DNA of 64,000 nucleotides from an uncultured Gammaproteobacteria bacterium (GTDB lineage: Bacteria > Patescibacteriota > Patescibacteriia > Patescibacteriales > GWC2-42-12). Both the position numbers and the translations under genes were made by a program. Location of the stretch: contig CAYSKV010000001.1 in the NCBI GenBank assembly GCA_964431805.1, positions 61,698-125,697 of the forward strand, in the 5' to 3' direction. This document shows, in pieces, positions 1 to 64,000 of this stretch. Below the pieces are notes generated by a model, which did not search any database, had not been told where the DNA came from, and saw only the letters and a list, made by a program, of their open reading frames with translations. The first letter of the stretch is position 1. Each line of letters begins with the position of its first letter.

Positions 1-1
1 G

Positions 2-487
2 AATCGAAGCATAAATTATCAAACTATAGAAGGCTCTAACGGGTTATTTTCTAAATTAACTATTAATTACGCTCATAATGGTAAAGTTGATTGGAAAACC
101 AGCGCTTATAAAAGTTATACTAGAGTTTATGTTCCTTTAGGCAGCCAATTAATAAAAATTAGCGGTTATGAAAATAAAAATATAGATGTCGGAGATGAGC
201 TAGGTAAAACTTGGTTTGGCTTTTATTTAGTCGTAGAACCAGGAAAAATCAGTAATATTACGCTTGAATATAAGCTGCCGTCATCAGTTATGTCAAATAA
301 TAATTATAGCCTTTATATCCAGAAGCAGCCGGGCAAAGAATTAGATAATCTTTCGGTTGACTTAAGCTTTAAAAATGGTATAAAATCATATAGTCCAGCG
401 AGCTTGTCTATGAAAAAAATAAACCCAACCAGAATGAAATGGTCAGGGGATTTAGGCATAGATCGGGATTTTGAAATCAAGTTTTGA
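2..487 (+). CDS. DUF4012 domain-containing protein, C-terminal part (5' end outside window)
   Basis: Frame 2 is open from the window edge to TGA 485-487. The tail (..GFYLVVEPGKISNITLEYKLP..YSLYIQKQPG..) parallels the C-terminal region of the 912-aa paralogue at 19318-22056 (..IEIKIKYKLPF..YSLLVQKQPG..). The ATG at 290 in the ORF track is internal. Confidence 0.7.
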   Translation, partial: NRSINYQTIEGSNGLFSKLTINYAHNGKVDWKTSAYKSYTRVYVPLGSQLIKISGYENKNIDVGDELGKTWFGFYLVVEPGKISNITLEYKLPSSVMSNNNYSLYIQKQPGKELDNLSVDLSFKNGIKSYSPASLSMKKINPTRMKWSGDLGIDRDFEIKF

Positions 488-625
488 TTAATTATCAATT
501 TTCAATAACCAATTATCAATAAATGATCAATTATTAAATTTTCAATTGCTTGTCCTGCTTAGGCAGGGAAAATTAATGCATTGAAAATTGTTTGAAAATT
601 GAGAATTGATAATTGAAAATTTCAT
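488..625. repeat. Dyad-symmetric array of about ten WTCAAT / ATTGAW boxes around a short GC hairpin (CCTGC-TTAG-GCAGG, 554-567)
   Basis: Left arm: ATTATCAAT, TTTTCAAT, ATTATCAAT, ATGATCAAT, TTTTCAAT. Right arm carries the reverse complements: ATTGAAAA, TTTGAAAA, ATTGATAA, ATTGAAAA. AATTTTCAATTGC (538-550) pairs with GCATTGAAAATT (577-588). Confidence 0.6.
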
Positions 626-633
626 TATATATT

Positions 634-1641
634 ATGTTTATAAAACGGATCGGTATAGATCTTGGTACAGCTTACACTTTAGTGCATTTGCCAAAAAGGG
701 GCATTATTATTAATGAGCCAAGCGTAGTGGCGATTTCTTTAATTGATAAAAAGATTTTAGCCGTGGGCAATGAAGCTAAAGACATGTTAGGCAGAACGCC
801 TGACACTATTGTCGCGATTAAACCTTTAAAAGACGGCGTCATCGCTGATTATCATACAACTGAAGCTATGCTTAGATATTTCATTAATAAAGCTTTAGGC
901 GGTATTAGATTATTTAGGCCGGAAGTTATGGTGGCCGTTCCGGCGGGAATTACCTCGACCGAACGCAGAGCGGTAATTGACGCGACTATAGCGGCCGGAG
1001 CCAGAGCCGCTTATATTATTAAAGAACCGATTGCCGCGGCGATTGGCGCCGATATTCCGATCGGTTCGGCTTCCGGACATATGATTATTGATATTGGCGG
1101 CGGTACGGCGGAAATGGCGGTAATTTCTTTGGGCGGAGTCGTTACTTCGACCTCGGTTAGAATCGGCGGTAATAAATTCGACGCGGCGATTCAGGAATTT
1201 ATTAGGCGAAAATATAATTTAGCTATCGGCGAAAGAACGGCCGAAGAAATTAAAATTAAAATAGGCAGCGCTCTGTATTTAGAAGATAAATTAACTATGG
1301 AGATAAGGGGCCGCGATATGATTACCGGTTTACCGAGAAATATTACGGTTAATTCGGATGACGTTACCGAAGCGGTGCAAAATGAATTAGAAGCTATTAT
1401 TAATGCGGCGAAAAGAGTGCTCCAGGATACTCCGCCGGAATTAGCCGCGGATATTATGGATAAAGGCATGGTTTTATCCGGCGGAAGTTCGCTACTTAGA
1501 AATATTGATCAATTACTTTCCCGCACAACAGATGTGCCGGCCTACGTTGCCGATGATGCTTTGCTTTGCGTTGCTAAAGGAACCGGCATTGCTTTAGAAA
1601 ATTTGGACTCATATAAGAGAAGTATTTTTGCGACGAAATAA
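634..1641 (+). CDS. mreB: Rod shape-determining protein MreB
   Basis: Actin-fold motifs IGIDLGTAYTLV, DIGGGTAEMAV, VLSGGSSLLRNID over the full length. ATG 634 is preferred over the upstream TTG 613 of the ORF track. Confidence 0.95.
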   Translation: MFIKRIGIDLGTAYTLVHLPKRGIIINEPSVVAISLIDKKILAVGNEAKDMLGRTPDTIVAIKPLKDGVIADYHTTEAMLRYFINKALGGIRLFRPEVMVAVPAGITSTERRAVIDATIAAGARAAYIIKEPIAAAIGADIPIGSASGHMIIDIGGGTAEMAVISLGGVVTSTSVRIGGNKFDAAIQEFIRRKYNLAIGERTAEEIKIKIGSALYLEDKLTMEIRGRDMITGLPRNITVNSDDVTEAVQNELEAIINAAKRVLQDTPPELAADIMDKGMVLSGGSSLLRNIDQLLSRTTDVPAYVADDALLCVAKGTGIALENLDSYKRSIFATK

Positions 1642-1660
1642 AAAATAAAAGCCAATAAAT
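1632..1660. repeat. Left copy of a 29-bp perfect inverted repeat (GACGAAATAAAAAATAAAAGCCAATAAAT)
   Basis: Exact reverse complement of 2109-2137. Overlaps the last codons and stop of mreB. Confidence 0.9.
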
Positions 1661-1662
1661 AT

Positions 1663-2109
1663 ATGGAATTTAAAACTGTTTTTTTTACAGTTCTTTCAGG
1701 TGTATTGGTATATATTATCGGTCAAATCATTAATAAATTTTATATTGAACCTATACAAAGGCAAAAAGAAACTATAGGTAAAATATCAGATGCTTTAATT
1801 TATTATTCTAATTTATATACCTCACCAAAAATCTCAGCAACCCAAGAGTTTGATAGGCCTGAAAAACGAGAAAAAGCACATGAAGATTTCAGAAATTTAG
1901 CTTGCGAGCTAGTGTCCAGAACGCATCAAATACCGCATTATATATATTTATCATATTTAAAAATCGTACCAAAAGAAAAAATTATAATCATATCCAGAGG
2001 AAACTTGATTGGTCTGTCAAATGGTATGTGGCCAAGTTATGAAAGCATGCAACATAATATAAAATTTCAAAAAGAGCTTGAAACAAATTTAGATTTGCTT
2101 ACTGAATAA
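1663..2109 (+). CDS. Hypothetical membrane-anchored protein (148 aa)
   Basis: Intact ORF with one N-terminal hydrophobic helix (VFFTVLSGVLVYIIGQII). No family recognised. Bracketed by the 29-bp inverted repeat. Confidence 0.6.
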   Translation: MEFKTVFFTVLSGVLVYIIGQIINKFYIEPIQRQKETIGKISDALIYYSNLYTSPKISATQEFDRPEKREKAHEDFRNLACELVSRTHQIPHYIYLSYLKIVPKEKIIIISRGNLIGLSNGMWPSYESMQHNIKFQKELETNLDLLTE

Positions 2110-2137
2110 TTTATTGGCTTTTATTTTTTATTTCGTC
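2109..2137. repeat. Right copy of the 29-bp perfect inverted repeat (ATTTATTGGCTTTTATTTTTTATTTCGTC)
   Basis: Exact reverse complement of 1632-1660. Starts at the last base of the ORF's stop codon and abuts the GC hairpin repeat. Confidence 0.9.
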
Positions 2138-2167
2138 ATTCCGGCCTCCGAGCCGGAATCTAGGGGT
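2135..2167. repeat. GC-rich hairpin repeat GTCATTCCGGCCTCCGAGCCGGAATCTAGGGGT (left bracket of the R-M cassette)
   Basis: 8-bp stem ATTCCGGC/GCCGGAAT. Near-identical copy in inverted orientation at 4300-4331. Confidence 0.85.
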
Positions 2168-2254
2168 AAATAGAAAAATAGGTGTTTTTTCGCGGAGTTT
2201 ACCCCACTGAATAGCAGGGGTACAAAAATGATTTAATTAATTTTTAAAATACTT

Positions 2255-2962
2255 ATGCCGTATCTAAAATTTATATCCGACAAAAATTTAATTTCTGCCG
2301 TTGGAAAAGTAGTCAAAATAATAGAAATGACGGAACGTGAGGCGAGTAGTAATCTTCATAAAAATGTTATTGATCCTTTTTCAGCCTTGTTCCATGGCGT
2401 CACTCATTCAATAGCATACAAAGAATGGATAAAACAAGAAAAGGCCAGACAATCACAAAAAACAATGCAAAATGCCATAGGTGATTTTCATCAAGAAATA
2501 TTAGGTGCAATCCCTGGTTGGAAAAATCTCGGAGTTGGTGGAGGGTTGGATGTTGCAAACGATAAAATGAAAATTATTGCAGAAATAAAAAATAAATTTA
2601 ATACAACAAAAGGAAATCATAAGGTTGAAATATATAATGCCATAGAGTCAAAACTTAAATCAGAAAAATTTAATGGTTTTATTGGATATTATGTAGAAAT
2701 AATACCTCAGGCAAAAAGCATATACAACAAACCCTTTACCCCATCGGACAATAAGACCCACAAGAGAAAACCGAGCAAAAAAAATATCAGAGTAATTGAT
2801 GGTATAAGTTTTTATACTCTTGCAACCGGACGAAAATATGCCCTACAGGAACTATTTGAAGCGTTATCTCATATTTTAGTAGATGAATACAAATTTAAAT
2901 TAAGCAAAGAAGAAGCTAAAAAATATTTTGAATTATTTAAATTAGCCTTTTTAACTAAATAA
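2255..2962 (+). CDS. Putative type II restriction endonuclease (PD-(D/E)XK-like)
   Basis: 235-aa ORF directly upstream of a C5-methyltransferase. Candidate catalytic motif GLDV..(10 aa)..AEIKNK. Size and the NVIDPFSA region recall Eco47II-type enzymes from memory only (unverified). Confidence 0.55.
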   Translation: MPYLKFISDKNLISAVGKVVKIIEMTEREASSNLHKNVIDPFSALFHGVTHSIAYKEWIKQEKARQSQKTMQNAIGDFHQEILGAIPGWKNLGVGGGLDVANDKMKIIAEIKNKFNTTKGNHKVEIYNAIESKLKSEKFNGFIGYYVEIIPQAKSIYNKPFTPSDNKTHKRKPSKKNIRVIDGISFYTLATGRKYALQELFEALSHILVDEYKFKLSKEEAKKYFELFKLAFLTK

Positions 2963-2980
2963 CCATTGCCTAGGCAATGG
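2963..2980 (+). terminator. Perfect palindrome CCATTGCC-TA-GGCAATGG followed by TTATTT, between the R and M genes
   Basis: 8-bp GC-containing stem immediately after the stop codon, with a U-rich tail. Confidence 0.5.
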
Positions 2981-2985
2981 TTATT

Positions 2986-2994
2986 TGATATAAT
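2986..2994 (+). promoter_or_regulatory. Extended -10 promoter TGATATAAT for the methyltransferase gene
   Basis: TGnTATAAT match 29 nt upstream of ATG 3023. The same TGnTATAAT form recurs at other gene starts in this window. Confidence 0.5.
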
Positions 2995-2997
2995 TAT

Positions 2998-3016
2998 GAT
3001 AGATTATTAATCTATC
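2998..3016. promoter_or_regulatory. 19-bp perfect palindrome GATAGATTA-T-TAATCTATC (candidate operator)
   Basis: 9+1+9 perfect dyad lying between the -10 box and the start codon of the HTH-methyltransferase. Confidence 0.5.
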
Positions 3017-3022
3017 TTTTTT

Positions 3023-4276
3023 ATGAAAAAAAATCAATTTATAACCGCTGGAGAAGCCGCCCGTCGATTAGGTATTTCAATTGATACTATTAGAAGGTGG
3101 GACAAAAAAGGACTAATTAAATCTTTTAGAGATGAAAAAAACGATCGCATATTTAGTTTAGAAGAAATAAAAAGAATACAAAACAAAACTTACGGAGACA
3201 AAAAAAGTAAGTTTAAAATTTTAAAGAATAATAGAATGTCAAACTACACAGCGATCGAATTATTCGCTGGTGCGGGGGGCACTGCTTTAGGGATGGAAAA
3301 TGCAGGTATTGAGCATGTACTATTGAATGAGTATGACAAATATGCCTGCGAAACACTTCGGATTAATAAACCAAATTGGAATGTTGTCGAAAAAGATATA
3401 AGAGAACTAAAATTTTTTAATGGGCAAGCCGACATTGTTCAAGGAGGTTTTCCCTGCCAAACTTTTTCGCAAGCTGGTCGAAAAATGGGTTTTGAGGATA
3501 TACGAGGTACATTGTTTTTTGAGTTTGCGAGATGTGTTAAAGAAGTTAAGCCTAAAATTGCAATTGGAGAAAATGTCAAAGGATTGCTCAACCATGACAA
3601 TGGTAGAACAATTAAGACGATGGTGTCTGTTTTAGAAGAAATTGGATATCGAGTTAAATATAAAATTTTACGATCACAATATTTGGATGTTCCGCAAAAA
3701 AGAGAACGTCTTATAATTATTGGGGTTAGAAAAGATTTAAATATTCCTATTTCATTTCCAAAAGAAAAAGATTATATTATTCCTCTGCGCGAAGCATTCA
3801 GCAAATGTCCAAAATCTGAAGGCCAAAAATATCCAGAAAAAAAGAAAAAAATATTAGAATTAATTCCTCCTGGCGGATATTGGAGAGATCTTCCGGAAAA
3901 TCTTCAAAAAGAATACATGGGGGCAAGTTATTTCATGGGTGGCGGCAAAACTGGTATGGCAAGAAGATTGTCGTGGGACGAACCGTCTTTAACCTTGACT
4001 TGTAGCCCGGCTCAAAAACAAACTGAACGTTGTCATCCAAATGAAACACGTCCTTTGTCAGTGCGCGAATATGCACGAATTCAAACATTTCCAGATAGTT
4101 GGAAATTTTCAGGATCCGTTTCGCAGCAGTATAAACAAATAGGTAATGCTGTACCGGTAAACCTTGGATATCACATTGGCGACATGATAATTAAAATGCT
4201 TAACGGTGAAATTGAAGAAGAAAAAGATGAGGCGCTTATGTTTATTCAGCAAAAATTATTTGCTTTTGCTACGTAA
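3023..4276 (+). CDS. dcm: DNA (cytosine-5)-methyltransferase with N-terminal MerR/excisionase-type HTH domain
   Basis: C5-MTase motifs: I ELFAGAGG, IV GGFPCQTFS, VI GENVKGL, VIII QKRERLIIIG, X GNAVPV. The first ~70 aa carry ITAGEAARRLGISIDTIRRWDKKGLI, in the same frame with no intervening stop. Confidence 0.9.
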   Translation: MKKNQFITAGEAARRLGISIDTIRRWDKKGLIKSFRDEKNDRIFSLEEIKRIQNKTYGDKKSKFKILKNNRMSNYTAIELFAGAGGTALGMENAGIEHVLLNEYDKYACETLRINKPNWNVVEKDIRELKFFNGQADIVQGGFPCQTFSQAGRKMGFEDIRGTLFFEFARCVKEVKPKIAIGENVKGLLNHDNGRTIKTMVSVLEEIGYRVKYKILRSQYLDVPQKRERLIIIGVRKDLNIPISFPKEKDYIIPLREAFSKCPKSEGQKYPEKKKKILELIPPGGYWRDLPENLQKEYMGASYFMGGGKTGMARRLSWDEPSLTLTCSPAQKQTERCHPNETRPLSVREYARIQTFPDSWKFSGSVSQQYKQIGNAVPVNLGYHIGDMIIKMLNGEIEEEKDEALMFIQQKLFAFAT

Positions 4277-4299
4277 TAAAATTTTGACTTTAAGTATTC

Positions 4300-4331
4300 A
4301 CCCCTAGATTCCGGGTCAAGCCCGGAATGAC
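4300..4331. repeat. GC-rich hairpin repeat ACCCCTAGATTCCGGGTCAAGCCCGGAATGAC (right bracket, inverted)
   Basis: Its reverse complement GTCATTCCGGGCTTGACCCGGAATCTAGGGGT matches 2135-2167 except in the loop. Confidence 0.85.
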
Positions 4332-4356
4332 AAAAAAGATAATAATAATTTAATTT

Positions 4357-5613
4357 ATGCTCATCGGTATTGACGCCTCGCGCGCCAACAGACAATTTAA
4401 AGGCGGAACAGAATGGTATTCTTATTATTTAATAAGAGAACTGGCTAAAATTGATTCTAAAAATCAGTATATTTTATATACGGATAAGCCTTTAACCGGC
4501 GGTTTAGCCGATTTAACCGATGAAAATCATTCGGCTACGCCCGGTAAAATAGATAAACATGGCGAGCAGGAAGTTAAAAGTCCGTTCGGAAATTTTCGCG
4601 TTAAAATTTTAAGATGGCCGTTTATTTATTTTTGGACACAAATTAGATTATCTTATGAAATGTTCGTTCGTCCGGCGGACATTCTTTTTGTTCCGGCTCA
4701 TACTCTACCGGTTATTCATCCAAAAAAATCAATCGTTACGATTCATGATATAGGCTTTGAGCGTTTCGCTAAACTTTATAGCTCGGATAAAATCGGTCCG
4801 GCTTCTAGATCTATTAATTTTTTAATTAAATTATTTACTTTAGGCAAATTGCATCCTGACGTTATTAGCCATCATAGCTGGTCAACGAGATTCGCGCTTA
4901 AGCACGCTAAAATAATTATTTCGGTTTCAGAATTTACTAAAAAAGAAATGGTGGATTTTTATAAAGCTGATGCGGAAAAAATTAAAGTGGTTCATAATGG
5001 TTTTAATAACGAACTTTATCGCCCGATAAATGACAAGGAAAAGATAAAACAAGTTTTAGATAAGTATGATATTAAAACTCCTTATATTTTTTATGTCGGC
5101 CGTTTAGAAAAAAAGAAAAATACCGCTACCTTAGTTAACGCTTACGCGATTATGAGGCAAAAACATAAGGACATAAAACATAAATTAGTTTTAGTCGGTA
5201 AGTCCGGGCTTGGCTTTGATGAAGTTAAATATGTTATTAATGAATTTAATCTTGACGAAGAGGTGATTATAACCGGTTGGGCGCCGGAAGAAGATATGCC
5301 CTATATTCATAACGGCGCTGCTTTATTTGTTTTTCCTTCGCTTTACGAAGGCTTTGGCATACCGTTAGTTGAGGCTATGGCTTCGGGCGTACCAATCGCG
5401 GCTTCAAATATTGCATCCATCCCGGAAGTTGTTAAAGATTCGGCTTTGCTTTTTGACCCAAACGATAAAGAAGATATGGCGGAAAAAATGGCAAAGATAT
5501 TATTAGATAAGCGGCTAGCCGATGAATTAATTAATAAGGGATTTGAGCGGGCAAAAGATTTTAGCTTAACTAAATGCGCTCAGGAAATATTAGCGTTAAT
5601 GGAAAAGATGTGA
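4357..5613 (+). CDS. Glycosyltransferase family 1 (GT4-type)
   Basis: C-terminal E-x7-E region EGFGIPLVEAMASGVPIAASN; typical GT-B length. Confidence 0.85.
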   Translation: MLIGIDASRANRQFKGGTEWYSYYLIRELAKIDSKNQYILYTDKPLTGGLADLTDENHSATPGKIDKHGEQEVKSPFGNFRVKILRWPFIYFWTQIRLSYEMFVRPADILFVPAHTLPVIHPKKSIVTIHDIGFERFAKLYSSDKIGPASRSINFLIKLFTLGKLHPDVISHHSWSTRFALKHAKIIISVSEFTKKEMVDFYKADAEKIKVVHNGFNNELYRPINDKEKIKQVLDKYDIKTPYIFYVGRLEKKKNTATLVNAYAIMRQKHKDIKHKLVLVGKSGLGFDEVKYVINEFNLDEEVIITGWAPEEDMPYIHNGAALFVFPSLYEGFGIPLVEAMASGVPIAASNIASIPEVVKDSALLFDPNDKEDMAEKMAKILLDKRLADELINKGFERAKDFSLTKCAQEILALMEKM

Positions 5614-5615
5614 AT

Positions 5616-5645
5616 TTGAAAAAAACTCATAAGTTGTGTTATAAT
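5616..5645 (+). promoter_or_regulatory. Promoter TTGAAA-18 nt-TATAAT with TG extension
   Basis: TTGAAA 5616-5621, TGTTATAAT 5637-5645, upstream of the S8 protease gene. Confidence 0.55.
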
Positions 5646-5658
5646 AAAGATGTTATTT

Positions 5659-5759
5659 ACCCCGTTAAATAGCATCTTTATTCATAAATGGGGTAAGTTT
5701 TGCATTTGTATTTTTTTGTAAATTATTTATGATAAATTTTTTGTTTAGATTTAACGGGG
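5659..5759 (+). promoter_or_regulatory. Leader hairpin: ACCCCGTTAAAT (5659-5670) pairs with ATTTAACGGGG (5749-5759), enclosing the start codon at 5729
   Basis: 11-bp perfect complementarity. The 5' arm sits 13 nt after the -10 box. The same motif pair occurs at 55245-55345 and 59572-59629. Confidence 0.55.
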
Positions 5760-8056
5760 CGAGAAAGAAAACGACATCTTTTTTTAATATTTTTTTAATT
5801 GGAATAATTACGTTCCTAAGTTTTTTTATTTTTACTAATAGTAAGGCTTTTAGCGATACTAATAATGATTTTGCTTGCCCAGTTAAATCACAATTAGATA
5901 TTGGGGAGCGTAGTGTATTTAACAGGGTCGCCGATGAAATATTAGTAAAATTTAAAAATTCATCAAATCCGATAACTATAAAAATCGCTCAAGCGGGGGA
6001 TTTAAATGAGTTTTTAAATTACTATAATAATTTATCGGAAGTAGATTACGCCGAACCAAATTACATTTACAAAGCTTCTATAATTCCGTCTGATACGCTT
6101 TTTAATAATCAATGGTATTTACAAAAAATTAAAGCTGTTGAAGCATGGGATAATACAAGAGAAAGTTCTAATATTGTTATTGCTATTTTAGATTCAGGCG
6201 TGCAAATAAATCACCCCGATCTCGCTAGTAATATTTGGGTGAATAAAAAAGAGGTCGCTAATAATGGCATTGATGATGATAGAAATGGTTTTATTGATGA
6301 CGTTAATGGTTGGGATTTTGTTAATAATGTGCCTGACCCGGCGCCAAAATTTAAAACTGGATTTACTGAAGATGGAATTTTACATGGCACTATTATCGCC
6401 GGTATTGCGGCGGCTTCTGGCAATAACGCGGCTGGCATCGCTGGTATAACTTGGAAAGCGAAAATTATGCCGCTTAAAGTTTTAGATGATAAAGGCGATG
6501 GCAGCGCTTCAAAGGTTATAAAAGCCATTGATTACGCCATTGCTAATGGCGCCAATATTATTAATTTAAGTTTTGTTGGTTTTGGTTATAGTAAAGGTTT
6601 AGACGACGCGGTTAAACGCGCTTATGACGCTGGTTTAATCGTAGTAGCCGCCGGAGGCAACGAAGTCGGCCAGGGCGATGGTTATTATCTAGATGAAACT
6701 CCAATGTATCCAGCTTGCTTAGACGGCGCTAGTGGCGAAAATAGAGTAATCGGCGTAGCCGCAACCGATACCATGGATCAAAAAGCGACTTTTTCCAGTT
6801 TTGGCATTAAATGCATTGATATTGCCGCGCCAGGAGTTAGCGTTTTTAGCACAGTAGTTTATTCGCCGGATAATTATATAGGCGATCAACCATTTAATAA
6901 ATATTATGATGGTTATTGGTCTGGCACATCCGTCGCCGTGCCTATGGTAAGCGGCGCTTTAGCGTTAATCGAAGGCGCTAATCCAGCTTTAAATCGAGAA
7001 GAAATTTTAAAAGCCTTATTAGATAATGCTGATAATATTAGTCGAGTAAATCCAAATTATTTAGGTAAGCTTGGCAAAGGCAGATTAAATGTGGCTTCGT
7101 CGATTAATTACGCTAAAAGCATATTAAATAGTAAAATTGAAAAATTATTAATCGGTCCGAAAAGTGGCATGGCGAGTTTAGTAAAAATTACTGATCAAGA
7201 CGGAAAAAAGGATAACGAATTTTATGCTTATGGCGCTAGCTTTAAGGGCGGGGTTAATTTTTCTTCCGGAGATATAAATGGCGACGGCCAAGATGAAATT
7301 ATTACTGCGGCTGGTTTAGGCGGCGGACCGCACATTAGAATTTTTGACACTAAAGGAAAATTAGTGAGCCAGTTTTTTGCCTTTAGCAACACTTTCCGCG
7401 GCGGCGTGAATATTGCCAGCGCCGATATAAACAATGACGGTAAAGATGAAATTATCGCGGCTCAAGCTTCGGCAGGCAATTCAGAAATAAAAATTTTTAA
7501 TAATAAAGGGGGATTTTTAGGTTCATTTTACGCCTATGATAAATTTAAAGGCGGTATAAATATAGCTGCCGGCGATATTAATGGCGACGGGGAAGACGAA
7601 ATTATTACAGGTTTATCTGCTGGAAAAATTCCTGAAATAAAAATTTTTAATTCTAGCGGAGCTTTACGCGGTCAATTTTTGGCTTACGTTAAAACTTTTA
7701 CTGGCGGCGTAAGGGTAGCCGTAGCTAATGTTAGAAATTCTTCCGGTAGCCATAAATCAGATATTATTACGGCTCCGGAAAAAGGCGGCGGTCCGCATAT
7801 AAAAGTTTTTGATAGCAAAGGAAATTTATTTTCTCAATTTTTTGCTTTTAGCAGTACTTTTCGCGGTGGAGTTAATTTAGCTAAAGCCGACGTTGATAAT
7901 GACGGTTTTGACGAAATAATAACCGGCGCCGGTTCGGGAGGCGCGCCGCATGTCCGTGTTTTTAAAGCTAGCGGAAAACTTACTGGTTCATTTTACGCTT
8001 ATGAAGATAATTTTAGCGGAGGCGTTAGTGTTGGTAGCATAAAAATTAATAAATAA
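5729..8056 (+). CDS. Secreted subtilisin-like (S8) serine protease with C-terminal FG-GAP/VCBS-type repeats
   Basis: Catalytic contexts AILDSGV (Asp), HGTIIAG (His), GTSVAVPMVSG (Ser). N-terminal hydrophobic anchor. 6-7 repeats of GGVNxxxGDINGDGxDEIIT in the last ~300 aa. Confidence 0.9.
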   Translation: MINFLFRFNGARKKTTSFFNIFLIGIITFLSFFIFTNSKAFSDTNNDFACPVKSQLDIGERSVFNRVADEILVKFKNSSNPITIKIAQAGDLNEFLNYYNNLSEVDYAEPNYIYKASIIPSDTLFNNQWYLQKIKAVEAWDNTRESSNIVIAILDSGVQINHPDLASNIWVNKKEVANNGIDDDRNGFIDDVNGWDFVNNVPDPAPKFKTGFTEDGILHGTIIAGIAAASGNNAAGIAGITWKAKIMPLKVLDDKGDGSASKVIKAIDYAIANGANIINLSFVGFGYSKGLDDAVKRAYDAGLIVVAAGGNEVGQGDGYYLDETPMYPACLDGASGENRVIGVAATDTMDQKATFSSFGIKCIDIAAPGVSVFSTVVYSPDNYIGDQPFNKYYDGYWSGTSVAVPMVSGALALIEGANPALNREEILKALLDNADNISRVNPNYLGKLGKGRLNVASSINYAKSILNSKIEKLLIGPKSGMASLVKITDQDGKKDNEFYAYGASFKGGVNFSSGDINGDGQDEIITAAGLGGGPHIRIFDTKGKLVSQFFAFSNTFRGGVNIASADINNDGKDEIIAAQASAGNSEIKIFNNKGGFLGSFYAYDKFKGGINIAAGDINGDGEDEIITGLSAGKIPEIKIFNSSGALRGQFLAYVKTFTGGVRVAVANVRNSSGSHKSDIITAPEKGGGPHIKVFDSKGNLFSQFFAFSSTFRGGVNLAKADVDNDGFDEIITGAGSGGAPHVRVFKASGKLTGSFYAYEDNFSGGVSVGSIKINK

Positions 8057-8198
8057 CCTTTAAAAACTTTTTTAGAAAAAGTTTTTAATATTTTCAAAAA
8101 ATATAAAGTATCAAATAAAAATTTTATAGCGAGTAAAACTCTACGGCCATAAAATTTTAATTCGATAAATAATAAACTAATAAAATATTTATAATTAT
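8057..8198 (+). repeat. Two-hairpin intergenic module, copy A
   Basis: Hairpin 1: TTAAAAACTTTTT-TAG-AAAAAGTTTTTAA (8060-8088). Hairpin 2: 8109-8167 with loop AGCGAGTAAAACTCTACGGCC. Fills the whole spacer between stop and next start. Confidence 0.9.
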
Positions 8199-9212
8199 AT
8201 GAGCAAAAGAGCAATTTTTGACAAAAAAAATGTTTTAGTAATCGGCGGCGCTGGTTTCGTCGGTTCGCATTTATGCGACCGGCTAATTGAAAATAGCAAA
8301 GTAATTTGCCTTGATAATTTTTCAACCGGCGACGAAAGAAATATTGATCATTTACTTTCTGATCCTAATTTTGAGTTTATAAAACATGATATGGTTGAGC
8401 CGATTAATTTAGAAGCCTTGCCGGAATTGCAAAAATTTAAAATAGAATTTCAGGGTATCCAAGAAATTTATAATTTAGCTTGCCCGACCTCGCCGAAAGA
8501 TTTTGAAAAAAATAAAATCGCAACGGTTTTAGCTTCTTCTTATGCCGTAAAAAATGCTTTGGATTTAGCGGTTCGTTACCAGGCAAAAATTATGCATTTT
8601 TCTTCTTCGGTAGTTTACGGCCCAAGATTAGACGGCCAAACAAAAATTAAGGAAAGCGAAATTGGTAAAGTTGATTTTCTTTCTGAGAGAAGTTGCTACG
8701 ACGAAGGCAAAAGATTTTCCGAAACTATGGTAGAAAATTATCGCCGCGTTTATAATCTTGACGCGAAAGTGGCTCGCTTATTTAGAATTTATGGACCGAG
8801 GCTAAAACTAAACGAAGGCAATTTAATTCCTGATTTTATAAATAGCGCTTTGGAAAATTCTGATTTAACTATTCTTGGCGACGAAAATTTTTCTAGTTCG
8901 CTTTGTTATGTCAGCGATTGTGTTGATGCTTGTTTAAAATTAATGGAAAGTTCAGCAAATGGGCCGTTTAATATTGGATCTGATGTTGATATGAATTTAA
9001 CAAAAATTTGCGAGATGATTATTAAAATTTTAGATTCAAAATCGGCTATAACATATGCGGACAAACATTTATTTATTAGTGAATTATGTTTGCCTGACAT
9101 AACTAGAGCTAAGGAAGAGCTGGGTTGGATGCCGATTGTTACTTTGGAAAATGGTTTGAAAAAGACAATTGATGATTTACGAGCGAGCAAAGGTTTAAAA
9201 ACGGTAGTATAG
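8199..9212 (+). CDS. UDP-glucuronate decarboxylase-like NAD-dependent epimerase/dehydratase
   Basis: Rossmann motif VIGGAGFVGSHLCDRL, LACPTSP, and the catalytic YDEGKR block typical of UXS-type SDR enzymes. Confidence 0.8.
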   Translation: MSKRAIFDKKNVLVIGGAGFVGSHLCDRLIENSKVICLDNFSTGDERNIDHLLSDPNFEFIKHDMVEPINLEALPELQKFKIEFQGIQEIYNLACPTSPKDFEKNKIATVLASSYAVKNALDLAVRYQAKIMHFSSSVVYGPRLDGQTKIKESEIGKVDFLSERSCYDEGKRFSETMVENYRRVYNLDAKVARLFRIYGPRLKLNEGNLIPDFINSALENSDLTILGDENFSSSLCYVSDCVDACLKLMESSANGPFNIGSDVDMNLTKICEMIIKILDSKSAITYADKHLFISELCLPDITRAKEELGWMPIVTLENGLKKTIDDLRASKGLKTVV

Positions 9213-9338
9213 CCTTTAAAAACCTTTTTAAAAAAGGTTTTTAATATTTTCCAAAATATAAGGTATCAAATAAAAATTTTAAAGCGAGCGAAGCTCTACG
9301 GCCATAAATTTTTTTATTTGATTATTATAAGTTAATTT
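9213..9338 (+). repeat. Two-hairpin intergenic module, copy B
   Basis: Hairpin 1: TAAAAACCTTTTT-AAA-AAAAAGGTTTTTA (an extra C:G pair). Hairpin 2: ~9263-9323 with loop AGCGAGCGAAGCTCTACGGCC. Confidence 0.9.
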
Positions 9339-10007
9339 ATGAAAATTTTTTGCGTCATTCCGGCGTTTAATGAAGAAAAAAATATAGCAACGGTTATAGA
9401 CCAGGTAAAACCCCTGGTTGATACGGTTGTAGTGGTGGACGATAGTTCAAGCGATCAAACGGCTAGTTCTTCGGCTAAAACCGGCGTGGTTTTACTTAAG
9501 CATATAATAAATCGCGGGCAGGGCGCAGCTTTAAGAACGGGTACCGAGTATTGTTTAAAAAATGACGCTGATATAGTCGTTCATTTTGACGCCGACGGCC
9601 AATTTTTAAGTAAGGATATAGAAAAAGTTGTCGCGCCAATTAAAAATGGCGAGGCGCAAGTTGTTTTCGGCTCGCGTTTTTTAGATAGCGCTCATAGTTC
9701 GGAAATGCCGATATTTAAGAAATATTTTATTATGCCTTTAGCTAAAGCGGTAAATAAAATATTTTTTAATATTAATTTAACCGATCCACAAAGCGGTTTT
9801 AGAGCGATGTCGAGCGAGGCGGCGCGTAAAATTAATTGGCGACAAGACCGGATGGCGCATTGCTCGGAAATAATGTTTGAAGTTAAAAAAAATAATTTTA
9901 AAGTTAAAGAAATACCTATAAGAGTTATTTACCATAGTTTCGGACAAAGTTTTTCTGGCGGGTTAAAAATTTTAAAAGAATTATTTATTGCCATGCTGGT
10001 TAATTAA
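9339..10007 (+). CDS. Glycosyltransferase family 2 (polyprenol-phosphate sugar transferase-like)
   Basis: VIPAFNEEKNI, VVVDDSSSD, HFDADGQ (DxD) motifs; 222 aa. Confidence 0.85.
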   Translation: MKIFCVIPAFNEEKNIATVIDQVKPLVDTVVVVDDSSSDQTASSSAKTGVVLLKHIINRGQGAALRTGTEYCLKNDADIVVHFDADGQFLSKDIEKVVAPIKNGEAQVVFGSRFLDSAHSSEMPIFKKYFIMPLAKAVNKIFFNINLTDPQSGFRAMSSEAARKINWRQDRMAHCSEIMFEVKKNNFKVKEIPIRVIYHSFGQSFSGGLKILKELFIAMLVN

Positions 10008-10024
10008 AATATTATATTAACAAT

Positions 10025-10351
10025 ATGTTACAACAAACAATCGCTTTAATTATTATCGCTTTTATACTCGCTCGGCTTTTTCGGCAAAAGCAAAAGAATT
10101 ATATTAGCATGAATGAATTTTTATTTTGGCTTATTTTTTGGATTTTAGCCGCATGTCTAATAATTTCTTTAAAATTTATTGATGAATTAGTAGCCGGACT
10201 CGGTTTTAGCGGTTCAGGTATTGAAGTTTTACTATATTTAAGCGTAGCTATATTATTTTATTTTGTTTTTCGTTTAAGGTTAAAATTAGAAAAAATTGAA
10301 AAAGATATTACTAAAGTTGTGCAAAATATAGCTGTAAAAAATGGTAAATAA
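10025..10351 (+). CDS. Small membrane protein, DUF2304-like
   Basis: 108 aa with 3 predicted hydrophobic helices, immediately after a GT2 gene, which is the usual DUF2304 context. Family call is from memory. Confidence 0.55.
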   Translation: MLQQTIALIIIAFILARLFRQKQKNYISMNEFLFWLIFWILAACLIISLKFIDELVAGLGFSGSGIEVLLYLSVAILFYFVFRLRLKLEKIEKDITKVVQNIAVKNGK

Positions 10352-10485
10352 ACCTTTAAAAACTTTTTTAGAAAAAGTTTTCCCCTAAAGGGATAAATAA
10401 TATTTTCAAAAATATAAGGTATTAAGTAAAAATTTCATAGCGAGCAAAGCTCTACGGCTATAAAATTTTTACTTAATTATGATAA
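10352..10485 (+). repeat. Two-hairpin intergenic module, copy C (with extra CCCT-AA-AGGG mini-hairpin)
   Basis: Hairpin 1 as in copy A. Hairpin 2 at ~10419-10478 has an altered but still complementary stem (TTAAGTAAAAATTT / AAATTTTTACTTAA) and loop AGCGAGCAAAGCTCTACGGCT. Confidence 0.9.
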
Positions 10486-10494
10486 TTGATTATT

Positions 10495-11661
10495 ATGAAA
10501 ATTGCTCAAATAGTCTGTACTTTTCCGCCATACCGAGGCGGTATTGGTAATAGCGTTTATAATATTTCGGAAAGCTTGGCTGATTCAGGCCATGATGTAA
10601 CAGTTTTTACTCCAAATTATAATTATAAAATTGAAGAAGAGTTTAATTTACATGAAGGCAAATTTAAAGTTGAGCGCCTAAAGCCATTATTTAAATATGG
10701 CAATGCCGCTTTTATACCCCAGCTTTTATGGAAATTAAAAAACTTTGATATTATTCATTTGCATTACCCATTTTATGGTGCGCTTCAACCAGTGCTATTA
10801 AGAAAATTATTACTGGGGCGTAAAATGAGATTAATTTTGCATTATCATATGGATTCGAGGGCCGCTGGATTTAGGGGTGCTGTTTTTTATTTATATAATA
10901 TTTTAGTTTTACCAATTTTAGTTAGAGCGGCTACGATTATTACTTGCGCTTCGCTTGATTATGTAAAACATTCTGACTTAAGAGAATATTATTTAACTAA
11001 ACCGAAAAAATTTAGGCAAATATCATTTGGAGTAAACCTTGAACAATTTGTTACTTATCATGATGATTTAAATAAAAAACGAGAAAATAAAATTATTTTA
11101 TTTGTTGGCGCTTTAGATAAAGCCCATTATTTTAAAGGTTTAGAAAATTTACTTGAAGCTTTAGCTATAATTATTAAAGACCAGAAATTAAATGCGACTA
11201 TTTTAAAAGTGGTTGGACGGGGAAATTTATTATCTTATTATCAAAATTGCGTACTTAAATTAGGCTTAGGAAAAAATGTTAAATTTTATGAGCATGTTGA
11301 TGATAGCAAATTAGTTGATTTTTATAATTATTCTGATTGTTTAGTTTTACCGTCAATAAATAAAGGCGAAGCTTTTGGCTTAGTTTTACTTGAAGCTATG
11401 GCTTGCTCAAGGCCAGTTATAACTTCAAATTTGCCTGGCGTTAGAAGCGTTTTTAAAAGCGGCAGAGAAGGTTTGTTGGTTAAACCAAACGATATTAATG
11501 ATTTAGCCAATAAAATAAAAACTATTTTAAATGATAAAAAATTAGCCGAAAAAATGGGGTTAGCCGGCAGGGCGCTTGTAGAAAAAAAATATACTTGGTT
11601 TAAAGTTAGTAAAAGATTAGAATTTATTTATCATTATGTTAAATACACTTTTAAGCCATAA
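10495..11661 (+). CDS. Glycosyltransferase family 1
   Basis: GEAFGLVLLEAMACSRPVITSN E-x7-E region. ATG 10495 is preferred to TTG 10486. Confidence 0.85.
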   Translation: MKIAQIVCTFPPYRGGIGNSVYNISESLADSGHDVTVFTPNYNYKIEEEFNLHEGKFKVERLKPLFKYGNAAFIPQLLWKLKNFDIIHLHYPFYGALQPVLLRKLLLGRKMRLILHYHMDSRAAGFRGAVFYLYNILVLPILVRAATIITCASLDYVKHSDLREYYLTKPKKFRQISFGVNLEQFVTYHDDLNKKRENKIILFVGALDKAHYFKGLENLLEALAIIIKDQKLNATILKVVGRGNLLSYYQNCVLKLGLGKNVKFYEHVDDSKLVDFYNYSDCLVLPSINKGEAFGLVLLEAMACSRPVITSNLPGVRSVFKSGREGLLVKPNDINDLANKIKTILNDKKLAEKMGLAGRALVEKKYTWFKVSKRLEFIYHYVKYTFKP

Positions 11662-12819
11662 ATGATTATGAAAATTTGTTTAATAAATAACTTATATAAA
11701 CCATTTAACCGAGGCGGCGCGGAAAAGATAACCGAAACCATAGCGAACGGCTTAATAAAAGCCGGGTATGAAGTTTTTATAATTACTACTAAACCATGTG
11801 GTAAAAAATTGCCGACCACGAATTCTGGGCTAAAAATTTATTTTTTAGATTCTTGTTATTACAATTTAAATAAACTACCTAAATTTTTTAGATTTTTTTG
11901 GCAAATTTGGAACATGTTTAATTTTATAAATTATTTTAAAATAAAAAATATTTTACAAAAAGAAAAATGCCAGGCAGTTATTACTAATAATTTAATGGGC
12001 CTAGGATTTTTAACGTCATTAGCGATTAAAAATTTAAAAATTAGACATTTACATATTACGCATGACATTCAATTAATTCATCCGTCTGGTTTAATGTATT
12101 ACAGCGAGGAGGGGATAATAGAAAGTTTTTTTGCTAAAATTTATTCTGGTTTTTGCCGTCGTCTATTTAATTCGCCATCAGCAGTTATCTTTCCATCAAA
12201 TTGGTTAAAAGATTTATATATAGAAAGAAATTTTTTCGCTAAGTCAAAGATTAATATTTTGCCTAACCCAGTTGAAGATACGCCGGAGCAGGCGAGAGAA
12301 CAATCAGATAGTTTTAAATTTTTATTTTTAGGGCAAATTGAAAAACATAAAGGCATATTTTTATTAATAGACGCTTTTAATAAAATTAAAGATAAATATC
12401 CGGACGTTAAATTAATTATAGTTGGCGATGGTTCTAAAATTAAGCAGGCGCAAGAAAAAGCGGCAAGCAATAATAATATTAATTTTTTAGGCTGGCCGGG
12501 CGATGAAATAGCTAATAAATTGCTATTTTTAGCTAACTGCCTAATTTACCCCTCGTTAGTGTACGAGAACTGTCCTAACGCCATTCAGAGGGCTATAACG
12601 GCTAATTTACCGGTCTTAGCCAGCGATTTAGGAGGTATTCCTGAGTTATTAAATAAAAACGCCGGCATATTATTTAAGCCAGCGAATGTTAATGATTTAG
12701 CTGAAAAAATGGAGTGGATGATTAAAAATAAAAATAATTTACAAATTTCTAACCAAATTAATTTCAAAATTGAAATTTATATAAAAGAATTAGAAAAATT
12801 TATTTCCTCTCATATTTAA
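11662..12819 (+). CDS. Glycosyltransferase family 1
   Basis: GT-B layout with N-terminal GGAEK and C-terminal ENCPNAIQRAITANLPVLASD. Confidence 0.8.
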   Translation: MIMKICLINNLYKPFNRGGAEKITETIANGLIKAGYEVFIITTKPCGKKLPTTNSGLKIYFLDSCYYNLNKLPKFFRFFWQIWNMFNFINYFKIKNILQKEKCQAVITNNLMGLGFLTSLAIKNLKIRHLHITHDIQLIHPSGLMYYSEEGIIESFFAKIYSGFCRRLFNSPSAVIFPSNWLKDLYIERNFFAKSKINILPNPVEDTPEQAREQSDSFKFLFLGQIEKHKGIFLLIDAFNKIKDKYPDVKLIIVGDGSKIKQAQEKAASNNNINFLGWPGDEIANKLLFLANCLIYPSLVYENCPNAIQRAITANLPVLASDLGGIPELLNKNAGILFKPANVNDLAEKMEWMIKNKNNLQISNQINFKIEIYIKELEKFISSHI

Positions 12820-14725
12820 ACATATAAATTTGCCCATTATCAATCGCTTGCCAGCTATCGGCAGAAAATTTAGCTTCATCTAATATTTTAATAAACGCCC
12901 ACCAGTATTTATTTAAAACAAAATAACCAACATCTACGCCAGCCAAATCCATGGCCGCAAACATTGTTTCGCGGCTTGGTTTTTTATATACCATATCTAA
13001 ATAATATTGATAAAGCGGCGAGCTGGTAGGGATTGGGTAATAAAAAATTTGCTCGGCGCCGTAATATTTTTTAAAACCGAATTGGCTTAAAGCCGCGGCG
13101 CTAACTTGCTGATTAGCTAAAACAATATAATCCTTTTTAGCGTCTTTATTAATAAAGTCAACGGTTTTAATATCTGAATTTGAAACTGCGTAACCGCGGG
13201 TATTAAAATAATTGTCATAGCGCGGATAAGTTATGTATAAAGCAGAGGTAATTAATAAAGATAAAAATACAATAGAACTTATAATAATAAAATTATTTTT
13301 CTTAGCTATTTTTTCAAATAAGGCATAAATTAAAATTATAAAAAAAGGCAAAAGGAATAAACAGGCAATTAATAAAATTCTTTGCGGATAATCATCTCTT
13401 TCGTAGTTTATTAAAAAAGAAAATGGCAATTTAATAGTAATTAAATATGAAATAAATAAAGCAGATGCGACCCAGAAATAAAGCCATAAAATTTTACATT
13501 GTTCGCGGTGTTTCCAGGCGATAAAAATTCCACCTAAGGCGAGTAAAGCAATAATAATTTTTAGATTAAAGCCGTATAAATAAACAAAATTTAAGATAAA
13601 ATTTTCTTGCCCCGGGATATTAAATTGCAACAGGCTTATATCTTGCGGTAAATTGCTGCTTGAGTTGGTTGGCGCTATTTGCCTATTTAAAAAATAAAAT
13701 AAAATCGGCAAAACAAAAATAGTAATAATAGTTAAAAGGGGATAAAAATATTTTTTTATTTTAATTTTATCGCTGTGATAAACCGCTAAAAATGCGCTAA
13801 ACAGCAAAGCTGGGATACCTGCGATCGGCTGGGTTATGGCCGCGGCTAATGATAAAAGCAAGATAGTTAAAAAATCGTAGAAATTTTTGCAACATAAGCC
13901 TAATAAAATCGCCAAAATTAAAAAAAGATAAGCTAAATTTTGCGGCGTGGTAACGATTAAAAAGGAGAAACCTAAAGTCAATAAAGCTAAAATTAATATT
14001 AAGTTAAGACTTGCTGAATTAAACCAAGATTTTAAAATGCGCCATAAAGTAAGCGGTAAAAATAAAGCGGCTAAAACTGGTAGTAAAAATTTATCAAGCG
14101 AAACTATTGGTACAGCAGTTATTTTATGAAAAATCACTACCAAGGCGTATTGCCCTAAATAATAAAGCGGCTTAGGATCAACCGCGCCAGTTTTATCAAT
14201 TAAATCTTCCGTGGCTTGATGAATAAATGAATCATAACCGTAGCCGAGTTTATAAACTATTAGCGCGACCGAAAAAGACAAAAAATAATAAAGCATTACG
14301 AGCGGCAAAGCGAATTTTTTGTTAATTATAGAGTTACCGATTAAAATTATAGTTGTTAGGCAGTAAAGAATAAAAAAGTATTTCGGTACGACTTGCCAAG
14401 GAGAAATTATGGCGTTAACGGTTTGGTGGTTAAATAAAACGTAAAAGCAACTAAGTAAAAGTGCAAAACCTAAAACAAAAAGCGCAAAATTTATTAATCT
14501 AAATTTATCATTTTTAGGCTGCTCGGTTTTGGCGTATCTTGAAATTTTGCTTGCTAAAAGACTAAAATATTGTATAATAACAAAAGAAATAACCGCTAAA
14601 ATTAAGCTAATTATTACGCCTAAATTGTTAAGCGAATAGAAACGATAAACCAAGCCGCCCCAGATCGAAATCAGGCAGATTAATATTAAGAGTGAATTAA
14701 CGATATTCAATAGTTTATTATTCAT
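12800..14725 (-). CDS. Polytopic membrane protein of unknown function with C-terminal soluble domain
   Basis: 641-aa ORF with more than 12 hydrophobic segments. Embedded in a glycan locus; its stop overlaps the convergent GT1 gene by 20 nt. Confidence 0.75.
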   Translation of the reverse strand: MNNKLLNIVNSLLILICLISIWGGLVYRFYSLNNLGVIISLILAVISFVIIQYFSLLASKISRYAKTEQPKNDKFRLINFALFVLGFALLLSCFYVLFNHQTVNAIISPWQVVPKYFFILYCLTTIILIGNSIINKKFALPLVMLYYFLSFSVALIVYKLGYGYDSFIHQATEDLIDKTGAVDPKPLYYLGQYALVVIFHKITAVPIVSLDKFLLPVLAALFLPLTLWRILKSWFNSASLNLILILALLTLGFSFLIVTTPQNLAYLFLILAILLGLCCKNFYDFLTILLLSLAAAITQPIAGIPALLFSAFLAVYHSDKIKIKKYFYPLLTIITIFVLPILFYFLNRQIAPTNSSSNLPQDISLLQFNIPGQENFILNFVYLYGFNLKIIIALLALGGIFIAWKHREQCKILWLYFWVASALFISYLITIKLPFSFLINYERDDYPQRILLIACLFLLPFFIILIYALFEKIAKKNNFIIISSIVFLSLLITSALYITYPRYDNYFNTRGYAVSNSDIKTVDFINKDAKKDYIVLANQQVSAAALSQFGFKKYYGAEQIFYYPIPTSSPLYQYYLDMVYKKPSRETMFAAMDLAGVDVGYFVLNKYWWAFIKILDEAKFSADSWQAIDNGQIYMFKYERK

Positions 14726-14749
14726 TATGTTCTTATTTTACCACACTTT

Positions 14750-15292
14750 ATGATAATTTCCATTATCGCTTATGGATTAAGCATGATTTTTTTGTTGTTT
14801 ATTCTTATTTGTAGTTTTAATTTAATTTTTTCAGTTTTATCATTTGCCCCATGGGTGCCGAGCCGTAGCCGTGATTTTAAAAGAATTTTTAAATTAGCTG
14901 ATTTAAAGCCTGGACAAATTTTTTATGATTTAGGCTGTGGCGACGGTAGGGTCGTGATTTATGCGGCTAATAATTATAAAGTAAAAGCTATTGGCCTGGA
15001 AATTTCTTTGCCGTTATATTTAATTTGTAAATTAAGGCGACTTTTTAATACGAAAAGTAATATTGAGTTTAAATTTAAAAATTTATATAAAGAAAATTTA
15101 GCCGAAGCCGACGTAGTTTATTTTTTTGGCATCCCGCATGTTCTTAATGAAAAATTTTGTTTAAAACTTAAGCAAGAGTTAAAATCTGGCGCAAAAATTA
15201 TTTCTTATTCGTTTAAGCTAAATAGCATGGAGCCGAAAATAATAGATAATCCAGGCGGTAAGGGTTTGCCGATATATTTATATGAGATATAA
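14750..15292 (+). CDS. Class I SAM-dependent methyltransferase with N-terminal membrane anchor
   Basis: Motif I YDLGCGDGRVV; post-I acidic residue in GLEIS. Confidence 0.7.
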   Translation: MIISIIAYGLSMIFLLFILICSFNLIFSVLSFAPWVPSRSRDFKRIFKLADLKPGQIFYDLGCGDGRVVIYAANNYKVKAIGLEISLPLYLICKLRRLFNTKSNIEFKFKNLYKENLAEADVVYFFGIPHVLNEKFCLKLKQELKSGAKIISYSFKLNSMEPKIIDNPGGKGLPIYLYEI

Positions 15293-17033
15293 AATTAAAA
15301 ATTGGTTTAAAAAATATTGGCGCATAATTATTATAACTATAGCGGCCGCCTGTTTTTTTATTGGTACGGCTAGTTTTAATTATTTTACGCAATCAACCGA
15401 TTTTGTTAAATGGTTGTCGCCGGACGAATCGGCTAATTATAATTTTACAAAACTTTATACTCAGGAAGGCGAGCTAACGTTTTTTGAAAGATATAATATC
15501 TTAGCTCACGACATAATTCATCCCAGGAGTATTAGAAGTGATTTCGGTTATTTAAAACCGGTAAGTTTTCTCGGTATTATTTTAATCTATGGTAAAATCG
15601 CTAGTTTAACAACTTATAAAATTATACCTTATTTAACTCCGCTTTTCGCCGCTATCGGAATTATTTTTTATTATTTATTAGTTAAAATGATTTTTGGCAA
15701 ACGTAACGCTTTAATTTCAGCTTTAATTTTAAGCGTTTTCCCGCCTTTGGTTTATTATAGCGCTCGTAGCATGTTCCATAACGTATTATTCATTGTTTTA
15801 CTTATAATCAGCCTTTATTTCGCTTGTTTATCGGTTAAAAAGAAAGAAAAAACATCAAATATAAGTAAAGCTAAGGCTGTATTTATAGATATTTTACCGG
15901 ATTTATTCGCCGGCTTAAGCGGCATTTTTTTAGGCTTAACCATCATAACTCGTTCATCAGAATTAATTTGGTTAGCCCCGGTTTTCTTAATTATTTGGTT
16001 GTTTAATATTAAAAAGTTTGGCTTTATTAAGCCGCTAATTTTTATTGCTTGTTTATTTTTTGCTCTTACTCCCGCCATGTATTGGAATAAAATATTATAT
16101 CAATCGTATTGGCGCGGCGGTTATAACGAAATGAACCAGTCTATTATAAATATTGCTGGTGCTAGTTCAAACATTTTAAAAAGCGGGGTGGTAAATTCCG
16201 AAGCGATAAAAAATAGTTTAGTAGAAATAAAAAATAATTTTTTTCATTTTGGTTGGCAACCGTATAAAAGTTTAAAGATGCTTTATTTTTATTTCGTTAA
16301 AATGTTTTATTGGATTTTTTGGCCGGCTCTTTTTGGCTTTTTGCTTTTATTTTCAAAAATAAAAAAGTGGCGCGCTAAGCATTATGTTTATTTAATTGCT
16401 TTATTTACCGCCGCGGCCATTTTAATATCTTATTATGGCAGTTGGGATTTTCATGACAACCCAGATCCTAAAAGCCGCACTATCGGTAATTCTTATACTC
16501 GTTATTGGCTGCCGATTTACCTGGGCGCTATTCCTTTGGCTGTTATTTTTCTAGTTAAACTATCAAATTTATTTAGGAAAAAAATATTAATTTATAGTTT
16601 TCGCGTCTTAATGATTTTATTGGTATTTTTTATTTCCATTAGATTTGTTTTAATCGGCTCCGAAGAGGGTTTAATAAAAACGGCTAAAAAACAACTAACG
16701 GTTCGCGCTGAATATGAACAAGTATTAAAATTAACCGAGAATAACAGCGTTATCGTTACCCAATATCACGATAAGTTTTTATTTCCAGCCAGAAAAGTTA
16801 TTGTTGGCTTATTTGATGATCCTAATATGACGAAAGAATATGCGGTTTTAGCTAAAAAATTACCGGTTTATTACTATAATTTTACTTTCCCGGAAAAAGA
16901 TATTAATTATTTAAATAATAAAAAATTACCTGAGTTTAGTTTAAAGATAGAGGCCGTGGAAAAAGTTACTAAAGATTTTACGCTATATCGCTTATTGCCG
17001 GTAATCGCGACAACAACGCAAGCGATAAAATAG
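15282..17033 (+). CDS. GT-C type (ArnT/PMT-like) membrane glycosyltransferase
   Basis: 583 aa, polytopic. Acidic first-loop motif (SPDESANY) and a C-terminal soluble domain. Family-level call only. Confidence 0.5.
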   Translation: MRYKIKNWFKKYWRIIIITIAAACFFIGTASFNYFTQSTDFVKWLSPDESANYNFTKLYTQEGELTFFERYNILAHDIIHPRSIRSDFGYLKPVSFLGIILIYGKIASLTTYKIIPYLTPLFAAIGIIFYYLLVKMIFGKRNALISALILSVFPPLVYYSARSMFHNVLFIVLLIISLYFACLSVKKKEKTSNISKAKAVFIDILPDLFAGLSGIFLGLTIITRSSELIWLAPVFLIIWLFNIKKFGFIKPLIFIACLFFALTPAMYWNKILYQSYWRGGYNEMNQSIINIAGASSNILKSGVVNSEAIKNSLVEIKNNFFHFGWQPYKSLKMLYFYFVKMFYWIFWPALFGFLLLFSKIKKWRAKHYVYLIALFTAAAILISYYGSWDFHDNPDPKSRTIGNSYTRYWLPIYLGAIPLAVIFLVKLSNLFRKKILIYSFRVLMILLVFFISIRFVLIGSEEGLIKTAKKQLTVRAEYEQVLKLTENNSVIVTQYHDKFLFPARKVIVGLFDDPNMTKEYAVLAKKLPVYYYNFTFPEKDINYLNNKKLPEFSLKIEAVEKVTKDFTLYRLLPVIATTTQAIK

Positions 17034-17050
17034 ATTTTATAAATATTTTT

Positions 17051-18181
17051 ATGGAAAACACAAAAAAAATAAATCGTATTGGCATAGACGCTCGGTTTTA
17101 CGGCCCAATAGGCAAGGGGTTGGGTAGATATACCCAGGAAGTTGTTGATAACATAATAAAGCTTGATCAAAAAAATAAGTACATTATATTTTTGCGTAAA
17201 GAAAATTTTTCTGATTTTAAATGTGATGACGTAAGAATAAAGAAAGTATTGGCTAATATAAAATGGTACGGTTTAAGCGAACAGATAATTTTTCCTTTTT
17301 ACATTCTTCGCGAGCGGTTAGATCTAATGCATTTTCCGCATTTTAATGTACCGATTTTTTGCCCGGTTAAATTTATTGTCACTATTCACGATTTAATTTT
17401 AATAAAATTTCCGACTTTGCGCGCCACTACTTTAGGGCCGGTCGTTTATAAAATAAAAAATTTAGCTTATAAAATTGTGATTTCATTAGCGGTTAAGCGA
17501 GCTATGAAAATTTTAGCGGTTTCAGAATATACAAAAAAGGCTGTTGTCGAACAATTTAAAGTTGATTCTAAGAAGGTCGTTGTAACTTATGAAGGCGTAG
17601 CCGAATTTTTAAAAACCCCTTTTAGTAAAGACAAAGAAAGTAATTTTAATAATAAACCTTATTTATTATATGTCGGCAATGGTTACCCGCATAAAAACTT
17701 AGAAGGTTTAATAAAAGTTTTTTCCGAAATAAATAAAACTAGACCAGAATTAAAATTAGTTTTAGTCGGCAAAGAAGATTATTTTTATAGTCGATTAAAA
17801 CAATACGCTAAAAATTTTTCTAATAACATTATTTTCCCTGGTTATGTTTCTGATGATAAGTTAAAAGAGTTATACGCTAACGCGGCTCTTTATATTTTCC
17901 CATCGTTTTATGAAGGCTTTGGCTTGCCGCCGCTTGAAGCTATGGCGCATGGCTTAACGGTTGTAAGTTCGGATAAAACTTGCTTACCGGAAATACTCGG
18001 TGAAGCTGCTTTATATTTTAACCCTGACGATGAAATGGATATGAAAAATAAAATTGAGCAAGCGTTGGCTAATGAAAAATTGCGTGAGAATTTAATAAAT
18101 AGGGGATATGAGCAGATAAAAAAATATAGTTGGAAAGATTGTGCGGAGAAAACATTAGAGGTTTATAAAAATAGTTTATAA
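17051..18181 (+). CDS. Glycosyltransferase family 1
   Basis: EGFGLPPLEAMAHGLTVVSSD; GT4-like N-terminal region. Confidence 0.85.
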   Translation: MENTKKINRIGIDARFYGPIGKGLGRYTQEVVDNIIKLDQKNKYIIFLRKENFSDFKCDDVRIKKVLANIKWYGLSEQIIFPFYILRERLDLMHFPHFNVPIFCPVKFIVTIHDLILIKFPTLRATTLGPVVYKIKNLAYKIVISLAVKRAMKILAVSEYTKKAVVEQFKVDSKKVVVTYEGVAEFLKTPFSKDKESNFNNKPYLLYVGNGYPHKNLEGLIKVFSEINKTRPELKLVLVGKEDYFYSRLKQYAKNFSNNIIFPGYVSDDKLKELYANAALYIFPSFYEGFGLPPLEAMAHGLTVVSSDKTCLPEILGEAALYFNPDDEMDMKNKIEQALANEKLRENLINRGYEQIKKYSWKDCAEKTLEVYKNSL

Positions 18182-18186
18182 TAATT

Positions 18187-18227
18187 TAAAAAAAGAGAAC
18201 CGAGTCGTATAGACCTCGGTTCTTTTA
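18187..18227. terminator. Bidirectional rho-independent terminator
   Basis: AGAACCGAG (18196-18204) pairs with CTCGGTTCT (18215-18223). An A-run lies upstream and a T-run downstream, between convergent genes. Confidence 0.8.
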
Positions 18228-18260
18228 ATTGTTACCTCCTAATTTTGCCAGCGGGTGATT

Positions 18261-19100
18261 TCACCCTACGGCCGATAATTTTTCGATTCGGAAGACTTTC
18301 TCAACCCCTATTGCCTCCAATTTGAAGGAAGTGGTTTTCTCGCCTTCGTTGAGATGGGGGATGGTCAAGTTTTTATATTTGACGATTTCTCCCTTCTCGA
18401 ACGTAACCCATTCATGCTGGACGACGAGATTTCTTCTGTGAAATCTGGCGATGCCGGTAGCCGTAGCCAGCGCGCCGATACCGTTTGCCTCGTTCCACCA
18501 GATTACCCGACCTTGCTTTGTTACCAAACCTTCAGTCGTAATAGCCGGTTTAGGTTCATAACTTTTCGTCGATGCGAGATAGCTGGGCTTAATCAACCCT
18601 TGCAGGATTTTTCTCAGTGATTCCCAAGCCGGCATAGCAGGAACCACAACCTTATTCCCCTTACGAAATGCATATTCGTCCCATACGGGTTGCGTGGAAA
18701 GATAAAATACTCCTCCACGCTTGGTAATGGCTATCTCCCAGATCCGGAAATGGCCAGTTACTAAAATCTCCAGCAACTTGAAATGATTATCCGGATACTT
18801 CGTGTATGGGCCTTTGGTGCCGCCATCAAACACCGGAATATTGCGGATGTATATTTTGATATTATCTTCTTCTGAGTGGTCACGTTTTAAAGTGACATCC
18901 AGCTGCCCGACTCTTTCCAAACCGTAAAATTTGCCGAAAGAACAAGCGGCCTGGTTAATGGTTAGTGTAACAGCGATTGTGCCCGGCGTTAAAACGCCGA
19001 GATATCCGTTTTCCAGAACTTTGATTTCTCTTCCTTTCTTATCCCTCAAAATAATTTCCACACCTTTACCAATTTCTTCAATAATCCTTGAGTCAATCAT
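18261..19100 (-). CDS. Hypothetical protein, GC-rich foreign-looking gene with possible C-terminal cold-shock-like OB fold
   Basis: 279-aa ORF. Sample lines give 40-57% GC against ~30% background. Strong SD (GGAGGA, 5-nt spacer). The C-terminal GRVIWWNEANGIGAL..ARFHRRNLV..FEKGEIVKY resembles the CSD pattern. Confidence 0.7.
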   Translation of the reverse strand: MIDSRIIEEIGKGVEIILRDKKGREIKVLENGYLGVLTPGTIAVTLTINQAACSFGKFYGLERVGQLDVTLKRDHSEEDNIKIYIRNIPVFDGGTKGPYTKYPDNHFKLLEILVTGHFRIWEIAITKRGGVFYLSTQPVWDEYAFRKGNKVVVPAMPAWESLRKILQGLIKPSYLASTKSYEPKPAITTEGLVTKQGRVIWWNEANGIGALATATGIARFHRRNLVVQHEWVTFEKGEIVKYKNLTIPHLNEGEKTTSFKLEAIGVEKVFRIEKLSAVG

Positions 19101-19242
19101 AGAGTTCCTCCGAAAAATAGTTATCCTGCTTGGGTTGGTTATTTGGTTAACGTTTTATTTACTTTGCAAAAGAACAATTGTAACTTTTTATAATAACATA
19201 TTGTATCAAATATGTCAATAATTGTAAAATAAATAAATATAT

Positions 19243-19272
19243 TTGTCTGAAAATATTTATTTATGTTATAAT
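19243..19272 (+). promoter_or_regulatory. Promoter TTGTCT-18 nt-TATAAT with TG extension (TGTTATAAT)
   Basis: Located about 45 nt upstream of ATG 19318. Confidence 0.45.
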
Positions 19273-19317
19273 AATGTTGATAACTGAACCAAAATTTTTT
19301 TTGTTTTAAGAAATTAA

Positions 19318-22056
19318 ATGTCTTCAAATAAATTCCAAAATTTAAAAGTTAATTCGGACGTAAAATCGTCTCGTTTTGTTATAGATTTAAAGAAAGATTT
19401 AGAGCAAAATAACAACATTAAAGAAGTAAAAAAACGAAGTATAGAAACAAGGGTAGAGGAGAGGCTCGAGAAAATAGCTGAAATTGATTACAAAGGAGCT
19501 TTAAAAAAGGGGAAAGATAAAAGTGGGGCTTATTTTTCTAGTATAAAGAAAACCTTAAAATCAGAAATTTTTTCATTGCCAAAAATCTCTCTCAACGTTA
19601 AAAAAGATCATGAAAAAAAGAGTAAACTTTCCGCATCGCCAGTCGCGCATAGCAATAGTTATTTAATTTTCTTATCAAATCAACTAACGCTTATTGGTTT
19701 AGGAAAATTATTATATATTGTTTTAAAAAAAGTCTTTATTCTATTTTATAAAATTTGTTACGCGGCTGGTTGGGTAATAATGTTTATTTTAAGATTAGTT
19801 TACTTTTTTGTTTTAGCTATAATTAAACCGATTATTAAAATCGTAAAACCTTTATTTTTTAAATCCCAAGTCGCTCTTTCCGGAACTTTACATGCTTTAC
19901 CAACCGGCTACCATTTAACGCAATCCGTTACTTTAGCCGCATCTGCAAAATTATTACATGGATTTAAAACGCGAGCAAAAGAAAAAAGAGAGAATACCGA
20001 ATCATTCAGAACAGAACCGATATATAACACTAAGTTTGCTTTATTAAAGCCAGTTTTAGTCTTCGCCGGCATATTATTAATTATAATTTTACCGGTTAAA
20101 GCGTTTACTTATTATAAAGTTATTGATGATGCTAAGGGTAAAGTTTTAGGCGCTAGCGAAAGCGCTATAGATGATTTAATTTCTGCAGGACAATCGGCGT
20201 TAGGTTTAAATTTTAATCAAGCCGGGCAAGGCTTTGAAAACGCCAGCAATAATTTTTTAAACGCGCAAAATGAACTCGAAAAAATTAATGGTTTAATATT
20301 TTCTATAGCTTCAATTTTACCTGACAAAAATATGCAGCTAGCCGCCGCCAGTAAAAATATTTTGCGCGCCGGCGAAGCGAGCGCTAATGCGGGTAAAAAT
20401 TTAAGCTTAGCCATGGAAAGTATTTTTAGTTATAAAGAAAATAGCACTAATAGTATTTTAGAAAATTTAAGTTTACATGGACATAACGCCATAAATAATT
20501 TAACTGAGTTAGACGAGGCATTAAATCAAATAGATAGCGAAGTCATTCCGGAAGATTACCAAAACCAATTTATTTTATTAAAACAAAAAACCGGCGAACT
20601 TAAACGCGGCTTAGCGGAATTTATTAACTTAACTGATAGCTTGGGCGATTTTTTAGGCGCCAGCATGGATAAGCGTTATTTATTAGTCTTCCAAAATAAT
20701 TCTGAACTGCGCGCTTCGGGCGGCTTTATCGGCAGTTTTGCTTTAATAGATTTTTCTAAAGGCGAGATTAAAAATATAGAAGTGCCGGGCGGCGGCAGTT
20801 ATGATACCGAAGCGGGTTTCTTAAAAAAAATAAAAGCGCCAGAACCTTTAGGATTAGTTAGAGCTGATTGGCATTTCTGGGACGCTAACTGGTGGCCTGA
20901 TTGGCCGACTTCGGCGTCTAAATTGGCTTGGTTTTATGAAAATTCCGACGGCTCAACGGTTGATGGCGTGATTAGCTTTACACCTACAGTAATTGAAAAT
21001 TTATTAAAAATAATTGGCCCGATAGATTTAAAAGATAAATATGGTTTAGTTATTGATGCAGATAATTTTTGGCTAGAAACGCAAAAATTAGCCGAGCAAA
21101 AACCAGACATAACTAAAGAGCCTAAAAAGATAATCGGCGATTTAATGAATAAAATTATTGAGGAGTTGCCTAAACGATTAAATAAAGATAATCTAGTGCC
21201 TTTATTTAAAACGATTGAAAAATCGTTAGCTAGTAAAAACATTTTATTTTATTTTACGGACGAAAGCTTAGAGGCTAAAGTTGATGATTTAGGTTGGAGC
21301 GGTAGAATCAAAAACACAACCGGTGATTATTTAAATGTGATTAATTCTAATATTGCTGGCGGTAAGAGCGATCGAAAAGTTAAACAACAAATTATTCATC
21401 AAGCCGAGGTTCAGCTGGATGGCTCAATTATAGATAATTTAATTATTAGACGCGCTCATGAAGCAGTAAATCGCGAGCTATTTTCTGGCGTTAGAAACGT
21501 TGATTGGTTAAGAATTTATGTGCCGCTCGGATCCGAGTTACTAGAAGTTAGCGGTTTTAAACCGGTAGATAAAATATTTTTTGATAAAGAAATCGCTGGC
21601 CTAACCGACGACCCGGAAGTTTTAGCTAGCGAAGGCCAGGCGCAAACCGACGAATCGAGCGGTACAAAAATTTACAACGAGTTTAATAAAACCGTTTTTG
21701 CTAATTGGTCGCAACTAGACCCAGGAGAAACTATTGAAATTAAAATAAAATATAAATTACCTTTTAAATTAACCGATAAAAAACAACCAGCCAGTCAAGA
21801 ATTTGCAAATCAGTTACTTGAAAAATTTGGTTCAATTTTAAATCCAAGGGAGAAAAATTTATATTCATATTCTTTGCTAGTGCAAAAACAACCAGGCATG
21901 AATTCGTCGACTATAGAGAGCGAGCTAAGATTAGGCGATAACTTTAAATCAATCTGGAAATACCCGAATAATTTAAATTCTAATTTAAATGGCTGGTCAA
22001 TAACCGAAGATTTAAACCAAGACGAAATAATGGCTATAATGGCAGAGGAAAAATAA
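19318..22056 (+). CDS. DUF4012 domain-containing membrane protein
   Basis: FQNNSELRASGGFIGSFALIDFSKGEI core motif. N-terminal hydrophobic segments. Paralogue of the fragment at 2-487. Confidence 0.8.
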   Translation: MSSNKFQNLKVNSDVKSSRFVIDLKKDLEQNNNIKEVKKRSIETRVEERLEKIAEIDYKGALKKGKDKSGAYFSSIKKTLKSEIFSLPKISLNVKKDHEKKSKLSASPVAHSNSYLIFLSNQLTLIGLGKLLYIVLKKVFILFYKICYAAGWVIMFILRLVYFFVLAIIKPIIKIVKPLFFKSQVALSGTLHALPTGYHLTQSVTLAASAKLLHGFKTRAKEKRENTESFRTEPIYNTKFALLKPVLVFAGILLIIILPVKAFTYYKVIDDAKGKVLGASESAIDDLISAGQSALGLNFNQAGQGFENASNNFLNAQNELEKINGLIFSIASILPDKNMQLAAASKNILRAGEASANAGKNLSLAMESIFSYKENSTNSILENLSLHGHNAINNLTELDEALNQIDSEVIPEDYQNQFILLKQKTGELKRGLAEFINLTDSLGDFLGASMDKRYLLVFQNNSELRASGGFIGSFALIDFSKGEIKNIEVPGGGSYDTEAGFLKKIKAPEPLGLVRADWHFWDANWWPDWPTSASKLAWFYENSDGSTVDGVISFTPTVIENLLKIIGPIDLKDKYGLVIDADNFWLETQKLAEQKPDITKEPKKIIGDLMNKIIEELPKRLNKDNLVPLFKTIEKSLASKNILFYFTDESLEAKVDDLGWSGRIKNTTGDYLNVINSNIAGGKSDRKVKQQIIHQAEVQLDGSIIDNLIIRRAHEAVNRELFSGVRNVDWLRIYVPLGSELLEVSGFKPVDKIFFDKEIAGLTDDPEVLASEGQAQTDESSGTKIYNEFNKTVFANWSQLDPGETIEIKIKYKLPFKLTDKKQPASQEFANQLLEKFGSILNPREKNLYSYSLLVQKQPGMNSSTIESELRLGDNFKSIWKYPNNLNSNLNGWSITEDLNQDEIMAIMAEEK

Positions 22057-22203
22057 AGCCTTTGAAAACTTTTTCAAAAAAAGTTTTCAATACTTTCCCC
22101 GCCTAAGCGGGATAAACAAAAAATATAACGTATCAAATTAAAATTTAATGGCCGTAGAGTTCTACTCGCTATTAAATTTTAATTTGATTATAATAAATAT
22201 TAT
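22057..22203 (+). repeat. Two-hairpin intergenic module, copy D (loop of hairpin 2 inverted; extra CCCGC-CTAA-GCGGG mini-hairpin)
   Basis: Hairpin 1: TTGAAAACTTTTT / AAAAAGTTTTCAA. The hairpin 2 (22130-22189) loop ATGGCCGTAGAGTTCTACTCGCTAT is the exact reverse complement of the copy E loop. Confidence 0.9.
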
Positions 22204-24225
22204 ATGAAAAACAACGAAATAAAAATAAAACAAGGTTCATCGAGTTTATCAGAATTTGTGCAACGACCAATTGCTTCTGATGAAGAAGTTGAAGCTTTTG
22301 ATGAATATGCCGAAAACGAAGCGAAAGAAGAGGAAATAAAAGAAAGCCTAACGAAAATTTACCAAGATGATGACGGTAATAGAGTTGATGTTAAAAAGAT
22401 GATAATTAAGCAAAAGCGCGGTTTACTCTTTAACTTATTTACCTTTTTAGTTGTTTTATTTGTTTTCGCCGGCGCAATTTACGGCGCTTATAACTATATT
22501 TATTTAAAAATTATTAACAGCAAATTATCGGCCACACTTGAGTTTGAAGCTAAAAAAGAAGTAGTTGCTGGCGAAGAATTTTATTATAACCTTAACTATA
22601 AAAATGAAGATAAGGTTAGCTTTGGGAAAATTGAAATAAAAGTTCAATACCCGGATAATTTTATATTTTTAAGTAGCGAACCAGCGCCGACAAAAAATAA
22701 TAATATTTGGGAAATAGCTAATCTTGATCCGCATCGCAGCGATGTCATACGCATAAAAGGCAAATTGGCCGGACCGCTAGACTCAACTAATATTATTTTA
22801 GCTGATATGACCTATACGCCGCAAAATTTTTCTAGCGAATTTAAAAAATCAACTAGTTTTGAAACTAAAATAAATGACACTGGGCTTGATTTTTCATTTA
22901 CTAATTCTTCAAGCGCCGTAGTTAACGAAACTAATGAAATTATAGTAAAATTTAAACCTAAAACTGAAAATTATATTGATAATTTCCGTTTAAACATTGA
23001 ATACCAGGAAGAAGTGGAAATAATTAATACTGAATCAACTAGCCAGGCCAGCGCTCAAACAGCTTCAAGTTCACCCGCCGGCCAAGTAAATCCTCCGGTT
23101 GGTTTAATAATAGCTTCAAGTAGCCCAAACACTTGGCTTTTAAGCAACTTTAATAAGGACAGTAATGAATTTAAAATTAAGTTTAAAATTAAAGAAAAAA
23201 AACAGCCGAGCCTTAATATTAAGCTAAAATTTGAATTACCGGAACAAACTTCTAATTCATTAGGCGAGCAGGCAAACTTACCAATAAAATATCATTCTTT
23301 TTTTGAAAAAGATTTTATTTATGACGTGATAAAAGGGGATTTAAATATAAATTTAATAATTAATGGTTCGCCGCTTGACCAGGGCACAGATTTCGGCAAA
23401 ACTTTAAATTACTCTATTAATTATGCTAATAAGGGAGACACCGCCATGAAAGATGTTTTATTAATGGTGATTTTAGAAAGTGATTTTCTTGATTGGCAAA
23501 CTTTAAGCGATCAAAGTAAAGGAACATTAAGCGGCAATACTATTAGTTGGAGCAAGCAAGAGATCCCAGTTTTAGCTGAATTGGCCAGCGGCGCTGAAGG
23601 CGTGATTGATTTCTCAATAAAATTAAAAAACCAATCAGAAATTGATTTAAGCAAAGCCTACCAAGTTAAAAGTTATGTGCAATATAGTATCGGAGGTAAA
23701 AGCGTTTCAGCCGATAGCCAAAGCAATACTATAATTAATAAAATCAACAGCGATTTAAATTTATCGGAACAAGTAAGATATTTTAATGATGATAATATTG
23801 CGGTTGGCTCAGGACCTTTACCGCCTAAAGTTGGGCAAAGCACTAGTTTAAAAGTTTATTGGTCAATTAATAATAATTTACATGAATTAAATGATTTGCA
23901 AGTTAGAGTAACCTTGCCAGCCAATGTAAGATGGGATAATAAAAATAGAACGTCCTATGGATTATTAAATTATGATAGCCAAGCCAATCAAGTTGTTTGG
24001 CAATTAGGCCGTCTGCCGACTACGGTTTATAAAGCTGACGCCGAATTTAATATAAGCGTTAACCCGATTGAATCTGACAGAAATAAAATTATGATAATTT
24101 TACCCGGCACTAATATAACTGCTATAGATACTGAAACCGGCGTGCAAATTAATAAAACCTTAAAAGCTAAAACTACTAAGCTAGAAGATGATAACATGGC
24201 CAGTAGCGACGGCATTATAGAATAA
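22204..24225 (+). CDS. Membrane-anchored surface protein with DUF11/CARDB-like repeat domains
   Basis: One N-terminal TM (LLFNLFTFLVVLFVFAGAIYGAY). Repeat signature LNYSINYANKGDTAMKDVLLMVIL. Family call is tentative. Confidence 0.55.
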   Translation: MKNNEIKIKQGSSSLSEFVQRPIASDEEVEAFDEYAENEAKEEEIKESLTKIYQDDDGNRVDVKKMIIKQKRGLLFNLFTFLVVLFVFAGAIYGAYNYIYLKIINSKLSATLEFEAKKEVVAGEEFYYNLNYKNEDKVSFGKIEIKVQYPDNFIFLSSEPAPTKNNNIWEIANLDPHRSDVIRIKGKLAGPLDSTNIILADMTYTPQNFSSEFKKSTSFETKINDTGLDFSFTNSSSAVVNETNEIIVKFKPKTENYIDNFRLNIEYQEEVEIINTESTSQASAQTASSSPAGQVNPPVGLIIASSSPNTWLLSNFNKDSNEFKIKFKIKEKKQPSLNIKLKFELPEQTSNSLGEQANLPIKYHSFFEKDFIYDVIKGDLNINLIINGSPLDQGTDFGKTLNYSINYANKGDTAMKDVLLMVILESDFLDWQTLSDQSKGTLSGNTISWSKQEIPVLAELASGAEGVIDFSIKLKNQSEIDLSKAYQVKSYVQYSIGGKSVSADSQSNTIINKINSDLNLSEQVRYFNDDNIAVGSGPLPPKVGQSTSLKVYWSINNNLHELNDLQVRVTLPANVRWDNKNRTSYGLLNYDSQANQVVWQLGRLPTTVYKADAEFNISVNPIESDRNKIMIILPGTNITAIDTETGVQINKTLKAKTTKLEDDNMASSDGIIE

Positions 24226-24238
24226 AGATGATTTTAGT

Positions 24239-25372
24239 ATGTTTAAAATAGTAAAAAAATCTAAAATTTCTAAAGCTAGACTCGGCATCATACAAACTCC
24301 ACACGGTAAAATTGAAACACCTATTTTTATGCCAGACGCCACTAGGGGAGTAATAAAGCATTTAAGCATTCAGGATTTAAATAATTTAGGTTTAGAATGT
24401 TTAGTGGCTAATACTTTCCATTTATTTTTACGCCCCGGCACTAAGTTAATTAAAAAAACTAAAGGCTTACATAATTTTATAAATTGGCAAAAACCGATTT
24501 TAACCGACAGCGGCGGCTATCAAGTTTTTTCTTTAATTCATAAAAACGGCTCGCAAGGTTTAATTAATGATAATGGAGCGATTTTTAAATCTCCGCTTGA
24601 TGGCGCTAAATTAAAAATGACGCCAGAACTATCCATCAAAACGCAGTTTGAATTAGGCGTTGATATGATAGTTTGCTTTGATGATTGTCCGCCTAATAAT
24701 TATAGCGATAAAATGATAACTATTGCCGTTGAACGAACGATAAAATGGGCAAAACGATGCAAGCATGAATACGATAAGCAAATTAAATTATTAAAAAATA
24801 AAAAAAACAAACCATTATTATTCGCGGTTATTCAAGGCGGAAATAATTTAAAACTAAGAAAATATTGTGCTGATGAACTTAATAAAATTGGTTTTGATGG
24901 TTTTGGTTTCGGCGCAAGACATATTGATGAATCAGGAAACTTTTTAACCGAAGCTTTAGAATATACCGCCGAACAAATTCCAGAAAATAAATTACGTTTT
25001 GGTTTAGGTATTGGCACGCCAGAAGATATTTTAAAATCCATTAAGCTAGGTTGGGATATGTTTGATTGCGTCATTCCGACAAGAGAAGGCAGGCACGGTA
25101 AACTTTTTTTAAAAAAAGGATTAATAAGTAAAAATAATAATAAGTTTTATAGCACCATAAATATCACCAATGCTAAATTCATTAAAGATTTTTCGCCAAT
25201 TAATAAAAATAGTAAATTAGTTGAATTACGACAATATTCTAAGGCTTACCTCAATTACTTATTTAAAATTAACGAACCGCTGGCTTTAAGATTGGCCAGC
25301 TTGAATAATCTTGAATTTTATCTTAATATTATAAATGAAGTTAAGGGTTTAATAAAACAAAATAAAATTTAA
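24239..25372 (+). CDS. tgt: Queuine tRNA-ribosyltransferase (tRNA-guanine transglycosylase) homologue
   Basis: ARLGIIQTPHGKIETPIFMPDAT, LTDSGGYQVFSL, GIGTPEDIL..GWDMFDCVIPTR. The zinc-ligand positions are substituted (see findings). Confidence 0.85.
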   Translation: MFKIVKKSKISKARLGIIQTPHGKIETPIFMPDATRGVIKHLSIQDLNNLGLECLVANTFHLFLRPGTKLIKKTKGLHNFINWQKPILTDSGGYQVFSLIHKNGSQGLINDNGAIFKSPLDGAKLKMTPELSIKTQFELGVDMIVCFDDCPPNNYSDKMITIAVERTIKWAKRCKHEYDKQIKLLKNKKNKPLLFAVIQGGNNLKLRKYCADELNKIGFDGFGFGARHIDESGNFLTEALEYTAEQIPENKLRFGLGIGTPEDILKSIKLGWDMFDCVIPTREGRHGKLFLKKGLISKNNNKFYSTINITNAKFIKDFSPINKNSKLVELRQYSKAYLNYLFKINEPLALRLASLNNLEFYLNIINEVKGLIKQNKI

Positions 25373-25442
25373 TATAAAATAATTTAATTTACAAATTAAA
25401 CTAATTAAATTAAAAAGAGGATTTAATTAGGCGCAAACATCT

Positions 25443-27857
25443 ATGGAAGAAAAAAAGATTATCCCCAAACATCAAGTGGTAACCACTAAAAGTTTGGACT
25501 TTATTATTGTCGGCACGATTTTTTTAGTATTTTTTCTCTGCCCATTATTTTTTACCGGCATGGTAGCTCAAAATATCGGCTTTGAAAAAATAATGTTATT
25601 TTATTTCCTAGTCTTATTAGGCGCGGTTGCCTGGGTGACTAAGGCCGTTGTCGTTGGCGAACTTAACATTAAAAGAACGCCGCTTGATTGGCCAATCGCC
25701 GGTCTTTTAATTATTTTTATCACTTCCACCGTTTTATCAATTAGCCAAAAAGATAGTTTATTAGGGACTTACGGTAATCAATCAAGAAGTCTAGCCGCTA
25801 TTTTAATCTTCGTGCTCTTTTATTATTTAGTAATAAATAATATTGACCAAAAAAGAATTAAATTATTATTTTGGGGAATAATCGGCTCTACTTCTTTAAT
25901 AACAATTTTTTCCCTTTTACAGCTTTTCGGAAAATTTATTCTACCGATCGCTTCTACTAAGGGCGCTAGTTTTAATCCTCTAGGATCTTTATCTGGCTTA
26001 ACTATGTATTTAGTTATGACTTTGCCGATATTAGTAATTGGTATGGCGCAACTAGCGGAAATTCATCCCGGCTTAACAAATAAAGTCGTTAAGATAGCTA
26101 CAAAAGTATTTTTAGGCGTAATGATTTTATTGTCGTTATTAGTTTTAACACTTCTTAATGGTTTTACGTTTTGGCCGGCGGCTATTGTTGGCATAGTCAT
26201 TGTTCTAATGTTTTTACTTTCAAAAATTATTAAAATTTCCAACTCAAACATTGTAATACCTATTGCCACCTTTTTACTTTTAATCATTCTTCTGGTTTTA
26301 GGAAATTTTAATATAATGAGTTTAAATTTGCCGGTTGAAGTAAGTTTGTCTAGACAAATTTCTTTTAATATTGCTAAAGCCAGTTTAAAAGATAATCCGT
26401 TATTAGGCTCAGGCCCGTCAACTTTTTATTATAGTTTTGATAAATACAAAAGCGCTGACTTTAATGCTTCACCTTTATGGAGCACAAAATTTAATAACGC
26501 TTCAGGTTATTTATTCGAAACAGCGGCCACGGTTGGCAGTTTAGGCGTTCTAGCAATTATAATTATAGCTTTAGTCGCTTTATCAATTTGCTTTTTAACT
26601 TTAATTAAAGTGCAAAAAAATGATACTCAATCAATCCTCTTGTCGTTATTTTCAAGTTTCATCATGGTTATCATTTTTGGTTTATTATTCTCAATTGATA
26701 ATTCGCTAGTTTTAATTTCAACTTTAATTTCGATTTTAGCTGTGTCAATGGCGATCGTTAATTACCCGGAGAAATTTAAAACTTTAAATTTGTCTTTTAG
26801 AGCCTCTCCTAAATATGCCTTAGCGCTAGCCGCTATTTTCTTAAGCTTAAGCGCCGGCGTAGTTATTTTATTTACTATGGGTTTAAAAATGTATTTAGCG
26901 GATTTTTATGTCATGCAATCAGTTAACGCTTCCGATATTAATCAAAAAATAGAAAAAATTAATAAAGCTATTACTTTAGCGCCTTATCAAGATATTTATT
27001 ATATTAATCTAGCTAACTACTATATGGCTTTAGCCAATCAGGAAGCTACCGGCGCTAAAAATCAAACTATAATAGAAAATAGCTTGGCCTCAGCGATTGA
27101 TATGGGTAAAAAAGCTTTAGCTTTATCACCTAATAGCACTAGCAATACTGAATCTATGGCTTTAATTTATGAAAATGCTTCTTTTTATGTTCAAGGAGCG
27201 CTAGAATGGGCGGAAAATTTATATAATAAATCCATAGAATTATCACCAGATAGTCCAATGCCTTATCTTAGAATGGCTTTAATAAATATGGCTCGAGCCA
27301 ATGCGGAAAAGGATAAAACTCAACAAGAATATTATATAAATGAAGCCATTAAAAAATATGATTTAGCTTTAGCTAAAAAATCAGATTTAAGCGCGGCTAA
27401 CTATGGCAAGGGTATAGCTTATGAAAAGTTAAATAATATAGAGGGCGCGATAGAAGAATTAAAAAAAGCGGTTATTTCGACCAATGACAATATTGACTAT
27501 CGATTTGAATTAGGTAGGCTTTATTTTAATCGTGGCGCCGCTAATCCTGGCATAGCTCAAACTGCGCCAGAAAATATAACCGAAGGCAGTGAAGCTAATC
27601 AAGACTTAAGCGTTTCTGGTCAAACCGGCGGCACAATTAAGAAAAATGATGATATAGCGACTGCTGAACAGCTATTTTTAAGTATTCTACAAGCTAATCC
27701 GAATCATGCTAACGCGCTTTATAGTCTAGCTATGATTTATCAGAAAACCGGAGAAACTGATAATGCTAAAGCAGTTGTTAAACAATTATTAACAGTAGTG
27801 GCCTCAGATCAGGCGTCGGTTGATATTGTTAAAAAACAATTTTCTGGATTATATTAA
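25443..27857 (+). CDS. O-antigen ligase/polymerase-like polytopic membrane protein with C-terminal TPR repeats
   Basis: More than 10 hydrophobic helices over ~480 aa, then TPR-like repeats (ANALYSLAMIYQKTGETDNAKAV). Confidence 0.65.
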   Translation: MEEKKIIPKHQVVTTKSLDFIIVGTIFLVFFLCPLFFTGMVAQNIGFEKIMLFYFLVLLGAVAWVTKAVVVGELNIKRTPLDWPIAGLLIIFITSTVLSISQKDSLLGTYGNQSRSLAAILIFVLFYYLVINNIDQKRIKLLFWGIIGSTSLITIFSLLQLFGKFILPIASTKGASFNPLGSLSGLTMYLVMTLPILVIGMAQLAEIHPGLTNKVVKIATKVFLGVMILLSLLVLTLLNGFTFWPAAIVGIVIVLMFLLSKIIKISNSNIVIPIATFLLLIILLVLGNFNIMSLNLPVEVSLSRQISFNIAKASLKDNPLLGSGPSTFYYSFDKYKSADFNASPLWSTKFNNASGYLFETAATVGSLGVLAIIIIALVALSICFLTLIKVQKNDTQSILLSLFSSFIMVIIFGLLFSIDNSLVLISTLISILAVSMAIVNYPEKFKTLNLSFRASPKYALALAAIFLSLSAGVVILFTMGLKMYLADFYVMQSVNASDINQKIEKINKAITLAPYQDIYYINLANYYMALANQEATGAKNQTIIENSLASAIDMGKKALALSPNSTSNTESMALIYENASFYVQGALEWAENLYNKSIELSPDSPMPYLRMALINMARANAEKDKTQQEYYINEAIKKYDLALAKKSDLSAANYGKGIAYEKLNNIEGAIEELKKAVISTNDNIDYRFELGRLYFNRGAANPGIAQTAPENITEGSEANQDLSVSGQTGGTIKKNDDIATAEQLFLSILQANPNHANALYSLAMIYQKTGETDNAKAVVKQLLTVVASDQASVDIVKKQFSGLY

Positions 27858-27878
27858 TTAGATAATAAATTATAAAAA

Positions 27879-27910
27879 AGCTGGACTTCGCGGTTCAGCT
27901 TTTTTGTTTT
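27879..27910 (+). terminator. Rho-independent terminator
   Basis: AGCTGGA..TTCAGCT stem (one G:U pair) followed by TTTTTTGTTTTTTT. Confidence 0.7.
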
Positions 27911-27953
27911 TTTAAATTTGCTTTTTTGTTTTTTTTATACTATAAATTAAATT

Positions 27954-29033
27954 ATGGTTAAAATAAAAACTAAAAAAATTGTCGTAGCTATGTCTGGGGG
28001 CGTTGATTCGTCAGTCGCGGCAAAATTATTAAAAGACCAAGGACATGAAGTCGTCGGTATTTTTTTACATTTTTGGAAAGAACTAGGGGATAATGGCAAT
28101 TTTGAGAATAAATGTTGTTCGGCTGAAGCTTTATTAGACGCTCGTAGGGTAGCGACTAAAATTGGCATACCGCTTTATACTTTAAATTTTGCAAAAATAT
28201 TTAAAAAGCAAATAGTCAATAATTTTTTAGATGAATATAAAAAAGGTAAAACGCCAAATCCTTGCGTTAGATGCAATAAATTAGTTAAACTAGGCTTTTT
28301 AATAAAACAAGCTAAAAAATTAGGTTTTGATTTTGTGGCGAGCGGTCATTATGTTAATTTAAAAGAAAAAAATAAAAAATTTATTATGCGGGCGGCTAAA
28401 GATAAAACTAAAGATCAGTCATATTTTTTATATACTTTTAATCAAAAAGAATTGGCTCATTTATTATTTCCTTTAGGCGGCTACACTAAAAAACAAGTTA
28501 GACAATTAGCAAAAAAATTTAAGTTGCCAGTGGCTGAAAAAAAGGAAAGCCAGGAAATTTGTTTTATCCCTGATAAAAATCACAATGAATTTTTAAAACG
28601 ACATATAAAGCTAACTCCTGGAAAAATAAAAACCATAAATGGAAAAATTGTCGGTTCACATTTTGGTTTACCGCTTTATACAATCGGACAAAGAAAGGGG
28701 ATAGAAATTGGCGGCACCGGCCCTTATTACGCGGCTAAAATGGATTATAAAAAAAATATTTTGTATGTTGTTAACGACGGTAATGATAAAATTTTGTATA
28801 GCAATAAATTAATTGCTAAAAATGTGAATTGGCTTTTAGGTGATGAGCCAAAATTTCCACTAAAATGCCAGTCAGTAATACGTTATCGACATAAACCAGC
28901 AGAATGCGTAATTACCAAAAGTAAAACTAATTATCAGGTTAAATTTAAAGAACCGCAAAGGGCTGTCACGCCCGGGCAAAGCGTGGTATTCTATAAGAAA
29001 GACGAGGTGTTGGGTGGTGGCATTATAATTTAG
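27954..29033 (+). CDS. mnmA: tRNA 2-thiouridine(34) synthase MnmA
   Basis: PP-loop VAMSGGVDSSVAA; catalytic cysteine contexts PNPCVRCN and QEICFI. Confidence 0.92.
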   Translation: MVKIKTKKIVVAMSGGVDSSVAAKLLKDQGHEVVGIFLHFWKELGDNGNFENKCCSAEALLDARRVATKIGIPLYTLNFAKIFKKQIVNNFLDEYKKGKTPNPCVRCNKLVKLGFLIKQAKKLGFDFVASGHYVNLKEKNKKFIMRAAKDKTKDQSYFLYTFNQKELAHLLFPLGGYTKKQVRQLAKKFKLPVAEKKESQEICFIPDKNHNEFLKRHIKLTPGKIKTINGKIVGSHFGLPLYTIGQRKGIEIGGTGPYYAAKMDYKKNILYVVNDGNDKILYSNKLIAKNVNWLLGDEPKFPLKCQSVIRYRHKPAECVITKSKTNYQVKFKEPQRAVTPGQSVVFYKKDEVLGGGIII

Positions 29034-29034
29034 T

Positions 29035-29063
29035 TTGACGAAAACTAAAATTAATAATATATT
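29035..29063 (+). promoter_or_regulatory. Promoter TTGACG-17 nt-TATATT
   Basis: Upstream of the receiver-domain gene. Confidence 0.45.
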
Positions 29064-29126
29064 TATTAGTTCCTTGTAGTGTGATAAAAAATAAAAATAA
29101 ATTATTTTTTCTGGAGGAGGGGTAGA

Positions 29127-29525
29127 ATGAAAAAAATTATTTTAGCTGTTGATGATAACGGAAACGATCAAGAATTGCTAGAGTTGCATTTGGAATATTC
29201 TTTTAGAAAATGCTCATTCTCGAAAAAAAATATGCCGTTGGTTATAATAGCAAAAGACGGTGAGGAGGCGTGGAATATTCTCACCGAAGAAAAAGTTACA
29301 CCGCACGTAATGATAGTTGACTATAAAATGCCAAAAATTGACGGGATTGAACTGATAAAAAAAATCACGAAAGAACTTGTAATTCATCCAATGTTCGTGA
29401 TTCACAGTGACCACGGTTTGGCAGAGGATGAAGCCAAAAAAATAAATTGCAGATTTATACCAAAAGGAGAGAGAAATAAATTTTTTCAACTAACCGAAGA
29501 AATTGGTCTTTTTAGCCCTCTTTAA
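29127..29525 (+). CDS. Stand-alone response regulator receiver domain (CheY-like)
   Basis: Acidic pocket VDDNG, phospho-acceptor D in MIVDYKMP, conserved K in FIPKG. Strong SD GGAGGAGGGG at 29113-29122. No output domain and no kinase nearby. Confidence 0.8.
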   Translation: MKKIILAVDDNGNDQELLELHLEYSFRKCSFSKKNMPLVIIAKDGEEAWNILTEEKVTPHVMIVDYKMPKIDGIELIKKITKELVIHPMFVIHSDHGLAEDEAKKINCRFIPKGERNKFFQLTEEIGLFSPL

Positions 29526-29547
29526 CGGTTAATAACTGTACTATTTT

Positions 29548-29577
29548 AAGCGCTTAAATTATTAAGCGCTTTTTTTA
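29548..29577 (+). terminator. Rho-independent terminator
   Basis: AAGCGCTTAA-ATTA-TTAAGCGCTT (10-bp stem) followed by TTTTTT. Confidence 0.8.
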
Positions 29578-29616
29578 TTTGCCAAAATTAAACATTTTTT
29601 ATATACTAAAAACATT

Positions 29617-31398
29617 ATGACTTCTAACGAACTACGACAAAAATATTTAGATTTTTTTAAAGAGCGTGGGCATGCAATTATCCCGAGCGCTTCTTTAATT
29701 CCTGATAATGACCCAACAGTTTTATTTACTACGGCCGGTATGCACCCCTTAGTACCTTATTTAATGGGCGAAAAGCATCCGTCTGGAGCTCGTTTAACTG
29801 ACGCGCAAAAATGTATTCGTACTAGCGATATTGATGAAGTTGGCGATTCAACGCACCATACTTTTTTTGAAATGCTTGGTAATTGGTCGCTAGGCGATTA
29901 TTTTAAAGAAGAAGCTATAAAGATGAGCTGGGAATTTTTAACTTCGCCTAAGTGGTTAAATCTTGATAAAAATCGTTTGGCGGTTTCGGTTTTTGCCGGA
30001 GATGATGATGCGCCGTTTGATCAAGAAGCTTTTGATATCTGGAAAAAATTAGGTATGCCAGAAGAACGCATTGCAAAATTACCTAAAAAAAATAATTGGT
30101 GGGGGCCGGCCGGAATAACTGGGCCATGCGGACCAGACACAGAAATGTTTTATTGGGTAGGCGATCCTGAAAAAGTGCCAACCAGTTTTAATGATGATAA
30201 TTCGCTTTGGGTAGAAATTTGGAATGATGTTTTTATGCAATACAACAAAACAACGGACGGAACCTACGAGCCATTAAAGCAAAAAAATGTTGACACTGGC
30301 ATGGGGCTAGAAAGAGTTTTAACTGTTATAAACGGTTTTGATGATAATTATAAAACTGAATTATTTAAAAATTTAATTTTCAGAATAGAAAATTTATCAG
30401 GCAAAAATTATGACGATTCGCCGGAAATAAAAAAGGCTATGCGCATTATTGCCGACCATCTAAAAGCCGCGACTTTTATTATGGGTGACGATAAGGGAAT
30501 TGGACCGTCTAACACTGATCGAGGCTACATTGTCCGCCGTTTAATTAGACGCGCCATAAGATATGGTCGCCAATTAGGCATCGCTGAATCGCCATGGACT
30601 AAAGAAATCGCTAAAATTGTTGCCCATGATTACGCGAATGTTTATCCAGAATTACAAAAAAATATAAATAGAATAATTGATCAATTTAAAGAAGAAGAAA
30701 TAAAATTTGGAAAAACATTAGAGCAAGGTTTAAAAGAATTTGAAAAATTAAGTGGCCAAAAACAAATCACGGGCAAACAAGCTTTTGATTTATATCAAAC
30801 CTATGGTTTTCCACTTGAAATTACAGAAGAATTGGCTTCAGAAAAAAAACAGGCTGTTGATAAGTTTGAATTTAAAAATGAGTTAAAAAAACACCAAAAC
30901 CTTTCCCGCACGGCTTCAGCCGGAATGTTTAAGGGCGGATTAGCCGACGCGAGCGAAGCTACGATTAAATATCATACAACCGCCCATTTATTACTCGCGG
31001 CTTTAAGAAAAGTTTTGGGCGATCATGTTATTCAAAAGGGAAGTAATATTACAGCCGAACGCTTACGCTTTGATTTCGCGCATCAAGAAAAAATGACTGA
31101 TGAGGAAAAGCAAAAAGTTGAAGATATGGTAAACCAGGCAATAAAAGATAAATTAAATGTCAGATGCGAAGAAATGACTCTTGATGAAGCTAGAGAGAAA
31201 GGTGCTCATGGAATTTTTGACGCTAAATATGGAGAAAAAGTAAGTATTTATACAATCGGCGATGAAAAATTATATTTCAGTAAAGAAATTTGTGGTGGTC
31301 CACATGTTAAAAATACTGCAGAGTTAGGACAATTTAAAATACAAAAGGAAGAAAGCTCAAGCTCAGGAGTAAGAAGAGTTAAGGCGATTTTACAATAA
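29617..31398 (+). CDS. alaS: Alanine--tRNA ligase, short form lacking the C-Ala domain
   Basis: FTTAGMHPLVPY, HHTFFEMLGNWS, editing-domain HTTAHLL and CGGPH. Only 593 aa. Confidence 0.9.
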   Translation: MTSNELRQKYLDFFKERGHAIIPSASLIPDNDPTVLFTTAGMHPLVPYLMGEKHPSGARLTDAQKCIRTSDIDEVGDSTHHTFFEMLGNWSLGDYFKEEAIKMSWEFLTSPKWLNLDKNRLAVSVFAGDDDAPFDQEAFDIWKKLGMPEERIAKLPKKNNWWGPAGITGPCGPDTEMFYWVGDPEKVPTSFNDDNSLWVEIWNDVFMQYNKTTDGTYEPLKQKNVDTGMGLERVLTVINGFDDNYKTELFKNLIFRIENLSGKNYDDSPEIKKAMRIIADHLKAATFIMGDDKGIGPSNTDRGYIVRRLIRRAIRYGRQLGIAESPWTKEIAKIVAHDYANVYPELQKNINRIIDQFKEEEIKFGKTLEQGLKEFEKLSGQKQITGKQAFDLYQTYGFPLEITEELASEKKQAVDKFEFKNELKKHQNLSRTASAGMFKGGLADASEATIKYHTTAHLLLAALRKVLGDHVIQKGSNITAERLRFDFAHQEKMTDEEKQKVEDMVNQAIKDKLNVRCEEMTLDEAREKGAHGIFDAKYGEKVSIYTIGDEKLYFSKEICGGPHVKNTAELGQFKIQKEESSSSGVRRVKAILQ

Positions 31399-31464
31399 AA
31401 TTTAGCTAATATTAAATTAAATATTGAAAAAAATCACTAAATTTAATTTTAAGATAGATAACTC

Positions 31465-31493
31465 TTGACAGCTACATAAATAAACTATATAAT
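31465..31493 (+). promoter_or_regulatory. Consensus sigma-70-type promoter TTGACA-17 nt-TATAAT
   Basis: TTGACA 31465-31470 and TATAAT 31488-31493, upstream of the infA / ribosomal protein cluster. Confidence 0.7.
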
Positions 31494-31588
31494 TATTTTA
31501 CAGTAAATAAACAGTAAATAAAGTTTTGGCATCTCGCCTAGGGCGAGTAATTTTTTGCCAAAGCTATTTTTGTTTTAAAACGTATTTA

Positions 31589-31828
31589 ATGCAAGAACAA
31601 AGCAACAAAACAATTAGTTCCAAAGATTTTATTGAAATGCAGGGCGAGGTAGTAGAATTAATGCCGGCCGCCAGTTTTAAAGTTATGCTGGAAAACGGCC
31701 ATGAGATTTTAACGCATCTTTCCGGTAAAATGAGAATGAATAAAATTAGACTTTTGCCAGGAGATAAAGTTAAAGTTCAAATCAGCCCTTACGATTTAAC
31801 TAAAGGCAGAATAACTTACAGGCTCTAA
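31589..31828 (+). CDS. infA: Translation initiation factor IF-1
   Basis: S1-like OB sequence [67 protein letters not shown] 31589 is preferred to the TTG-extended ORF start 31526. Confidence 0.9.
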
Positions 31829-31955
31829 AAAGCTTTAAAGACTTTTTCAAAAAAAGTTTTTAATATTTTCAAAAATATAACGTATCAATTTAAAATTTAA
31901 TAGCGAGTAGAACTCTACGGCCATTAAATTTTAAATTGATACAATAAAGATAATT
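31829..31955 (+). repeat. Two-hairpin intergenic module, copy E
   Basis: Hairpin 1: TTAAAGACTTTTT / AAAAAGTTTTTAA. Hairpin 2 (31882-31942) has a perfect 20-bp stem GTATCAATTTAAAATTTAAT and loop AGCGAGTAGAACTCTACGGCC. Confidence 0.9.
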
Positions 31956-32069
31956 ATGAAAGTAAGAAGCAGCGTAAAAAAAATTTGTAAAGATTGTAAA
32001 ATAATTAGACGCAACGGTCGAGTATGCGTTATTTGTAAAACCCCAAAACATAAACAGAGACAAGGTTAA
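31956..32069 (+). CDS. rpmJ: 50S ribosomal protein L36
   Basis: Hand translation gives [37 protein letters not shown] (37 aa). It is below the ORF-track length cut-off and sits in the canonical infA-rpmJ-rpsM position. Confidence 0.92.
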
Positions 32070-32087
32070 TTTTAATAATTTCATTTT

Positions 32088-32480
32088 ATGTCTATAAGAA
32101 TTGCAGGCGTAACTATACCAAACGAAAAAAGAGTTGAAATCGCTTTAACTTATATTTATGGCATTGGTAATTCAAAATCCAAAGCCATTTTAAAATTGGC
32201 AAAAATTGACCCTAATATTAGAGTTAAGGATTTAGATGATGAGCAGGCAAATAAATTAAGAAGTTTAATTGAAAAATATAATAAAGTTGAAGGTGATTTA
32301 AAACGGGACGTTTTTGCTAATATAAAAAGATTAAAAGAAATAAATAGTTATCGCGGTTCTAGACATGCTAAAGGTTTACCATGCAGAGGCCAACGCACTA
32401 AAACTAATAATCGCACAGTTCGCGGCAATGTTAGAAAAACCGCTACTTCCGGCAAAAAACCAGCCGCGCAAAAAACTTAA
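32088..32480 (+). CDS. rpsM: 30S ribosomal protein S13
   Basis: [45 protein letters not shown]. Confidence 0.95.
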
Positions 32481-32507
32481 AATTAAAGTAAAAGAACGAT
32501 ATTATAT

Positions 32508-33065
32508 ATGACAGAAGAAAAAAAACAACAAGATAACGAAATAAAAGAGGAAGAAAAAATACAATCCATAACTGAAATGGATGAGCCGATTGTTAACACC
32601 GGCAATCCTTTAAATATGGCCGAGGAATTACCAGAAGAAATTAGAAAAAAATTAGAAAAAAGCAAAGAAGATAGAAAAACTAACAAGAAAAAAGGGCGAA
32701 AAAAGAAAGTTGATAAAAAGGTCCCGGTAGGCGTTGCTCACGTTAAAGCGACTTATAATAATACAATCGTTGCTTTATCAGATCTAAGCGGCAATATTAT
32801 ATCATGGGCTTCAGCTGGTATGGCTGGTTTCAAGGGGCCAAAAAAATCAACTCCTTATGCCGCTCAGATAATTACTAGAATCGCCGTGGAAAAAGCTAAA
32901 GAATTTGGCTTAAATGAAGTAAGCGTTATGGTAAAAGGCGTGGGTACTGGCCGCGAGTCAGCGATCAGGGCTTTAAATGCTAACGGTTTAATTATTACTT
33001 CAATTAAAGATATTACACCTATACCTCATAATGGTTGTAGGCCTAAAAAACCAAGAAGAGTATAA
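32508..33065 (+). CDS. rpsK: 30S ribosomal protein S11 with charged N-terminal extension
   Basis: Core [37 protein letters not shown]. About 55 extra N-terminal residues if ATG 32508 is used; internal Met codons are possible alternative starts. Confidence 0.9.
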
Positions 33066-33076
33066 AATAAATAAAT

Positions 33077-33706
33077 ATGGCAAAATACATAGGAGCAAAA
33101 TGCAAATTGTGCCGCAGAGAAGGTGATAAATTAATGTTAAAAGGGGAAAGATGCAGTACGGCTAAATGCGCGATAGTTAAAAGAAACTATCCGCCTGGTC
33201 TTCATGGTCCAAAAGGACGAGCCAGACAAAGCGGCTACAACATGCAATTAAGGGAAAAGCAAAAAGCTAAGAGAATTTATAATTTAATGGAAAAGCAATT
33301 TGCTTTAAGTTTTTCCAAAGCGATTAAGCAAAAAGGCGAAGCTGGAGAAAATTTAATGAAAATATTGGAAACCAGACTAGATAATGTTATTTATCGTTTA
33401 GGTTTTGCCACTTCAAGAGCAGAGGCTAGAGTTTTAACTAATCATGGTCATTTTACGGTTAATGATGTTAAAGTAAATATTCCTTCATTCAACGTAAAAA
33501 CTGGCGATATTATAAAAATTAAGAAAGCGAGCCGCACTAGCAAAAAGTTTGCTAATTTGCCGGAAAAACTTAAAAAAGTAGAAATTCCTGGCTGGCTTAA
33601 CCTTGATGTTAAAGATTTAAGCGCTAAAGTTTTAGGTCAACCGACTAAAGAAAATTTTGAATCAAAAATTAACAGCCAAATGATTGTTGAATTCTATTCT
33701 AAATAA
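33077..33706 (+). CDS. rpsD: 30S ribosomal protein S4
   Basis: MAKYIGAKCKLCRREG..; S4 RNA-binding domain LDNVIYRLGFATSRAEARVLTNHGHFTVN. Confidence 0.95.
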   Translation: MAKYIGAKCKLCRREGDKLMLKGERCSTAKCAIVKRNYPPGLHGPKGRARQSGYNMQLREKQKAKRIYNLMEKQFALSFSKAIKQKGEAGENLMKILETRLDNVIYRLGFATSRAEARVLTNHGHFTVNDVKVNIPSFNVKTGDIIKIKKASRTSKKFANLPEKLKKVEIPGWLNLDVKDLSAKVLGQPTKENFESKINSQMIVEFYSK

Positions 33707-33727
33707 TAATATTTTAAAATAAACAAT

Positions 33728-34537
33728 ATGGAAAAAATAGCCTTGCCTCAAAAAATAGAATTTGTTAAAGGTTCGGGAGCGAACAATAAACAAATTATTA
33801 TTGAGCCATGTTATCCAGGTTATGGCGCGACTATCGGCAACGCTTTAAGGAGGGTATTGTTATCTTCTTTGCCCGGAGCCGCTGTTGTTGGCGTAAAAAT
33901 TAAAGACGCTAACCACGAGTTTATGACTTTGCCACATGTTAAGGAAGATATTTTAGAACTTGTTTTAAATTTAAAAAAATTGCGCTTAAAAGTTTTTAGC
34001 GATGAAATCGTAAGAATTGAACTTGATGCTAGGGGAGAAAAAGAAGTTAAAGCTTCTGATATAAAGAAAAATAGTTTAGTTGAAATAGCTAATCCTGATT
34101 TAGTCTTAGGCCATATTACCGATATGGCCGGTAGCCTAAGTATGGAAATTTTCGTTTCTCAAGGTTCAGGCTATGTAACTGTTGAAAGTAGAGAAGGCGC
34201 TAAAAATGAAATCGGCTACATTGAAATGGATTCAATTTTTTCTCCGATTTTAGCGGTTGGCGTAAATATTGAAAATGTTCGTATCGGAAAAATGACAAAC
34301 TGGGATAAATTAGTTTTAGATTTAACCACTGACGGCACCATAACTCCCGAAGAAGCTTTTTATAAATCAGTTGATATTTTGATAGGCCAATTTAATGCTT
34401 TAGTTAAAAAAACTGACAAAAAAGAAGTGGTGGAAGAAAAAGAAGAAAAAACCGAAGTTGAAGAGGTTGAGGAAGAGACAGAAGAAGCTGAAGAAGACAA
34501 AAAATCTAAAAAAAGAGGTAGACCAAAGAAAAATTAA
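33728..34537 (+). CDS. rpoA: DNA-directed RNA polymerase alpha subunit, N-terminal domain only, with acidic tail and AT-hook
   Basis: The alpha-NTD sequence (GYGATIGNALRRVLLSSLPGAAV..) ends near aa 226. The last 43 aa are KKTDKKEVVEEKEEKTEVEEVEEETEEAEEDKKSKKRGRPKKN. Confidence 0.9.
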   Translation: MEKIALPQKIEFVKGSGANNKQIIIEPCYPGYGATIGNALRRVLLSSLPGAAVVGVKIKDANHEFMTLPHVKEDILELVLNLKKLRLKVFSDEIVRIELDARGEKEVKASDIKKNSLVEIANPDLVLGHITDMAGSLSMEIFVSQGSGYVTVESREGAKNEIGYIEMDSIFSPILAVGVNIENVRIGKMTNWDKLVLDLTTDGTITPEEAFYKSVDILIGQFNALVKKTDKKEVVEEKEEKTEVEEVEEETEEAEEDKKSKKRGRPKKN

Positions 34538-34550
34538 TTAGATTCAATAT

Positions 34551-34901
34551 ATGAGACATAGAGTAAAAGGAAAAAAATTAGATAGAAAAAAAGCGCCGAG
34601 AGAAGCCATGTTAAAAAATCTAGCTTCAAGTATTATTATTTATGAAAAAGTTAAAACTACCGAAGCTAAAGCCAAGGCGGTAAAACCGCTGCTTGAAAAA
34701 GTTATTACTACGGCGATAAAGGGTGATTTAGCCAGCCGACGCGAATTAATAAAAATTCTACCCCAAAAAATGGCAATAAAAAAGGTTATGGAAATTTTAG
34801 CTGTTAGATATAAGGCAAGGCATGGCGGTTATTCAAGAATTGTAAAATTAGGCAAAAGAATTGGCGATAACGCGAGTGTGGTACAAATTGAATTAGTCTA
34901 A
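34551..34901 (+). CDS. rplQ: 50S ribosomal protein L17
   Basis: MRHRVKGKKLDRKKAPREAMLKNLASSII..GGYSRIVKLG. Confidence 0.93.
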   Translation: MRHRVKGKKLDRKKAPREAMLKNLASSIIIYEKVKTTEAKAKAVKPLLEKVITTAIKGDLASRRELIKILPQKMAIKKVMEILAVRYKARHGGYSRIVKLGKRIGDNASVVQIELV

Positions 34902-34927
34902 AGTCCTTAAAAACTTTTAAAAATACT

Positions 34928-35275
34928 ATGATAAAAATAGAAAGAAAACTTCATAAAATTGACGCCAAAGATAAATCTATTGGTAGATTAGCTACGCAAA
35001 TAGCTTTAATTTTACGAGGCAAAAATAAAGCTGAGTATTTACCTCATTTAGATATGGGCGATATGGTTCAAGTAGTAAATATAGATAAAATTAAATTCAC
35101 CGGTAAAAAAATTGAACAAAAAAAGTATTATAAATATTCTGGTTACCCGGGCGGTTTAAAAACTAAAAAAATAATTGATTTAAAACCGGCTGATGTTTTA
35201 AAAAGAGCGGTTAGAGATATGCTACCGCCAACTAAACATAGAGTAAACATGCTAAAAAGATTAATCATAAATTAA
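34928..35275 (+). CDS. rplM: 50S ribosomal protein L13 (short)
   Basis: DAKDKSIGRLATQIALILRGKNK..YSGYPGGLK..MLP; sits in the rplM-rpsI pair. Confidence 0.88.
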   Translation: MIKIERKLHKIDAKDKSIGRLATQIALILRGKNKAEYLPHLDMGDMVQVVNIDKIKFTGKKIEQKKYYKYSGYPGGLKTKKIIDLKPADVLKRAVRDMLPPTKHRVNMLKRLIIN

Positions 35276-35276
35276 T

Positions 35277-35696
35277 ATGACAGCAACAGAAGCTACAAAA
35301 TTTAAAGGAAAATTTACTAACACAATCGGCCGAAGAAAAACTTCAACCGCTCGAGTTAGGCTTTATAAAAACGGCGAGGGTTTAATTATTGTTAATGGGA
35401 TGGAAGCTAATAAATATTTTTCAGAAGAAGACTTATTTTCGATCATTAACCAACCGTTAAAATTAGCTGGCTTAACTAAAGATTTTAATATATCAATTAA
35501 TATCGCTGGCGGCGGTAAAAAAGGCCAAGCCGAAGCTGTACGACATGGTATTGCTCGCGCTTTGCTTGAATTTAACCCTGAATTAAGGGCCTCGTTTAAA
35601 GTAAAAGGCTGGATTATGAGAGACGCCAGAAAAAAAGAGAGAAAGAAACCGGGCCTGAAGAAAGCTCGCCGAGCGCCGCAATGGGCAAAGAGATAA
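35277..35696 (+). CDS. rpsI: 30S ribosomal protein S9
   Basis: GRRKTSTARVRL..GGGKKGQAEAVRHGIARAL..DARKKERKKPGLKKARRAPQWAKR. Confidence 0.95.
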   Translation: MTATEATKFKGKFTNTIGRRKTSTARVRLYKNGEGLIIVNGMEANKYFSEEDLFSIINQPLKLAGLTKDFNISINIAGGGKKGQAEAVRHGIARALLEFNPELRASFKVKGWIMRDARKKERKKPGLKKARRAPQWAKR

Positions 35697-35721
35697 AATT
35701 ATTATAGATATCACATTAATA

Positions 35722-35753
35722 AAACTCCGAAAATCATCGGAGTTTTATTTTTT
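35722..35753 (+). terminator. Rho-independent terminator of the ribosomal protein cluster
   Basis: AAACTCCGA-AAATCA-TCGGAGTTT followed by TATTTTTT. Confidence 0.8.
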
Positions 35754-35851
35754 ATTAAAAATAAGCTATAATATACACATAATTTACCCGCACACTTACG
35801 ATAATTATTGATTTTATTGTGCGGAAGATTTATTAATAAGTGCGCCGGTTT

Positions 35852-37297
35852 ATGACTGAAAAAATTACTAACATTGCTAAAAATACTTCTTATTTTACTT
35901 TAGCTTTGGTGCTACAAAAAATAATATCTTTTACTTATTTTGTTTTAATCGCTCGCGCTATCGGCCCGGCTGATTTAGGCAAATACTATTTTGCGATTTC
36001 TTTTACTTCTATCTTCGGAATTTTTATTGATATCGGCCAATCTAATGTTTTAACTAGGGAAGTGGCTAAACATCCGGATGACACCGGGAAACTCCTTAGC
36101 TCAGTTTTTTTAATTAAACTGCCCTTAGCCTTAGTTTCAATTTTGGCAGTTTTTGGCATTATTCATTTTTCTTCTTATCCCGAAATAACTCGCCAATTGG
36201 TTTATCTCTCAATGTTTTGCATGGCGTTAGACTCTTTTACTTTAACTTTTTTTGCAGTCAGCCGAGGTTTTCATAATTTAAAATATGAAAGCATTTCTTC
36301 CATTATTTTTCAATCAATCGTTTTTATTGTAGTTTTAGCTGTTTTAAAATTTGACTTAGGGTTAGTTTGGTTAATGATGTCTTTAGTTTTAGCAAGCCTG
36401 TACAATTTTGTCTTTTCATTTTACATTTTAAAAAAGAAATGGGGGCTTAAAATTAATTGGCGACCAGACAAGATATTAATAAAAAATATATTGCTACTAT
36501 CTTTGCCTTTCGCCGTTTATGCGATTTTCCAAAGAGTTTATATGTACCTTGATTCGGTTTTATTGTCATTTTTGGCCGGCGATCATCAAGTCGGCGTTTA
36601 TCAAATCCCTTTTAAAATTATTTTTGCTTTGCAATTTTTACCCTTAGCTTTTGTAGCTTCGCTTTTCCCAGCCTTAAGTTCTTATTGGCATAATAACCGC
36701 GAGCAGCTTTCTATAACTTTTGAACGCGCCATGAATTATTTAATTATTATTTCATTGCCGGTTTCGGTCGGCGGTATAATTTTAGCTGATAAAATAATTA
36801 TCATTTTTAAAAGCGGTTTTTCTGACGCGATTTTACCTTTGCAAATAACTATGGCGGCGGCTATTTTTATGTTTTTAAATTTTCCGGTCGGCTCTTTATT
36901 GAATGCCTGTGATCGTCAAAATAGAAATACTATAAATATGGGCTTGACTCTAGTCGCGAGCGTTATCCTAAACTTAATTTTAATACCCCGCTATCAGGCG
37001 GTCGGCGCCAGTCTAACCGCGCTATTAACTAATTTATTTATGTTTATTTTAGGTATGATAGTAGTGCCGCAAATTTCTAAATATGACTATAAAAAAATAA
37101 TAATCATGTTATTTAAATCTTTCTTGGCGGTAGTGGTTATGGGTTTAGTTGGTTATTATTTAAAAAATCAAATAAATCTTATTTTAACAATTTTATTAGC
37201 CGGCATTAGTTATTTTATCGCTTTATATATTTTTAAAGGTTTTAATAAATCTGATATTTTAAGTATTTATCAATCTTTTAGTAAAAACAAGGCATGA
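35852..37297 (+). CDS. Polysaccharide flippase (Wzx/MOP superfamily)
   Basis: ~480 aa with 12-14 hydrophobic helices, at the head of a glycosyltransferase locus. ATG 35852 is preferred to GTG 35840. Confidence 0.7.
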   Translation: MTEKITNIAKNTSYFTLALVLQKIISFTYFVLIARAIGPADLGKYYFAISFTSIFGIFIDIGQSNVLTREVAKHPDDTGKLLSSVFLIKLPLALVSILAVFGIIHFSSYPEITRQLVYLSMFCMALDSFTLTFFAVSRGFHNLKYESISSIIFQSIVFIVVLAVLKFDLGLVWLMMSLVLASLYNFVFSFYILKKKWGLKINWRPDKILIKNILLLSLPFAVYAIFQRVYMYLDSVLLSFLAGDHQVGVYQIPFKIIFALQFLPLAFVASLFPALSSYWHNNREQLSITFERAMNYLIIISLPVSVGGIILADKIIIIFKSGFSDAILPLQITMAAAIFMFLNFPVGSLLNACDRQNRNTINMGLTLVASVILNLILIPRYQAVGASLTALLTNLFMFILGMIVVPQISKYDYKKIIIMLFKSFLAVVVMGLVGYYLKNQINLILTILLAGISYFIALYIFKGFNKSDILSIYQSFSKNKA

Positions 37298-38358
37298 AAA
37301 CTCTACTTTTTACATTAGAATATCCGCCTTTCCATGGCGGCGTTGCTAATTACTACGGTAATTTAGTTAAATATTGGCCTAAGCCTAATGAAATTTTTGT
37401 GCTTAATAATAGCGACGGTCGTTTAGTTAATGAAAAGTTCCCGTTACTTAAATGGTCGCCGGCATGTTTTTCTTTGCGCAAAAAAATAAGACAAGAAAAA
37501 ATTGACCATGTTTTAATCGGTCAAATTTTACCTTTAGGGACGGCTGCATTAATTTACTCAAAATTTTATAAAATAAAATATTCTATTTTTCTTCATGGCA
37601 TGGATTTATCTTGCGCCGTTAAAAGCCCAAGAAAAAAATGGCTAACCGGAAAAATTCTAAAAAACGCTAACAAAATAATTTGCGTTAATAGTTATGTGGC
37701 CGATTTAGCTAGACAAATTTTTCCCGATATAAAATATAAAATTATCGTAGTTAACCCAGGCATAAATACCGACGCCAAAGATAACGCGCAACAAACTATA
37801 CAACTAAAAGAAAAATATCATTTAGAAAATAAAATGGTTTTATTATCCGTCGGCAGATTAGTTAAACGCAAAGGTTTTGATATGGTGGTTGATTGTTTGC
37901 CAAAAATATTAGAAAAAATTCCTAATTTAATTTATGTGATGATTGGCGATGGGCCTGAATTAAAAAATTATCAATCAAAAAATAATGTTTTAATTATTAA
38001 TAATGCATCCGACCAAGAAAGAGATTCATGGTATAATTTATGTGACATTTTCATTATGCCATCAAGAAATATCAACGGAGATTTTGAAGGCTTTGGCATT
38101 GTTTATTTAGAGGCTAACTTAGCCGGTAAACCGGTAATCGCTGGTAAAAGCGGAGGAATTAGCGATGCTGTAATAGATGGTTTAAATGGTTTATTAGTTG
38201 ATCCTTTAAGTTCTGACCAAATTGTCTCAGCTATTATTAAGCTAGCCCAAGACCAAGCTTTAAGGCAAAAATTGGGCGGGCAAGGCAAAGCGCGCGCAAT
38301 CGATGATTTTAATTGGCCTAAGCAAACTAACAAAATATATAATTTTCTTATTTTATGA
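37294..38358 (+). CDS. Glycosyltransferase family 1
   Basis: EGFGIVYLEANLAGKPVIAGKSGG; 4-nt overlap with its neighbours. Confidence 0.85.
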   Translation: MKTLLFTLEYPPFHGGVANYYGNLVKYWPKPNEIFVLNNSDGRLVNEKFPLLKWSPACFSLRKKIRQEKIDHVLIGQILPLGTAALIYSKFYKIKYSIFLHGMDLSCAVKSPRKKWLTGKILKNANKIICVNSYVADLARQIFPDIKYKIIVVNPGINTDAKDNAQQTIQLKEKYHLENKMVLLSVGRLVKRKGFDMVVDCLPKILEKIPNLIYVMIGDGPELKNYQSKNNVLIINNASDQERDSWYNLCDIFIMPSRNINGDFEGFGIVYLEANLAGKPVIAGKSGGISDAVIDGLNGLLVDPLSSDQIVSAIIKLAQDQALRQKLGGQGKARAIDDFNWPKQTNKIYNFLIL

Positions 38359-39047
38359 TAAGCATTATCATACCTACCTACAATCAAGCCGAACATTTAG
38401 CTAATTGTTTAGCTAGTATTAAAAAACAAACCCACGATAATTATGAAATTATTATAATTAACGACGGCTCAACAGATAATATTATAAAAATAATTGAAAA
38501 ATTTAAAAAGATTTTCGGCTTAAAATTATCTTATTTTGAGCAAGAAAACAGGGGAGCTAATGCGGCCAGAAATAGGGGCGCTAAACTAGCTAAAGGAGAG
38601 TACATAATTTTTTGCGATGCTGATGTTGTTATGGAATCGACTATGCTTGAGTTAATGTTAAAAACTTTAAAAGATAATCCGAACGCTAGTTTTTGCTATT
38701 CATCATTTTTTTGGGGTCATAAAAAATTTAAACTCTGGCCTTATGATACATCACGACTTAAACAAATGCCATGCATTAACATTAACTCTTTAATAAAAAA
38801 GGGGCATTTCCCCGGCTTTGATGAAACTTTAAAAAAATTTCAAGAGTGGGATCTTTGGCTTACCATGCTTAGAGAAAATCATACTGGCGTTTGGGTTGAC
38901 AAAACATTATATAGAGTTGCCGTCGGCGGCACGCAGACTATGAGCAACTGGCTGCCATCTTTCGCTTATAGATTATTTCCCTTTTTGCCAGCAGTAAAAA
39001 AATATAATCAAGCCATGGGCATAATTAAAAAAAAGCATAACTTATAA
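38355..39047 (+). CDS. Glycosyltransferase family 2
   Basis: SIIIPTYNQAEHL, IIINDGSTD, FCDADV motifs. Confidence 0.85.
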   Translation: MISIIIPTYNQAEHLANCLASIKKQTHDNYEIIIINDGSTDNIIKIIEKFKKIFGLKLSYFEQENRGANAARNRGAKLAKGEYIIFCDADVVMESTMLELMLKTLKDNPNASFCYSSFFWGHKKFKLWPYDTSRLKQMPCININSLIKKGHFPGFDETLKKFQEWDLWLTMLRENHTGVWVDKTLYRVAVGGTQTMSNWLPSFAYRLFPFLPAVKKYNQAMGIIKKKHNL

Positions 39048-39050
39048 ATC

Positions 39051-40550
39051 ATGCTTAACCAATTAATAAATAATAAAATTATTAGAAATACATTTTTATT
39101 TATAATTTTAGCCGAAGCGCTATCGTTTTTAGGTTACTATTATCAAATAATTAATTCTATCGCATTTTTTGCTATAGCAATTTTAGTTCTAGTTTTATCA
39201 TTATACCGCTTGGAATATGGCCTGTTTGTTCTTTTAACCGAACTTTTAATCGGCTCTTTTGGTTATTTACTTTATTTTGAAACCGGCGGTTTAAAAATTT
39301 CTATTCGCATCGCGCTTTGGCTAATTATTATGTCGGTTTGGTTAGCTAAAGAAACTATTAAATTTATAAAAACTAAAAAGATAGAATTAGATTTTTTCCG
39401 TTCGTCTTATTTATTTTATTTTTTAGCTTTATTTATTTTTATCGTTTTTGGCATGATAAACGGATTTTTAAAAAATAACTCCCTAAATAACATCTTCTTT
39501 GATTCTAACAACTGGCTTTATTTTTCGCTGATTTTTCCAGTTTTCTCTGTTTTAAAAAACGACGATAATATAAAAACCGTTAAACAAATATTTTTAGTAT
39601 CTATAAGTTGGCTTAGCATAAAAACGATTATTTTAGCCTATATTTTTTCACATAGCTTTAATTTCTTTATTTTAGATCTTTATCTCTGGGTGCGCCGTAG
39701 CGGAGTAGGGGAAATAACTCAAGTTATCCCGGGGTTTAGCCGAATATTTATGCAATCTCATATTTTTATTTTAATGGGATTTTTTATTTTACTGTTTTAT
39801 TTATTAAAAAATTTAAAAGAAAAGCCAGCTACTTTAAATAAGGAAAATTTTGCCTTAATTGGATTTAGCACTTTACTTTTGTCAACTATTATAATTAGTT
39901 TTTCCAGAAGTTTTTGGCTAGGGCTGGTGACTGGAGCAATATTTATCTTACTGATAGTTATTACAAAATTAAAAATCGGTTTTAAAAAATTTATTGTTTT
40001 TAATTCGATAATCGCGCTGACTATTATTTTAAGTTTGATTTTAACTCTATTAATTATAAAATTTCCTTACCCAAAACCGGCAGGTAATTTTGACGCCGCT
40101 AATTTACTAAGTGAAAGAGCCACTCAAATTACTAATGAAGCTGGCGCTTCTTCAAGGTGGCAACTACTGCCTGAGCTATGGCAAAAAATTAAACTTGGGC
40201 CGATTTTAGGACGAGGCTTCGGCGCTACCGTAACTTACAAAAGTAATGACCCCAGAGTTTTAGCGACGAATTATGGAGGCGAATATACGACTTATGCCTT
40301 TGAATGGGGTTGGTTTGATATTTGGCTAAAACTTGGAATTTTAGGTTTATTAGGATATCTAATTTTACTTACTAAAATTATTTTTGATAGTTTAAAAATT
40401 AATTCTTATCTTTCTTTATCGCTCGCCACAGGTTTAATTTTAATATTGTCAGTTAACATGTTTAGTCCATATGCCAATCATCCTTTAGGCATAGGCTATT
40501 TAATAATCGCGGCAGTAATGATGGAAAATTTAAAAACACCCTTGCGCTAA
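39051..40550 (+). CDS. O-antigen ligase/polymerase (Wzy)-like membrane protein
   Basis: 499 aa with more than 10 hydrophobic helices and a periplasmic-type loop (NEAGASSRWQLLPELWQKI..GRGFG). Confidence 0.6.
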   Translation: MLNQLINNKIIRNTFLFIILAEALSFLGYYYQIINSIAFFAIAILVLVLSLYRLEYGLFVLLTELLIGSFGYLLYFETGGLKISIRIALWLIIMSVWLAKETIKFIKTKKIELDFFRSSYLFYFLALFIFIVFGMINGFLKNNSLNNIFFDSNNWLYFSLIFPVFSVLKNDDNIKTVKQIFLVSISWLSIKTIILAYIFSHSFNFFILDLYLWVRRSGVGEITQVIPGFSRIFMQSHIFILMGFFILLFYLLKNLKEKPATLNKENFALIGFSTLLLSTIIISFSRSFWLGLVTGAIFILLIVITKLKIGFKKFIVFNSIIALTIILSLILTLLIIKFPYPKPAGNFDAANLLSERATQITNEAGASSRWQLLPELWQKIKLGPILGRGFGATVTYKSNDPRVLATNYGGEYTTYAFEWGWFDIWLKLGILGLLGYLILLTKIIFDSLKINSYLSLSLATGLILILSVNMFSPYANHPLGIGYLIIAAVMMENLKTPLR

Positions 40551-40634
40551 TTTTAAATATCCTGTATATTATAGATTATGTAAATTTAATAAATCTTCGC
40601 GACTTTTTAAAAACGCGACGATAAATAAAAAATT

Positions 40635-41093
40635 ATGCCTGATCAAATTATCTCCCAAGAAGGCTATGATAAATTAAAAAAAGAACTTGACGATAGAATT
40701 AATATCAAAAGATTAGAAATTGCCAGCCGCATTGAAACGGCCAAAGAACTCGGCGATTTAAGCGAAAACGCCGAATATGCCGAAGCTAAAGATGAACAAG
40801 CTTTTAACGACGGGAGAATAGGCGAGCTAACGGCTTTATTAAAAAATGTTACAGTAGTACAAAATAATGGCGATAAGCATAAAATCGGCATGGGTTCAAA
40901 AGTAACCGCTGTGGCCGAAGGCAAAACCAAAGAATTCACAATTGTAAGTTTTAATGAAGCTAACCCGACCGAAGGTAAAATCTCTAATGAATCGCCTCTA
41001 GGCGTAGCTTTTATCGGAAAAAAGAAAGGCGAAAAAATAACGGTTACTACCCCTCGCGGTAACATAATTTACGAGATTTTAAGCGTTAAATAA
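40635..41093 (+). CDS. greA: Transcription elongation factor GreA
   Basis: ELGDLSENAEYAEAKDEQ acidic tip and a C-terminal FKBP-like domain; 152 aa. Confidence 0.92.
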   Translation: MPDQIISQEGYDKLKKELDDRINIKRLEIASRIETAKELGDLSENAEYAEAKDEQAFNDGRIGELTALLKNVTVVQNNGDKHKIGMGSKVTAVAEGKTKEFTIVSFNEANPTEGKISNESPLGVAFIGKKKGEKITVTTPRGNIIYEILSVK

Positions 41094-41109
41094 AAATATA
41101 GTGCTCTAA

Positions 41110-41139
41110 AATAAGCTTTAAAATAAGCTTATTTTTTTA
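41110..41139 (+). terminator. Rho-independent terminator
   Basis: AATAAGCTT-TAAAAT-AAGCTTATT followed by TTTTTT. Confidence 0.7.
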
Positions 41140-41173
41140 TTCCCATATTTAACTTCTAAGTATGGGATAAATT

Positions 41174-41202
41174 TTGACTTTTAGCTTAAATTGGGGTAAA
41201 AT
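41174..41202 (+). promoter_or_regulatory. Promoter TTGACT-17 nt-TAAAAT
   Basis: Upstream of lysS. Confidence 0.5.
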
Positions 41203-41237
41203 ATTATCATTAATCAAAAAATAAATTAAAGCATAAT

Positions 41238-42701
41238 ATGACTGAAAAAATAAATGAACGTGAAGATCGACTTAAAAAATTAGCGGAATTAAAAAAAATA
41301 AATATTAATCCTTATCCGGCAAAAACAGAAAAAAGCGATTCTATAAATAAAACGCTAACTGACTTTGAAAAATTACAGAAAAATAATACTGAATTAAAAA
41401 TAGCTGGCAGGTTAAGAAGTTTAAGAGCCCATGGCAACCTAACTTTTTCTAACCTAGAAGATGGCAGCGGTAAAATTCAACTAGCGTTTTCTAAAAAGGA
41501 GATTGGCGCCGATAGTTATAAACTTTTTTCTAAATATATTGATATCGGGGATTTTATCCAAATTTCCGGTACAGTTTTTTTAACCCACAACGGCGAAAAA
41601 AGTATTATGGTTAAAAATTGGAAAATACTAACTAAAGCCATTAGGCCTTTGCCGGAAAAATGGCACGGCTTAGCCGACGAAGAAGAATCGTTAAGAAAAC
41701 GCTATTTAGATATTTTATTTAATGACGAAGTAAGGGAAACGTTTATAAAACGCGCTAAATTTTGGCAAGCCACGCGCGATTTTTTAATTAAACATAATTT
41801 TTTAGAAGTTGAAACGCCGGTCTTAGAAAATACTACCGGCGGAGCTGACGCTAAACCTTTTACAACTCATCATAACGCGCTTAACCTAGATGTTTATTTA
41901 AGAATTTCTATGGGTGAACTATGGCAAAAAAGATTAATGGTCGCTGGCTTCGAAAAAACTTTTGAAATCGGTCGACAATTTAGAAACGAAGGTATGGACG
42001 CTGAGCATTTACAAGATTACACACAAATGGAATTTTATTGGGCTTACGCCGATTATGAGGCTGGCATGAAATTAGTAGAAGAATTATTTAAATATATTGC
42101 AGAAAAAACCTTCGGCACGCTTAAATTTAAAATTAAGAAATTTGAAGTTGATTTAAGCAAAAAATGGGAACGTTATGATTATCGAGAGACTGTAAAAAAA
42201 TATACGAATATTGATATTTTAGATACTGATATAAAAAAAATTGAAGCAAAACTTAAAGAGTTAAAAGTGGAATATGATAAAAAGGGCTTTAATAAAACTC
42301 GCGCTATAGATAATTTATGGAAATATTGCCGAAAGCAAATTTGCGGTCCAGGCTTTTTAGTCGGCGTACCGGTTGAGGTTTCTCCGCTAGCTAAAAGAGA
42401 TGAAGCGCATCCTGAATTAAGCCAAAGATTTCAAGTAATTATCGCCGGTTCGGAATTAGGTAATGGTTATAGCGAATTAAACGATCCGCTTGATCAAGCT
42501 GAAAGATTTAAAGAACAGGTTAAATTAAGAGAAGCCGGCGATGAAGAAGCGCAAATGTTTGATCAAGAATTCGTTGAAGCTTTAGAATATGGCATGCCGC
42601 CGACCTGTGGCTTTGGTTTTAGCGAACGCGTATTTTCTTATTTAATGGATAAACCAGCGCGCGAATGCCAAATTTTCCCATTAATGAAACCAAAAAATTA
42701 A
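41238..42701 (+). CDS. lysS: Lysine--tRNA ligase (class II)
   Basis: OB anticodon-binding domain followed by class II motifs (FRNEGMD.., GFGFSERV). Confidence 0.93.
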   Translation: MTEKINEREDRLKKLAELKKININPYPAKTEKSDSINKTLTDFEKLQKNNTELKIAGRLRSLRAHGNLTFSNLEDGSGKIQLAFSKKEIGADSYKLFSKYIDIGDFIQISGTVFLTHNGEKSIMVKNWKILTKAIRPLPEKWHGLADEEESLRKRYLDILFNDEVRETFIKRAKFWQATRDFLIKHNFLEVETPVLENTTGGADAKPFTTHHNALNLDVYLRISMGELWQKRLMVAGFEKTFEIGRQFRNEGMDAEHLQDYTQMEFYWAYADYEAGMKLVEELFKYIAEKTFGTLKFKIKKFEVDLSKKWERYDYRETVKKYTNIDILDTDIKKIEAKLKELKVEYDKKGFNKTRAIDNLWKYCRKQICGPGFLVGVPVEVSPLAKRDEAHPELSQRFQVIIAGSELGNGYSELNDPLDQAERFKEQVKLREAGDEEAQMFDQEFVEALEYGMPPTCGFGFSERVFSYLMDKPARECQIFPLMKPKN

Positions 42702-42716
42702 TAACATAAAAAATTT

Positions 42717-43076
42717 ATGGACTTAGAAAGATTAGAGCCAGACTATACCCTGGAACCAATAGATCAAAAAACACCTGCACAAAAAAAATTAGACAAAATC
42801 AAAGGGTTAATGCCGTCCGGCGATATTGCCTATGATGTAAACAATTTTTTTGAAATAACGAACAGGAAAGATTTATATAGAAAAATTCACGCCGACAAAA
42901 ACCCTCGCACAGTTTTAGATACACTGAATATGATTAAGAAAGCTTGCCAAGAAATAATTAAAGATCCAGAAAATTTAACTTTTGTCAGCGAGGAAAAAAA
43001 ACAAGCGGAAATTGAAGCCATTGAAAGATTGATAGATTTTTATTCAAAAGAGTCTCCAGAAGAACAGAAAAAATAA
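42717..43076 (+). CDS. Hypothetical protein with degenerate J-domain-like segment
   Basis: DLYRKIHADKNP resembles the J-domain YRKLA..HPDKNP block but has HAD in place of HPD. Confidence 0.5.
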   Translation: MDLERLEPDYTLEPIDQKTPAQKKLDKIKGLMPSGDIAYDVNNFFEITNRKDLYRKIHADKNPRTVLDTLNMIKKACQEIIKDPENLTFVSEEKKQAEIEAIERLIDFYSKESPEEQKK

Positions 43077-43088
43077 CAATATAAAAAT

Positions 43089-43481
43089 ATGAAAACCGTC
43101 ATGGCTTTTGGAACTTTTGATATTTTACATCCCGGACATATTAATTTTTTAAAACAAGCAAATAAATACGGTAGCCTGATTGCAGTTATAGCGCGCGATA
43201 AGACGGCTAGAGAGGTTAAGGGTAAATTACCCAAATATAGAGAGAAAGAGCGCCTAAAAGCCATTTTAAGCCTAAATTTAACCAACAAAACGATATTAGG
43301 GAGCTTAAAAGACAAATATGCAGCTATAAAGAAATATAAACCAGACGTAATTGCTTTAGGTTATGACCAAACGCATTTTACTGAACAACTAGGAATTAAA
43401 CTAAAGGAATTAAATTTAAAAACAAAAATCGTTAGATTAAAACCCTACAAACCGGAAATTTACAAATCTTCTAAATTATGA
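43089..43481 (+). CDS. Cytidylyltransferase-family nucleotidyltransferase (RibL/TagD-like)
   Basis: MAFGTFDILHPGHINFLKQA (the (T/H)xGH motif); 130 aa. Confidence 0.7.
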   Translation: MKTVMAFGTFDILHPGHINFLKQANKYGSLIAVIARDKTAREVKGKLPKYREKERLKAILSLNLTNKTILGSLKDKYAAIKKYKPDVIALGYDQTHFTEQLGIKLKELNLKTKIVRLKPYKPEIYKSSKL

Positions 43482-43897
43482 AAATAACTATTTGCGGCAG
43501 TATTTCCAACGCGAAAAAAATTTACGAAATTATTAATGATCTTAAAAATAGGGGACATGAATTTTTTTCCCATGAATTAATGAAGCAATACGCCGAAGGC
43601 GACGAAAAAGTTATAGATAAAGTAAAAGCGGAGCATGCCAAACTTAAAATAGAAAACGATACTTTTAAATGGTATTATAATGCCATAAAAAATTCCGATG
43701 CCATATTAGTTTGCAATTTTGAAAAAAATAACATACCTGGCTATATCGGCGGCTCGGCTTTAATGGAAATAGGCTATGCTCATGTTTTAGATAAAAAAAT
43801 ATTTTTTCTTTACCCAGTCCCAGAAATTTCTTATAAAGAAGAATTAATTGCGGCTCAGCCGATTATTTTAAACGGTGATTTAAATAAAATAATTTAA
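43478..43897 (+). CDS. Nucleoside 2-deoxyribosyltransferase-like protein
   Basis: ICGSIS N-terminus and GGSALMEIGYAHVLDKKIFFL resemble the family pattern. Tentative. Confidence 0.45.
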   Translation: MKITICGSISNAKKIYEIINDLKNRGHEFFSHELMKQYAEGDEKVIDKVKAEHAKLKIENDTFKWYYNAIKNSDAILVCNFEKNNIPGYIGGSALMEIGYAHVLDKKIFFLYPVPEISYKEELIAAQPIILNGDLNKII

Positions 43898-43910
43898 ATA
43901 CAAAATAAAT

Positions 43911-45188
43911 ATGTTAGACATTAAATTTATCCGTGAGAACAAAGAACTTATTAAGCAAAACAGCAAAAATCGATTATCAGGGATTGATGCTGATAATTTT
44001 TTTGAGTTGGATGAAAAACGAAGAAAATTAGAAGCTGAAATTGATGAACTGCGGGCTAAACGCAATCGCGTTTCAAAAACAAAACCCGGACCAGAAGAAA
44101 TCGCGGAAATGAAAAAATTAGGAGAAAGTTTAAAAAGTTTAGAAGAAAAACATAATTCTGTTTATGTTAAATTTGACGAGATACTTCATCAAATTCCTAA
44201 TTTAACTCATCCCGATGTGGTGGTGTGTGATGATGAGGATAATAATCCAGTTTTAGAAACTTTTGGCAAAAAAACAAAATTTAATTTTACTCCGCTTGAT
44301 CATGCTGAGTTAGCTGAAAAATTAGACTTAATTGATTTTGATAGAGCTACTAAAATTAGCGGCGCTAAATTTTATTATTTAAAAAATGAGGCTGTTTTAT
44401 TAGAATTGGCTTTAATCCAATACGCGCTAGACACTGCCATGAAACATGGCTATACGCCATTTACTACGCCCGACTTAGCTAAACAAGAGGTTTTATCAGG
44501 CTTAGGCTTTAACCCCAGAGGAGAATCTACCCAAATTTATAATATAGAAAATACTGATTTAAGTTTAATCGGTACAGCCGAAATTACTATGGGTGGCTAT
44601 CATATGAATGAAACTTTAGAGGAGAGTGAATTGCCTAAAAAATATGTGGCTGTATCGCATTGTTTCCGCACTGAAGCCGGTAGTTATTCAAAATTTTCTA
44701 AAGGCATTTTTCGCGTGCACCAATTTACTAAAATAGAAATGTTCCAATATGTTTTACCTGAACAAAGCGAAACCGCTCATCAAGAACTTCTAAAAATTGA
44801 AAAGGAAATATTTAAAGGTTTAGAAATTCCTTTTAGGGTAATTGACCATTGCACGGCTGATTTAGGCGCGCCATCTTATCGAACGTTTGATCTTGAAGCT
44901 TGGCTACCCGGTAAACCGAATAAGCAAGGTGAAATGGGGGATTGGGCGGAAATTACCTCAACGTCAAACTGTACTGATTATCAAGCCAGGGGACTTAGCA
45001 TTAAATACAAAGATAAAAATGGCGAAAAAAATTATGTCCATACTTTAAACGGTACAGCCATCGCCATTAGCCGCGCCATAATCGCCATTATGGAAAATTT
45101 TCAACAAGCCGACGGCTCAATTAAAATTCCAAAAGTTTTACGAAAGTATTTGCCGGGGAAATTAAAAATAATTAAAAAGAAAAAATAA
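43911..45188 (+). CDS. serS: Serine--tRNA ligase
   Basis: N-terminal coiled coil; class II core (FRTEAGS.., TLNGTAIAISRAIIAIMEN). Confidence 0.93.
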   Translation: MLDIKFIRENKELIKQNSKNRLSGIDADNFFELDEKRRKLEAEIDELRAKRNRVSKTKPGPEEIAEMKKLGESLKSLEEKHNSVYVKFDEILHQIPNLTHPDVVVCDDEDNNPVLETFGKKTKFNFTPLDHAELAEKLDLIDFDRATKISGAKFYYLKNEAVLLELALIQYALDTAMKHGYTPFTTPDLAKQEVLSGLGFNPRGESTQIYNIENTDLSLIGTAEITMGGYHMNETLEESELPKKYVAVSHCFRTEAGSYSKFSKGIFRVHQFTKIEMFQYVLPEQSETAHQELLKIEKEIFKGLEIPFRVIDHCTADLGAPSYRTFDLEAWLPGKPNKQGEMGDWAEITSTSNCTDYQARGLSIKYKDKNGEKNYVHTLNGTAIAISRAIIAIMENFQQADGSIKIPKVLRKYLPGKLKIIKKKK

Positions 45189-45192
45189 TATC

Positions 45193-45906
45193 ATGTTAAA
45201 ACCGCAACTTGTTATTTTGCCTGGTTGGGATGGCACTAAAAAAACTTGGGAAAATTTTATAAATTTAGCGCAAAAAGATTTTGAAGTATATTGCCTTGAA
45301 TTACCATGTTTCGGCGACGAGCCTTGCCCGAATGAAATTTGGGGCGTAGAAAATTACGCTGAGTTTGTTAAACAAAAAATAAAAGAATTAAATTTAAATA
45401 AACCTATACTTTTAGGCCATTCGTTTGGCGGACAAGTTGCCGTTTATTTAGCCGCGACTTCGCCAGAATTAATAAGCCAACTAATTTTAAGTGGCGCTGC
45501 GGCCATTAGACCAAAATTAAGTTTAAAAAGATTTATTTTTGGTTCATTAGCTAAAATTGGAAAAATATTTTTTAGCTTACCATTAATTAAAAATTTAGGC
45601 GCGCCGGCAAGAAAATTATTATATAAATTAGCTGATTCACCTGACTTTGGACAAATTTCTGGTATAAAAAGAGAAATATGCAAAAAAGTTGTCCGCCAAG
45701 ACTTAACGAAAAATCTAAAAAAAATTAAAACCCCGACTTTAGTTGTCTGGGGCAATTTAGATAGTTATGTGCCGCTTTCGTCAGGTAAAAAAATAGCTGC
45801 TCTAATCCCAGGTTCTCGCCTAGAGATTGTCTCTGGCGGTAAGCATGGTTTACATTTACAAATTCCGGAAAAATTATACGATATCGTGAAAAATTTTATT
45901 GATTAA
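45193..45906 (+). CDS. Alpha/beta hydrolase
   Basis: Nucleophile elbow GHSFGG; C-terminal GGKHGLH. Confidence 0.75.
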   Translation: MLKPQLVILPGWDGTKKTWENFINLAQKDFEVYCLELPCFGDEPCPNEIWGVENYAEFVKQKIKELNLNKPILLGHSFGGQVAVYLAATSPELISQLILSGAAAIRPKLSLKRFIFGSLAKIGKIFFSLPLIKNLGAPARKLLYKLADSPDFGQISGIKREICKKVVRQDLTKNLKKIKTPTLVVWGNLDSYVPLSSGKKIAALIPGSRLEIVSGGKHGLHLQIPEKLYDIVKNFID

Positions 45907-45907
45907 A

Positions 45908-47485
45908 ATGCCTATCTTATATCTTAACATTACAATTGCTATTCTCTGGTTTTTAAGCGCTTTGGCCGACTTCGGCCAATTTTGCTATGTTTGGCAATTT
46001 AAAGAATATCGTTTTGACCGGCTCGGCGATTATATTTCAACTTTAAGCGGAAAAAAATTTTTTCATGGCTGGCGCGTTTTTAAACGACCGTCAGTTTATC
46101 TTATTTTATTTTTAATACTGCCAATTAATTTTAAATCATTAAATTACGCCATAATCACGATTTTATTTATTGATTTAATTTATAACTTTTGGGCGATTGC
46201 TAGGCATAATTTACTGCGTCCTAAATTAACAGCTAAATCAGCAATATTAATTATTTTGGCATTACTAATTGAGGGCATATTATTTTTTAGTTTTTTTAAC
46301 TCTCATATAATTTTTATAATTTTAGCTTTGCGCTGGTTTACTTTTTCCGCCTTAGCCATATTAGCTAAACTTCCAACCGCCTTAGCCAAAATAATTTATT
46401 TAAAAATTGCTAAAAATAAACTTTTAAAATTTAATAAACTAATTATTATCGGCGTAACCGGCAGTTATGGTAAAACCACAGTAAAAAATTTCTTAGCGCA
46501 AATGTTAGGCGAAAAATATAAAGTTATCATGACGCCAGCTAACATTAATACTGAAATCGGCATAGCTAAATTTATTATTAAAAATAATTTTTTAGATTAC
46601 GATATATTTGTAGTTGAAATGGGCACATATAAAATAGGAGAAATCGCCACTATCTGCAAAATGGTTAAGCCTAAAATCGGTATTTTAACCGTAATTAACG
46701 AACAACATTTATCATTACTAAAAACCATAAAAAATACACAAACCGCTAAGTATGAACTTTTACGCAGCCTGCCGACCGACGGTTTAGCTATAACTAATTC
46801 TGATAATGAATACTGCCGAGAATTTTTAAATGAACTTAAATGCAAAGTCGAAACCTTCGGCTTAAAAAATGAATATAATCCAGATTGTTTAATTAAAAAT
46901 GTTTCAGCCGATGAAAAGGGAATAAATTTTATTGCGGAAATTAAAAATAACACTGAATTAAAAATTTCTGCGCCGATTTTAGGCGGGCATAACGCTTTAA
47001 ATATTGCGCCAATAATACTAACGAGCTTATTTTTAAATTTAAACGCTGATGAAATTATTAAACGTTCAAGCCAATTACAGCTGCCGCCTAAAGTACTGCA
47101 AACTTATAATTATGGTAAAAGTTTAATTTTAGATGATAGTTATAACGCTAACCCCGACGGTTTTTTAGCCGCCTTAAATGTTTTAGCTAACTATAAAGAA
47201 CGCAAAAAAATAGTAGTAACACGCGGCATGCTAGAGCTCGGATCAGTTAGTAAAAATTTGCATGAAACAATAGGCAGAGAAATTGGAAGAATCGCCGATG
47301 AATTAATAATTATTTCCGAAGATTCAGCCGTTGATTTAAAAAACGGCGCCGGCAATATAAAAACAACGATTGAAACTAACTCAGATAAATTACTGGAAAT
47401 TTTTAAAAATTTAAAAAACCAAGATTGCGTTATTTTAATAGAAAATCGTCTTTCGGGAAAAATTTATCAAGAAATAAAACATTAG
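45908..47485 (+). CDS. murF: MurF-like Mur ligase with N-terminal polytopic membrane domain
   Basis: P-loop GVTGSYGKTT and the DDSYNANPDG signature. The first ~175 aa are hydrophobic helices in place of the usual N-terminal domain. Confidence 0.75.
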   Translation: MPILYLNITIAILWFLSALADFGQFCYVWQFKEYRFDRLGDYISTLSGKKFFHGWRVFKRPSVYLILFLILPINFKSLNYAIITILFIDLIYNFWAIARHNLLRPKLTAKSAILIILALLIEGILFFSFFNSHIIFIILALRWFTFSALAILAKLPTALAKIIYLKIAKNKLLKFNKLIIIGVTGSYGKTTVKNFLAQMLGEKYKVIMTPANINTEIGIAKFIIKNNFLDYDIFVVEMGTYKIGEIATICKMVKPKIGILTVINEQHLSLLKTIKNTQTAKYELLRSLPTDGLAITNSDNEYCREFLNELKCKVETFGLKNEYNPDCLIKNVSADEKGINFIAEIKNNTELKISAPILGGHNALNIAPIILTSLFLNLNADEIIKRSSQLQLPPKVLQTYNYGKSLILDDSYNANPDGFLAALNVLANYKERKKIVVTRGMLELGSVSKNLHETIGREIGRIADELIIISEDSAVDLKNGAGNIKTTIETNSDKLLEIFKNLKNQDCVILIENRLSGKIYQEIKH

Positions 47486-47494
47486 AAGTATACC

Positions 47495-47602
47495 TGTCAT
47501 TGCGAGGAGCGTCAGCGACGAAGCAATCTAACGGACAACAATTTTTTATCCAAACTTGCCATTAGTGAGATTGCTTCGCTCCCGCTGTTCGCTCGCAATG
47601 AC
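47495..47602. repeat. Inverted pair of GC-rich hairpin repeats
   Basis: 47495-47528 is GTCATTGCGAGGAGCGTCAGCGACGAAGCAATCT. The reverse complement of 47567-47602 is GTCATTGCGAGCGAACAGCGGGAGCGAAGCAATCT. A 38-nt spacer separates them. Confidence 0.85.
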
Positions 47603-47612
47603 AAATATAATT

Positions 47613-48878
47613 ATGTCAATATTCAAAAAAACAATTTTTACCGGCTTTGCGCCTAACTTAACCGGCCGCGATACAGGGCTAGCGTTAAGTTATTTATTAT
47701 TGCCTTGGCGTTGGTTAAAAATTTCTTCAGGTGAGTATACTGTAATGGCCGAAAAAAAATTACGAGAATATTTTAATATAAAACATGCTTATGTTTTTGA
47801 TAGCGGTCGCTCGGCTCTTTATTATGCTTTAAAAGCTTTAGGAGCAGGGGAAGGCGATGAAGTTTTAGTGCAAGCCTATACTTGCGTGGTAGTAGTTAAT
47901 GCTATTAAATTTACTGGAGCTAAACCGATTTTTATTGACATCAATAATACTTTTAATATTGACCAGGCCGGTTTAGAAAAACTAATCACGCCTAAAACAA
48001 AAATTTTAATTATCCAACACACTTTCGGGCTACCAGCAAATTTAGATCTTCTTTTAGTCATCGCCGCCAAGCATAATATAAAAATCATTGAAGATTGCGC
48101 TCACTCATTAGGTATAAAATATAATAACCAACTAGTTGGCACCTTCGGTCATATCGGCATGCTAAGCTTTGGTTCGGATAAAATTATTTCTTGCGCACGC
48201 GGCGGAGCATTAATTACGAACGATAATGAGATAGGGGATAAAATTAAACAACTATCTTCAGAATTACCTAAACCAAAATTAGAAAAAACACTACAACATT
48301 TAATGCATTATCCAATTTTTTACATTTCTAAACCGATTTATCACTTATTTATTGGTAAATTTATATTAATATTAGCTAAAAAACTCAATATTTTTAATAA
48401 AATAATCTATAAAAAAGAAAAAACAGGGGATAAAGTAAGCTTTTATCCAGCTAAATTAGCCAATAGTTTAGCGAATATTTTATGCAATCAGATAAACGAA
48501 ATAGATATAATCGTTAAACATCAACAAAAAATTTCTGAAATATACAACCAAAAAATAAATAATTCTAAAATAAATTTACCTTGGCGCGAAGCTGAACTTA
48601 ATGGTGGAGCTTGTCTAAGATACCCACTGCTAACTAAAAATCCAAAAAAACTTTTAGCCTACGCTAAAAAACAGGGGGTAATTTTAGGTGATTGGTATAG
48701 TTGCGTAATCGCACCGTGCGATAGTGATATAAATAAAACCGGTTATCATGACGGCGATTGCCCGAACGCTGAACGCTTAGCCACCGAGTCAGTTAATTTA
48801 CCAACTGATAGGCATATTACGAAAAAACAAGCTGACAAAATTATAAAAATTATTAATTCATATGTCGATAGAAATTAA
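47613..48878 (+). CDS. DegT/DnrJ/EryC1/StrS-family PLP-dependent aminotransferase
   Basis: IEDCAHSLG, and SFGSDKIISCARGG carrying the PLP lysine. ATG 47613 is preferred because the 19 upstream codons of the ORF track read through the hairpin repeat. Confidence 0.8.
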   Translation: MSIFKKTIFTGFAPNLTGRDTGLALSYLLLPWRWLKISSGEYTVMAEKKLREYFNIKHAYVFDSGRSALYYALKALGAGEGDEVLVQAYTCVVVVNAIKFTGAKPIFIDINNTFNIDQAGLEKLITPKTKILIIQHTFGLPANLDLLLVIAAKHNIKIIEDCAHSLGIKYNNQLVGTFGHIGMLSFGSDKIISCARGGALITNDNEIGDKIKQLSSELPKPKLEKTLQHLMHYPIFYISKPIYHLFIGKFILILAKKLNIFNKIIYKKEKTGDKVSFYPAKLANSLANILCNQINEIDIIVKHQQKISEIYNQKINNSKINLPWREAELNGGACLRYPLLTKNPKKLLAYAKKQGVILGDWYSCVIAPCDSDINKTGYHDGDCPNAERLATESVNLPTDRHITKKQADKIIKIINSYVDRN

Positions 48879-49887
48879 AACAATTGAATCCATAATTGAG
48901 TGGCGCGAAGCCGAAGTTTTATTTAAACCACATACATTTTTACAATCGTGGGAATGGGGCGCATCACAAGAAGCTTTAGGCCAAAAAATTTTTCGCCTAG
49001 GAATATTTAAAGACGATAAAATAATCGGTTTAGCTTTTTTCTATTTTATAAAAGCTAGGCGCGGTTCATTTCTTTTTTGTCCGCATGGTCCGATTATTGA
49101 CTGGAATAAAGCTAACGAAATAATGCCGGCGTTATTAGATTATTTAATTAAGCTTGGTAAAGGAATAAAAACTGATTTTATTAGAATTAGTCCTTTAACC
49201 GAAAATTCAACCGCTAATCAAAAAATTGTTAAAAATTTAGGCTTTAAACCGGCTCCAGTTCATATGATGCACCCGGAATTATCATGGATGATTGATTTAA
49301 CGCCAGGAGAAGATACTATTTTAAGCAACATGGAAAAACGCACGCGTTATTCAATCCGCAAAGCCGAAAAAGATGGCGTTGAAGTAATTTCTTCTACTGA
49401 CCAAAACGATCTTGATAAATTTTATGAAATTTATAAACAAACCGCTGACCGCCAAGGTTTCGTGCCTTATACTAAAGAATATTTAAAAAAAGAGCTGCAA
49501 TCATTTTTACAAAATAACAAAATAAAAATTTACTTCGCTTATTATCAAAAAGAATTAATAGCTACCGCCATGATTGTTTATGCTAATAATTCAGCCTTTT
49601 ATCATCACGGCGCTTCTATCAGAAAATATTCTAATATTACGGCTTCAGAGTTATTGCAATGGACCGCCATTAAAGAAGCAAAACAAAACGGCCTGTCTTA
49701 TTATAATTTTTGGGGAATTGTTAACGAAAAAGAAAAAAAGCATCCATGGGCTGGATTAAGTAAATTTAAGAAAGGTTTTGGCGGATTCGAAGAAGAATAT
49801 CTGCATGCCCAAGACTATGTTTTATCAACAAAATATTGGTTAAATTATTTAATTGAAAAAATAAGAAAAATAAAACGCGGATATTAA
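48862..49887 (+). CDS. FemAB-family peptidoglycan bridge-forming aminoacyltransferase
   Basis: FLQSWEWG N-terminal motif; two GNAT-like halves; 341 aa. Confidence 0.8.
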   Translation: MSIEIKTIESIIEWREAEVLFKPHTFLQSWEWGASQEALGQKIFRLGIFKDDKIIGLAFFYFIKARRGSFLFCPHGPIIDWNKANEIMPALLDYLIKLGKGIKTDFIRISPLTENSTANQKIVKNLGFKPAPVHMMHPELSWMIDLTPGEDTILSNMEKRTRYSIRKAEKDGVEVISSTDQNDLDKFYEIYKQTADRQGFVPYTKEYLKKELQSFLQNNKIKIYFAYYQKELIATAMIVYANNSAFYHHGASIRKYSNITASELLQWTAIKEAKQNGLSYYNFWGIVNEKEKKHPWAGLSKFKKGFGGFEEEYLHAQDYVLSTKYWLNYLIEKIRKIKRGY

Positions 49888-49889
49888 AT

Positions 49890-50774
49890 ATGATGATGTT
49901 TAATAATAGAAACAACTTTAATAAAATAACCAGAGTCGGTAGAAACCGCAAGAAATTTATCTATACAAAAAAAACCTATGCTAATCCGTTTTTCCGCCAT
50001 AAAAATACACGAAAGGTTGAAACCGGACTGCTTTCTAATAAAATTAAACTTTCTATTTTCGCCGCCATTGTAACGATTGCGATTTTAGTTTGGCTTTTAT
50101 TTTTTTCTACGCTTTTCAAAATAAATAATATTCTAGTTTCTGGCGTAAATGATAATATGGCTAAAGATGTTGAAAACATAGCCCGCGACCTAGCGGAGAA
50201 TAGAATAGTCGGAAAAAATAATTTGCTACTTTATAATAAAGATGACTTAAATAAGACTTTAAATGAAAAATATTATCTAAGCAATCTAACTATTAAAAGA
50301 AAATTTTTGCATACTTTGGCTATAAATTTAAGCGAAAAACAGCAATCAGCGGTTTGGCGCGAAGATGATCTATACTATTATATAGACGGGGAGGGGAATA
50401 TTATAAATCAAGTTGACGCCCTAAACATAAATGGCAACGACTACCCAATAATAGAAAATTTAACTGATATAAAAATAGTTGAACGAAAAGCTAATATAAA
50501 TAAAGAGGTGATAGATTATATTTTAAATTTATTTAATGAATTTAAGGAAAAAAAACATAATTTTGAAATCGAAAAATTTATTGTTGATAAAGACGCCAAC
50601 ACGGTAAAAATGGCGGTTATATCAGGACCAAAAATTTATTTTAACATTAAAACGTCAGTGGCTGAGCAAGCAGCTAAACTTGACTTAATAATAAAGGACA
50701 AGCTAAAAAACGACTTTACTGGCGTAAAAGAATATATTGATCTAAGATACGCTAATAATGTTTATATGAAATAA
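49890..50774 (+). CDS. FtsQ/DivIB-like cell division protein (single TM + POTRA-like region)
   Basis: Basic N-terminus, one TM (LSIFAAIVTIAILVWLLFFSTLF), then INNILVSGVN. Gene context is murF/femAB. Confidence 0.5.
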   Translation: MMMFNNRNNFNKITRVGRNRKKFIYTKKTYANPFFRHKNTRKVETGLLSNKIKLSIFAAIVTIAILVWLLFFSTLFKINNILVSGVNDNMAKDVENIARDLAENRIVGKNNLLLYNKDDLNKTLNEKYYLSNLTIKRKFLHTLAINLSEKQQSAVWREDDLYYYIDGEGNIINQVDALNINGNDYPIIENLTDIKIVERKANINKEVIDYILNLFNEFKEKKHNFEIEKFIVDKDANTVKMAVISGPKIYFNIKTSVAEQAAKLDLIIKDKLKNDFTGVKEYIDLRYANNVYMK

Positions 50775-50842
50775 TTTGTCTATTAATATTTTGCGACACA
50801 TAGACTTATACAACATCCATAATTATAAAAAAGGCGTTTATG

Positions 50843-50851
50843 TGCTATAAT
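50843..50851 (+). promoter_or_regulatory. Extended -10 promoter TGCTATAAT
   Basis: TGnTATAAT match about 150 nt upstream of the small ORF at 51005. Confidence 0.4.
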
Positions 50852-50933
50852 GTAAAATAGAGTTAAGAGAGGTAGTAAATATCTAAAATTTTTAGACTAG
50901 CAACAAGAAAATAAATTTATTTTGAATAAACCC

Positions 50934-50990
50934 ACTAAAATTTAAATCAAAAAAGGTATATACATACCAATGAACGGTTTAAATTTTAGT
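50934..50990 (+). promoter_or_regulatory. Nested leader structure upstream of the 49-aa ORF
   Basis: 13-bp perfect stem ACTAAAATTTAAA / TTTAAATTTTAGT enclosing GGTAT-ATAC-ATACC. It ends 14 nt before ATG 51005. Confidence 0.5.
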
Positions 50991-51004
50991 CCGTAAATAA
51001 CCTT

Positions 51005-51154
51005 ATGCAAGGAATTTTTAAAACATTGTTTGTTTTGGGAGTAATAGTATTTTGTATAGTAGTTATTGCTTTATTTTTGCTTTTATTAAAACTTATACTA
51101 TTATTTAATCCAGAAATAAACATCTTCGGCATGTTAATCCAACCAATGCAATAA
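51005..51154 (+). CDS. Small hydrophobic peptide (49 aa), type-I-toxin-like
   Basis: Hand translation: MQGIFKTLFVLGVIVFCIVVIALFLLLLKLILLFNPEINIFGMLIQPMQ. Followed by a terminator. Below the ORF-track cut-off. Confidence 0.45.
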   Translation: MQGIFKTLFVLGVIVFCIVVIALFLLLLKLILLFNPEINIFGMLIQPMQ

Positions 51155-51178
51155 AGTTTTACTTCAAAATACTACCCA

Positions 51179-51217
51179 AGCGTCGCATAAGTTATATTGT
51201 GCGACGCTATTATATTT
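51179..51217 (+). terminator. Rho-independent terminator (plus strand)
   Basis: AGCGTCGCA (51179-51187) pairs with TGCGACGCT (51200-51208), followed by an A/T-rich tail. Confidence 0.65.
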
Positions 51218-51242
51218 AAAAAGTATAGTGTTAGCTATACTT
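51217..51242 (-). terminator. Rho-independent terminator (minus strand) of the SprT-like/NERD operon
   Basis: Minus strand reads AGTATAG-CTAACA-CTATACT followed by TTTTT. It lies back-to-back with the plus-strand terminator. Confidence 0.6.
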
Positions 51243-51270
51243 CTCTATCAACTTATAACGTTACTAAACT

Positions 51271-51378
51271 TTATTTCTCATTTAATATATCTAAAGCTTT
51301 CTTATAAAATGGTTTAGATATTTTTTGCGCCTTAGATGATGAGATTCTGTTAAAATAATATTTTAATCTTTTTATCAT
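51271..51378 (-). CDS. Possible 35-aa basic mini-protein
   Basis: Hand translation: MIKRLKYYFNRISSSKAQKISKPFYKKALDILNEK. GAGGGGAG lies 10 nt upstream of the ATG. It starts 20 nt after the NERD stop. Confidence 0.3.
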   Translation of the reverse strand: MIKRLKYYFNRISSSKAQKISKPFYKKALDILNEK

Positions 51379-51398
51379 TTCTTTGCTTCTCCCCTCTT

Positions 51399-52022
51399 TT
51401 ACCTTCTTAACTCCCTTGCGCCTTGATTATGTAATTCGCGCATATCTTTATCTAAAATATTTGCATTAGTTAATATTCCATAAATTTCATCTCTCTCGGT
51501 ATCGGAAAAAATGACATTACTAAAACTTTCGATTTTGTTTACGACTTCGAATGTATGTCCAACCGAATCGGTTCCAGATATTTTTAATTTATCAGCATCC
51601 GGAAAAGCTACTAATGAAAAAATGCGCACATTAGAATATTTTAATTTTAATAGTTCTTCAACTGCTTTTATGTGGGCATAATTTTGTCGTAAGGGGTTAT
51701 AAAATCTTTCTTTGTGATGATATATAACCTGCGTCCAATATTCTTGATTAGCATCTCCAAAAATCCACCCTTGATATGACTTGGTTTCAATACAAAAAAT
51801 ACCATAATTTGAAACAACAATGTGATCAATCTGAGTTGTGTTAAGCCTACCATTGGACGGCAATAAAAGATCGTTCAAAACTTTATAATGAGCTACATCA
51901 AGTTGGAGTAATTTTTTAGCAACAAATTTTTCTCCTCTTTGCCCTATCAAATACGGCGACTTCTCAATAACGGAAATTACTAGAGCTACTACAATAATTA
52001 AGAAAATAATAAAATAAATCAT
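51399..52022 (-). CDS. NERD (nuclease-related domain) protein with N-terminal membrane anchor
   Basis: GQRGEKFVAKKL..TQIDHIVVSNYGIFCIETKSYQGWIFG..WTQ..NPLRQNYAH matches the NERD pattern. N-terminal helix IYFIIFLIIVVALVISVI. Confidence 0.75.
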   Translation of the reverse strand: MIYFIIFLIIVVALVISVIEKSPYLIGQRGEKFVAKKLLQLDVAHYKVLNDLLLPSNGRLNTTQIDHIVVSNYGIFCIETKSYQGWIFGDANQEYWTQVIYHHKERFYNPLRQNYAHIKAVEELLKLKYSNVRIFSLVAFPDADKLKISGTDSVGHTFEVVNKIESFSNVIFSDTERDEIYGILTNANILDKDMRELHNQGARELRR

Positions 52023-52033
52023 AAAATTTTATG

Positions 52034-52420
52034 TTATTCAAAATACTCCCCCAATATTTTATCTTTTTTAAATTTATTTATATTTCTCGTTACCTGTTTA
52101 TAAAAAATCGGGTAATGAATTCTTGTTATAATTCTACCCTTAAACCGCGAACGATAAGGCATCTTCTGATGATGCGCGGCTTCATGAGCTAAAGTTCTTA
52201 AAATAGAAGAAATTTTTTTAGGCTTTCTAAATTTTGGAGTAAAAATATCAATCGTAATAAGTCCGGTCTTTAAATTTGTCCTACCAATTATAAAACCGCG
52301 CCTGGTATTAACCTGATCGTCTTTTCGTCGCATCGGCCTAAATTTTAACCTACTAAAGTCAAGTAAATTTAAAGCGTGGTTGCAAAGATCTTGCACTTTT
52401 TGTTCAAAAAAAATTTCCAT
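52034..52420 (-). CDS. SprT-like / HExxH zinc-metallopeptidase-like protein
   Basis: 128 aa. LRTLAHEAAHH carries HExxH, preceded by RRGFIIGRTNLKTGLITIDI as in SprT-like domains. Confidence 0.45.
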   Translation of the reverse strand: MEIFFEQKVQDLCNHALNLLDFSRLKFRPMRRKDDQVNTRRGFIIGRTNLKTGLITIDIFTPKFRKPKKISSILRTLAHEAAHHQKMPYRSRFKGRIITRIHYPIFYKQVTRNINKFKKDKILGEYFE

Positions 52421-52426
52421 TATTTT

Positions 52427-52456
52427 ATTTTACCATTTATTTTTCAATATCGTCAA
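52427..52456 (-). promoter_or_regulatory. Promoter TTGACG-18 nt-TAAAAT placed for a leaderless or near-leaderless transcript
   Basis: On the minus strand the -35 box is at 52451-52456 and the -10 box at 52427-52432. The ATG at 52420 begins 6 nt after the -10 box. Confidence 0.45.
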
Positions 52457-52489
52457 AATAAAAAACCCGAGGTAAATTGTACCTCGGGG
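52457..52489 (-). terminator. Rho-independent terminator after glnA
   Basis: Minus strand reads CCCGAGGTA-CAATT-TACCTCGGG followed by TTTTTTATTTT. Confidence 0.85.
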
Positions 52490-52506
52490 CTATTATAAAT
52501 TTCTCA

Positions 52507-53901
52507 TTAAAAATAATTTTTAATATCTTCTGCCGTAATTTCTCTGCAGAATCTTCTCCATTCTTCGTCGCCGAGCTTCAGTAAAGCATTAATAATAAAG
52601 TTTCCCAAACTTGACCTGAGCATCTTGCTGCCCTTCATAAGCAATAAAGCTTCAAGTAAATTACCGGGCAAGCTTAGCACACCTTCATGATCTTTATAAA
52701 GATTGCGCTTACGACGGCAAGATTTTAGGCGCAGTTTTTCTTTAATGCCCGCTAACCCAGCAGCCAGCATAGCGGCGAACGCTAAATAAGGATTGCAGGT
52801 CGGATCAGGCGCTCGATACTCAACCCTTATCTTATTTGTTCCTTCCGAATGGCCCCTGGCTAAAGCAGTCCTATTAAGCCAATCGAAATACACATAAGTA
52901 GGCGCTTCTGCATCCGGCACAAGCCGCTTATAAGATATGGGTAAACGATTGGTTATAGCAGTAATATCCCTGGCATATTTTAACAGCCCGGCAATATAGC
53001 TCTCGCCCAACATCGACAGACAGTTCTTCCTTCTTTTGTCAAAGAAAATGTTCTTTGTTTCTTCGATTAACTCACCTTTTACTACCCGGCTGATAACTGC
53101 AGCGAGATTCTGATGCACATGCATACCGCTGCCATTTACATCTGCTTTAAATTTAGGTATAAAAGAAACTCGAAAACCATACTTTTTGGCAATGGCTTCG
53201 ACAACATACTTTATAGTCATCACACCATCAGCAATAGCCATAATATCCCCATGGCCAAAACCAATCTCATGCTGAAAGTCGGTCACTTCAGTATGGTATT
53301 TTTCTTTCTTCAAACCCATTACGCCCAGAAATTCAAGCATTTCCTTTAAAGCTTTATCTTCTCTTTCTTTAGGAGAAATGAAATAATGATTATTCTTTAT
53401 TAGTGGGTCAAGATAAATTTTTAAATAATCATATTCTTCAGGCACAAGCAAAAATTCAACTTCCGGCGCAAAATGAGCTTTTATTTTCTTGACGGTGGCT
53501 TTAGGATAGCGCCGCTGAACTTCTTTTTTCAGCGTTTTATTCATCTTTTTTGTCAGGCTTCTTAATACACCCCTAGGACATGCCTCAAAAGGTTCTAGAG
53601 GTGCTCCTTGTTTCTTCGGGGGGTAATAAATGTCGCATATTACCCTAGCAGTATCGGGAAGCCAAGGGATAGGGCAAAATGTAGAAAGATCTGGTACCAA
53701 AACCATATCGCTTTCGGTCGGCGGTATGATCTTACCAAAAACTGATGATCCATCGACGCTGGTTGTTCCTGTACCCAACAATTGTTCCGCCGTTACTGTA
53801 ACTTCCCTAATATTACCCTGGATATCCGTAAATTGACATTTAATAAATCTAATTTGCGGATATTTTATTAAAATCTCTGCCAAATTAATTTTTTGTGCCA
53901 T
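52507..53901 (-). CDS. glnA: Glutamine synthetase family protein (type I-like)
   Basis: NGSGMHVHQNL, SYKRLVPDAEAP, RAPDPTCNPYLAFAAML. Sample lines give ~40-52% GC. Strong SD AAGGAGGAAAAGGGGGATT before the ATG. Confidence 0.8.
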   Translation of the reverse strand: MAQKINLAEILIKYPQIRFIKCQFTDIQGNIREVTVTAEQLLGTGTTSVDGSSVFGKIIPPTESDMVLVPDLSTFCPIPWLPDTARVICDIYYPPKKQGAPLEPFEACPRGVLRSLTKKMNKTLKKEVQRRYPKATVKKIKAHFAPEVEFLLVPEEYDYLKIYLDPLIKNNHYFISPKEREDKALKEMLEFLGVMGLKKEKYHTEVTDFQHEIGFGHGDIMAIADGVMTIKYVVEAIAKKYGFRVSFIPKFKADVNGSGMHVHQNLAAVISRVVKGELIEETKNIFFDKRRKNCLSMLGESYIAGLLKYARDITAITNRLPISYKRLVPDAEAPTYVYFDWLNRTALARGHSEGTNKIRVEYRAPDPTCNPYLAFAAMLAAGLAGIKEKLRLKSCRRKRNLYKDHEGVLSLPGNLLEALLLMKGSKMLRSSLGNFIINALLKLGDEEWRRFCREITAEDIKNYF

Positions 53902-54022
53902 AATCCCCCTTTTCCTCCTTATCCGGAATCTAATATTTTTATTAATATTTATTGTTTTAAAAGATCACTCATCCTCCAAAGCACGACCCTTAATCTTACT
54001 ATATATTTTAAAAAAGTAAAGC

Positions 54023-55270
54023 TTACGGCAAATACTCTAATGGATTAACCGGAATGCCGTTTAAACGAACTTCAAAGTGCAAATGAGGCCCGGTTGTGAG
54101 AGAACCAGCTCCGTTTGTGCCCGGCATACCACCTGAAAGGCCGATAGTTTGCCCTTGGACGACATATTCGTCTGGTTGTACATATATTTTAGATACATGG
54201 CCGTAAACCGTGGCCAAACCGTCGCCGTGGACTATCATAATATAGCTATAACCTTTACCAGCATTTTTAGCTATAGCGACATAGCCCGAAGCCGCGGCTC
54301 TTAAAGTACTGCCTTGAGCCGCTCTAATATCAATGGCCGGATGTTCAAAAATATAACGATAAGGATAGTCGGGATCATGAAAAGTCGCCATGACCATATT
54401 TTTTGTTACCGGCCAAATAAAACCAGCGTCATTAAATTCTAACTTTTCTCCAGAAAGTTTTGATAATTTAGCTCTCATGGCCCTCTCTAAGCTTACAATA
54501 TTAGACTCGGCTTGCTGTTGTTCTTGTTTAGCTAATTTTAATAATCTTTGATACTCTCTTTCCGAAGATCTCGTCTGATCTAAAAGATATGATTTATTTT
54601 CCTGCTCTGAAGCTAAACCAACTTTTTTATTTTCAAGATCTACTTTTAGCCCGGATAACTCCCTTTTCTTTTCAGTTAAACTTTTTTGCTGATCTTCTAA
54701 ATCTTTTTTATATTGTTTTATAGTTTCAAGGCTAGAAGCTATTTCTTTATTTATATCTTCTAAATATTTAACTTGGCTGACAAAATCATTTAGGGTGCCA
54801 TTAATCAGTAATATTTCTAAAGTAGATTTATTGTCTTGCTCTTGCATTAATCTAAGGACTGAGGAAATATGCTCTTTTTGTTTTAAAATTTGCTCATCCT
54901 TAGTTTTTATTTCAAGATTGACTTTATCTATTTCTAAATTAGTTCGATCAATTTCAATTTGCGCGCTTTCAATATCTAAAGCGGCTTTAGCTAAACGATT
55001 TTCCAAAATAGCTAATTGATTATTTAAACTGGCTTTTTCACTCTGCTTTTGCTTAATCAAACCCTCATAAACAGCTTGCTGTTCTTGTATCTTCTTTATT
55101 CTGTCTTGCTGAGCTTGAATATCTTGATTTATCTGCTTAATCTCATCATTATTATCAATCACAACCTGCCCATAAGAAAAATTAGACGCATTTAAAAATA
55201 GGCCTAAAAATAATATAGGTATGATTAACTTAATAATTTTCTTTACCCCATTAAATTTTATATTTTCCAT
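54023..55270 (-). CDS. M23-family peptidoglycan endopeptidase with N-terminal coiled coil
   Basis: C-terminal HGDGLATVYGH..GPHLHFEVRLNGIPVNP. A long Q/E/K-rich coiled coil and a signal anchor. Alternative start at 55294. Confidence 0.88.
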   Translation of the reverse strand: MENIKFNGVKKIIKLIIPILFLGLFLNASNFSYGQVVIDNNDEIKQINQDIQAQQDRIKKIQEQQAVYEGLIKQKQSEKASLNNQLAILENRLAKAALDIESAQIEIDRTNLEIDKVNLEIKTKDEQILKQKEHISSVLRLMQEQDNKSTLEILLINGTLNDFVSQVKYLEDINKEIASSLETIKQYKKDLEDQQKSLTEKKRELSGLKVDLENKKVGLASEQENKSYLLDQTRSSEREYQRLLKLAKQEQQQAESNIVSLERAMRAKLSKLSGEKLEFNDAGFIWPVTKNMVMATFHDPDYPYRYIFEHPAIDIRAAQGSTLRAAASGYVAIAKNAGKGYSYIMIVHGDGLATVYGHVSKIYVQPDEYVVQGQTIGLSGGMPGTNGAGSLTTGPHLHFEVRLNGIPVNPLEYLP

Positions 55271-55364
55271 AATTTTAAACCCGCTAAATAACATATGTGG
55301 ACTATTACTATTTTAACTAATTAAATTAGTAATTATTTAACGGGGTGAATAATATTATTATAAC
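55245..55364 (-). promoter_or_regulatory. TGTTATAAT promoter plus leader hairpin ACCCCGTTAAAT / ATTTAATGGGGT enclosing the M23 start codon
   Basis: On the minus strand the -10 box is at 55356-55364, the 5' arm at 55334-55345, and the 3' arm at 55245-55256 inside codons KFNGV. One G:U pair; 77-nt loop. Confidence 0.5.
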
Positions 55365-55379
55365 ATTTTTTATACAATT

Positions 55380-55406
55380 TAAAAAGCGGTGTAAAAAACC
55401 CGCTTT
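55380..55406 (-). terminator. Rho-independent terminator after gltX
   Basis: AAAGCGG (55382-55388) pairs with CCGCTTT (55399-55405), with T/A runs on both sides. Confidence 0.65.
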
Positions 55407-55427
55407 TAAAAACTACTGTATAATAAA

Positions 55428-56921
55428 CTATAACTTTTTTATGGCCTGATTAATTCTTTTTAAGCTTTCTGGCTTGCCTAAAACTTCGGCGACTTCAAAC
55501 GGCCCGGGGCTAGCCTGAAGCCCGGTTAAAGCTACGCGCGTCGGCCAAAGATAATCACCTACTTTTAATTCTTTTTCTTTTAAATAATCTATAATATCTT
55601 TTTCAATATTTTCTTTAAGCCAATCGCTATCCGAAATTTTTTCTAATAAATCATAAACAACTTGTAAATTTTCTTTAACCTGTTTTTCGTCTAACTTTTT
55701 CCAAATTAACAATTTTTTTTCATAATCCAATTCGTCCACAAAGAAAAATTTGGTTGACTCCCCTATTTCTGATAATTTTTTTAATCTTTCCTGTTCTAGT
55801 CCTATAGCTTTTTCTATAAAATCAATGGATTGTTTTTTATTATTTTTTGCTAACTTTAAATTTTCGCCCATAAACGGCAAACATAATTTAGCTAATTTTT
55901 CTATCGATATTTGCCTAATATAATAACCGTTAAAATAATCTAATTTTTCTATGTCGAAAATCGCTGGGCTAATCCCCATGTCTTTATAATCAAAATATTC
56001 AACCATTTGTTCAAGGCTTAATATTTCATCTTTTTTATCTTTCGGAGCTTTAGCTGAAGCCGACGGATGCCAACCTTGCAAAACGCAAAAATTTAATAAA
56101 GCTTCTGGTAAGTAACCTTTGGCGCGATAATCTTCAACTGCCACATCGCCCTGACGCTTGCTTAATTTACCACCTTCTTTGTTTAGAGTAAGCGGTAAAT
56201 GAATAAATTTAGGCGCTTCCCAACCAAAAGCCTGATATAATAAAATATTTTTAGGAAAACTAGACAACCATTCATCGCCGCGTAAAACATGGCTTATTTT
56301 CATTAAATGATCATCAACTACGTTAGCGAACTGATAAGTCGGCATGCCGTCTGATTTTATTAAAACTTGATCTTCTAAATCGGCTACTGCGAATTTAATA
56401 TCACCGCGTAGTTCATCGTGAACTATAACTTCACCATCTAGCGGCATTTTTTGCCTAATAACAAATTTTTCTCCAGCCTTAATTCTCTTTTCAACTTCTT
56501 CTCTACTGAGCTCACGACAAGCGCGATCGTAGCGCGGAGGTCTCTTTTCGGCCTGTTGCGCTTCTCTCATCTTAGTTAATCTTTCCGGGGTGCAAAAACA
56601 ATGATAAGCTTCGCCTTTTTTTAGAAGAATTTCCGTATATTCTTTATAAATTTCAATTCTTTCTGATTGAGTATATGGCCCGAATTCTCCGCCAATATGG
56701 GGCCCTTCGTCAAATTTTATGCCTATCCAATCTAAAATATTTATTAAACCCTCAACCGCGCCTTCCACTTCTCTTTTTTGATCAGTATCTTCAATTCTTA
56801 AAATTAATTTTCCACACAAAGTTTTAGCTATTAAATAATCAAACAAAACAGTTCTTAAACTACCGATATGCAAAAAACCGGTTGGTGATGGCGCAAAACG
56901 TAAACGAATATTTGTTGACAT
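55428..56921 (-). CDS. gltX: Glutamate--tRNA ligase
   Basis: RFAPSPTGFLHIGSLRT (HIGH motif), KLSKR (KMSKS motif); 497 aa. Confidence 0.93.
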   Translation of the reverse strand: MSTNIRLRFAPSPTGFLHIGSLRTVLFDYLIAKTLCGKLILRIEDTDQKREVEGAVEGLINILDWIGIKFDEGPHIGGEFGPYTQSERIEIYKEYTEILLKKGEAYHCFCTPERLTKMREAQQAEKRPPRYDRACRELSREEVEKRIKAGEKFVIRQKMPLDGEVIVHDELRGDIKFAVADLEDQVLIKSDGMPTYQFANVVDDHLMKISHVLRGDEWLSSFPKNILLYQAFGWEAPKFIHLPLTLNKEGGKLSKRQGDVAVEDYRAKGYLPEALLNFCVLQGWHPSASAKAPKDKKDEILSLEQMVEYFDYKDMGISPAIFDIEKLDYFNGYYIRQISIEKLAKLCLPFMGENLKLAKNNKKQSIDFIEKAIGLEQERLKKLSEIGESTKFFFVDELDYEKKLLIWKKLDEKQVKENLQVVYDLLEKISDSDWLKENIEKDIIDYLKEKELKVGDYLWPTRVALTGLQASPGPFEVAEVLGKPESLKRINQAIKKL

Positions 56922-56927
56922 ATGTAT

Positions 56928-57698
56928 TTATCTTATCATTTCCGCAAAAATGCTTTTAATTTTTTGATCATGCGACCAGCCAATTACTCTTTTTAAAAGC
57001 ACTTCGCGACCATTACGGTAATTTTTATTAAGTTCTTTACCGACCCTAATAATAGACTTTTCTAAATTTTTATCTTTTATCTTAGCTTGATTATATAAGT
57101 TTGACAGAAAATAGCAACGGTTAGCGCTAATAAGCGGCCTACCTTTAGAATTAATTTTATAGCCTACCCAAGCTTTAATACTTTTCTGATTTTTCGTTAA
57201 AGATAATAAAGTGCGTCTCATGCCGTCAAAAACTCTAAAATTATCGCCTACTTTATAAACTAAAATCGGAAAATTGTCCCTTTCTTTGTGCGCGCCAAAA
57301 CCGGTTTTAATAAAATCCTCTCGCATGGCTTTATTAATTTTCCAAGCCTTAGCGAAAGCTAACGGATTACGGTTAAATTTTTTTATAATATACTTATCAA
57401 TTACCGGCGACATACCGGTTAAGTAAATTTTTTCTAATGGGATATTTTTTAGTTTCCATTGATATTTATCATCAGACAAAACAGCAAAAACCTGCTTTAA
57501 TTTCCAACCTTCGGAAATCGCGGCCAGTAAATTCCAAAACGACGTCTCCCCTTCCCTTATATTTAAATTATCAATTGACTTATCAATTTTTTTATAAAAT
57601 TTTTCATCTTTAATATCGGAAAAAATTTTTCTAAATTCATTCTTTAAGTATTGCTTAGCGATTATTAAAGAATTTTTTGAAGGGGTATATTTTAACAT
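56928..57698 (-). CDS. Hypothetical protein with weak ParB/Srx-like motif
   Basis: FPILVYKVGDNFRVFDGMRRTLLSL resembles the ParB N-terminal P-x-V..DGxHR block, but with DGMRR. Confidence 0.4.
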   Translation of the reverse strand: MLKYTPSKNSLIIAKQYLKNEFRKIFSDIKDEKFYKKIDKSIDNLNIREGETSFWNLLAAISEGWKLKQVFAVLSDDKYQWKLKNIPLEKIYLTGMSPVIDKYIIKKFNRNPLAFAKAWKINKAMREDFIKTGFGAHKERDNFPILVYKVGDNFRVFDGMRRTLLSLTKNQKSIKAWVGYKINSKGRPLISANRCYFLSNLYNQAKIKDKNLEKSIIRVGKELNKNYRNGREVLLKRVIGWSHDQKIKSIFAEMIR

Positions 57699-57726
57699 AT
57701 GATTAAAATTTATTTTTAAATTTTAA

Positions 57727-57984
57727 CTACTTTATGAATAGCCCACAATAACATCTACCGTCTTTTTTAATTTCTTCTTTATGATAAGCGCAAGGGCAAA
57801 CTTTTTTTAAATCTTCTTCTTCGTCTCCGCTTAACCTTCTGCAAGGGCAATATTTTTTGCCATTTTTCTTTTCGTTAGCTAATAATCCATTTATTACTCT
57901 TTCGACGGTCTTTCTATCCGGGTTTAGCTGAAAACCATTTTGTTTAGCATATTCTGAATAATTTTTTATCATTTCTTCCATCAT
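57727..57984 (-). CDS. Ferredoxin:thioredoxin reductase catalytic subunit-like protein
   Basis: CPC-x16-CPC-x(n)-CYC pattern: KYCPCRRLSGDEEEDLKKVCPCAYHKEEIKKDGRCYCGLF. Confidence 0.7.
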   Translation of the reverse strand: MMEEMIKNYSEYAKQNGFQLNPDRKTVERVINGLLANEKKNGKKYCPCRRLSGDEEEDLKKVCPCAYHKEEIKKDGRCYCGLFIK

Positions 57985-57985
57985 A

Positions 57986-58306
57986 TTAATTCAAATTTTT
58001 TTCTAGCCATTCCTTAATGCTAGCTTCGGGCATAAAACCAGTAAAATTACTTACCGGTTTGCCATCTTTAAATAAAACTACCATCGGAATGCGATCAACT
58101 TGAAACTTTCCGGCGTTTATTTGATTATCATCAACGTTAGCTTTTAATAGAACAATTTTTTCTTTAAATTCTTTTTCTAATTTTTCTAAAATCGGAGCGA
58201 GCATTAAACAGGGCTCGCACCAAGTCGCATAAAAATCAACTAAAGCCATTTTATCCGTTATTTGAATTTCTTTTTCAAAATTTTCATCAGTTAAAATAAT
58301 AGGCAT
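57986..58306 (-). CDS. trxA: Thioredoxin (active site WCEPC)
   Basis: FYATWCEPCLMLAPIL; 106 aa thioredoxin-fold length. Stop is 1 nt from the FTR-like start. Confidence 0.88.
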   Translation of the reverse strand: MPIILTDENFEKEIQITDKMALVDFYATWCEPCLMLAPILEKLEKEFKEKIVLLKANVDDNQINAGKFQVDRIPMVVLFKDGKPVSNFTGFMPEASIKEWLEKNLN

Positions 58307-58308
58307 AT

Positions 58309-59550
58309 TTATTTTTTAATTATTTCGTTAAATTTTTCTATAAATATTTTAGTCGCCGGCCGGCGGACAGGATGCACTGATTCAACTAATTTTTCCGCAT
58401 TAACCCAACGCCAAGCGCTATGTTCGTAAGAATTAATTTTAATATCATTGTCAGAACCTAAAAATTCAGCAATAAATAAACCCTGTTTTTGCCCTTTATA
58501 ACCCAAGGCCTTTTTAGATAAAACACCAAATTTTGATAATTTATCGCCAAATTCATAAATATGCAATTTGGAGAAAATTGCAATCGGTTTAAATTTATTA
58601 TTATTCAATTCTTCACTTAATTCGCGCTGCCCGGCTTTCATTAAATCCTCTCCATCCGTACCGCCTTGAGGCAATTGCCAGTGGCCAGGTTGATGAGACC
58701 TTTCAACAATTAGTATTTTATATTCGCCGGTTGCCTGATCTTTTTTATAAAGCAAGCAAACTACGTTAGGGCGATAACAGAATGGCAAAATAAATCGCCA
58801 AACTAAAAATTTATAAGGAAAAACGATAACCGCATGATAAATTCTTTTCCAACGGTTTAATCGATCAGCTTTATTCTTGCCTTTATGAAAAATTAAACGC
58901 CACAACCATTCTAGGCCGATCACTCTAAATATTTTTGGCGCTCGATTAATTCGACCGGTTAAAAAATCAAAGGATCCGCCAATACCCATACCGATTTTTA
59001 CTGACGGCATTTTAGCTAAATTATGAAAAATAAATTTTTCTTGATAAGGCGCGCCTAAGGTGCAAAAAATTATTTCTGGCTGAAATTCTTTAATCTTTAA
59101 TAATTTTTCTTCTAATAAAGATACTTGCCTTTCAATATCAATTGTTAAAATTTGCAAATTAGGATATTTATCATTTAAGGCTTTATTTATATCTTTAGCG
59201 CTTGATAATCCGCTTTGCCAATTTAAAATAGCTATTCGCCTATTTCCGGATTCAGCTATTTTTAGAACATCTTTTATAAAATCAGCGCCGGTGATTCTCG
59301 AAAAATTTACGCCCATTAGCCAAGCCGATATTTTTAAACCCACGCCGTCAGGTAAAGACAAATCAGCTTTATTTAATAAACAAAAAAATTCTTCGTCTGG
59401 CTTAATAGCTGCTAAAATAATTTCCGGGTTAGGCGTAACTACAAAATGCTGTTTGCCATCAACTAAAAAATCCTGGATTTTATCCAGAGTTTGTTTTTTA
59501 GTAAAAGTATCAACATTAATTCCTAATATATTTATTTTTTTGTTTGTCAT
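58309..59550 (-). CDS. WecG/TagA/CpsF (GT26) glycosyltransferase fused to a C-terminal Nudix hydrolase domain
   Basis: N-terminal ILGINVDTFT..VVTPNPEIIL..LPDGVGL..GAPYQEKF. C-terminal Nudix box GGTDGEDLMKAGQRELSEEL. Confidence 0.8.
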   Translation of the reverse strand: MTNKKINILGINVDTFTKKQTLDKIQDFLVDGKQHFVVTPNPEIILAAIKPDEEFFCLLNKADLSLPDGVGLKISAWLMGVNFSRITGADFIKDVLKIAESGNRRIAILNWQSGLSSAKDINKALNDKYPNLQILTIDIERQVSLLEEKLLKIKEFQPEIIFCTLGAPYQEKFIFHNLAKMPSVKIGMGIGGSFDFLTGRINRAPKIFRVIGLEWLWRLIFHKGKNKADRLNRWKRIYHAVIVFPYKFLVWRFILPFCYRPNVVCLLYKKDQATGEYKILIVERSHQPGHWQLPQGGTDGEDLMKAGQRELSEELNNNKFKPIAIFSKLHIYEFGDKLSKFGVLSKKALGYKGQKQGLFIAEFLGSDNDIKINSYEHSAWRWVNAEKLVESVHPVRRPATKIFIEKFNEIIKK

Positions 59551-59571
59551 TCTGAATTGGCGTTTATATAA

Positions 59572-59629
59572 ACCCCGTTAAATAGTGTTTAGCGCTAATT
59601 TTGTTAAAAACAAAATTATTTAACAGGGG
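59572..59629 (-). promoter_or_regulatory. Leader hairpin ACCCCGTTAAATA / TATTTAACAGGGG with inner 9-bp hairpin, upstream of the GT26-Nudix gene
   Basis: Arms at 59572-59584 and 59617-59629. Inner hairpin AATTTTGTT-AAA-AACAAAATT at 59597-59617. Putative -10 TATTAT (minus strand) at 59638-59643. Confidence 0.5.
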
Positions 59630-59648
59630 CAAACATGATAATATCTTT

Positions 59649-60509
59649 TTATTCGGTGGAAGTACTCTCGCCCGCCCCATCCCCCGCTGTAGCCTCTTGA
59701 TTGGTTGTGTCTGGCAATTCAATTATATCAACACTGGTTGGTTCGGTGATGGTTGGAGTTTCTGGGGTGGCTGGAGTTTCTGGTTCGGTGATGGTTGGTT
59801 CTGGTTCGGTTTGGGTTGTAGGATTAGGGGTTTCGGTTGTCTCGGTTGAAGTTGAGGTTTCGAATATCTCTGGATGGGTAGCTACATAATCATTATAGAT
59901 TTGGGTTAAATTGTCTACCCCGTTAGTTGTTGATGGATTAGTTGTGGTTTCCGGTAGGTTAAAATTATCTGGTGTGGGAAGTTCTTTTTTTACTACTGGT
60001 TCATAGCCGGGAAAAACCGTGGAAGCTAAGTCTAGAGTTAAACCGACTAAACCGCTGTATTCAGTAACTTCAACTCTGGTGGTTTGACCTTGGGCTTGAG
60101 CTAATTTTTGTTCTTCGGTTAGTTCTCTGATTCTAGCTTCATGATGTTTGACTAGAAATTTAGCCATATATTCGCCAATGTCTTGTTTGATCCTTTTACT
60201 GACTTTCTGGGTGTTTTGGTTTAATTGATATTGCCAGGCATTATCAATGATTACAATATCTAGATAGCTATAGGTGACATAATAGTATTTTTCGTCTTGT
60301 TCAATAGTTTCAATTTTAAAATCCATGTTGAAGGTAGCTAAATCAACTGAGAGTAGCAGTGTATTATCTATACCCTCTATACTAGTTTGTTTCTGGCCGA
60401 TATTTTCCGGACCGGCGGCTAATGCTCCCCCGCCCACGACAAGAATAACCGCCAAAATAATTACAGCCGCATTATTATATTTTACAAAATTAATTATTTT
60501 TTGAAACAT
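59649..60509 (-). CDS. Membrane-anchored hypothetical protein with Thr/Pro/Glu-rich C-terminal tail
   Basis: N-terminal TM (AAVIILAVILVVGGGALAA). The tail TETPNPTTQTEPEPTITEPETPATPETPTITEP is encoded by short tandem DNA repeats at ~59740-59830. Confidence 0.75.
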   Translation of the reverse strand: MFQKIINFVKYNNAAVIILAVILVVGGGALAAGPENIGQKQTSIEGIDNTLLLSVDLATFNMDFKIETIEQDEKYYYVTYSYLDIVIIDNAWQYQLNQNTQKVSKRIKQDIGEYMAKFLVKHHEARIRELTEEQKLAQAQGQTTRVEVTEYSGLVGLTLDLASTVFPGYEPVVKKELPTPDNFNLPETTTNPSTTNGVDNLTQIYNDYVATHPEIFETSTSTETTETPNPTTQTEPEPTITEPETPATPETPTITEPTSVDIIELPDTTNQEATAGDGAGESTSTE

Positions 60510-60515
60510 AGGTTT

Positions 60516-60548
60516 AGTTCAAAGTTAAAAGTATAAAGTTATAAAGTT
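60516..60548. repeat. Left arm of an imperfect ~33-bp inverted repeat flanking the four-helix-bundle gene
   Basis: AGTTCAAAGTTAAAAGTATAAAGTTATAAAGTT compared with the reverse complement of 60884-60920, AGTTGAAAGTTAAAAAGTTCATAAAGTTGAAAGTTAT. Built from AAAGTT units. Confidence 0.6.
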
Positions 60549-60883
60549 TTTATTAACCCAGAAATCAATCTTGAAATTTCTACCGTTAAATTATAATCTA
60601 TTTTAAAATTGTCTTCCGAAATATATTTTAATTTAACTGCTAAATATAATATTGATCTTACTTCCCCGCACGAACCTTTAGCGATATAAAGAAAATTTAC
60701 AAATTCTTTATTAGTTCTTCTTTCAAACCCTTCAGCAATATTATTCATTATAGAAACAGTAGCTCTTTGAATTTGATCTCTAAAACCAAAATCTCTGCAA
60801 TCTTTAAATTCTTTATAAATATTTATTGTTAATTCTCCTGCCTTCTTCCAAGCTATTATATCTTCAAATTTTTCTATTTTCAT
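60539..60883 (-). CDS. Four-helix-bundle protein of the 23S rRNA-IVS / Avd family
   Basis: 114 aa. FEDIIAWKKAGELTINIY..FRDQIQRATVSIMNNIAEGFER..FLYIAKGSCGEVRS is the family signature as I remember it. Confidence 0.8.
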   Translation of the reverse strand: MKIEKFEDIIAWKKAGELTINIYKEFKDCRDFGFRDQIQRATVSIMNNIAEGFERRTNKEFVNFLYIAKGSCGEVRSILYLAVKLKYISEDNFKIDYNLTVEISRLISGLIKTL

Positions 60884-60920
60884 ATAACTTTCAACTTTAT
60901 GAACTTTTTAACTTTCAACT
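60884..60920. repeat. Right arm of the inverted repeat flanking the four-helix-bundle gene
   Basis: See 60516-60548. Confidence 0.6.
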
Positions 60921-60925
60921 ATTTA

Positions 60926-63900
60926 TTATTTCGCGCACCTAAAACCAATATTAGTTGATTGTTCGCTTGGCGAATGAGATAAATCAAGACCGTAAATTCC
61001 GGTCGAGCCGCGAACAAAAGCTTTTAAACCCGATGTTGAGCCAACATAAATTTTTCCTATATTATTATCTACGTCAGTTAAATAATAATCCGGCGCTATA
61101 TCTAAACCTTTATAATCGGATACATCGCTATATTCAAACCAATTATCTGCTAGCGGCGTTACCGGCAACCCAGCCACGGTTACATTTTTATTAGTCCACT
61201 CACCTACCTCACCCACTAAATTGTTAATTAAGTTATCATTGTTTAATTTGTAAGATATGGAAGTGGTGGCGAGTTGCATGCCAGCAATATTGGTATCGCT
61301 ATCATTGTCAGGATTTTGCAAAATATTTTCAGCGATAGTTAACCATTCATTTTCACCAATTAAGTGATAACCCGTGCCTAGAGTTTGGCAAGCGATTTGA
61401 GCTTCGCCCTGAGAGATATTAGTTTTGATTTGGTCTAATTCATCTTTCATTAAATCTGCTTGGACGCAGAAACCAGGCAAGGTGCCATATTTAGCTGAGC
61501 CAGGCACCCAGACAAAACCGTCTTCGCAATAACCCTCGAAAGCTCCGGCCACAACTTTGCCTTCAACGCCTAAATCAGCCATGGTTTCATCAACCGCTGA
61601 GTCTAGGGCGTTAGAGCAATAACCGCCGGCGCAGAGCATAATACGACCGTCAACTAACATTGAGCCTGCGACTTTAACTTCACCGCTTTGAGCTATATTC
61701 ATAATAGAGACGCCGTTAGCTTGAAAATCTGCGATATCGCCTGAACCTGATTGATTAACTATGAATGCGGTTTTAGTTGAGGAAGCGGTTATTTCGGTTA
61801 GTTCAACAATCTTAACTTCTGGCTCTTGGCCTGGTTCTGAGACTGAATCTTTACCGATTATGATGCTGCCGTTTTCATCAAACGACATTATATTCTCACC
61901 ATTCTGGTTTTGTAAAAATAGAGCTTGTGGAGTAATACCGCTGGCGGCTTCGGTAAAGCGGAAATTGTTGGCAAAAATTAAATCACCGACGTAGGAGTTA
62001 GTGGCGTGCAGAGTGCCTAAAACATCTAAATTACTGGCGATGGTTGAAGTACCGGTTCCGCCGACTTCGAGGAGGCCTGAGATATAGGCTGAATTATATT
62101 TATCGCCAGCGAGTAGATAGACCGGGGTGCTTGAACCAACCGTCAGAAGAGCTTGAGGAGAAGTTGTGCCGATGCCGACGTTGCCGCCTGCTTGAAAGGT
62201 GGTAACAACATCAGTAATATCAACATTATTATTATCATCCGCATTATCATTAAGAATATACATATCGCCTCGACCCCGAGTATTATCAGTTCGTTTAAAT
62301 GCAATTCCAGCCTTTGAATAATTAGCGCCTCCTCCCGTACCAAGATAACCCAACATTAAACCAGTCCATTGATTTTGCGTAATGTCTCCACCAATATGAG
62401 CCGCAAAAGAGTTGCCTGAAGTTGCCACAGTCAATTTATTTAATGGGGTCGTAATTCCGATGCCGACGTTAGTATTTTTTACTGTCAAAGTATCAGTAAA
62501 AGTGTTAGTCCCGGTTGGCGTAGCCAATGTTATTCTGGCTGATTGATAATTATTACTATCAAAAGTAGAATAGATGCGACCGCTATTATAAATTGTTCCT
62601 GGCCCGTTTGAAAGTTCACCCATAAAAACTATATCTTCTTGGGTAGATGCAGATCCTGATTTTTGCAAAGTTAAAAGGTTTTGCGCATTTGCCGTTCCAA
62701 TGCCTACATTACCATTTGCCAACACAGTCATTAAAGTTGAAGTTGATGTACCAGCCGTTGTTGAAGCTATAGTGAATAGAGGCGTGTTAACTGCTGTTGA
62801 TACAGAATTAGAAATAGATAACATAGAATAAGGCGAAGTCGTACCAACGCCCAATCTACCAGCTATAGCTGTATTAGGAATTGCCGAGTCATCAATAGTC
62901 AAAGCTGTACCCATTGTAGTTCTTAAATTTATTCCGGTCCAACCAAATAAATTTAAACCCGTCCCATTAGGACTGCTATTATTTATTTCTGCAAATGTCC
63001 CCATATCTATTTTATTGGCTGTAATAGTGCTTATAGATAATCCGCCTGTCATATGAACAGTGCCATCCCAAGTCATATACATAGATGCATTATTGCCAAA
63101 TGAATTGTCAAATCTAAAAATATCTTGACCGGCATTACCTGTTGGCGTGGTAACATAAAATTTAGCCGTAGGATTGGCAGCTCCAATTCCCACATTCCCA
63201 TTATTCGTTACCATTAAATATGTTGATGTCGCCACGCCGGCGGTTGAAGAAGCAATTATAAATAATGGAGTAGACCCGCCCAAAGTATTTTCTATTGATA
63301 ATTTTGCGTAAGGAGAAGAGGTGCCAATACCGACGTTGCCGTTAGTTAAAATAGAAATTCTTTCATTACCAGCGCCAGAAGCAGAGTCAAAGATGGATAA
63401 TCTTCCGTCATCAGAATTTTTGATAGACCAGGTTGAAGTGCCGATGTTTAGCGTACCGAACCAACCTTCGTTCCAACGATAAGTAGAAGTGCCGATGTTA
63501 TAGGTTAAATTAGCGCTTGGTAGAATATCTCCAGAAACTAATAATCCAGAACTAGTAATTGTTCCGGTAGCGGTTAGATTACCGGCAATATAGGCATCGC
63601 CGATTACAGATAGTTTAGTAAATGGTGAAGTTGTGCCGATGCCGACGTTGCCGCCTGCTTGAAAGGTGGTAACAACATCAGTAATATCAACATTATTATT
63701 ATCATCCGCATTATCATTAAGAATATACATATCGCCTCGACCCCGAGTATTATCAGTTCGTTTAAATGCAATTCCAGCCTTTGAATAATTAGCGCCTCCT
63801 CCCGTACCAAGATAACCCAACATTAAACCAGTCCATTGATTTTGCGTAATGTCTCCACCAATATGAGCCGCAAAAGAGTTGCCTGAAGTTGCCACAGTCA

Positions 63901-64000
63901 ATTTATTTAATGGGGTCGTAATTCCGATGCCGACGTTAGTATTTTTTACTGTCAAAGTATCAGTAAAAGTGTTAGTCCCGGTTGGCGTAGCCAATGTTAT
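60926..64000 (-). CDS. Giant repeat-rich surface protein (tail-fibre-like GNVGIGTxSP repeats) with C-terminal C-type-lectin/FGE-sulfatase-like domain; 5' end outside window
   Basis: The frame is open to the window edge, so the TTG start in the ORF track is an artefact. Recurrent NVGIGTTSPxxKLxV units. The C-terminal ~200 aa carry FVWVPG, GYHLIGENEW, VGEWTN and GFRCAK followed by the stop. Confidence 0.85.
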   Translation of the reverse strand: MTLATPTGTNTFTDTLTVKNTNVGIGITTPLNKLTVATSGNSFAAHIGGDITQNQWTGLMLGYLGTGGGANYSKAGIAFKRTDNTRGRGDMYILNDNADDNNNVDITDVVTTFQAGGNVGIGTTSPFTKLSVIGDAYIAGNLTATGTITSSGLLVSGDILPSANLTYNIGTSTYRWNEGWFGTLNIGTSTWSIKNSDDGRLSIFDSASGAGNERISILTNGNVGIGTSSPYAKLSIENTLGGSTPLFIIASSTAGVATSTYLMVTNNGNVGIGAANPTAKFYVTTPTGNAGQDIFRFDNSFGNNASMYMTWDGTVHMTGGLSISTITANKIDMGTFAEINNSSPNGTGLNLFGWTGINLRTTMGTALTIDDSAIPNTAIAGRLGVGTTSPYSMLSISNSVSTAVNTPLFTIASTTAGTSTSTLMTVLANGNVGIGTANAQNLLTLQKSGSASTQEDIVFMGELSNGPGTIYNSGRIYSTFDSNNYQSARITLATPTGTNTFTDTLTVKNTNVGIGITTPLNKLTVATSGNSFAAHIGGDITQNQWTGLMLGYLGTGGGANYSKAGIAFKRTDNTRGRGDMYILNDNADDNNNVDITDVVTTFQAGGNVGIGTTSPQALLTVGSSTPVYLLAGDKYNSAYISGLLEVGGTGTSTIASNLDVLGTLHATNSYVGDLIFANNFRFTEAASGITPQALFLQNQNGENIMSFDENGSIIIGKDSVSEPGQEPEVKIVELTEITASSTKTAFIVNQSGSGDIADFQANGVSIMNIAQSGEVKVAGSMLVDGRIMLCAGGYCSNALDSAVDETMADLGVEGKVVAGAFEGYCEDGFVWVPGSAKYGTLPGFCVQADLMKDELDQIKTNISQGEAQIACQTLGTGYHLIGENEWLTIAENILQNPDNDSDTNIAGMQLATTSISYKLNNDNLINNLVGEVGEWTNKNVTVAGLPVTPLADNWFEYSDVSDYKGLDIAPDYYLTDVDNNIGKIYVGSTSGLKAFVRGSTGIYGLDLSHSPSEQSTNIGFRCAK
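62160..62533. repeat. Perfect direct repeat, copy 1 (inside the giant gene)
   Basis: Identical base for base, as far as I compared, to 63627-64000. The offset of 1467 bp (489 codons) is in frame. Confidence 0.9.
63627..64000. repeat. Perfect direct repeat, copy 2 (truncated by the window edge)
   Basis: See 62160-62533. Identity continues to the last base of the window. Confidence 0.9.

Follow-up and report, generated by a model that had tools for sequence, protein, structure and literature searches.

The locus at the 3′ end of the giant surface protein gene is probably not a diversity-generating retroelement (DGR). We read it instead as two unrelated features lying side by side, a fixed lectin-fold tip and an IVS-like cassette. 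The giant protein ends in a C-type-lectin-fold domain, probably ligand-binding and belonging to a family that is diversified by DGRs in other CPR bacteria, and the spacer behind its gene would be a hot spot that has received a cassette of ~415 bp, built like an ORF-carrying 23S rRNA IVS. A first-pass annotation of the window (the whole 64-kb stretch of DNA analysed) had described a DGR-like arrangement, to be explained by a remote or orphan target with Avd, by a decayed DGR or by coincidence. The description holds to the extent that the lectin domain family is truly a DGR target family, but template repeat (TR), reverse transcriptase (RT), Avd and variability are all missing at this locus, and coincidence is the best supported of the three options.

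The layout described there agrees with the ORF map. On the minus strand the giant gene is followed by a gap of 42 nt, and then by an ORF of 114 codons (Table 1). The gene extends beyond the window; on contig L001 its product is at least 2308 aa long, and the homologues in L005, L006, L023 and L049 have 2250-2540 aa. The protein terminates as VRGSTGIYGLDLSHSPSEQSTNIGFRCAK followed by a TAA stop codon, and its tail-fibre matches are weak (PHROG). The next gene, encoding a 286-aa protein, was said to be free of RT motifs, and both motif and HMM searches confirm this. Rfam and ARAGORN find no family, rRNA or tRNA in the 64-kb window, and PADLOC gives no match.

Table 1. Positions of the features of the locus, numbered along the window.
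Feature	Position	Strand	Description
286-aa protein gene	59649..60509	-	N-terminal hydrophobic segment and Thr/Pro-rich tail; conserved partner downstream of the giant gene
~1.2-kb tract	60200..61392		100% identical to strain contig L002; flanks differ by 5-20%; cassette at centre of tract
3′ arm of cassette	60510..60538	-	reverse complement of the 5′ array (ATAACTTTATACTTTTAACTTTGAACT); occupies the 29-nt spacer to the next start codon
114-aa four-helix-bundle protein	60539..60883	-	assigned by HMM scores to the TIGR02436 / PF05635 (S23p, 23S-rRNA-IVS protein) branch
5′ arm of cassette	60884..60925	-	five AGTT-centred units of 7-9 nt: AGTTGAA AGTTAAAA AGTTCATAA AGTTGAA AGTTAT; occupies the entire 42-nt spacer
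Giant tail-fibre-like surface protein gene, 3′ part	60926..63994	-	extends past the end of the window
VR-equivalent	60929..61030	-	last 34 aa, GLKAFVRGSTGIYGLDLSHSPSEQSTNIGFRCAK; homologous to the variable region of true DGR targets; 7 aa shorter, not variable
C-type-lectin / FGE-sulfatase-fold domain	60929..61540	-	residues ~56-259 of the 259-aa query; predicted by AlphaFold and Foldseek

The lectin-fold end of the giant protein

The last ~200 amino acids had been likened to the FGE-sulfatase / C-type-lectin fold, and structural modelling bears this out. The AlphaFold model of the C-terminal domain, based on 29 homologues, has a mean pLDDT of 80.9; from residue 61 onward the values are mostly 80-98, with one 10-residue block at 68. 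The best match of the modelled domain in a Foldseek search of the PDB is the DGR variable protein TaqVP (E = 1.9e-5, probability 1.00), and Mtd is matched as well. The next matches are C-type lectins, the FGE-like domains of EgtB/OvoA, and TvpA. In terms of sequence the same ~200 aa score 11.4-12.3 bits with the FGE-sulfatase profile PF03781, below the cutoff of 23.3, and a precomputed PF03781 match is present in two homologues of the domain. Judged from the model, the resemblance to FGE-sulfatase thus appears to be one of fold only.

In distant CPR homologues the lectin domain is genuinely targeted by a DGR, complete with a variable region (VR), Avd, an adenine-mutated TR and an RT. The VR forms the last 115-146 nt of the target gene, and the TR is found 0.5-1.8 kb downstream with its mismatches at TR adenines. 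Alongside the TR lie Avd and an RT that contains IGNLTSQ...YMDD. A-biased TRs were found by blastn in 10 of these loci (L059, L062, L063, L065, L066, L068, L069, L070, L073 and L074). The window shares with DGR targets a C-type-lectin-fold C-terminus with a VR position, but the segment is 7 aa shorter here, and alignment with the DGR-linked homologues shows that in the window sub-clade the deletion takes out part of the variable loop.

Is the VR-equivalent diversified? Five assemblies (the window and L001-L004), drawn from at least four samples, agree fully over the last 465 nt of the giant gene, while the flanks carry SNPs. There is no hypervariability confined to the VR-equivalent between these five assemblies, and the segment is conserved between species; in 9 of the 13 relatives compared, its identity is no lower than that of the remaining domain. 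The true DGR pair L059/L064 behaves differently, with 75% identity in the VR and 93% in the remainder of the domain. These alignments indicate that the window sub-clade carries a fixed, conservatively evolving version of a CPR domain family that is elsewhere diversified by DGRs. Most likely, the fixed domain is an ordinary adhesin or receptor-binding tip.

The remaining components of a DGR were sought directly. A blastn search of the window with the last 375 nt as query (word size 7) yields no second copy, where this method did detect the TRs of the 10 DGR loci listed above. An adenine-tolerant pattern (C->M, G->R, T->W) finds the VR-equivalent alone within the window, in agreement with the annotation; tried on 10 true DGR loci, the pattern picks out the TR in 7-10 of them, according to the segment used. 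Each of its codes also admits A, and in metagenome contigs the listed matches, of which there are at least 120, are all poly-A or close to it (119 with 90% A or more, one with 88%). The RT motifs [IL]GxxxSQ and YxDD are absent from all six frames of the 64-kb window by regular expression. An HMM constructed from 10 CPR DGR RTs detects all the RTs of the true DGR loci, and it has no match at E<=1 in either the window or L001-L048. The flanks covered for the window sub-clade likewise show no TR or RT. The genome was covered over 64 kb, whereas DGRs can have remote targets (PMC5758913), and this counts against the main reading.

The 114-aa protein and its flanking arms

The 114-aa protein had been placed in the 23S-rRNA-IVS/Avd family. 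Its membership of the PF05635 superfamily is clear (E = 2e-34, 118.4 bits, cutoff 33.8), and it scores 112.6 bits with TIGR02436 (cutoff 24), but the identification with Avd fails; on the NCBIfam Avd equivalog NF033474 (DivGenRetAVD) the protein reaches 13.4 bits, below the cutoff of 80. For five DGR-linked Avds from CPR relatives the order is the opposite, with 83-131 bits for DivGenRetAVD and no more than 27 for TIGR02436; a class-A Avd HMM gives 22 bits for the 114-aa protein compared with 59-186 bits for the DGR-linked Avds. The protein is 13-22% identical to DGR Avds and clusters with non-DGR TIGR02436 genes at unrelated positions, albeit in a small sample. A weak ‘Avd’ match of 22 bits in PHROGs is a similarity at the level of the superfamily. 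The PDB chains matched by sequence are 2GSC (E = 4e-12) and 2RLD, with no further chain at E<=1. By its profile scores the protein is a member of the non-DGR TIGR02436/S23p branch, and not an Avd. The isoelectric point was rejected as a discriminator of Avd; the window protein has a pI of 8.9, and the means of class B and class A are 9.3 and 9.8, respectively, all basic. Counting against the main reading, PF05635 proteins and Avd are homologous, and a shared activity may thus be possible.

The ORF lies at the centre of an AT-rich cassette of ~415 bp, in which a gene of the TIGR02436 type is placed between inverted arrays of 7-9-nt repeats. Inverted arms were detected at 60515-60548 and 60883-60923 (inverted pairs I3, I6 and I7); their complementarity has z = 4.2 relative to shuffled sequences, and the 5′ and 3′ arms pair in the predicted MFE and centroid folds. 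The tandem periodicity of the arms is not significant within the window (z = 1.4 and -0.4) owing to unit lengths that range from 7 to 9 nt, and it is clear only at the level of the family. The arms may act as an RNA stem (IVS-like, and cut by RNase III) or as terminal repeats at the DNA level. G-U and A-C mismatches are equally common in them (24 versus 26), so that there is no RNA-specific signal for the role of an RNA stem.

How general is this architecture? The arms are present around 14 of 19 non-DGR four-helix-bundle genes of the CPR loci and 3 of 16 DGR Avds, and they are found again in 7 of 12 independent viral-contig loci. In a limited search of the literature we found no description of inverted repeat arrays flanking TIGR02436 genes.

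Close relatives differ in what this position contains: some have the cassette, some lack it and others have different genes in its place. L013 has nothing in the spacer and L008 has a GIY-YIG gene; toxin-antitoxin pairs occur in L009, L011 and L012, and nuclease/InsA-like genes occur in L010 and L011. Comparison of these loci suggests that the spacer behind the giant gene serves as a hot spot where small accessory genes accumulate. The gene of the cassette has a dS of 0.21-0.67, compared with 0.87 to above 3 in the flanking genes (3-8 times lower), and the cassette may spread horizontally or by gene conversion. The GC content of the 114-aa gene is 24.6%, the lowest among the 56 ORFs of the window. 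With a dN/dS of 0.03-0.09 the gene is under strong purifying selection. In about four separate lineages (the window clade, L041, L042 and L049) a lectin-domain gene has a non-DGR four-helix-bundle gene directly on its 3′ side; this may exceed chance, and counts against the main reading.

Other explanations of the arrangement

The adjacency of the two features might be non-random without being a DGR, if TIGR02436 cassettes preferentially insert at, or persist beside, the point where a lectin/VR gene ends, for example via recognition of sequence or structure there. The four lineages just named do have class-B genes no more than 200 nt beyond the 3′ end of a lectin-domain gene, and in L049 one sits between the true VR and the Avd. 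Yet the excess is weak (P ~0.02-0.04 by our rough binomial estimate), because lectin genes were the starting point for sampling and the loci reach mainly downstream of them. The majority of class-B genes are located elsewhere, and GIY-YIG, toxin-antitoxin and nuclease genes have likewise gathered in the window-clade spacer, as fits a general hot spot. We regard a targeted association without an RT as unlikely.

Quite unlikely, too, is a DGR that has decayed in place, in which an ancestral target-avd-TR-RT order lost its TR and RT and left the 114-aa gene as a diverged, surviving avd. True DGR relatives (L062, L063, L066 and L068) have the same order of target followed by a four-helix-bundle gene, and a diversified ancestor is possible for the lectin sub-clade. 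The content of the spacer in the relatives speaks against it; it is empty in L013 and filled by other accessory genes in L008, L009 and L011, and the ancestral state was therefore probably a target followed directly by the 286-aa gene. Nor does the 114-aa protein group with the DGR Avds, given its low identity to these and its clustering with the non-DGR TIGR02436 genes. Its dS, far below that of the flanks, and its atypical GC point to a later arrival. The spacers of 42 and 29 nt consist wholly of the arms, and there is thus no room for remnants of a TR or RT.

We consider it very unlikely that the gene is a remote target, diversified in trans by a complete DGR (TR and RT) elsewhere in the genome with the 114-aa protein as Avd: action on distant targets is known for DGRs (PMC5758913), the domain belongs to a true target family, and L049 has a complete DGR directly behind a giant protein of the same type, but the TR of L049 matches a separate small lectin gene and not the giant one, the usual place of Avd is beside the TR and RT rather than beside a remote target, the Avd models passed by every DGR-linked neighbour reject the 114-aa protein, and the VR-equivalent has lost 7 aa of its variable loop and lacks variability, being 100% identical across the five assemblies and conserved between species.

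Comparison with DGRs and 23S rRNA IVSs

With the locus taken as a fixed lectin-fold tip beside an IVS-like cassette, a PF05635 match next to the end of a lectin-fold gene is seen to be insufficient evidence of a DGR in a CPR genome. Avd and the non-DGR TIGR02436 branch are cleanly told apart by the equivalog model for Avd. A single family of lectin domains with both diversified and fixed lineages provides a natural comparison for the purpose of DGR diversification in CPR surface proteins.

The S23p/IVS family was first described in 23S rRNA IVSs in the early 1990s, and there has been no functional handle on it since (PMC4990558). The architecture of the cassette is a recurrent one, seen in CPR genomes as well as in unrelated viral contigs, and, if general, would offer a tangible way into the family's function. 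Tentatively, the non-DGR PF05635/TIGR02436 genes might be widespread, tiny autonomous cassettes, each comprising an ORF of ~115 aa for a pentamer-forming four-helix bundle and element-specific inverted arrays of three to five heptamers or octamers, that move or are exchanged between genomes. The encoded protein could then have its cognate binding sites in the arms, the rRNA IVSs would be a special case that landed in 23S rRNA, and the DGR Avd might be a domesticated relative.

The likeness to a DGR of the order target-avd-TR-RT lies in the target-like lectin-fold end and in the basic four-helix-bundle protein of ~115 aa just downstream on the same strand. The window locus differs in having no RT and no TR, in the failure of its protein on the Avd model, and in a VR-equivalent that is shortened, does not vary between populations and is conserved across species. 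The DGR variable proteins TaqVP, Mtd and TvpA are among the top structural matches of the window domain, at 10-14% sequence identity, and the IGFRCAK end and the RG...G[IV][FY].L.L scaffold are common to the window domain and its DGR-linked homologues. The window domain lacks seven residues of the variable loop and any sign of diversification. The 114-aa protein is by sequence a clear member of the family of Xcc0516 (PDB 2GSC), the TIGR02436 ‘four helix bundle protein’.

The cassette resembles the 23S rRNA IVSs of Coxiella burnetii and Leptospira, in which an ORF likewise of the PF05635/S23p family is enclosed by terminal inverted repeats. The Coxiella IVS has 428 nt, compared with ~415 nt for the cassette (PMC4990558). 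Both have a GC content below that of the host, a sporadic distribution and signs of horizontal transfer (PMC4990558). The IVS sits in helix 9, 25 or 45 of 23S rRNA, whereas the cassette lies between two protein-coding genes in a window that contains no rRNA; and while the stem of the IVS is single and near-perfect over 28 bp, the arms of the cassette are arrays of 7-9-nt tandem units.

A lectin-type tip followed by a small helical gene

Near the end of the window the minus strand carries a giant surface-protein gene, a small gene and a downstream partner. The first-pass annotation had seen here a lectin-fold C-terminus followed by an Avd-family gene, resembling a diversity-generating retroelement (DGR) with no visible reverse transcriptase (RT). 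As an observation this arrangement is confirmed: the C-terminal motifs quoted for the giant gene are exact and are followed by TAA, the 114-aa gene is present behind it with a strong match to PF05635, the modelled tip has the lectin fold, and searching the window found neither a second copy of the giant gene's 3′ end nor an RT motif.

Features of the locus in window coordinates
Feature	Position	Strand	Remarks
Giant gene	60926..63994	minus	open at window end; at least 2308 aa on contig L001
Direct repeat within giant gene	62157-62456 / 63624-63923		at least 300 nt, 100% identical, spacing 1467 nt
Spacer, 42 nt			between giant gene and 114-aa ORF
114-aa ORF	60539-60883	minus	PF05635 member, E=2e-34
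Spacer, 29 nt			between 114-aa ORF and 286-aa ORF
286-aa ORF	59649-60509	minus	downstream partner of giant gene
413-aa ORF	58309-59550		one ORF, WecG/TagA-type glycosyltransferase domain fused to NUDIX (PF03808 + PF00293)

Over its final ~200 aa the giant protein stays below threshold for the FGE-sulfatase family PF03781 (11–12 bits versus 23.3). The C-type-lectin/FGE-sulfatase fold is supported by an AlphaFold model of the C-terminal domain built with 29 homologues, whose confidence is high beyond about residue 56 (pLDDT mostly 80–98). Among PDB structures the model most resembles two DGR variable proteins, TaqVP (E=1.9e-5) and Mtd; next come C-type lectins, EgtB and OvoA with their FGE-like domains, and TvpA. 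Within the giant gene the segment ATPTGTNTFTDTL...GNVGIGTTSP is present twice, in the direct repeat of at least 300 nt, which could reflect a very recent duplication inside the gene or else an error of assembly.

DGR components and variability among homologues

The lectin domain has 55 homologues, nearly all in Patescibacteria metagenome bins, and we compared 80 loci fetched around them (L numbers denote fetched contigs or loci). Some public bins with a clearly Patescibacteria-type locus (L014, L015, L024, L026, L027 and others) are titled 'uncultured Gammaproteobacteria', probably a mislabel in the records. The loci divide clearly into distant ones with textbook DGRs and closer ones in which no template repeat (TR) or RT was found.

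At the distant loci (roughly 26–45% identity) the last 115–146 nt of the target gene are repeated 0.5–1.8 kb downstream. Mismatches between this variable region (VR) and the TR lie at adenines of the downstream copy, all of them in L063, L065, L066, L069, L070 and L073, and most of them in L059, L062, L068 and L074. A small four-helix-bundle gene lies directly behind the target, and alongside is an ORF containing IGNLTSQLFAN...YMDD. These loci provided the positive controls for the TR and RT searches. Short tandem repeats (ATCTGNN-type units) occur between VR end and avd start in L063, L066 and L068, with no inverted downstream copy. L049 encodes a 2538-aa protein of the same type as the window's, with a complete DGR directly behind it (L049:8309-12290). 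The TR there (10788-10980) corresponds to the VR (9156-9348) of a separate lectin gene of 345 aa and not to the giant gene; a non-DGR four-helix-bundle gene (9428-9787) with an 86-nt direct repeat on its flanks is wedged between this VR and the true Avd.

The same search found no TR in the window, in L001-L007 or in 40-odd closer homologues (46–83% identity; L008-L048), and an HMM made from 10 distant-locus RTs had no match at E≤1 in the same set; for many close-homologue loci the search extended over 10 kb of flanking sequence. Seven residues of the canonical loop are also missing from the close clade, which reads RG-------xGGIYxLDL versus RGGxWxxxSxAGVFxLxL in DGR-linked proteins. Four further metagenome contigs (L001-L004), which come from different samples, encode the identical 114-aa protein. 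All five assemblies are 100% identical from the giant gene's last 465 nt through the 114-aa gene to ~300 nt into the next gene; SNPs occur on either side, and L002 is just 93.6% identical overall. The comparison with L002 contains a 100% identical tract of ~1.2 kb (60200-61392), centred on the cassette, in strains that otherwise differ by 5–20%, which suggests recent recombination or gene conversion. In 9 of 13 relatives conservation of the VR-equivalent (last 34 aa) equals or exceeds that of the remaining domain (85 versus 70% identity in L012, 76 versus 62% in L016). For L059/L064, a true DGR pair, identity is 75% in the VR versus 93% in the remainder. Judged from these alignments, conservation in the window clade is the opposite of DGR behaviour.

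The 114-aa protein and its inverted arrays

Is the small protein an Avd? Membership of the PF05635 four-helix-bundle family stands, and on NCBIfam the TIGR02436 model (four helix bundle protein) gives 112.6 bits; Avd identity does not, the score on the DGR Avd equivalog NF033474 being 13.4 bits against a cutoff of 80. Five Avds beside TR and RT in related loci score 83–131 bits on NF033474 and at most 27 on TIGR02436, while four non-DGR neighbours score like the window protein. The same two classes emerge when 35 four-helix-bundle ORFs are clustered. Identity of the window protein to the DGR Avds is 13–22%, and an HMM of that class scores the window protein at 22 bits versus 59–186 for DGR-linked Avds. 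Its sequence matches in the PDB are Xcc0516 (2GSC, E=4e-12) and 2RLD, with no other chain at E≤1. Together the NF033474 score, the clustering, the class HMM and the PDB matches rule out an Avd.

Conservation of the gene far exceeds that of the genes beside it (98% protein identity to L014, versus 83 and 71% for the flanking genes). Synonymous divergence is 0.21–0.67, versus 0.87 to saturation in the flanks, and dN/dS is 0.03–0.09. At 24.6% its GC content is the lowest of the 56 tabulated window ORFs of at least 100 aa (mean 33.4%, sd 3.8), and the genes on either side have 40–41%. Both surrounding spacers consist wholly of short repeats, with five AGTT-centred units upstream and their reverse complement downstream. 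RNA folding predicts that the upstream and downstream arms pair with each other around the ORF (whole-cassette z=-2.25), and in orthologous cassettes the unit spelling changes jointly on both sides (ATAAAGTT with AACTTTAT in L016, AGAAAGTT in L012). Since arm mismatches are neutral as to RNA-specific pairing (24 G-U versus 26 A-C), the arms may equally be DNA-level terminal repeats.

How general are these arms? Upstream and downstream flanks are complementary at z>3 in 14 of 19 non-DGR four-helix-bundle genes from CPR loci, but in only 3 of 16 DGR Avds, where by eye the flanks resemble repeat-type hairpins. Element-specific tandem repeats upstream, with their reverse complement downstream, are found in L011, L016, L017, L025, L041, L042, L056, L058, L062 and others, with a preferred period of 7 or 8 nt across the family. 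An independent set of viral contigs (L208-L223, GC-rich ones included) has the pattern in 7 of 12, with entirely different repeat spellings. The inverted-array architecture thus appears to be a property of the non-DGR PF05635/TIGR02436 family; we found no published description of such arms in the limited literature that could be searched.

An accessory-gene spacer and comparison with known systems

Behind the giant gene, relatives carry a homologue of the 286-aa gene, but what lies between the two differs. L013 has just an empty 30-nt spacer (1337-1367); the spacer holds a four-helix-bundle gene in the window, L001-L004, L007 (frameshifted), L012, L014 and L016. L008, otherwise the most syntenic relative, has a GIY-YIG gene that carries inverted repeats of its own (1443-1904) and, of the cassette, the upstream repeat array only. 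There is an AbiEii toxin-antitoxin pair in L009 (2869-4300), and L012 (1184-2422) adds a nucleotidyltransferase/HEPN toxin-antitoxin pair. The L011 spacer (2752-6286) contains a four-helix-bundle gene, a nucleotidyltransferase-type toxin-antitoxin gene and the gene of a large Zn-ribbon protein with PD-(D/E)XK and InsA-like matches; L010 likewise encodes a large Zn-ribbon protein in the spacer. It is this variation that marks the spacer, on genomic comparison, as an accessory-gene hot spot.

The best reading of the locus is a chance juxtaposition that mimics the target-avd order. The giant-gene tip would be a fixed version of a lectin domain whose family is diversified by DGRs elsewhere, and beside it would lie an IVS-like four-helix-bundle cassette (IVS, 23S rRNA intervening sequence) in the hot spot. 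A non-random link of four-helix-bundle genes with lectin-domain genes is possible: about four lineages have a non-DGR member immediately behind a lectin-domain gene, among them L049 with its gene between VR and Avd, in a locus sample that is biased, and Wu et al. describe 'ribosomal protein genes' within five CPR DGRs (PMC5758913). A DGR reading of the arrangement is improbable, with no TR or RT in the 64-kb window that represents the genome here, a VR-equivalent invariant in five assemblies and an accessory protein that is not an Avd.

The closest described object to the cassette is an ORF-bearing 23S rRNA IVS. That of Coxiella is 428 nt long, carries an S23p ORF of the PF05635 family and ends in inverted repeats, whose stem is cleaved by RNase III. 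Its GC content is below that of the genome, and it is thought to be horizontally acquired (PMC4990558). No rRNA lies near the window cassette, which unlike the Coxiella IVS is sited between protein-coding genes.
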